DNA from: a virus
Taxonomy: Duplodnaviria > Heunggongvirae > Uroviricota > Caudoviricetes
Length of the DNA stretch: 11,138 bases
Reading direction: 5' to 3' (one strand)
IMG/VR virus record: IMGVR_UViG_2617270964_000013
Both the position numbers and the translations under genes were made by a program. Position 1 is the stretch's first letter. Every line of letters begins with the position of its first letter. The notes below the pieces were generated by a model, which had not been told where the DNA came from, did no database searches, and worked only from the letters and a program-made list of their open reading frames with translations. Shown here piece after piece: positions 1 to 11,138 of this stretch.

Positions 1-465
1 CATTTGGAAGAAACGGTAAAACAGGCCGCTGGAGCGATGCAGAAAAGTGCAAACGGTGGTGATATTCAGAATGTGGCCGCTTTCAGAAATGCCCTTCAGC
101 TTGGTACGGCGGCACTGGCCTCTATGGGAGTGGGAAAAAATCAGGTATTGAGTGCATCAGATTTCTCTTTCTTCGCCGGTGGAAATGGCTATTTGTATAT
201 TCCTTGTCTTGCAACCACAGATAATCCGGTAAAGATAATGCTGCAGTGGGGAACCATACGGACACGCGGCGGAGAGAATAATATCTACAACCTGCCCTAT
301 GCATTTCCAACCGCAGGTCTGTGGGCTATGGGATGCAGAGCAGCGAATGGCTACAGCCAGTCAATGAATGTCAGTATAGAAAATCGGTCTCAAATCAGGA
401 TCCAAAACTGGGCGCCAGCAGGGGCGGTAGAAGATTGCTGTTTCTTCGCTGTGGGGTATTTATGA
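1..465 (+). CDS. Tail fibre protein, C-terminal variable (receptor-binding) part; 5' end lies upstream of the window
   Basis: Frame 1 is open from base 1 to the TGA at 463-465 (the track's start at 4 is a TTG, not a real start). The translation shares a short motif with the opposite-strand cassette at 1276..1845 (FRNALQLGTAAL here, FREALNLGNAAL there). It is immediately followed by a tail-fibre assembly gene with an ATGA stop/start overlap. Confidence 0.75.
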   Translation, partial: HLEETVKQAAGAMQKSANGGDIQNVAAFRNALQLGTAALASMGVGKNQVLSASDFSFFAGGNGYLYIPCLATTDNPVKIMLQWGTIRTRGGENNIYNLPYAFPTAGLWAMGCRAANGYSQSMNVSIENRSQIRIQNWAPAGAVEDCCFFAVGYL

Positions 466-878
466 ATAAATTTTATCAGGGTGTTTTTTATCCGGAAGCA
501 CTTAAAGATGCCTATGTTTCTGCCGGAACGTGGCCGGAACATGCTGCCGATGTGAGTGATGAGGCAATGGCTGTTTATAGCCAGTACCCACCGGAAGGGA
601 AAATGCTGGGAACGGATAATAATGGTTATCCTGTGTGGGTTGACATCCCCTCCCTGTCGCCTGAAGAACGAGTTGCCCGGGCTGAGCAAACACGACGTGA
701 TTTACGTACGCGGGCGGATTCTGAAATAGCCTGGCGACAGGATGCTGTTGACGCGGATATCGCGACGGATGAGGAAACCGCCGCGTTGTCTGAGTGGAAG
801 AAGTACCGGGTACTGTTAATGCGGGTTGATACAGCAAAACCCGTATGGCCTACACCTCCGGGGGAACAGGCCAGTTAA
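462..878 (+). CDS. Tail fibre assembly chaperone (Tfa; P2 gpG / Mu U family)
   Basis: ATG at 462 overlaps the fibre stop (ATGA). The C-terminus LSEWKKYRVLLMRVDTAKPVWPTPP is the hallmark Tfa C-terminal motif. The track's longer ORF from 321 would overlap the fibre gene in another frame, so the 462 start is preferred. Confidence 0.85.
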   Translation: MNKFYQGVFYPEALKDAYVSAGTWPEHAADVSDEAMAVYSQYPPEGKMLGTDNNGYPVWVDIPSLSPEERVARAEQTRRDLRTRADSEIAWRQDAVDADIATDEETAALSEWKKYRVLLMRVDTAKPVWPTPPGEQAS

Positions 879-1272
879 TATGCTCAGGGTTGGTTGTCAC
901 ATCAACCGCCTTAACTTCATTCTTATACGCCAGCCATGCCGACAGTTTAGCTCTGTTGGTGTCGCTGATTTCATCCAGCATTAGTTCCGTTCGCCAGTCG
1001 AGCATTACCGCGTCAGCATGAGTCAGCAGCTGTTGGCGCACCTGTTCAGCAATGGTGATCAATTCTTCATGGGTGGGCGGCGGGATATCACCCCATGCAG
1101 GCAGGCCGTCACTGCCTGCAACTCTCATTTTCCCTGCTGGCGGCACCTGGAATTCGGAGAAAGTATCGTCATCCACCTCAACGCCATTCTCCGGCCATGT
1201 TCCGGCAGCAATATATCTGTCTTTCAATGCGAGAGGGAAAAAACACTGCGTTTTGTTGTCAAATATGTACAT
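850..1272 (-). CDS. Alternative tail fibre assembly chaperone (Tfa') inside the invertible segment
   Basis: 140 aa ending LSAWLAYKNEVKAVDVTTNPEHINWPVPP, the same Tfa C-terminal signature. Its 3' end overlaps the + strand Tfa 3' end (850-878), the tail-to-tail arrangement typical of Mu G / P1 C / e14 P segments. Confidence 0.85.
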   Translation of the reverse strand: MYIFDNKTQCFFPLALKDRYIAAGTWPENGVEVDDDTFSEFQVPPAGKMRVAGSDGLPAWGDIPPPTHEELITIAEQVRQQLLTHADAVMLDWRTELMLDEISDTNRAKLSAWLAYKNEVKAVDVTTNPEHINWPVPPEV

Positions 1273-1275
1273 ACA

Positions 1276-1845
1276 TTATCTCCCTATAGCTAAAAACCGG
1301 GCGTTAACCTGTCCCGCTGCGGCAAGGACAGGAATATTTCCAGACTGCGCGTAAAAGGCGTTCCATGAGAATTGGTCGTTCCATTCCCCATTTACCACCG
1401 TATAAGCCTGGTAGGTTCCTGCCACCTGAAAACCACACACAATGACCATTAAGCATTCGTTTGGAAAGGGTATCGGGAACTTTGAAACGGTTGTACGCCG
1501 GTCTTCACATGGTGTGTTTCCCCATTGAAGAATTAGCCCACCAGGAAGATACTGATAGCCATTCACTTCTTGATTAGATAAAAATGCAGACATATCAGGC
1601 AATTGCCCTTGCCCGGTTCCTGTGTTTTTTAATGCCGCGTTACCCAAATTCAGGGCTTCTCTGAAGTTTTCAGCCTCTACTCTTTCACCGTTAACACCTG
1701 CTTTCAAGGAAAGCAGGTAAGTAATGGCATTCTGGCTCATGACGTCTTTAACTGAATCTCCTCCGCTCTGAAGAACCCTGCTTTTTGCCGCTTCTCCCAA
1801 ACCAACGTTTAAGAAAATGCAGAGATTACGGCTAACTGGCATCAT
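1276..1845 (-). CDS. Alternative tail fibre C-terminal cassette (Sv'-type), promoterless, expressed only after inversion as a fusion to the constant fibre N-terminus
   Basis: 189 aa ORF immediately upstream (on the - strand) of Tfa'. It shares the FRxALxLGxAAL block with the + strand fibre C-terminus but is otherwise diverged. The frame is open only 3 codons upstream of the Met-Met (stop at 1855-1857), which fits a crossover point at about 1848-1849. Confidence 0.7.
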   Translation of the reverse strand: MMPVSRNLCIFLNVGLGEAAKSRVLQSGGDSVKDVMSQNAITYLLSLKAGVNGERVEAENFREALNLGNAALKNTGTGQGQLPDMSAFLSNQEVNGYQYLPGGLILQWGNTPCEDRRTTVSKFPIPFPNECLMVIVCGFQVAGTYQAYTVVNGEWNDQFSWNAFYAQSGNIPVLAAAGQVNARFLAIGR

Positions 1846-1861
1846 CCCCGGTTTTTATTCA
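1836..1861. promoter_or_regulatory. Candidate 26-bp invertase crossover site (gix/hix/cix-like), right end of the invertible segment
   Basis: CTGGCATCATCC-CC-GGTTTTTATTCA. The outer half GGTTTTTATTCA matches the recalled Hin/Gin-family half-site GGTTTTTGATAA at 9 of 12 positions; the inner half overlaps the Met-Met codons of the Sv' cassette and is less conserved. The partner site is not in the window. Confidence 0.4.
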
Positions 1862-1872
1862 GGGGATCCATC

Positions 1873-2472
1873 ATGCTTATTGGCTATGTCCGCGTATCAA
1901 CAAATGACCAGAATACAGAATTGCAGCGTAACGCGCTGGAGTGCGCAGGATGTGAACTGATTTTTGAAGATAAAATCAGCGGAACGAAATCAGCCAGACC
2001 GGGATTGAAAAAACTGCTCAGAACGCTATCAGAAGGAGATACGCTGGTTGTCTGGAAGCTGGACAGACTGGGCAGAAGTATGAAACACCTGATCACGCTT
2101 ATTGAGGAATTGCGGGAAAAAGGTGTTAATTTCCGTAGTCTGACGGACAGCATTGACACATCAACACCCATGGGGCGTTTCTTTTTTCACGTCATGGGAG
2201 CTTTAGCCGAAATGGAACGTGAATTAATTGTAGAGCGTACACTGGCCGGGCTGGCAGCAGCACGCGCACAAGGACGCATTGGCGGACGTCGCCCGAAGTT
2301 GACAAAAGAACAACACGAGCAAATAGCGAGGCTGATTAAAAACGGTCATGACAGGAAACAACTGGCGATCATTTACGACATCGGCATATCGACGATTTAT
2401 CGTTATCACCCTGTAGGCGATATACAGGCTGAAGAAACAACCAGGCAGACTCAGGAAAATGAAAACCGCTAA
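1873..2472 (+). CDS. Site-specific DNA invertase, small serine recombinase (Gin/Pin/Cin/Hin family)
   Basis: 199 aa beginning MLIGYVRVSTNDQNT, with the catalytic Ser in the YVRVSTNDQ motif, conserved VVWKLDRLGRS and GRIGGRRPKLT blocks, and a C-terminal HTH region. GGGGA RBS 6 nt upstream of the ATG. By analogy with Hin/Gin, a Fis-dependent recombinational enhancer would sit in the first ~150 bp of the coding sequence; not verified here. Confidence 0.92.
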   Translation: MLIGYVRVSTNDQNTELQRNALECAGCELIFEDKISGTKSARPGLKKLLRTLSEGDTLVVWKLDRLGRSMKHLITLIEELREKGVNFRSLTDSIDTSTPMGRFFFHVMGALAEMERELIVERTLAGLAAARAQGRIGGRRPKLTKEQHEQIARLIKNGHDRKQLAIIYDIGISTIYRYHPVGDIQAEETTRQTQENENR

Positions 2473-2491
2473 TCTGACCATTAGCGGTTTT
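2462..2491. terminator. Bidirectional intrinsic terminator between the convergent invertase and gpU genes
   Basis: Perfect inverted repeat AAAACCGCTAAT / ATTAGCGGTTTT (12-bp stem) around a 6-nt loop CTGACC, with A/T runs on both sides. The invertase stop codon lies inside the stem. Confidence 0.55.
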
Positions 2492-2498
2492 GCGTTAA

Positions 2499-2993
2499 TC
2501 AAAACAGCCCTTTAACGGAGCTGGCCGCGCTGTTAAGGGATGATGTGACCTTATCTTTGAAGCCGGACAGCATATCACTGAACGATGAGGATTGCAGGCG
2601 CTCCCGCAAATCCTCATCACAGCGTTCAAGAGTCAGTGAAAATTCTATCTTTTTCGCCTTACCGTAGCGATCAAACTCGGAGCGGGTCGTATTCGTTCCG
2701 GTCAGGACATACATGCCGTAAATCTGCCCGACACCATCAATCAGAGGCCAGGGGCGTCCTGTATATGCCTGCGTGGTCAGCAACGAAAGCGACACTTCGC
2801 CACCTGTAATTTCAGGATAAAGCACGCCGGAAAGCACGATGCGATCATCACCTGCGCCGATATACTGCCAGCTTGCTGAACGGTTAACGCGTTCATTTTT
2901 CACATGCCGCCAGCTTTTGTTTTGCTGTAACTGCTGATGCGGCAATGTGCGCAGCTCAAAAACAAACATGCCGTAGATCATCATCATGGCCAT
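2499..2993 (-). CDS. P2 gpU-like tail protein
   Basis: 164 aa ORF starting 6 nt after the tape-measure stop, with GAGGAG just upstream. Its size and position directly after T match P2 gene U. The start could be any of several clustered Met codons (2979-2993). Confidence 0.7.
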   Translation of the reverse strand: MAMMMIYGMFVFELRTLPHQQLQQNKSWRHVKNERVNRSASWQYIGAGDDRIVLSGVLYPEITGGEVSLSLLTTQAYTGRPWPLIDGVGQIYGMYVLTGTNTTRSEFDRYGKAKKIEFSLTLERCDEDLRERLQSSSFSDMLSGFKDKVTSSLNSAASSVKGLF

Positions 2994-2999
2994 GACTCC

Positions 3000-5816
3000 T
3001 CAATCTTTATCGTAAAAACTGCCACGTCCGGCACGGTCGCGTCGTTCCAATTCTGCCCTGACCATTTCACCGACCAGTTTCGCCAGTTCGCGGGGATTCT
3101 GCGTAACAACGTTATGCAGATGAACATGAATTTCACCGCCAAATCCGGAGACAACAGGCTCCCGGTTACGGGAAGTTGCAGGAACTGATGCCACTGGCGA
3201 TCGTATGGCCTCCGCCACCGGGCGGGAGCTGGCCGCAACAACAGGGACCAGCGCCGGAGGCAGAGGAGTCGGGACCACGGGTGTGATGTTGATTGCGGAA
3301 GCAGGCTTACTGACCTGCGCAATCTTCCGCTCCTGCCACTCCCCACGAACAGCAAGTGCGCGGGGCAGATTCTTAAAGACAATATCGCCGGGGCCAATGC
3401 GTTTTTTCGTCTCATCAACCAGCTTACCTGTGTTATCAGCAATTTTGCTGAGTCTGCGTAGCGTACCGGTATTGCTGTCTGTGAGCGGTTTGTTGTCTTT
3501 GGGTTTATCACCTCCGGTGCCATTGCCATTTTCCACAGGCTTCGGCGGATTGATTTTCGCCAGGTCCCCCTGAAGCAAGGCAACCTTGTCCTGAAGAATG
3601 GCCGCACGCTGTGCGTCTTCGATTTTCTTGCGCGCCCTTTCCGCTTCATCCGGAAGGACGCCAAGTTTTTCAAGTATCCACGCCAGCGTATCCAGTAGCA
3701 TTTTTGCAGGCGTCAGAACAAGTTGTAACGCACCGCCAAGAACGTTACCGAATATCTCGCCAGCACTGGTACATTTATCCAGCGTTTCCTTGCTGGACTC
3801 CATCGGTGACAACAGCGATTTAAACCAGTTAAACACCTGGCTGATCCCGCTTCCGATTGCGTCAAAAACAGGACCAAACCGTTCAAAGGTTTCGCGCAAC
3901 GGGGTCAGCCTTTCCATAATCCCGCTGAACACCCCGGCAAAAAATGCCTTAATGGGTTCCCAGTATTTCCAGATGAGAACCGCCGCAGCCACAAACGCAG
4001 CAGCAATCAATCCAACCGGACTGAACAGCGCCCCGATAGCGCCTCCCAGCAAAGAAACAGAACCCGTCAGCATTCCCCACAGCGCAGGCAACACCCGGAC
4101 GACATTCATTGACCGGGTAAGAATGTCAAAACCAAGACGCAGGGTGGCCAGCTTTCCGTAAAGCACCCCAATAACCAGCGACAACGAGCCAATCGTTGCA
4201 GTCATTGCCAGCAACGCACCGCCTGCTATCAGTAGCTGGCGCGTCAGTACCGGATGGGCCTGCGCCAGCGAGGTGATTTTTTCAAGCACCCGCGTGAGCC
4301 ACTGCGTGACAGAACGCAGCGGACCGTCAACCAGATCACTGATGCGAATACGAAGACCTTCCCATGCGCTGTCGAGATTTTTCAGGTCCCCATCAAGATT
4401 ATCGGCCATTACTTTTGCAACGCGATCGGCCTCTCCCCTTGCCCCCTGCAATTCTCTGGTCAGTTTTTGCAGCTCTCCTGAACCAGCCGCCGCAACAAGC
4501 GTCTGTAAACCAACGAACGCCTCTTCTCCGGCGATGTCCTTGAAGAAGGAAATCTGGTCCACCTGTCCGTATTTTTGTGTCGCCTTATAGAGATCAAGCA
4601 GCACATCCTCCATCGGGCGCATTTTGCCTCTGGCGTCAGCAACTGACACCCCCAGCTCTTTCAGTGCATCAGCCGCAGCTTTTGGCGGTGATGCAAGGCG
4701 GGACAGACTTGCGCGCATGGCCGTACCAGCATCGCTTCCGCGAAGACCATTATTGGCAAGCATCCCGGCCATGGCCGCCGCTTCTTGAAGACTGATACCA
4801 AGTTTTGCGGCAACCGGACCGGTATACTTCATGGTTTCGCCCAGCGCGCGTAAATCAGTATTGGTCCGGGTGAATGCTGCTGTCAGCGTATCGCCAACCC
4901 GGTCCATTTGATCGGCTGTCAGGTTGAACTGTGTGAGGATATTGGAGCCTATATCAGCCGTCTCGCCGAGTTCGACGCCACCTGCCAGCGCCATATTAAG
5001 AACACCGGGCAATGCGGCCTGAATGGCCTGCGGAGTAAAACCAGCCATTGCCAGAAAGCTCTGCCCACTGGCGGCATCACTCGCAGTAAACTGTGTTTCA
5101 GAACCAAGTTTTAACGCCTGCTCACGCAGCGCCTTAAACTGCGGGCTGTTTTTGTCGATTCGCGTCAGAGCCTGAACGCGGGACATCTCTTTCCCGAACC
5201 CGATCGCAGGCTGCAAAAAACGCCCGGCAGCATAGCCGCCAGCCGCTGCCGCACCAATTGCCAGCGCACCACCTGTTTTCAGTTTTCCCGCGGTTTCCTG
5301 CGCGCGCGAATACCGCTCACGCGCCCGCGTTACACGCGCAAGCGCCTGCCGTTCGCGTTCAAGCTGGTTGTTGTACTGTTCGGTGCGTCTGATGGCCTGC
5401 TGGATGGTGTTATCGCTGCCTGTCAGGGAAATGCCGTGGCGTTTCAGCTCTCCGCCAAGTTCCCGCATTTTCTGAATTTCCCGTGTGCGCGATTCATTCA
5501 GGCGTTCAAGCCGGGTGCTTAACTGCTGCATCAGCTTTTGTTGTTTTTCGCTGAGCACTGTACCCGTGCGTTGTAACTGATTAAGGGCGTTAAGCTGGCG
5601 TCGTGCTTTCACGATGCCCGCATCCGCTTTACTGACAGCGTCACGGGCGCGCTCAAATGAACGCGCCTGACGCTCGAGATTTTTGATCGCCCCCTGCGTT
5701 CGCTGGATGGAGTCACCAAACTGCCCCATCAGGCGGCGGGCGTTTTCGGCAGGCCGGGTCAGCCTGTCAACGGCGCTGAAAGCGACCCGGATATCAAGAG
5801 TCTTCATTGTCTGCAT
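3000..5816 (-). CDS. Tail tape measure protein (P2 gpT-like)
   Basis: 938 aa. Long coiled-coil-like, Ala/Leu/Arg/Gln-rich N-terminal third, hydrophobic Gly/Ala-rich central segments, and a position between E/E' and U. Its start is overlapped by the E' reading frame. Confidence 0.85.
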   Translation of the reverse strand: MQTMKTLDIRVAFSAVDRLTRPAENARRLMGQFGDSIQRTQGAIKNLERQARSFERARDAVSKADAGIVKARRQLNALNQLQRTGTVLSEKQQKLMQQLSTRLERLNESRTREIQKMRELGGELKRHGISLTGSDNTIQQAIRRTEQYNNQLERERQALARVTRARERYSRAQETAGKLKTGGALAIGAAAAGGYAAGRFLQPAIGFGKEMSRVQALTRIDKNSPQFKALREQALKLGSETQFTASDAASGQSFLAMAGFTPQAIQAALPGVLNMALAGGVELGETADIGSNILTQFNLTADQMDRVGDTLTAAFTRTNTDLRALGETMKYTGPVAAKLGISLQEAAAMAGMLANNGLRGSDAGTAMRASLSRLASPPKAAADALKELGVSVADARGKMRPMEDVLLDLYKATQKYGQVDQISFFKDIAGEEAFVGLQTLVAAAGSGELQKLTRELQGARGEADRVAKVMADNLDGDLKNLDSAWEGLRIRISDLVDGPLRSVTQWLTRVLEKITSLAQAHPVLTRQLLIAGGALLAMTATIGSLSLVIGVLYGKLATLRLGFDILTRSMNVVRVLPALWGMLTGSVSLLGGAIGALFSPVGLIAAAFVAAAVLIWKYWEPIKAFFAGVFSGIMERLTPLRETFERFGPVFDAIGSGISQVFNWFKSLLSPMESSKETLDKCTSAGEIFGNVLGGALQLVLTPAKMLLDTLAWILEKLGVLPDEAERARKKIEDAQRAAILQDKVALLQGDLAKINPPKPVENGNGTGGDKPKDNKPLTDSNTGTLRRLSKIADNTGKLVDETKKRIGPGDIVFKNLPRALAVRGEWQERKIAQVSKPASAINITPVVPTPLPPALVPVVAASSRPVAEAIRSPVASVPATSRNREPVVSGFGGEIHVHLHNVVTQNPRELAKLVGEMVRAELERRDRAGRGSFYDKD

Positions 5817-6323
5817 TCCCGCTGCGAAGTGCCGCCCGCTCGCGCCAGCTAACCACTTCGCCGGGCGTCATCATGAAGATTTCGGCGGGCGACCAGTTAA
5901 AAATGGCGGCAATATCCGCCACCAGATCTTCGATGTGCTCAAAGCACACAACCGTGATCAGGCTTCCGTCGCCTGTTCGTTCTTCCCGCCAGAGTCCGCA
6001 CCGCTCAAAAAATTTACGGCAACCACACATAACTGAATAAAGTCACGGGATGCCATTTTTTTGATCGTCACTTCATCCAGTCGCGGTGATGTCACGCGTG
6101 ACAGCAGCGTAAACATGGATTCCGCTTTCAGATTCAGCACATCAGACAGCGACAAATCTCGCAGAGATCCAGCCTGCTCAATAGCCCCGGTGATCTCCAC
6201 ATACGTGATTTTTTCGCCGCCTCGCTCAATTGGTTGGGTAAGTTTTACGCCACGCTCACTGGTTTCTTTCACAGTGTCAGTAACTACCGTGTTTTCGGTA
6301 TCGATGTTTTTCGTCTCTTTCAT
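5794..6323 (-). CDS. E+E' tail chaperone made by programmed -1 translational frameshift
   Basis: On the - strand the E frame reads GTA AAT TTT TTG AGC (..VNFLS..). A -1 slip on T TTT TTG enters the overlapping frame (..KFFERCGLWREERTG..), which stays open to the TGA at 5794-5796 and overlaps the T start at 5816. Confidence 0.7.
5958..6323 (-). CDS. Tail assembly chaperone E (P2 gpE-like)
   Basis: 121 aa ORF with an AAGGAG RBS 7 nt upstream of the ATG at 6321-6323. It lies between the tube and tape-measure genes and contains the slippery heptamer near its 3' end. Confidence 0.8.
   Translation of the reverse strand: MKETKNIDTENTVVTDTVKETSERGVKLTQPIERGGEKITYVEITGAIEQAGSLRDLSLSDVLNLKAESMFTLLSRVTSPRLDEVTIKKMASRDFIQLCVVAVNFLSGADSGGKNEQATEA
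6006..6012 (-). promoter_or_regulatory. Slippery heptamer T TTT TTG (recoding signal for E/E')
   Basis: Read directly on the - strand; the same heptamer is used in the P2 E/E' frameshift. Confidence 0.7.
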
Positions 6324-6377
6324 CAGGAAACTCCTTTCAGTCAGAGGCGACGCACTGCGCCGCCTGCATATTACTTA

Positions 6378-6890
6378 TCAGCCAAGCCCAAGCGCGGAAC
6401 GGATGCGATCAGGCACAATATCCTTGCCGTCCTTCCGGTAAATGAAGTTCAGCAGGTCAATCTCCCACAACGGACGATCGTTAACACTCAGCTTGTAGTA
6501 GGTGTTTTTAATGGCGTAAGTGTGTGATGTGGCTTCGCCCTGTTTGGCTTCCCCCATATCAATTTCCGTCACACGTCCGCGCATTTCGACTTCATACAGG
6601 TCGCTTTCTGCATCGGTGTAGTATTCACCCGCAAAACGCAGCAGCGTGCCGTCAATCGTGCCGCCATACTTAAGGAACAGCTCACGAACTGCGCCCCCCA
6701 TGACAAAGCTCGCATCAAGCGCGGAGTCGTCCAGACCGAGATCAATACTTACCGCACCCATCATGCCGCCACCCCGGTAGCTGTCGGTTTTGCGCGTCAG
6801 CTTAGGCAGAGTGACGGACGTCACCTTACCCACTTCGTTTTCACCATCCACAAACAGCGTAAAAAAGCGAAGATGTTTTGGCACAGCCAT
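6378..6890 (-). CDS. Tail tube protein (P2 FII-like)
   Basis: 170 aa. The motif VTLPKLTRK...YRGGGMMG...DLGLDD is typical of the P2 FII tube family. The ATG overlaps the FI stop (TGATG), with GGGAGG 6 nt upstream. Confidence 0.88.
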   Translation of the reverse strand: MAVPKHLRFFTLFVDGENEVGKVTSVTLPKLTRKTDSYRGGGMMGAVSIDLGLDDSALDASFVMGGAVRELFLKYGGTIDGTLLRFAGEYYTDAESDLYEVEMRGRVTEIDMGEAKQGEATSHTYAIKNTYYKLSVNDRPLWEIDLLNFIYRKDGKDIVPDRIRSALGLG

Positions 6891-8074
6891 CAGGCACCTC
6901 CCAGCACCGCAAATGCGGGTTCAAAGTATTCATCAGTAAACGTCTGGTAAAGCTCCATGTCTTCCAGCGGGGGAACAGGCGTATATTTGTAGCGAATACG
7001 CACACGCCCCTGACGTAAATCCGTGGTGCTGTTATCCACCACGTCATACCAGCACTCCGCGCCAATCAGTTTCCCGGCAGTAACCAGTGAATCCAGTTTT
7101 GCCCTGATGGCACTGATAACATCCTTCACGTTCGCAGGCGTCAGTGGACTGTCGATGGTTTCAAACTGCGCTTCCGCAATTGAATCAGCCAGCACCTGTG
7201 CGGTTCGGGTATACACCTCAAAGATGTAGGCGTTCGTTTCCGGTGTGCGGTTGCCCCAGAAGCGGAACCCGTTGCGACGAATAATGGTCGTGATTTCTTT
7301 GTTGTTGAGGCTGTTGGCATCGCTGTCTTCGGCCTGCAACGACCAGAACACATGCCTCGACATCCCCAGCACATTTTTAACCGGAACGTTGGACAGTGAT
7401 TTGTGCCATCCCTGCTCATGGTCAATGTACGCACGAAGGCCGCACGCATAGGCAGACGCGGGGAACGTTTCGTTTTTGCCACTTTTCGGGTTGTAGGCGA
7501 TGAAGTCCGGCCATAAGAGCATCACCTCACGTTCGTTGAATTTCTGGCGGTAGGTAATCGCCTCAGCCATCGTGTTACAGCCGTGACATGAGGCATACAC
7601 AAACGCGCGCAGTTTACCTGCAATCACGCACAGGGATTTTGTTACAGCCTCCGTGTCCAGCTCCGGCGCGGCCAGAATACGCGGACGGTATCCGATGCTT
7701 TCATCCTGCTCTGCAACAAGCAGCGCATACATCCCCGTATAGCTGCCGTCATCCTCAGAACCACCGATAACCAGTTGATCCTGCGTCTTTCCGTCTTCTT
7801 CTTTGTGTTCAGCCACGCGAACGACGATCACCTTTGTGCTCACCTGGTCTGCGATGGCCTTAAGCGCACGATAAAGCGTCCCCGTTGTCCCGCATTTTCC
7901 CAGCACGTCATTGACGCGGGTCAGCAGTGTTGGCTTGTTCAGCGGGAACAGCTTCGCGTCCGCATCATCCGCCGTTGCCACGATACCGATAACACTGGAA
8001 TCAACATCGTTAATCGCTGTTACCAGGTCGGTATTTTCCGTAACACGGGCACCATGAAAACGAGTTTCACTCAT
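6890..8074 (-). CDS. Contractile tail sheath protein (P2 FI-like)
   Basis: 394 aa with P2 FI-like blocks (FPLNKP, LRAFVYAS, EQGWHKSLSNV, IRRNGFRFWGNRT, YKYTPVPPLE). First gene of the - strand tail operon. Confidence 0.9.
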   Translation of the reverse strand: MSETRFHGARVTENTDLVTAINDVDSSVIGIVATADDADAKLFPLNKPTLLTRVNDVLGKCGTTGTLYRALKAIADQVSTKVIVVRVAEHKEEDGKTQDQLVIGGSEDDGSYTGMYALLVAEQDESIGYRPRILAAPELDTEAVTKSLCVIAGKLRAFVYASCHGCNTMAEAITYRQKFNEREVMLLWPDFIAYNPKSGKNETFPASAYACGLRAYIDHEQGWHKSLSNVPVKNVLGMSRHVFWSLQAEDSDANSLNNKEITTIIRRNGFRFWGNRTPETNAYIFEVYTRTAQVLADSIAEAQFETIDSPLTPANVKDVISAIRAKLDSLVTAGKLIGAECWYDVVDNSTTDLRQGRVRIRYKYTPVPPLEDMELYQTFTDEYFEPAFAVLGGA

Positions 8075-8231
8075 AGCTTCAGCCCCTTGTATCCGTTAAA
8101 TGATTCGGCAACAATCATCACCCACCACGCGCGTAATCTCACCCCTGCGCCATTCTCCCGCCACGGCGACAACAAAAAGCAGTAACCCCCTCCGCACGCA
8201 CATGCGACCATGCCACACAGGGAGGGAGCAG
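8075..8231. promoter_or_regulatory. Divergent intergenic region between the FI operon and gpD; presumed late promoters
   Basis: 157 bp between two divergent start codons. No canonical Ogr box TGT-N12-ACA was found by eye, so this is inferred from position only. Confidence 0.3.
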
Positions 8232-9329
8232 ATGACCGACACCACCATGCAATTGCTCAGTCAGGGCACAGACCCCGTGAAAATGCCGGATTTTGATATT
8301 CTCGCGGAGGGTAAAACGCTGTCAGGCGTGGCAGAGCGCCTGATGAGCCTGTCACTGACCGACAACCGGGGATTTGAGGCGGACCAGCTCACCATCACGC
8401 TGGATGATGCGGATGGTCAGTTGCAGCTACCGCCACGGGGCGCGCGCCTGACGGTTCTCATTGGCTGGAAAGGAGAACCGCTGACAGAAAAAGGCACTTA
8501 CATTGTTGATGAAATCGCTCACGAAGGACCGCCGGACAGGCTGACTGTTTCAGCCAGAAGCGCAGATTTTCGGGATGAATTTAACGTTAAACGTGAGGTG
8601 TCCTGGCATGATGTGACCGTTGAGCGTGTGGTATCCGCCATCGCTCATCGGTACGGTCTGAAACCGCAAATCAGCGAAATGCTGATGGATATCGAAATCG
8701 ACCACGCCGACCAGACCGAAGAAAGCGACATGTCCTTCCTTACGCGCATGGCGGAAATGTTGGGCGCAATCACCACGGTAAAAAGCGGTAATCTGTTATT
8801 CATCATGCCAGGCGGTGGCGTGAACGCACAGGGCCAGCCGTTGCCATCGTTCGCCATCACGCGCAGCAGTGGCGATCGCCATCAGTTCCGCATTGCTGAC
8901 CGCGAAGCGTATACGGGGGTACGCGCTTACTGGCTTGATCTTAATTACGGGAAAAAGAAAAAAGTCAGCGTGAAACGCCGCAAACCGAAAAAGGAGAAAA
9001 GCAGCAGTCGGGAAGGCGATTATATGGAAGGTGCGGAAGGCAACGTGTTTGTGTTACGCAAGACTTATCAGAACGAGCAGGCAGCAAGACGTGCAGCAGC
9101 GGCAAAGTGGCAGCAGCTACAACGCGGAGCCGCATCATTCTCCATCACGCTGGCGCGTGGACGCGCAGAACTCTACCCCGAAATGCATGGCACGGTAACA
9201 GGATTTAAAAGCGAGATTGATAATCAGGACTGGATTATTGCAAAAGCCGAGCACACCATTGATAACAGCGGCTTTACCACACAGCTTGAGCTTGAAGCAA
9301 AAATCCCGGAATGGATAGCAGAAACATAG
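8232..9329 (+). CDS. P2 gpD-like tail protein (late control protein D family)
   Basis: Start chosen at the ATG at 8232 (MTDTTMQLL..), which has a GGAGGG RBS 6 nt upstream; the track's start at 8100 has no RBS and is probably an artefactual extension. About 365 aa with gpD-like character. Confidence 0.75.
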   Translation: MTDTTMQLLSQGTDPVKMPDFDILAEGKTLSGVAERLMSLSLTDNRGFEADQLTITLDDADGQLQLPPRGARLTVLIGWKGEPLTEKGTYIVDEIAHEGPPDRLTVSARSADFRDEFNVKREVSWHDVTVERVVSAIAHRYGLKPQISEMLMDIEIDHADQTEESDMSFLTRMAEMLGAITTVKSGNLLFIMPGGGVNAQGQPLPSFAITRSSGDRHQFRIADREAYTGVRAYWLDLNYGKKKKVSVKRRKPKKEKSSSREGDYMEGAEGNVFVLRKTYQNEQAARRAAAAKWQQLQRGAASFSITLARGRAELYPEMHGTVTGFKSEIDNQDWIIAKAEHTIDNSGFTTQLELEAKIPEWIAET

Positions 9330-9499
9330 TGAGTAATTTAGACGTATTGACCCAGACTCAAGCTGGCACACTTATCTCCAGATTTTAATCTAACAATTGG
9401 CTCTATGCTAAATAGTGAGTTGTTAGCTAGTAGCATATTCTTCTTGGCTCATTTAAATAGTGCTTATGCACATTGAAGAATTAATGGTTAAAAATGAAA

Positions 9500-9526
9500 C
9501 AGCCTCATACAGAGGCTGTGATTTTG
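9500..9526. terminator. Bidirectional intrinsic terminator between gpD and the cargo gene
   Basis: Stem CAGCCTC / GAGGCTG (7 bp) with loop ATACA, followed by TGATTTTG on the + strand and preceded by the complement of TTTCATTTTT on the - strand. Confidence 0.5.
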
Positions 9527-9545
9527 TATAATTGGAGCACAGGGA

Positions 9546-10370
9546 TTATTCTTGTTGAAAATGAAGAGAACACTCTATAGGTGATTCTTCATTAAACTGT
9601 TCAAATAGCTCAATCATACGATAACGGCTAATTCCCACTATTGTTCCATCTTTTTTAAAAGACAAACCAATTCCAGCCAAAAGAAATGTTGACTCCAGTT
9701 CTTTTTTTAATTCTTGCCCCTTAGAGAAAAAATACATTGCACCACCACTCATTCCCTCTGGAGAAGGGCCTTTACTTACCTGTCCTTTATATTTTAAATC
9801 TATATTCTTAACATTGTATGTTCCTGTTATTTCAATTTTATTGAATGTTTTAACCTCGGATATTATAGTGAAATACTTGGCATTTTTAAAAAACAGGCCA
9901 TCTTCGTTAGAAGCTACCGTTTGATTTACTATTGAACTAGGGCGTTTTGTTCTGTGAATTGTTTGTGTTTTGCACCAGTTTTTAGGGAAGCCTGTCCATG
10001 CAAAATGTTTCTTATCAAATCCAATAAAATTGAAATTATCTTTAAGCGAGAAATAATTTTTCCCATCAAGTATCATATTAAAGCAATCGACAATGACTAA
10101 ATCATCTTCTTCAAAAATTCGATGTCCTATAGAGATACTAGTCAAAGCAAAAAATTCACCATCAGAACCCAGTATGTAAATATTTCTGATGTCATCTTTA
10201 TCCCTCAGAGCATGAGCAGCAAAAACCACATAGTGTGATTGCTTGTAATATATAAACGTTCCAGTCGATGAATAATTATAATCGCCTAGTTCATTTCGTA
10301 TGTAGAGCGGAATAACAAATTTTTGTGATTGTCTATCATAACTATCAGATTGATATTTAAAGTCAGTCAT
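9546..10370 (-). CDS. Predicted cytoplasmic trypsin-fold (S1/Trypsin_2-like) serine peptidase; AT-rich cargo gene of unknown role
   Basis: 274 aa. Motifs in canonical order: GTFIYY..HYVVFAAHAL (His53, TAAHC-like), EEDDLVIVD (Asp90, D-I-A-L-L-like), PEGMSGGAMYF (Ser208, GDSGG-like), then GTIVGI. The N-terminus is hydrophilic with no signal-peptide-like stretch. Only long ORF in the island. Confidence 0.6.
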   Translation of the reverse strand: MTDFKYQSDSYDRQSQKFVIPLYIRNELGDYNYSSTGTFIYYKQSHYVVFAAHALRDKDDIRNIYILGSDGEFFALTSISIGHRIFEEDDLVIVDCFNMILDGKNYFSLKDNFNFIGFDKKHFAWTGFPKNWCKTQTIHRTKRPSSIVNQTVASNEDGLFFKNAKYFTIISEVKTFNKIEITGTYNVKNIDLKYKGQVSKGPSPEGMSGGAMYFFSKGQELKKELESTFLLAGIGLSFKKDGTIVGISRYRMIELFEQFNEESPIECSLHFQQE

Positions 10371-10546
10371 TTTTTATCCATTTCCAGATGAAAGAATAAT
10401 TTCTGCTTGTTTTAATTGATAACCACAGTTTCTACCGTGCACTAATACACAGATATGCATCATAACATCGTTCAAAGCAGGCTGTTAGTTGGAATCTCAA
10501 CTTATACAACTTAGAATAGCGGCAGCACCACGTTAGGGAGGTCGCT

Positions 10547-10807
10547 ATGTTCCGTTGTCCGCTTTGTGGCGCATCTGCCCGCATCCGCACCAGTCGTCCG
10601 GAAAATGATTCAAACACTGTGCGGCAAAAGTATTACCAGTGTAACAACCTGGAATGCGGCGTATGCTTCTCAACACTGGAAGCTTTCCATAAATTCACAT
10701 CGAAACACGCCTCCGGCGTTCACTCTTCAGAAGGTATCCCGTGGCATGAGCTGCCAGCTTCACACAGGGGAAACAATCAGATGAGCTTGCCTTTACCTCA
10801 GAATTAA
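10547..10807 (+). CDS. ogr: Ogr/Delta-family zinc-finger late-gene transcriptional activator
   Basis: Starts MFRCPLCGASARIRTSR...YYQCNNLECGVCF, with Cys at positions 4, 7, 32 and 37 as in P2 Ogr. AGGGAGG RBS 5 nt upstream. Found after gpD as in P2, though separated from it by the cargo island. Confidence 0.85.
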   Translation: MFRCPLCGASARIRTSRPENDSNTVRQKYYQCNNLECGVCFSTLEAFHKFTSKHASGVHSSEGIPWHELPASHRGNNQMSLPLPQN

Positions 10808-10867
10808 CAGGCAGAATTGCCGGAGTAACAAAAAAGCGATAGATTACGCGCGGGTGCCTTTCGGCTG

Positions 10868-11131
10868 ATGGTCGGAGGGAATACCCGAAGGCCAGATGTG
10901 GAAAGGCCCCGGAAAACATACCTGTTTAACCGAGGCCCTAACCGCATTACCTTGACAAGTGAAAGGTTAGCGCCTCTCCAGAAAAGGAGCAAGTGCTATG
11001 TCGCAAAAATCGCTTACGGCCATCACGTTCTGCGTGACGGCAATCCTCATCATCTGGATGCTGCACGGTTCACTGTGCGAAATACGGATGAGCTTCTGGG
11101 GAGCGGAGTTTGCGGCGTTCTTACAGTGTAA
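10868..11131 (+). CDS. Possible Mok-like overlapping reading frame (translational coupling frame for the hok-like gene)
   Basis: 87-codon ORF in another frame, starting upstream of and overlapping nearly all of the hok-like ORF, as mok overlaps hok. No clear RBS and no recognisable protein features. Confidence 0.25.
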   Translation: MVGGNTRRPDVERPRKTYLFNRGPNRITLTSERLAPLQKRSKCYVAKIAYGHHVLRDGNPHHLDAARFTVRNTDELLGSGVCGVLTV

Positions 11132-11138
11132 GCAGTAA
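10998..11138 (+). CDS. Hok/Gef-family-like type I toxin (small membrane peptide)
   Basis: 46 aa MSQKSLTAITFCVTAILIIWMLHGSLCEIRMSFWGAEFAAFLQCKQ. It has a hydrophobic transmembrane stretch and SLCEIR plus E-x-AAF blocks resembling Hok (KSLCEIRYRDGHREVAAF). GGAG RBS 8 nt upstream. The stop codon is the last 3 bases of the window. Confidence 0.5.
   Translation: MSQKSLTAITFCVTAILIIWMLHGSLCEIRMSFWGAEFAAFLQCKQ

What the first reader, a model, noticed from the sequence alone, without database searches (positions are those of the whole stretch)
1..2472. Invertase-driven tail-fibre switch: two fibre C-terminus plus chaperone cassettes in opposite orientation next to a Gin/Pin-family invertase
The + strand carries a fibre C-terminus and Tfa; the - strand carries Tfa' and a promoterless, diverged fibre C-terminal cassette that starts almost exactly at the putative crossover site. 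Inversion of the roughly 1.85-kb segment would swap the receptor-binding tip and its chaperone. The mechanism class is well known (Mu G, P1 C, e14 P), but the two cassettes share only short blocks, which suggests different receptor specificities.
Basis: partly seen in the sequence, partly recalled or inferred. Interest (0 to 1): 0.5.

Follow-up and report, generated by a model that had tools for sequence, protein, structure and literature searches.

The report
Invertible phage tail-fibre tip switch
This is a textbook DNA-flipping switch in a P2-family prophage of E. coli that lets the phage swap the tip of its tail fibre, and probably its host range; it is real, apparently intact, and already well known.

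Summary
Window 1-2472 carries a tail-fibre C-terminal cassette plus chaperone on the + strand. A second, diverged cassette plus chaperone lies on the - strand, followed by an intact 199-aa Gin/Pin-family serine invertase.

A 26-bp crossover site (1792-1817) lies inside the - strand cassette and matches e14 pixR at 25 of 26 positions. The partner site is half inside the window. Bases 1-12 are its inner half, and the source contig ends 2 nt upstream, on the site's central TT.

Inversion would give an in-frame fusion of the other cassette to the constant fibre part. Near-identical copies of the 1.8-kb segment occur in both orientations in sister prophages, with exchange exactly at the central dinucleotide. 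A 97.5%-identical invertase in the same phage lineage (EPEC E2348/69) sits beside a fibre locus published as flipping in culture.

The system is a routine instance of a known kind (Mu G/Gin, P1 C/Cin, e14 P/Pin). Flipping of this particular copy, the enhancer and the receptor specificities remain inferred.

Side notes:
- The invertase is a mosaic.
- The segment travels between unrelated tail types.
- An unannotated trypsin-fold protease gene sits between gpD and ogr.

The parts
1..12 (+). Inner half-site of the left crossover site (CATTTGGAAGAA). The central TT and the outer half lie off the window.
   Evidence: Contig JHDG01000125.1 (L004) has only 'TT' before window base 1. The full site TTCTCGCATACC TT CATTTGGAAGAA is seen in L003 and L005, which carry the same segment.
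1..465 (+). Fibre C-terminal cassette A. It is open from base 1 and, by inference, currently joined to the constant fibre part.
   Evidence: Pfam Gp53-like_C, E=1.2e-7. It is identical to the C-terminus of the 430-aa P2-type fibre in L005. It is also the C-terminus of the fused fibres P0115, P0116 and P0119.
462..878 (+). Tail-fibre assembly chaperone A (Tfa)
   Evidence: Pfam Caudo_TAP, E=2.8e-32.
850..1272 (-). Tail-fibre assembly chaperone B (Tfa'), convergent with Tfa and overlapping it by 29 nt
   Evidence: Pfam Caudo_TAP, E=2.2e-30. It is 41% identical to chaperone A.
1276..1803 (-). Fibre C-terminal cassette B, silent in this orientation. The mechanical ORF extends to ATG 1845.
   Evidence: Pfam Gp53-like_C, E=2.3e-15. 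In other prophages it is fused to at least six different N-termini, and similarity always starts at 'GLGEAAKS', which is the crossover site. No sigma-70-like promoter was found upstream on the - strand.
1792..1817 (.). Right crossover site (pix-type), with core AA at 1804-1805
   Evidence: 18/20 to the consensus; the best of 100 shuffles scored 15. 25/26 identical to the e14 site. Similarity to other genomes breaks at 1781-1805.
1873..2472 (+). Gin/Pin-family serine DNA invertase, 199 aa. It is a mosaic: the N-terminal part is Pin-like and the C-terminal part is P88-like.
   Evidence: It is 194/199 identical to the EPEC E2348/69 prophage invertase. The 5' 368 nt are collinear with L018 at 95%.
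1894..1957 (.). Candidate Fis-dependent recombinational enhancer inside the 5' end of the invertase gene (inferred)
   Evidence: Two G-N13-C 15-mers lie at 1894-1908 and 1943-1957. Synonymous codons are unusually conserved in codons 1-15 across pin, gin and this gene.
2462..2491 (.). 12-pair hairpin between the convergent invertase and gpU genes; probable two-way terminator
   Evidence: Terminator scan.

Best explanation
This is a Pin/Gin-type invertible tail-fibre segment in a P88-like (Xuanwuvirus-type, P2-family) prophage of E. coli.

The constant N-terminal part of fibre gene H lies just off the window. It reads through a 26-bp crossover site into cassette A (1-465), followed by chaperone A.

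The invertase (1873-2472) would bind the left site and the right site (1792-1817). By inference it would use host Fis bound to an enhancer in its own 5' coding region. It would cut at the 2-bp cores (TT/AA) and turn the 1.81-kb segment round.

The constant part would then read in frame into cassette B ('...YL|GLGEAAKS...'), with chaperone B behind it. Cassette A and chaperone A would become silent.

A lysogen population would therefore release virions with one of two receptor-binding tips.

- **Shown:** the anatomy, site identity, frame conservation, invertase integrity, and natural flips of the same segment type in sister elements.
- **Inferred:** activity of this copy, Fis dependence, and different receptors.
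For: - **Genes and domains:**
- **Invertase:** E=1.3e-91 to the Gin structure, with S9 present. It is 82% identical to PinE, 73% to Gin and 88% to the P88_4B11 invertase.
- **Residues tied to Fis and enhancer contact:** residues said to be specific to Fis/enhancer-dependent invertases are Hin Q151/R154/L155 and basic residues at 47/48/51 (PMC3798978). They are present here as Q150/R153/L154 and K46/K47/R50.
- **Right site:** 25/26 identical to the e14 site.
- **Spacing:** the distance from site to start codon differs by 1 bp from Mu gixR-gin.
- **Left site:** half is in the window and the whole is in L003 and L005.
- **In-frame fusions:** the same N-termini are found joined to either cassette, as P0115/P0003, P0116/P0007 and P0119/P0002.
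- **Clean natural inversion:** L023 vs L022, with flanks 99.9% identical, 1817 bp inverted and exchange at the core. L023 is collinear with window 1-2313 at 91%.
- **All four junction types:** seen in L021, L020 and L002.
- **Published flipping in culture:** reported for e14 and for the fibre locus of an EPEC E2348/69 P2-type prophage (PMC4272514). That prophage is 92% identical in DNA to window 1873-5610, and its invertase is 97.5% identical.
Against: - No read-level data exist for this strain.
- The outer half of the left site and the constant fibre part are not in the window or its contig.
- The flipped state was not found for this exact combination of P88-like invertase flank and this segment. 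Only three contigs carry the junction ORF, and they were found through that ORF, so the sample is biased.
- Five near-identical O157:H7 relatives with another segment are all in one orientation.
- The two candidate Fis cores are 49 bp apart by my assignment, not the 48 bp I recall for Hin.
- Locked derivatives exist: L003 has lost the invertase after 95 nt.
Confidence: 0.88

Rival explanations
1. Frozen switch. The anatomy is that of an invertible segment, but this copy no longer flips, for example because the left site or the fibre gene is damaged off-window. The - strand cassette would then be a fossil.
For: The contig ends exactly at the left site, so its outer half is unseen. Locked relatives exist. 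L003 has lost the invertase after 95 nt. L022-L024 have a truncated pin-like gene.
Against: The invertase is full length with all catalytic and Fis-contact residues. The right site is 25/26 identical to an active e14 site. Both cassettes and both chaperones are open and 98-100% identical to copies that are expressed elsewhere.
Confidence: 0.08
2. The main pay-off of the inversion is to the lysogen rather than the virion. As reported for PinQ acting on the e14 P segment, one orientation would make a fibre-derived protein that blocks adsorption of other phages. The invertase may also act in trans on other prophages.
For: PMC12529663 reports that PinQ inverts the 1797-bp e14 segment in trans and that the resulting chimeric protein StfE2 blocks T2 adsorption. 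The window's right site is nearly identical to the e14 site.
Against: Unlike e14, this prophage has a complete tail module: sheath, tube, tape measure, gpU and gpD. The fibre switch therefore has its ordinary virion role. Nothing here tests defence.
Confidence: 0.03
3. Assembly artefact. The segment and the invertase would have been joined wrongly at a repeated crossover site.
For: The contig stops at a crossover core, which is where assemblies tend to break.
Against: The same right junction (segment, site, invertase start) occurs in three independent assemblies. It is also collinear at 95% over window 1-2240 in L018.
Confidence: 0.01

Closest known systems
e14 P segment with PinE (E. coli K-12 cryptic prophage)
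   Same: The layout is the same: fibre C-terminus, Tfa, reversed Tfa', reversed fibre C-terminus, then invertase. The right crossover site is 25/26 identical, with the same TT/AA cores. The invertase is 82% identical and its upstream leader is similar. The segments are close in size: 1797 bp in e14 against about 1.81 kb here.
   Different: e14 is a defective lambdoid remnant, while this is a P2-family prophage with a full tail module. The cassettes are unrelated or only distantly related to StfP, StfE, TfaP and TfaE. The invertase C-terminal third is P88-like and has a 15-residue tail that PinE lacks.
Phage Mu G segment with Gin
   Same: The mechanism and gene order are the same. The invertase is 73% identical and matches the solved Gin structure at E=1.3e-91. 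The site-to-start-codon spacing is within 1 bp.
   Different: Mu uses a GA/TC core and a 3-kb segment. Its fibre tips S and S' are far larger and of another type.
Fibre invertons of the P2-type prophages of EPEC E2348/69 (Goldberg et al. 2014, PMC4272514)
   Same: The prophage at 1.89 Mb belongs to the same phage lineage. It has the same order, invertase then convergent gpU and tape measure, with 92% DNA identity and a 194/199 identical invertase. Inversion was measured in culture.
   Different: That locus has three sites and four variants, so it is a small shufflon. Its cassettes differ, and its right site differs in the outer half.
Phage P88 / Xuanwuvirus P88_4B11
   Same: The genome order is the same, including the tail operon FI to U on the opposite strand to H and D. 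DNA identity is 82-85% across invertase and gpU.
   Different: P88_4B11 carries Mu-like cassettes, gix-like sites with a GA core and a Gin-like invertase N-terminus.

Membership tests
Fis/enhancer-dependent DNA invertases (Gin, Cin, Pin, Hin) | Small serine recombinase: N-terminal catalytic domain with the Ser nucleophile, and a C-terminal helix-turn-helix | tested here: met
   Resolvase E=6e-52 plus HTH_7 E=1.4e-12. S9, R7, D64, R65 and R68 are invariant in the alignment. The alignment to Gin 4m6f is full length, E=1.3e-91.
Fis/enhancer-dependent DNA invertases (Gin, Cin, Pin, Hin) | Invertase-specific residues that contact Fis and the enhancer (Hin Q151, R154, L155; basic residues 47, 48, 51) | tested here: met
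   The feature is taken from PMC3798978. This protein has Q150, R153, L154 and K46, K47, R50; Hin numbering is one higher.
Fis/enhancer-dependent DNA invertases (Gin, Cin, Pin, Hin) | Two 26-bp imperfectly palindromic crossover sites in inverted orientation with matching 2-bp cores | tested here: inconclusive
   The right site is complete: 1792-1817, core AA. For the left site, only the inner half (window 1-12) and the core TT (contig end) are available for this genome. The full left site is seen only in L003 and L005.
Fis/enhancer-dependent DNA invertases (Gin, Cin, Pin, Hin) | Recombinational enhancer with two Fis sites in the 5' part of the invertase gene | tested here: inconclusive
   Two G-N13-C cores lie at 1894-1908 and 1943-1957, 49 bp apart. 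Synonymous codons match in 11/14 to 13/15 of codons 1-15, against 0-64% in the blocks from codon 61 onward; codons 31-60 are also high in some pairs. The DNA in this stretch is nearly invariant across four genes. Fis binding was not tested.
Fis/enhancer-dependent DNA invertases (Gin, Cin, Pin, Hin) | Both orientations coexist in a clonal population | not testable with these tools
   This needs reads or PCR from the strain. Indirect support comes from natural flips in sister elements and published flipping in the EPEC relative.
Invertible tail-fibre segments (Mu G, P1 C, e14 P) | Two alternative fibre C-termini, each with its own chaperone, in opposite orientation between the sites, with the constant N-terminus outside | tested here: met
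   The constant part is seen in L005.
Invertible tail-fibre segments (Mu G, P1 C, e14 P) | The crossover site lies inside the fibre reading frame, and both orientations give in-frame fusions | tested here: met
   The fusions '...YL|HLEETVKQ' and '...YL|GLGEAAKS' occur with identical N-termini in P0115/P0003, P0119/P0002 and P0116/P0007.
Invertible tail-fibre segments (Mu G, P1 C, e14 P) | The two tips confer different receptor or host specificity | not testable with these tools
   The only evidence is divergence: 31% identity. Neither cassette has a solved relative; the best PDB E-values are 0.01 and 0.06.
P88-like (Xuanwuvirus) P2-family prophage | Gene order: H, tfa, inverted cassettes, invertase, then U-T-E-FII-FI on the opposite strand, then D and ogr | tested here: met
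   The window ORFs follow the same order as P88_4B11, FRIK944 and EPEC.

The most novel reading that the evidence does not exclude
The 1.8-kb segment may be a self-contained portable module. It occurs at 91-99.8% identity in at least four different tail-gene contexts: P88-like, classical P2 order, Mu-like baseplate, and a DUF2612-type baseplate. Similarity stops within a few bases of the crossover core (98.8-99.8% identical pairs align to window 1805 and 1810). It sits next to two invertases that are only 51% identical. This would fit invertases themselves occasionally catalysing exchange of whole cassettes between co-resident prophages, rather than only intramolecular inversion.
Probability: 0.12. 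Interest if true: 0.45.

Novelty: already known. Interest (0 to 1): 0.1.

Why it matters
It matters little beyond annotation. It tells an annotator three things:
- the 189-aa 'hypothetical protein' at 1276-1845 is the silent half of a fibre gene;
- the fibre gene of this prophage has two products;
- the contig break at base 1 coincides with a recombination site.

For phage engineers, the pair of Gp53-like tips with matched chaperones is a ready-made exchangeable receptor-binding module. It demonstrably works on several tail types.

Tried and rejected
- **A recent invertase-driven inversion of the tail operon.** I first suspected that FI to U (2499-8074) on the opposite strand to H and D was such an inversion. 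I rejected this. The same order is found in P88_4B11, FRIK944, LR-46 and EPEC, and no further crossover-like site exists in the window.
- **The flipped state of this exact element.** The junction ORF is found in only three contigs. No fusion of about 449 aa, P2-type constant part plus cassette B, is in the protein collection. Five near-identical O157:H7 prophages with another segment all have one orientation. This led nowhere for this copy, but the protein search with cassette A did find flipped sister elements.
- **The pair P0116/P0007.** It is not a simple flip: L019 has a different second cassette.
- **Relatives with solved structures for the two tips.** Only marginal hits appeared, to an R2 pyocin fibre at E=0.014 and to Mu S/S' at E=0.06. 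I did not model the tips.
- **Fetching a review by PMC id.** I tried PMC4384473, an id recalled from memory for a review of serine invertases; no paper is held under that id.
- **Rfam scan of the window.** No match.
Full report
**What is in the sequence**

The window is the last 11,138 bases of contig JHDG01000125.1 of assembly GCA_000601135.1. Locus L004 reproduces it exactly and has only two further bases, TT, before window base 1.

The finding's region holds five coding elements:
- An open frame on the + strand from base 1 to 465, ending in a Gp53-like_C domain.
- A Caudo_TAP chaperone at 462-878 on the + strand.
- A second Caudo_TAP chaperone at 850-1272 on the - strand.
- A second Gp53-like_C cassette at 1276-1803 on the - strand. 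The mechanical ORF runs to an ATG at 1845.
- A 199-aa protein at 1873-2472 on the + strand, with Resolvase and HTH_7 domains.

The two fibre cassettes are 31% identical over 98 residues. The two chaperones are 41% identical. They are diverged homologues, not unrelated sequences that share short blocks.

A 12-pair hairpin at 2462-2491 separates the invertase from the convergent gpU gene.

**The crossover sites**

A scan with the palindromic consensus of Gin/Cin/Pin/Hin sites finds one site in the window. It is TTCTCCCAAACCAACGTTTAAGAAAA at 1792-1817, with 18 of 20 specified positions matched. The best score in 100 shuffles of the window was 15. The site differs at one base from the site next to pinE in e14 of E. 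coli K-12. Its core dinucleotide AA is at 1804-1805.

Similarity of the window to thousands of E. coli records starts or stops at 1781-1805. This is what module exchange at such sites predicts.

In two other assemblies with the same segment (L003, L005), the sequence before window base 1 reads TTCTCGCATACC TT, followed by CATTTGGAAGAA. So window 1-12 is the inner half-site, and the contig ends on the core TT. The cores TT and AA put the two sites in inverted orientation. The segment between the cores is about 1.81 kb.

**The invertase**

- It aligns end to end with the solved Gin protein (4m6f, E=1.3e-91).
- It is 82% identical to PinE, 73% to Gin, 88% to the P88_4B11 invertase, and 51% to the recombinase next to the same segment in strain ET846.
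- The nucleophile Ser9 and R7, D64, R65 and R68 are present.
- McLean et al. (PMC3798978) describe residues specific to Fis/enhancer-dependent invertases: Hin Q151, R154, L155 and basic residues 47, 48 and 51. They are present here as Q150, R153, L154 and K46, K47, R50.
- The wild-type Met114 of the 'ALAEMERE' helix is kept. In the alignment the Gin chains 4m6f and 3uj3 have Val at this position.

The gene is a mosaic. Its upstream leader and first 368 nt are collinear at 95% with a Mu-like-tail prophage (L018) and resemble pin. Its last third is P88-like.

**The enhancer is inferred only**

The first 15 codons show 11/14 to 13/15 identical synonymous codons between this gene, pin and gin. The blocks from codon 61 onward range from 0% to 64%, and codons 31-60 are also high in some pairs. 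The DNA in this stretch is almost invariant in four genes.

Two G-N13-C cores lie at 1894-1908 and 1943-1957, 49 bp apart. From memory the Hin spacing is 48 bp, so my register may be off by one. The distance from site to start codon matches Mu to within 1 bp.

**Does it flip?**

*Frame.* The constant part reads '...AGLLAYL|HLEETVKQ' in L005. After inversion it would read '...YL|GLGEAAKS'. Exactly these two fusions occur on identical N-termini in public proteins: P0115/P0003, P0119/P0002 and P0116/P0007.

*Clean natural inversions.*
- L023 and L022 are the same Mu-like-tail prophage at the same chromosomal place in two strains. The flanks are 99.9% identical and collinear. The central 1817 bp is 99.9% identical in reverse, and the junctions exchange at the core.
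- L023 is collinear with window 1-2313 at 91%, so it is the same module of segment, site and pin-like 5' end.
- L021, L020 and ET846 (L002) together show all four junction types for a 98-99% identical copy of the window's segment.

*Published experiments.* Goldberg et al. (PMC4272514) found coexisting orientations for e14 (51% forward) and for fibre loci in two P2-type prophages of EPEC E2348/69. The one at 1.89 Mb belongs to the same lineage as this window: 92% DNA identity over 1873-5610, and an invertase 194/199 identical.

*What remains unproven.* Flipping of this particular copy. I found no flipped instance of this exact combination.

**Context**

The phage is P88-like (Xuanwuvirus type). 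Invertase, then U, T, E, FII and FI on the - strand, then D and ogr on the + strand, is the normal order of that group. It is not a new inversion.

The segment itself is promiscuous. It occurs with a classical P2 order and a deleted invertase (L003), with P2-like baseplate genes (L005), with Mu-like baseplates (L017-L024), and with a DUF2612-type baseplate (L002).

**Why the contig stops at the core**

Two readings are open. A mixed-orientation culture would make the assembly graph branch just after TT, but it should then also branch at the right site, which was assembled through. A second prophage sharing the constant fibre part would also break the assembly here. I cannot decide between them without reads.

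**Verdict**

The system belongs to a kind described since the 1980s and measured in a near-identical relative. It is therefore already known and of low interest.

The least ordinary points are the portability of the whole segment, with breakpoints at the cores, and its association with two invertases only 51% identical.

Noticed in passing
window 9546-10370 (- strand): A 274-aa ORF lies between gpD and ogr, with GC of 30-37% against about 53% around it. It has no hit in Pfam, PHROGs, PADLOC, NCBIfam or the PDB by sequence. It has 98 homologues of about 275 aa across Gammaproteobacteria and Betaproteobacteria plus Aliarcobacter, with invariant H53, D90 and G-M-S208-G-G. The AlphaFold model has pLDDT 90.6 and a chymotrypsin fold; the top hits are thrombin, uPA and DegS. 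Homologues sit next to Abi_alpha and type I R-M genes, or next to an OLD-like ATPase and a NOV_C gene. It is a candidate stand-alone defence protease carried as a moron.
   Followed up: partly
window 1873-2472: The invertase gene is a mosaic. The leader and the first roughly 370-440 nt match a pin-like module that travels with the segment (95% to L018, 91% to L023). The 3' third matches P88-type invertases and encodes a 15-residue acidic tail absent from Pin.
   Followed up: partly
window 1 (contig end): The source contig ends exactly on the central TT of the left crossover site. This fits an assembly-graph branch at the recombination point. The cause could be mixed orientations or a second prophage sharing the constant fibre part.
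   Followed up: partly
window 2499-8074 and 8075-8234: The tail operon FI-FII-E-T-U lies on the opposite strand to H and D, unlike P2. This leaves a divergent intergenic region between FI and D. The order is conserved in P88-like phages. I found no crossover-like site at its ends.
   Followed up: partly
L003 9731-10001; L022-L024 upstream of the segment: Some relatives are locked. L003 keeps only the first 95 nt of the invertase gene next to the tail sheath gene. In L022-L024 the pin-like gene is reduced to a fragment (77 aa in L024) beside a 611-aa RVT_1 reverse transcriptase gene, yet L022 and L023 differ by an inversion.
   Followed up: no
window 10998-11138 (+ strand): A 46-aa hydrophobic ORF lies downstream of ogr and ends at the window edge. 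It has a weak Hok/Gef family hit. P88_4B11 has a 'MokW-like host killing' gene at the same place. No Rfam antisense RNA was found.
   Followed up: no
L002 (E. coli ET846) and L021: The same segment (98.8-99.8% identical) is flanked by a 182-aa recombinase only 51% identical to the window's invertase. Its outer half-site is very A-rich (TTATAAAAAAGG). The segment still appears in both orientations.
   Followed up: partly

What the first reader, a model, noticed from the sequence alone, without database searches (positions are those of the whole stretch)
2499..9329. Non-canonical tail gene arrangement: FI-FII-E-E'-T-U block inverted relative to fibre genes and gpD
In P2 the order H-G, then FI-FII-E-E'-T-U-D, is all co-directional. 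Here the FI-U operon is on the - strand, convergent with the fibre-invertase region and divergent from gpD, which is followed on the + strand by ogr. gpD therefore needs its own promoter, in the 157-bp divergent region where no canonical Ogr box is evident. This may be an ancient inversion of the FI-U block, perhaps at secondary invertase sites, or a distinct lineage architecture.
Basis: partly seen in the sequence, partly recalled or inferred. Interest (0 to 1): 0.45.

Follow-up and report, generated by a model that had tools for sequence, protein, structure and literature searches.

The report
Inverted tail operon of P88-like prophages
The flipped sheath-to-gpU tail gene block is real, but it is the fixed, standard layout of a large, already sequenced lineage of P2-like phages (P88, PhiSM, SEN4, KSP20) found in about a quarter of complete E. 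coli genomes, so it is ordinary.

Summary
gpU, T, E/E', FII and FI lie on the minus strand (2499-8074). They converge with the invertase gene and diverge from gpD (8232-9329, plus strand) across a 157-bp spacer.

The layout is not an oddity of this window. Phages P88, 500465-2, PhiSM, SEN4 and KSP20 share it, as does every genome locus whose sheath is at least 69% identical. These 28 loci form one clade in a sheath tree, and all 32 loci outside it are co-directional like P2. The divergent FI/D junction is contiguous in 1358 of 5426 complete E. coli genomes. A synthetic canonical U-to-D junction was found in none. The finding's own refutation criterion is therefore met.

No invertase crossover site flanks the block; the only good one is at 1792-1817. 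The spacer does hold a conserved near-canonical Ogr box (8154-8171, TGT-N12-AGA on the minus strand). This box is an exact TGT-N12-ACA in SEN4 and in a Kluyvera prophage. It lies midway between two -10-like hexamers, with the same geometry as P2's divergent PP/PO promoters.

My best reading is one ancient inversion that carried PF with it, so that the same Ogr box now also drives gpD. Interest is low.

The parts
1792..1817 (.). hix/cix-type invertase crossover site TTCTCCCAAACCAACGTTTAAGAAAA. It belongs to the tail-fibre switch, not to the FI-U block.
   Evidence: it scores 17 of 18 against the half-site consensus, and it is the only site scoring 13 or more in the window (shuffles average 0.35 at that threshold).
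1873..2472 (+). Serine DNA invertase (Hin/Gin/Cin type), convergent with gpU.
   Evidence: Resolvase N-terminal domain 6.2e-52 plus HTH_7.
2462..2491 (.). 12-bp hairpin flanked by an A-run and a T-run. It is a likely bidirectional terminator at the convergent junction.
   Evidence: terminator-like hit; folding energies -16.9 and -15.6 kcal/mol, z-scores -4.6 and -3.3.
2499..2993 (-). gpU tail protein.
   Evidence: Phage_P2_GpU 1.5e-38.
3000..5816 (-). gpT tape measure protein.
   Evidence: PhageMin_Tail 2e-56. Annotated as tape measure in P88.
5794..6012 (-). E' extension read in the -1 frame. The slip heptamer T TTT TTG lies at 6012..6006.
   Evidence: sequence; Phage_P2_GpE 2.1e-12 in that frame.
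5958..6323 (-). gpE tail assembly chaperone.
   Evidence: phrog_103 tail protein 2.3e-35. The equivalent gene in an E. coli genome is named 'phage tail protein E'.
6378..6890 (-). FII tail tube protein.
   Evidence: Phage_tube 7.5e-47.
6890..8074 (-). FI tail sheath protein.
   Evidence: three sheath domains. 100% identical to the P88 sheath.
8075..8231 (.). 157-bp divergent control region between FI and gpD.
8114..8119 (-). Predicted -10 of the FI promoter (GATGAT; GATTAT in most relatives). The predicted transcription start is near 8107.
   Evidence: conserved, and at a fixed 43.5 nt from the box centre in all members where the box was located. This is an inference; no start site has been mapped.
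8154..8175 (-). Ogr-box-like dyad TTGTTGT-N12-AGA. The core TGT-N12-AGA spans 8171..8154, with its centre at 8162.5.
   Evidence: conserved across the lineage. The pattern occurs only twice in the whole P88 and PhiSM genomes, at the P/O and FI/D regions. It is an exact TGT-N12-ACA in SEN4 and in L020.
8206..8211 (+). Predicted -10 of the gpD promoter (GACCAT; AATCAT or GATCCT in relatives). The predicted transcription start is near 8218.
   Evidence: mirror position, 43.5 nt from the box centre. This is an inference.
8232..9329 (+). gpD baseplate hub / late control D protein.
   Evidence: Phage_GPD 2e-17; phrog_52 6.9e-166. The NCBI annotation pipeline (PGAP) uses the same start in the equivalent E. 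coli gene.
9499..9519 (.). Bidirectional terminator-like hairpin after gpD.
9546..10370 (-). Low-GC accessory ORF of unknown function (274 aa) inserted between gpD and ogr.
   Evidence: GC 31-35%, and no hit in any of the four libraries.
10547..10807 (+). ogr-type late activator (zinc finger).
   Evidence: Ogr_Delta 5.1e-14.

Best explanation
The window is the tail end of an ordinary P88-like (Xuanwuvirus/Gemsvirus-type, family Peduoviridae) E. coli prophage. In the common ancestor of this lineage, one inversion flipped the segment running from the late promoter PF to the end of gpU. One breakpoint lay just downstream of the fibre/invertase region; the other lay between gpU and gpD. The layout has been fixed ever since. 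Because PF travelled with the block, its Ogr-binding dyad now lies next to gpD. I infer that this single dyad, centred about 55 nt from each of two divergent start sites, activates both the FI-FII-E-E'-T-U operon (leftward) and gpD (rightward). This is the way one activator site serves the divergent PP and PO promoters in P2. What is shown here: gene identities, layout, conservation, monophyly and prevalence. What is inferred: the single inversion event, that PF travelled with the block, and the bidirectional Ogr-dependent promoter.
For: Same layout elsewhere: it is annotated in P88 and 500465-2 at 94-96% nucleotide identity. It is also present in PhiSM, SEN4 and Serratia phage KSP20. Distribution: every genome locus with a sheath at least 69% identical has it. 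These loci come from Salmonella, Citrobacter, Edwardsiella, Enterobacter, Kosakonia, Symbiopectobacterium, Mixta, Pantoea, Erwinia, Izhakiella, Kluyvera, Trabulsiella and Serratia. Every locus at 48% identity or below is co-directional. Phylogeny: the 28 divergent-layout loci are monophyletic in a neighbour-joining sheath tree. Prevalence: the contiguous FI/D junction occurs in 1358 of 5426 complete E. coli genomes, and a synthetic canonical U-to-D junction in none of the 1413 genomes that carry these genes. Function: P88, PhiSM, SEN4 and Serratia prophage PP4 make virions (PMC5285337, PMC6456863, PMC5261728, PMC9826266), so gpD must be expressed in this layout. Promoter model: the best-conserved spacer element is GACAACAAAAA. 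TTGTTGT-N12-A[C/G]A sits at a fixed place upstream of FI, on the sheath strand, in 20 of the genome loci as well as in the phage records P88, 500465-2, PhiSM and KSP20 and in E. coli TUM1880. In the whole P88 and PhiSM genomes it occurs only twice, in the two divergent late regions. SEN4 and Kluyvera L020 carry an exact TGT-N12-ACA at that place. The two -10-like hexamers lie 43.5 nt on either side of the box centre. This matches the P2 record, where the activator core is centred at 3071.5 and the starts are at 3016 and 3127. The TGT half of the box is distal to FI, as in P2 PF.
Against: No transcription data are available, so the start sites and -10 hexamers are predictions from weak matches (3-4 of 6 positions). 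In the window itself the box has one mismatch to TGT-N12-ACA. The P/O and FI/D spacers show no overall sequence similarity, so the comparison rests on motif and geometry only. The breakpoints carry no recognisable scar, so the mechanism of the inversion is unknown. An origin by recombination between two phages cannot be formally excluded. The tree is a simple neighbour-joining tree without bootstrap support.
Confidence: 0.8

Rival explanations
1. The FI-U block is, or recently was, a second invertible segment flipped by the neighbouring Hin/Gin-type invertase at secondary crossover sites.
For: An invertase gene and one good crossover site (1792-1817) lie immediately beside the block.
Against: The boundaries 2473-2498 and 8075-8231 score only 9-10 of 18 for a crossover site, which is background level. 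No inverted repeat joins the two boundaries. None of the 1413 E. coli genomes carrying these genes has the flipped U-to-D junction, whereas 1358 have the FI/D junction. Most lineage members, such as SEN4 and the Pantoea, Erwinia and Enterobacter loci, have the layout but no invertase hit in the fetched locus.
Confidence: 0.02
2. The layout arose by mosaic recombination rather than inversion. On this view a gpD-ogr module from one phage was joined in the opposite orientation to the tail module of another.
For: P2-like genomes are mosaic, and other rearrangements of the tail modules exist, for example Asticcacaulis L038 and Smp131 (PMC3931495).
Against: gpD diverges in step with the sheath. It is 70-79% identical within the clade and 35-54% outside it, against 69-83% and 33-48% for the sheath. 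Nothing therefore suggests a foreign origin for gpD. A single inversion explains both new junctions at once.
Confidence: 0.1
3. gpD is transcribed from an Ogr-independent promoter of its own. On this view the conserved dyad serves only FI, or there are two separate overlapping activator sites.
For: The rightward -10-like hexamer is weak and variable (GACCAT, AATCAT, GATCCT). The box is only a partial dyad in the window.
Against: No sigma-70-like promoter on the plus strand was found in 7800-8500. The spacing from the box to the rightward hexamer is conserved and mirrors the FI side. P2 itself has one annotated activator site for two divergent late promoters.
Confidence: 0.2
4. The locus is a decaying prophage remnant or tailocin in which gpD is no longer expressed.
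For: Only 11 kb is visible, so head and lysogeny genes cannot be checked.
Against: All tail ORFs are intact and match P88 in length and order. Phages with the identical layout are inducible and form virions or plaques (PMC5285337, PMC6456863, PMC5261728). gpD keeps a strong RBS.
Confidence: 0.05

Closest known systems
Escherichia phage P88 (Xuanwuvirus P88), with Escherichia phage 500465-2 (Gemsvirus), Xuanwuvirus P884B11 and Citrobacter phage PhiSM
   Same: They are 92-96% identical in nucleotide sequence over about 73% of the window. Gene order and orientation are identical from the invertase to ogr, and the FI/gpD spacer is the same 157 bp (identical to the window in 500465-2).
   Different: The fibre tip and assembly genes (window 1-1780) differ. 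The cargo between gpD and ogr also differs: P88 has none, 500465-2 has another ORF, and the window has a 274-aa low-GC ORF.
Salmonella phage SEN4 (Senquatrovirus) and Serratia phage KSP20
   Same: FI-U has the same inverted orientation relative to the fibre genes and gpD, and the FI/gpD region is divergent. SEN4 has a 157-bp spacer with an exact TGT-N12-ACA box.
   Different: Sheath identity is only 56-69%. SEN4 has no invertase.
Bacteriophage P2, 186 and Fels-2 (canonical Peduoviridae layout)
   Same: The gene set is the same (FI, FII, E, E' with the T6G frameshift, T, U, D, ogr) and late control is of the Ogr type. P2's PP/PO pair is a divergent late promoter pair around one annotated activator site, with the geometry inferred here.
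   Different: In P2, FI-FII-E-E'-T-U-D is one co-directional operon downstream of H-G, and gpU and gpD overlap by one base. Here FI-U is inverted and gpD is a separate unit.

Membership tests
P2-like phage tail module (Peduoviridae) | Sheath FI, tube FII, tape measure T, gpU and gpD homologues present | tested here: met
   all five Pfam hits lie well above the gathering scores.
P2-like phage tail module (Peduoviridae) | E/E' chaperone pair made by a -1 frameshift at T TTT TTG | tested here: met
   the heptamer lies in the 0 frame at 6012..6006; the -1 frame hits Phage_P2_GpE at 2.1e-12.
P2-like phage tail module (Peduoviridae) | Ogr/Delta zinc-finger late activator encoded next to the tail genes | tested here: met
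   Ogr_Delta 5.1e-14 at 10547-10807.
Canonical P2/186/Fels-2 gene order | FI-FII-E-E'-T-U-D co-directional with H-G as one PF operon | tested here: not met
   FI-U is on the opposite strand to gpD and to the fibre genes. Searches give the canonical order for comparison.
P88/SEN4-like clade (Xuanwuvirus, Gemsvirus, Senquatrovirus and unnamed relatives) | Inverted FI-U block with a divergent FI/gpD spacer of about 157-181 bp | tested here: met
P88/SEN4-like clade (Xuanwuvirus, Gemsvirus, Senquatrovirus and unnamed relatives) | Genus assignment by whole-genome nucleotide identity (ICTV practice, from my own knowledge) | not testable with these tools
   Only 11 kb of the prophage is in the window. 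Over that stretch identity is 94-96% to P88 and 500465-2.
Ogr-dependent late promoter | Dyad TGT-N12-ACA centred near -55 (consensus as quoted in PMC3931495) | tested here: inconclusive
   There is no exact match in 8075-8231. A one-mismatch box, TGT-N12-AGA, lies at 8154-8171. It is conserved, it is exact in SEN4 and L020, and it sits 55.5 nt from both predicted starts. P2's own annotated sites are also inexact.
Ogr-dependent late promoter | Transcription start and dependence on Ogr shown experimentally | not testable with these tools
   No transcript data are available.
Hin/Gin/Cin invertible segment | Two inverted 26-bp crossover sites flanking the segment | tested here: not met
   neither block boundary has such a site; no flipped isoform in any complete E. 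coli genome.

The most novel reading that the evidence does not exclude
The inversion carried PF and its Ogr dyad to the 5' side of gpD. One shared activator site now fires two divergent late promoters. This would be a second PP/PO-type bidirectional late promoter, created by rearrangement. In phages such as P88, where ogr directly follows gpD, it would put ogr under positive feedback. It would also have opened a new accessory-gene slot between gpD and ogr.
Probability: 0.5. Interest if true: 0.25.

Novelty: already known. Interest (0 to 1): 0.12.

Why it matters
It matters little. The result helps annotation: gpD starts at 8232, not 8100, and several public records mislabel these genes. It also shows that the P2 textbook gene order does not hold for the whole family. 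A clade present in about a quarter of complete E. coli genomes carries a fixed inversion. The inferred shared Ogr box is a small, testable example of a promoter being reused after a rearrangement, but it works by a principle already known from P2's PP/PO pair.

Tried and rejected
1. Invertase half-sites at the block boundaries: only background scores, and no inverted repeats link the boundaries.

2. An exact TGT-N12-ACA in the spacer: absent. The two matches elsewhere in the window are at chance level.

3. A sigma-70 consensus promoter for gpD: none on the plus strand in 7800-8500.

4. The FI/D spacer as a duplicate of the P/O spacer: local alignment scores fall within the shuffle range in both orientations.

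5. My recollection that Fels-2 or SopE-phi has this inverted layout: wrong. Fels-2 is canonical.

6. A published description of the inversion: the P88, PhiSM, SEN4, PP4 and P2-hotspot papers do not mention it. Casjens & Grose 2016 is not held in the library.

7. Identity of the cargo ORF 9546-10370: no hit in Pfam, NCBIfam, PADLOC or PHROGs.

8. A match to the looser pattern GTTGT-N12-AGA inside the tape-measure gene (3723-3742): judged to be chance, because it is antisense and inside coding sequence.

Full report
**What is in the window**

The ORF map and family searches give the following order.
- Plus strand: a tail-fibre C-terminal segment (4-465) and a fibre assembly gene (321-878).
- Minus strand: the alternative pair of fibre genes (850-1272 and 1276-1845).
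- Plus strand: a serine invertase (1873-2472).
- Minus strand: gpU (2499-2993), tape measure gpT (3000-5816), gpE (5958-6323), tube FII (6378-6890) and sheath FI (6890-8074).
- Plus strand: gpD (8232-9329).
- Minus strand: a low-GC ORF with no family hit (9546-10370).
- Plus strand: an Ogr/Delta zinc-finger gene (10547-10807).

E' is read in the -1 frame (5794-6012, Pfam Phage_P2_GpE, E=2.1e-12). The P2-type slip heptamer T TTT TTG lies at 6012..6006.

gpD most likely starts at 8232. That ATG follows the RBS GGGAGGGAG. It is also the start that aligns with the ATG and GGAGG-type RBS of all relatives. The upstream ATG at 8100 has no RBS, and the stretch behind it is not conserved as coding.

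**Is the layout unusual?**

It is not.
- The window is 92-96% identical in nucleotide sequence, from the invertase to its right end, to Escherichia phages P88 and 500465-2, Xuanwuvirus P884B11 and Citrobacter phage PhiSM. Their annotations show the same order and orientation.
- Salmonella phage SEN4 (Senquatrovirus, sheath 56% identical) has it too. So does the partial record of Serratia phage KSP20, a phage first described in 2009 (cited in PMC9826266).
- A scan of one genome per bacterial species with the sheath protein returned 57 loci. I located homologues of J, I, invertase, U, T, E, FII, FI, D and ogr in each by tblastn.
- Every locus with a sheath at least 69% identical has the window's layout. 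These 23 loci come from Salmonella, Citrobacter, Edwardsiella, Enterobacter, Kosakonia, Symbiopectobacterium, Mixta, Pantoea, Erwinia, Izhakiella, Kluyvera, Trabulsiella and Serratia. One further contig is labelled Vagococcus and is probably contamination.
- Every locus at 48% identity or below has FI to gpD co-directional, as in P2. One of these, an Asticcacaulis locus, has the whole FI-D block turned against the baseplate genes, which is a different rearrangement.
- In a neighbour-joining sheath tree, the 28 loci with divergent FI/gpD form one clade. All 32 co-directional loci fall outside it.

**Prevalence and stability in E. coli**

- A 756-bp probe across the FI/gpD junction is at least 80% covered in a single place in 1358 of 5426 complete genomes.
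- The invertase/gpU junction is contiguous in 631 genomes. Many relatives lack the invertase.
- I built a synthetic 'canonical' junction from the last 350 nt of gpU followed by the first 350 nt of gpD. It is not covered as one place in any of the 1413 genomes that carry these genes.

The orientation is therefore fixed rather than switching. Phages with this layout are inducible and form particles or plaques: P88 (PMC5285337), PhiSM (PMC6456863), SEN4 (PMC5261728) and Serratia prophage PP4 (PMC9826266). The arrangement is fully functional, and gpD must be expressed.

**Did the invertase cause the inversion?**

I scored every 26-mer in the window against the Hin/Gin/Cin half-site consensus (taken from my own knowledge).
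- One site stands out: TTCTCCCAAACCAACGTTTAAGAAAA at 1792-1817, scoring 17 of 18. It lies where the fibre switch needs it.
- Nothing at 2473-2498 or 8075-8231 scores above 10 of 18, which is background level.
- No inverted repeat links the two boundaries.
- Most clade members have no invertase hit in the fetched locus.

An eroded ancient site cannot be excluded, but nothing supports the idea.

**How is gpD expressed?**

The convergent junction between the invertase and gpU holds a 12-bp hairpin with an A-run on one side and a T-run on the other (2462-2491). Plus-strand transcription from the fibre operon should therefore stop there. In any case it would then have to run antisense through 5.6 kb.

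An exact TGT-N12-ACA is indeed absent from the spacer. However, an alignment of 23 distinct FI/gpD spacers shows that the best-conserved element is GACAACAAAAA (8168-8178). Read on the sheath strand, this gives TTTTTGTTGTC-N-AGA, that is TGT-N12-AGA (core 8171..8154). Its left half is identical to the ATGTTGTC of the activator site annotated for P2 PV.

Several results support this element as an Ogr box.
- The extended pattern TTGTTGT-N12-A[C/G]A sits at a fixed position about 75-95 bp upstream of the sheath start. It is found there in 20 of the genome loci, in the phage records P88, 500465-2, PhiSM and KSP20, and in E. coli TUM1880. There are only about four stray matches in the other loci.
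- In the complete P88 and PhiSM genomes the pattern occurs exactly twice. One copy is in the divergent terminase/scaffold (P/O) region and the other in the FI/gpD region.
- SEN4 carries an exact, palindromic TGT-N12-ACA in both of those regions. A Kluyvera prophage carries an exact one in its FI/gpD spacer.
- P2's own three annotated activator sites are also inexact matches to the textbook consensus.

The geometry is telling. The box centre is at 8162.5. A conserved -10-like hexamer lies 43.5 nt to the left on the minus strand (GATGAT, 8119..8114; GATTAT in most relatives). Another lies 43.5 nt to the right on the plus strand (GACCAT, 8206-8211; AATCAT or GATCCT in relatives). These distances hold in every clade member where the box was located. 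They predict transcription starts near 8107 and 8218, each 55.5 nt from the centre.

In the P2 record, one activator site is annotated for both divergent promoters PP and PO. Its core is centred at 3071.5, and the mapped starts are at 3016 and 3127, again 55.5 nt on either side. I therefore infer that the FI/gpD spacer is a second bidirectional Ogr-dependent promoter region. This is inference from sequence only: the hexamers are weak, and no transcript data exist.

In the window, a hairpin at 9499-9519 and the intervening cargo gene suggest that gpD is monocistronic. They also suggest that ogr has its own promoter, as it does in P2.

**Evolutionary reading**

In P2, gpU and gpD overlap by one base, and PF lies between the fibre region and FI. 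In Fels-2 the invertase is followed directly by PF and FI.

One inversion of the PF-to-gpU segment produces both new junctions seen here. It also puts the PF dyad next to gpD. The dyad keeps the orientation relative to FI that it has at P2 PF, with the TGT half distal. This fits with the box having moved together with the block.

gpD diverges in step with the sheath, both inside and outside the clade. Nothing therefore suggests that gpD was imported from elsewhere, although module exchange is not formally excluded. The P/O and FI/D spacers share no similarity beyond the motifs, so the FI/D region is not a copy of the P/O region.

**Verdict**

The interpretation as a lineage architecture or ancient inversion is supported. 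The invertase-site idea is not supported. The 'no Ogr box' remark is literally true but misleading.

The window is another member of a well-populated, ICTV-classified group whose genomes have carried this layout in public records for years. I found no paper in the searchable library that comments on the inversion. The shared-Ogr-box model may therefore be a small new point, but it follows a known P2 principle. Interest is low.

Noticed in passing
window 9546-10370 (minus strand): A 274-aa ORF with 31-35% GC lies between gpD and ogr and has no hit in Pfam, NCBIfam, PADLOC or PHROGs. The slot is empty in P88. In other E. coli prophages it holds different cargo (DUF3800, ComF-family, other hypothetical proteins). 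It looks like a variable accessory or defence slot specific to this lineage.
   Followed up: partly
L005 (NZ_JBQPOM010000071.1, 'Vagococcus sp. WN89Y'): A contig assigned to a Gram-positive genus carries this enterobacterial prophage tail block, with tail proteins 91-100% identical to the window's. Contamination or mis-binning is the likely cause.
   Followed up: no
L067 (OR565851.1 PhiSM) 2294-4745; L002 (NC_049343.1) 12317-13558: There are annotation errors in public records. PhiSM labels gpD as 'ogr' and the sheath as 'late control gene D protein'. The 500465-2 record starts gpD at the non-conserved upstream ATG (equivalent to window 8100). P88 annotates a probably spurious 43-aa ORF inside the FI/gpD spacer.
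   Followed up: partly
window about 10998-11138; L065 12210-12350: A Hok/Gef-family toxin gene follows ogr at the prophage end. In E. coli TUM1880 the prophage end abuts ihfA-pheT.
   Followed up: no
L038 (Asticcacaulis MAG) 5846-14700: This is a different tail-module rearrangement. FI-FII-U-D stay co-directional, but the whole block converges with baseplate genes I and J. Tail-module inversions have therefore happened more than once in P2-like phages.
   Followed up: no
window 1-1872: The fibre switch region holds two alternative fibre-tip and assembly-gene pairs on opposite strands. Only the right-hand crossover site (1792-1817) is inside the window; the left-hand site must lie upstream of position 1.
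   Followed up: partly
L066 (SEN4) 9235-9254: A TGT-N12-AGA box lies inside the end of the S-like gene, about 170 bp upstream of the V-like gene. It may be a PV-type late promoter in SEN4. No equivalent was seen in P88, where the S and V homologues overlap.
   Followed up: no

What the first reader, a model, noticed from the sequence alone, without database searches (positions are those of the whole stretch)
10868..11138. Hok/Gef-like type I toxin with overlapping mok-like frame just beyond ogr, ending at the window edge
A 46-aa ORF with a good RBS encodes a hydrophobic peptide with the Hok-family SLCEIR and E-x-AAF blocks, and an 87-codon frame overlaps it the way mok overlaps hok. The peptide diverges from the hok copies I can recall (hok of R1, hokB), notably in the segment between the transmembrane helix and the LCEIR motif. 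It sits at the ogr-distal end of the prophage tail module, where it could act as a stabilising addiction module; a cis-encoded Sok-like antisense RNA would be expected on the - strand over the leader.
Basis: partly seen in the sequence, partly recalled or inferred. Interest (0 to 1): 0.55.

Follow-up and report, generated by a model that had tools for sequence, protein, structure and literature searches.

The report
Known prophage Hok toxin, no conserved mok
The 46-codon gene at the window's end is a real but already catalogued and tested Hok membrane toxin, carried with its antisense-RNA control region at the end of a P2-like prophage; the overlapping "mok-like" frame is not conserved in its relatives.

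Summary
The 46-aa peptide passes Pfam HOK_GEF (29.9 bits, cut-off 22). RefSeq annotates this locus as "Hok/Gef family protein", and about 28% of complete E. coli genomes carry it. The exact peptide is homolog 72_1621 in a 2025-26 preprint, which cloned it and found it toxic.

The window stops at the hok stop codon, which looks like a prophage-trimming artefact. The 3' hairpin, fbi element and terminator lie 10-120 nt further on. I read them from a locus identical over the last 311 bases.

The R1-type mRNA switch is present. The full-length fold has a 15-bp 5'-3' (tac/fbi) helix (z = -7.0). Cutting the 3' end flips it to a tac/ucb stem. Across 37 relatives, the same tac columns covary with both partners.

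A Sok-like antisense gene is predicted on the minus strand. Its -10 hexamer, TAACCT, matches the sokW -10 region that Takada et al. mutated in their promoter-less construct.

The 87-codon frame is not a conserved mok. Fifteen of 37 relatives have stops in all three frames upstream of hok.

Verdict: ordinary and already known. How hok is translated without mok is a minor open point.

The parts
10817..10845 (+). Predicted hok promoter: -35 TTGCCG (10817-10822), 17-nt spacer, -10 TAGATT (10840-10845), 6 nt before the predicted 5' end
   Evidence: Read from the sequence. The -10 (TAGATT/TAGAAT/TAAATT) is conserved at the same distance from GGGTGCC in all relatives and in hokW, while upstream context differs. 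It is weak by consensus (8 of 12) and was not reported by the generic scan.
10852..11138 (+). The part of the hok mRNA inside the window (predicted 5' end at 10852; the transcript continues about 120 nt past the window edge)
   Evidence: The Rfam RF01794 match starts at model position 1 = 10852. Family conservation begins here. The window is identical to L001 6329-6639 over its last 311 bases.
10852..10866 (+). tac element (GGGTGCCTTTCGGCT): pairs with fbi in the full-length mRNA and with ucb in the 3'-truncated mRNA
   Evidence: MFE folds. Helix 1 has 15 pairs, 98% paired, 4 compensatory. Helix 1 has 12 pairs, 98.4% paired, 4 compensatory at the same tac columns.
10898..10910 (+). ucb element (GTGGAAAGGCCCC): alternative partner of tac; its 3' part also pairs with the GAGG region
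   Evidence: tac/ucb, helix 5 (GGCCCCGG/CCGAGGCC hairpin, 96% paired).
10932..10935 (+). Invariant GAGG at the position of the R1 mok Shine-Dalgarno; no conserved start codon follows it here
   Evidence: Invariant in 37 of 37 sequences and aligned with the GAGG of hokW and R1-type loci. In the controls, R1-type and hokW have ATG 8-9 nt downstream. In this subfamily none is conserved.
10899..10957 (-). Predicted Sok-like antisense RNA (about 58-62 nt): single-stranded 5' tail, then hairpin GGCCUCGG...CCGGGGCC, then UUUCC
   Evidence: Ends inferred from the promoter position and the hairpin. A 74-nt minus-strand segment folds at -31.4 kcal/mol, z -4.07. The hairpin pairs are G-C/A-U only, so the stem forms on both strands (helix 5). 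No expression data.
10964..10992 (-). Predicted Sok promoter: -35 TTGCTC (10992->10987), 17-nt spacer, -10 TAACCT (10969->10964)
   Evidence: The -10 hexamer and spacer length match sokW (TTGCCT-17-TAACCT). Primer YO-421 of PMC8621323 differs from the wild-type sequence at exactly this hexamer (TAACCT to GAGCCG), which I take to be the mutation in their promoter-less sokW construct. Salmonella copies have TTTACT-17-TATCCT, and TATCCT is the -10-like hexamer I read at the equivalent position of the R1-type locus. Only 6 of 12 to consensus; not found by the generic scan.
10970..10979 (+). dcb / anti-SD segment (GCGCCTCTCC): GCCTC pairs with GAGGC in the truncated fold; CTCC pairs with the hok SD
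   Evidence: helix 7 (94.8% paired); helix 3 (96.6% paired).
10984..10989 (+). hok Shine-Dalgarno AAGGAG, 8 nt before the ATG; overlapped by the Sok -35 on the other strand
   Evidence: Read from the sequence. Predicted to stay base-paired (P unpaired <= 0.04) in the two leaders that finished, L001 and L002, for all three modelled states; the script crashed before the other eight.
10998..11138 (+). hok coding sequence, 46 aa, Hok homolog cluster 72 (72_1621)
   Evidence: Pfam HOK_GEF 29.9 bits against a cut-off of 22. RefSeq WP_000078916.1 'Hok/Gef family protein'. dN/dS 0.08-0.38. Exact peptide cloned and tested for toxicity in the preprint.
10868..11131 (+). 87-codon overlapping frame (+2 relative to hok): real ORF in this lineage, not a conserved mok
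   Evidence: Open only in L001-type leaders. Interrupted or lacking a start in P88, the Stx-phage copy and the Salmonella and Klebsiella copies. A synonymous TGC/TGT change at hok Cys27 creates a TGA in this frame in most relatives.

Best explanation
This is a hok/sok-type type I toxin-antitoxin module carried as an accessory gene. It sits between ogr and the right attachment site of a P88-like (Peduoviridae, Xuanwuvirus) prophage integrated beside ihfA.

Inferred mechanism, by homology to R1 hok/sok and backed here by folds and covariation:
1. A weak constitutive promoter makes a roughly 400-nt mRNA that starts at 10852.
2. Its 5' end (tac) pairs with a 3' element (fbi, 50-65 nt beyond the window edge). 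This locks the full-length RNA in a closed form, with the conserved GAGG paired to ucb.
3. Slow 3' trimming back to a GC-rich hairpin removes fbi. tac then pairs with ucb instead, and the leader refolds.
4. A short, unstable antisense RNA (Sok-like, minus strand, about 10957 to 10899, promoter TTGCTC-17-TAACCT) binds the refolded leader and triggers decay.
5. When antisense supply stops, the stable mRNA is translated into a 46-aa inner-membrane peptide that kills or arrests the cell.

Shown: family membership, both alternative helices with covariation, purifying selection on the peptide, and (from the preprint) toxicity of the exact peptide. Inferred: transcript ends, existence and action of the antisense RNA, 3' processing.

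Unlike R1, there is no conserved mok reading frame, so hok translation is probably not coupled to a leader ORF. The biological role (prophage retention, help with lysis on induction, or exclusion of other phages) is open.
For: Pfam HOK_GEF is above its gathering score and PHROG 251 gives E 1.3e-22. RefSeq and phage records annotate the gene as Hok/Gef or 'MokW-like host killing'. The Rfam hok-leader model RF01794 matches 10852-11011 with E 1.8e-8; bona fide hokW and an R1-type locus match on the same (mRNA) strand at 113.5 and 87.2 bits. The full-length fold is -161.3 kcal/mol, z -7.0, with a 15-bp tac/fbi helix. The truncated fold switches to tac/ucb plus a GAGGC/GCCUC hairpin, z -5.75. On 37 distinct relatives, 94.3% of cells are paired against 36-45% for slid controls, and 26 pairs change on both sides (0 of 500 shuffles reach this). 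tac/fbi and tac/ucb each have 4 compensatory pairs at the same tac columns, and the 3' hairpin has 5. The Sok -10 hexamer matches the sokW hexamer altered in primer YO-421 of the promoter-less construct. dN/dS is 0.08-0.38. The exact peptide 72_1621 was cloned and tested; only 19_179, 60_1482 and 69_1540 of 45 homologs were non-toxic. The same D-ogr-hok layout occurs in Salmonella prophages with a peptide 70% identical.
Against: No transcript data exist for this locus, so the mRNA ends, the 3' processing and the antisense RNA are all predictions. Both promoters are weak by consensus, and the generic scan reported none. The Rfam score (48.2) is below the gathering score (59). fbi, the 3' hairpin and the terminator are outside the window and were read from a locus identical over the last 311 bases. 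The hok SD stayed fully paired in every modelled state in the two leaders that completed, and no mok is conserved, so how translation starts is unexplained. Chromosomal hokA, hokB and hokC are reported as unable to mediate post-segregational killing (preprint introduction).
Confidence: 0.85

Rival explanations
1. A canonical three-gene hok/mok/sok locus. The 87-codon frame, or a shorter version starting at TTG 10952 or ATT 10946 downstream of GAGG, would be a working mok whose translation opens the hok ribosome-binding site, and Sok would act by blocking it.
For: In this window the +2 frame is open from 10868 to 11131 and ends 7 nt before the hok stop; R1 mok ends 4 nt before. Only 2.6% of shuffles give an ORF that long. 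The GAGG at the mok-SD position is invariant. The hok SD is predicted to stay paired, which is the situation mok resolves in R1 (PMC9841398).
Against: ATG 10868 has no SD and lies inside the tac stem region. No ATG, GTG or TTG lies 5-13 nt after GAGG; TTG 10952 is 16 nt away. The frame is closed, with no start, in phage P88 (92.7% identical DNA), the Stx-phage copy and the Salmonella and Klebsiella copies. Fifteen of 37 distinct leaders have stops in all three frames between GAGG and the hok SD, and the frame that stays open differs among the rest. The GAGG-to-SD stretch is the most indel-rich part of the leader.
Confidence: 0.15
2. A decayed, non-functional relic, like several chromosomal hok loci of E. 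coli K-12: the peptide can be toxic when forced, but the native locus is never expressed.
For: hokA, hokB and hokC chromosomal loci were reported not to mediate post-segregational killing (preprint introduction). mok is absent. One relative (L093) has lost the tac region.
Against: Purifying selection acts on the peptide (dN/dS 0.08-0.38). Compensatory changes keep tac/fbi, tac/ucb and the 3' hairpin intact across E. coli, Salmonella and Klebsiella. The promoter -10 elements are conserved. The locus is carried by phages recorded as isolates and is present in 1520 of 5426 complete E. coli genomes.
Confidence: 0.07
3. Same molecular module, but its role is to help the phage rather than to retain it. 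Hok would be made when the prophage is induced and would speed lysis and release, as shown for hokW-sokW of Sakai prophage 5. A further alternative is killing of the cell on infection by another phage (abortive infection), as reported for R1 hok/sok against T4.
For: hokW-sokW in a prophage increases phage release about 2-fold after mitomycin C (PMC8621323). [quoted passage not shown] The neighbouring low-GC ORF has homologues in defence-island-like settings.
Against: HokW is only 31% identical and belongs to a different hok lineage; the Stx-phage copy related to this window is a second, unstudied locus. The preprint found no enrichment of hok near defence systems (section heading; discussion). 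PADLOC gives no hit. Nothing here tests role.
Confidence: 0.4

Closest known systems
Hok homolog cluster 72 (peptide 72_1621) of Escalera-Maurer et al., bioRxiv 10.1101/2025.08.07.668861; RefSeq WP_000078916.1 'Hok/Gef family protein'
   Same: Identical 46-aa peptide. It is listed in their alignments and in Table S2, was cloned as pAZ3::72_1621 (LRP137), and is not among the three non-toxic homologs. It is annotated in the 99.8%-identical E. coli TUM1880 locus.
   Different: Nothing at the peptide level. The preprint states that it did not analyse Mok, Sok or the mRNA, so the regulatory anatomy described here is additional.
Second, lom-adjacent hok locus of Stx phages (VT2-Sakai AP000363.1 44532-44840; peptide 72_1589)
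   Same: Same subfamily: 82% DNA identity over leader and gene, a 46-aa peptide, and the same tac, ucb, GAGG, Sok promoter, 3' hairpin and fbi. Also tested in the preprint.
   Different: Sits in a lambdoid phage next to lom rather than a P2-like phage next to ogr. All three frames are closed upstream of hok. It is unannotated in the VT2-Sakai, 933W and vB_EcoP_24B records and labelled 'MokW-like' in NC_029120 and two other phage records.
hok/mok/sok of plasmid R1 (paradigm; PMC9841398)
   Same: Peptide family. 5' tac pairing alternately with 3' fbi and internal ucb. GAGG paired to ucb in the closed form and to dcb in the open form. A GC-rich 3' hairpin ending the processed mRNA. An antisense promoter just upstream of the hok SD on the other strand.
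   Different: 39% identity over 31 residues. A 46-aa peptide rather than 52 aa. No conserved mok start after GAGG. Rfam leader score 48 against 87 bits. On a prophage, not a plasmid.
hokW-sokW of Sakai prophage 5 (PMC8621323)
   Same: A prophage-borne hok/sok. Identical -10 hexamer TAACCT and 17-nt spacer for the antisense promoter. The same TAGAAT-type -10 before GGGTGC.
   Different: A different locus and lineage: HokW is 51 aa and 31% identical. It has an in-frame 70-aa mok, ATG at -57. Rfam 113.5 bits.
HokA of E. coli K-12
   Same: The best-matching named Hok: 43% identity over 47 residues, with shared WM..SLCE and AAFL.CK blocks and both cysteines hard-coded (preprint introduction).
   Different: The NCBIfam HokA equivalog cut-off is not met (34 against 89 bits). 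K-12 annotates an in-frame mokA. It falls in a different 60%-identity cluster (93 against 72) in the preprint.

Membership tests
Hok/Gef toxin family (Pfam PF01848) | Profile match at or above the curated gathering score | tested here: met
   29.9 bits against a cut-off of 22, E 4.1e-7, residues 7-44 on profile positions 5-42 of 42. PHROG 251 E 1.3e-22.
Hok/Gef toxin family (Pfam PF01848) | Residues conserved in more than 80% of Hok peptides (M1, C16, T18, L30, C31, E32, E41 in the preprint's logo numbering) | tested here: met
   M1, C12, T14, L26, C27, E28 and E37 of this peptide fall at those positions in the BLASTP alignment to R1 Hok and in the preprint's File S3 alignment.
Hok/Gef toxin family (Pfam PF01848) | Growth arrest or killing on induced expression | not testable with these tools
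   Literature only. The exact peptide 72_1621 was cloned and tested; 42 of 45 homologs were toxic, and the three non-toxic ones are 19_179, 60_1482 and 69_1540.
HokA (NCBIfam NF007290, equivalog) | Score at or above the curated equivalog cut-off | tested here: not met
   34 bits against a cut-off of 89. The Hok subfamily model NF007279 gives 21.6 against 73. The peptide is a Hok-family member but not a HokA orthologue.
hok/sok-type type I TA locus (R1 paradigm) | Long-range 5'-3' pairing (tac/fbi) closing the full-length mRNA | tested here: met
   A 15-bp helix in the MFE fold, z -7.0. 98% paired over 37 sequences, with 4 pairs changed on both sides and all single fbi changes G-U compatible. 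fbi lies outside the window and was read from L001, which is identical over the last 311 window bases.
hok/sok-type type I TA locus (R1 paradigm) | Alternative tac/ucb pairing after 3' truncation, with GAGG moving from ucb to dcb | tested here: met
   The truncated fold. tac/ucb is 98.4% paired with 4 compensatory pairs at the same tac columns; GAGGC/GCCUC is 96.6% paired but mostly invariant.
hok/sok-type type I TA locus (R1 paradigm) | GC-rich 3' stem-loop that ends the processed mRNA | tested here: met
   GACGGGGGAG..CCCCCGTC lies 10-31 nt beyond the window end. It is 98.8% paired with 5 compensatory pairs (helix 14).
hok/sok-type type I TA locus (R1 paradigm) | Cis-encoded antisense RNA gene (promoter plus terminator hairpin) opposite the leader | tested here: inconclusive
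   The sequence features are present and positionally homologous to sokW and R1 Sok. The hexamers are weak, the generic scan is negative, and no expression data are available.
hok/sok-type type I TA locus (R1 paradigm) | mok: an upstream ORF with its own SD-proximal start that reads across the hok start region | tested here: not met
   The controls R1-type and hokW have ATG at -57, just after GAGG. In this subfamily no start is conserved, 15 of 37 leaders are closed in all frames, and the window's frame is specific to its lineage.
Rfam RF01794 (sok / hok leader model) | Score at or above the gathering score | tested here: not met
   48.2 bits against 59, E 1.8e-8, full-length match 1-157. Relatives score 35.6-44.8; hokW scores 113.5 and R1-type 87.2.

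The most novel reading that the evidence does not exclude
Hok cluster 72 (the ogr-adjacent copies in P2-like prophages, the lom-adjacent copies in Stx phages, and the Salmonella and Klebsiella copies) may be a natural mok-less branch of the hok/sok family. It keeps the whole tac/fbi/ucb/dcb switch and the invariant GAGG but has no leader ORF. Hok translation, and its repression by the antisense RNA, would then work differently from the R1 paradigm. One possibility is that GAGG serves as a structural or ribosome-standby element, with control mainly through RNA decay.
Probability: 0.45. Interest if true: 0.4.

Novelty: already known. Interest (0 to 1): 0.17.

Why it matters
As a discovery it matters little. 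The gene is annotated in RefSeq, about 28% of complete E. coli genomes carry the locus, and the exact peptide has been catalogued and tested.

Three things are useful:
1. The window, like many IMG/VR prophage contigs, cuts this locus at the stop codon. That removes the fbi element and terminator, which any fold-based check needs.
2. Phage annotations labelled 'MokW-like' merge two different hok lineages that sit in the same Stx phages.
3. This lineage keeps the full R1-type RNA switch, with three-way covariation, but lacks a conserved mok. That makes it a natural test of whether leader-ORF coupling is essential in hok/sok systems. The recent Hok survey explicitly left that question open.

Tried and rejected
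1. Anti-anti-SD idea. I supposed that GAGGC capturing GCCUC in the truncated RNA would free the hok SD and explain translation without mok. The ensemble calculation kept the SD paired (P unpaired <= 0.04) in the full-length, truncated and Sok-blocked models. The script crashed after two of ten planned leaders (L001, L002), so this rests on two sequences. The idea is dropped and the question left open.
2. Generic sigma-70 scan. It found no promoter in the region, so the promoter calls rest on positional homology instead.
3. Folding the window alone for fbi cannot work, because fbi is outside the window. I used the identical locus L001.
4. The species-representative genome scan gave only 7 loci, some on evident contaminant contigs. 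The viral scan returned 80 loci that all encode the identical peptide. Diversity came instead from look-ups of diverged proteins.
5. MAFFT of the window leader against hokW and R1 misaligned the stretch between GAGG and the hok SD. I aligned the antisense promoters by eye and by direct string comparison.
6. Membership in HokA or in the studied hokW lineage is rejected.
7. A 3-codon mini-ORF (GTG 10959 to TAG 10970) was considered as a leader peptide and rejected because its start is not conserved.

Full report
**1. Observation**

The sequence and the mechanical ORF list confirm the 46-aa ORF at 10998-11138 (+). Its peptide is MSQKSLTAITFCVTAILIIWMLHGSLCEIRMSFWGAEFAAFLQCKQ. AAGGAG lies 8 nt before the ATG. 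The 87-codon ORF at 10868-11131 is in the +2 frame. ogr (Pfam Ogr_Delta, 52.4 bits) is at 10547-10807.

**2. Identity of the peptide**

- Pfam HOK_GEF scores 29.9 bits against a gathering score of 22.
- PHROG 251 'MokW-like host killing' gives E 1.3e-22.
- The NCBIfam HokA equivalog and the Hok subfamily model both fall below their cut-offs.
- The best named relative is K-12 HokA, 43% identical. R1 Hok is 39% over 31 residues and HokW 31%.
- A 46-aa subfamily (MSQK...AEFAAFLQCK) occurs in E. coli, Shigella, Salmonella and Klebsiella. Every member that carries a source name is called Hok/Gef family protein.
- dN/dS against relatives is 0.08-0.38, so the frame is translated and under purifying selection.

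**3. Where it sits**

The ogr-hok stretch is 99.8% identical to E. coli TUM1880. There the order is tail genes, gpD, a hypothetical gene, ogr, hok (WP_000078916.1), then ihfA-pheT. It is 96% identical to phage P88 (Xuanwuvirus, Peduoviridae) and related phages.

The leader plus gene is found in 1520 of 5426 complete E. coli genomes. A Salmonella prophage with a peptide 70% identical has the same D-ogr-hok-ihfA layout.

Many IMG/VR contigs, like the window, end exactly at the hok stop codon. The edge is therefore a trimming artefact. The window's last 311 bases are identical to L001, which I used for the missing 3' part.

**4. Prior knowledge**

Takada et al. (PMC8621323) showed that hokW-sokW of Sakai prophage 5 is a working type I TA that aids phage release. 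That locus is at about 57.5 kb of VT2-Sakai. The copy related to this window is a second locus next to lom, at 44.5 kb.

A 2025-26 preprint (10.1101/2025.08.07.668861) catalogues 1264 Hok peptides. The window's exact peptide is 72_1621. It was cloned as LRP137 and tested; only 19_179, 60_1482 and 69_1540 of 45 homologs were non-toxic. The authors state that Mok, Sok and the mRNA were not analysed and that the role of hok in prophages is unknown.

**5. mRNA anatomy**

Conservation across 31 representative loci begins at a -10 hexamer (TAGATT or TAGAAT) followed by GGGTGCCTT. It ends at AAGGCACCC, which is followed by a terminator hairpin.

The full-length model (L001 6353-6708) folds at -161.3 kcal/mol, z -7.0. 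It has a 15-bp 5'-3' helix and a GGCCCCGG/CCGAGGCC hairpin. [quoted passage not shown] This is the R1 scheme described in PMC9841398.

On 37 distinct sequences:
- The full-length structure is 94.3% paired, against 36-45% for slid controls.
- Twenty-six pairs change on both sides (0 of 500 shuffles reach this).
- tac/fbi has 4 compensatory pairs, and tac/ucb has 4 at the same tac columns. This three-way covariation is what two mutually exclusive helices should leave.
- The 3' hairpin has 5 compensatory pairs.

A helix between the codons just after the hok AUG and the C-terminal coding region (99% paired) explains why that region is conserved even at synonymous sites.

The Rfam 'sok' model reads in the mRNA sense. 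hokW scores 113.5 and an R1-type locus 87.2 on the sense strand. This subfamily scores only 35.6-48.2 against a gathering score of 59.

**6. Antisense gene**

On the minus strand, TTGCTC-17 nt-TAACCT lies just upstream of the hok SD position. It is followed by a 5' tail complementary to the variable leader stretch, then the hairpin GGCCUCGG...CCGGGGCC, then UUUCC.

sokW has TTGCCT-17-TAACCT. Comparing the authors' primer YO-421 with the wild-type sequence shows TAACCT changed to GAGCCG, which I take to be the mutation in their promoter-less construct. Salmonella copies have TATCCT. That is also the -10-like hexamer I read at the equivalent position of the R1-type locus, on the reverse complement of the sequence.

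The hexamers are weak by consensus and the generic scan is negative. Expression is untested.

**7. mok**

As controls, the R1-type locus and hokW have an ATG 8-9 nt after GAGG, at -57 relative to hok.

In this subfamily the window's frame is open from -130 only in its own leader type. P88, the Stx-phage copy and the Salmonella and Klebsiella copies have in-frame stops and no ATG, GTG or TTG in any frame that reads across the hok start. Fifteen of 37 leaders are closed in all three frames, and the frame that stays open differs among the others. A synonymous TGC/TGT change at Cys27 toggles a TGA in the frame.

By chance alone the ORF is mildly unusual: 2.6% of shuffles give one as long.

I conclude that mok is not a conserved part of this lineage. 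My attempt to explain mok-free activation through release of the SD failed on the two leaders computed.

**8. Verdict**

This is a genuine, canonical-looking hok/sok module of a known, catalogued and tested lineage. The one modestly interesting residue is the apparent absence of mok.

Noticed in passing
window 9546-10370 (-), within a low-GC island at about 9330-10540: A 274-aa ORF between gpD and ogr at 31-37% GC. It has no Pfam, PADLOC or PDB-sequence hit. H53, D90 and S208 (in GMSGG) are invariant. A confident AlphaFold model (pLDDT 90.7) matches trypsin/chymotrypsin-fold serine proteases. About 100 'hypothetical' homologues are scattered across Proteobacteria, some beside OLD-family nuclease, type I R-M and Abi_alpha genes. 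It is a candidate accessory or defence protease.
   Followed up: partly
window 11138 (last base); loci L015, L017 and others: The window and dozens of IMG/VR contigs end exactly at the hok stop codon. Prophage trimming at gene boundaries removes the 3' hairpin, fbi and terminator of this locus.
   Followed up: yes
L003 1521-1878 (VT2-Sakai AP000363.1, about 44.5 kb) versus L098 703-1030 (about 57.5 kb): Stx phages carry two different hok loci. One is the studied hokW (51 aa, with an in-frame 70-aa mok). The other is an unstudied 46-aa copy next to lom that is the relative of this window. Some phage records label the second one 'MokW-like' or leave it unannotated.
   Followed up: partly
L091 1054-1904, L092 1055-1904, L093 about 1030-1410 (Salmonella): Tandem pairs of complete hok loci of this subfamily occur about 490 bp apart. 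One copy (L093) has had its tac region replaced while the peptide and fbi remain.
   Followed up: partly
window 11001-11015 with 11103-11117 (alignment A2 columns 153-167 with 255-269): The codons just after the hok AUG pair with the C-terminal coding region (99% paired). This explains the near-invariant DNA of GGAGCGGAGTTTGCGGCGTTCTTACAGTGTAA even at synonymous sites.
   Followed up: partly
L001 6859-7003 (-), about 220-365 nt beyond the window end: An Rfam STnc540 sRNA match beside ihfA, weaker (42.7 bits) than in the Salmonella locus L095 (178 bits). The prophage attachment site appears to lie at or in this sRNA / ihfA 3' region.
   Followed up: no
window 662-838 (+): A weak Rfam IS009 match (34.4 bits, gathering score 117, E 4.7e-5) inside a stretch covered by a long ORF (321-878 +). 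Probably chance or a coding-sequence similarity.
   Followed up: no
Literature lead: Salmonella D23580 prophage BTP5 (PMC7067206): The ogr gene of this P2-like prophage was reported as transcribed in all conditions tested. If BTP5 carries the adjacent hok/sok locus, as the Salmonella loci L095 and L096 do, part of that signal could come from it.
   Followed up: no
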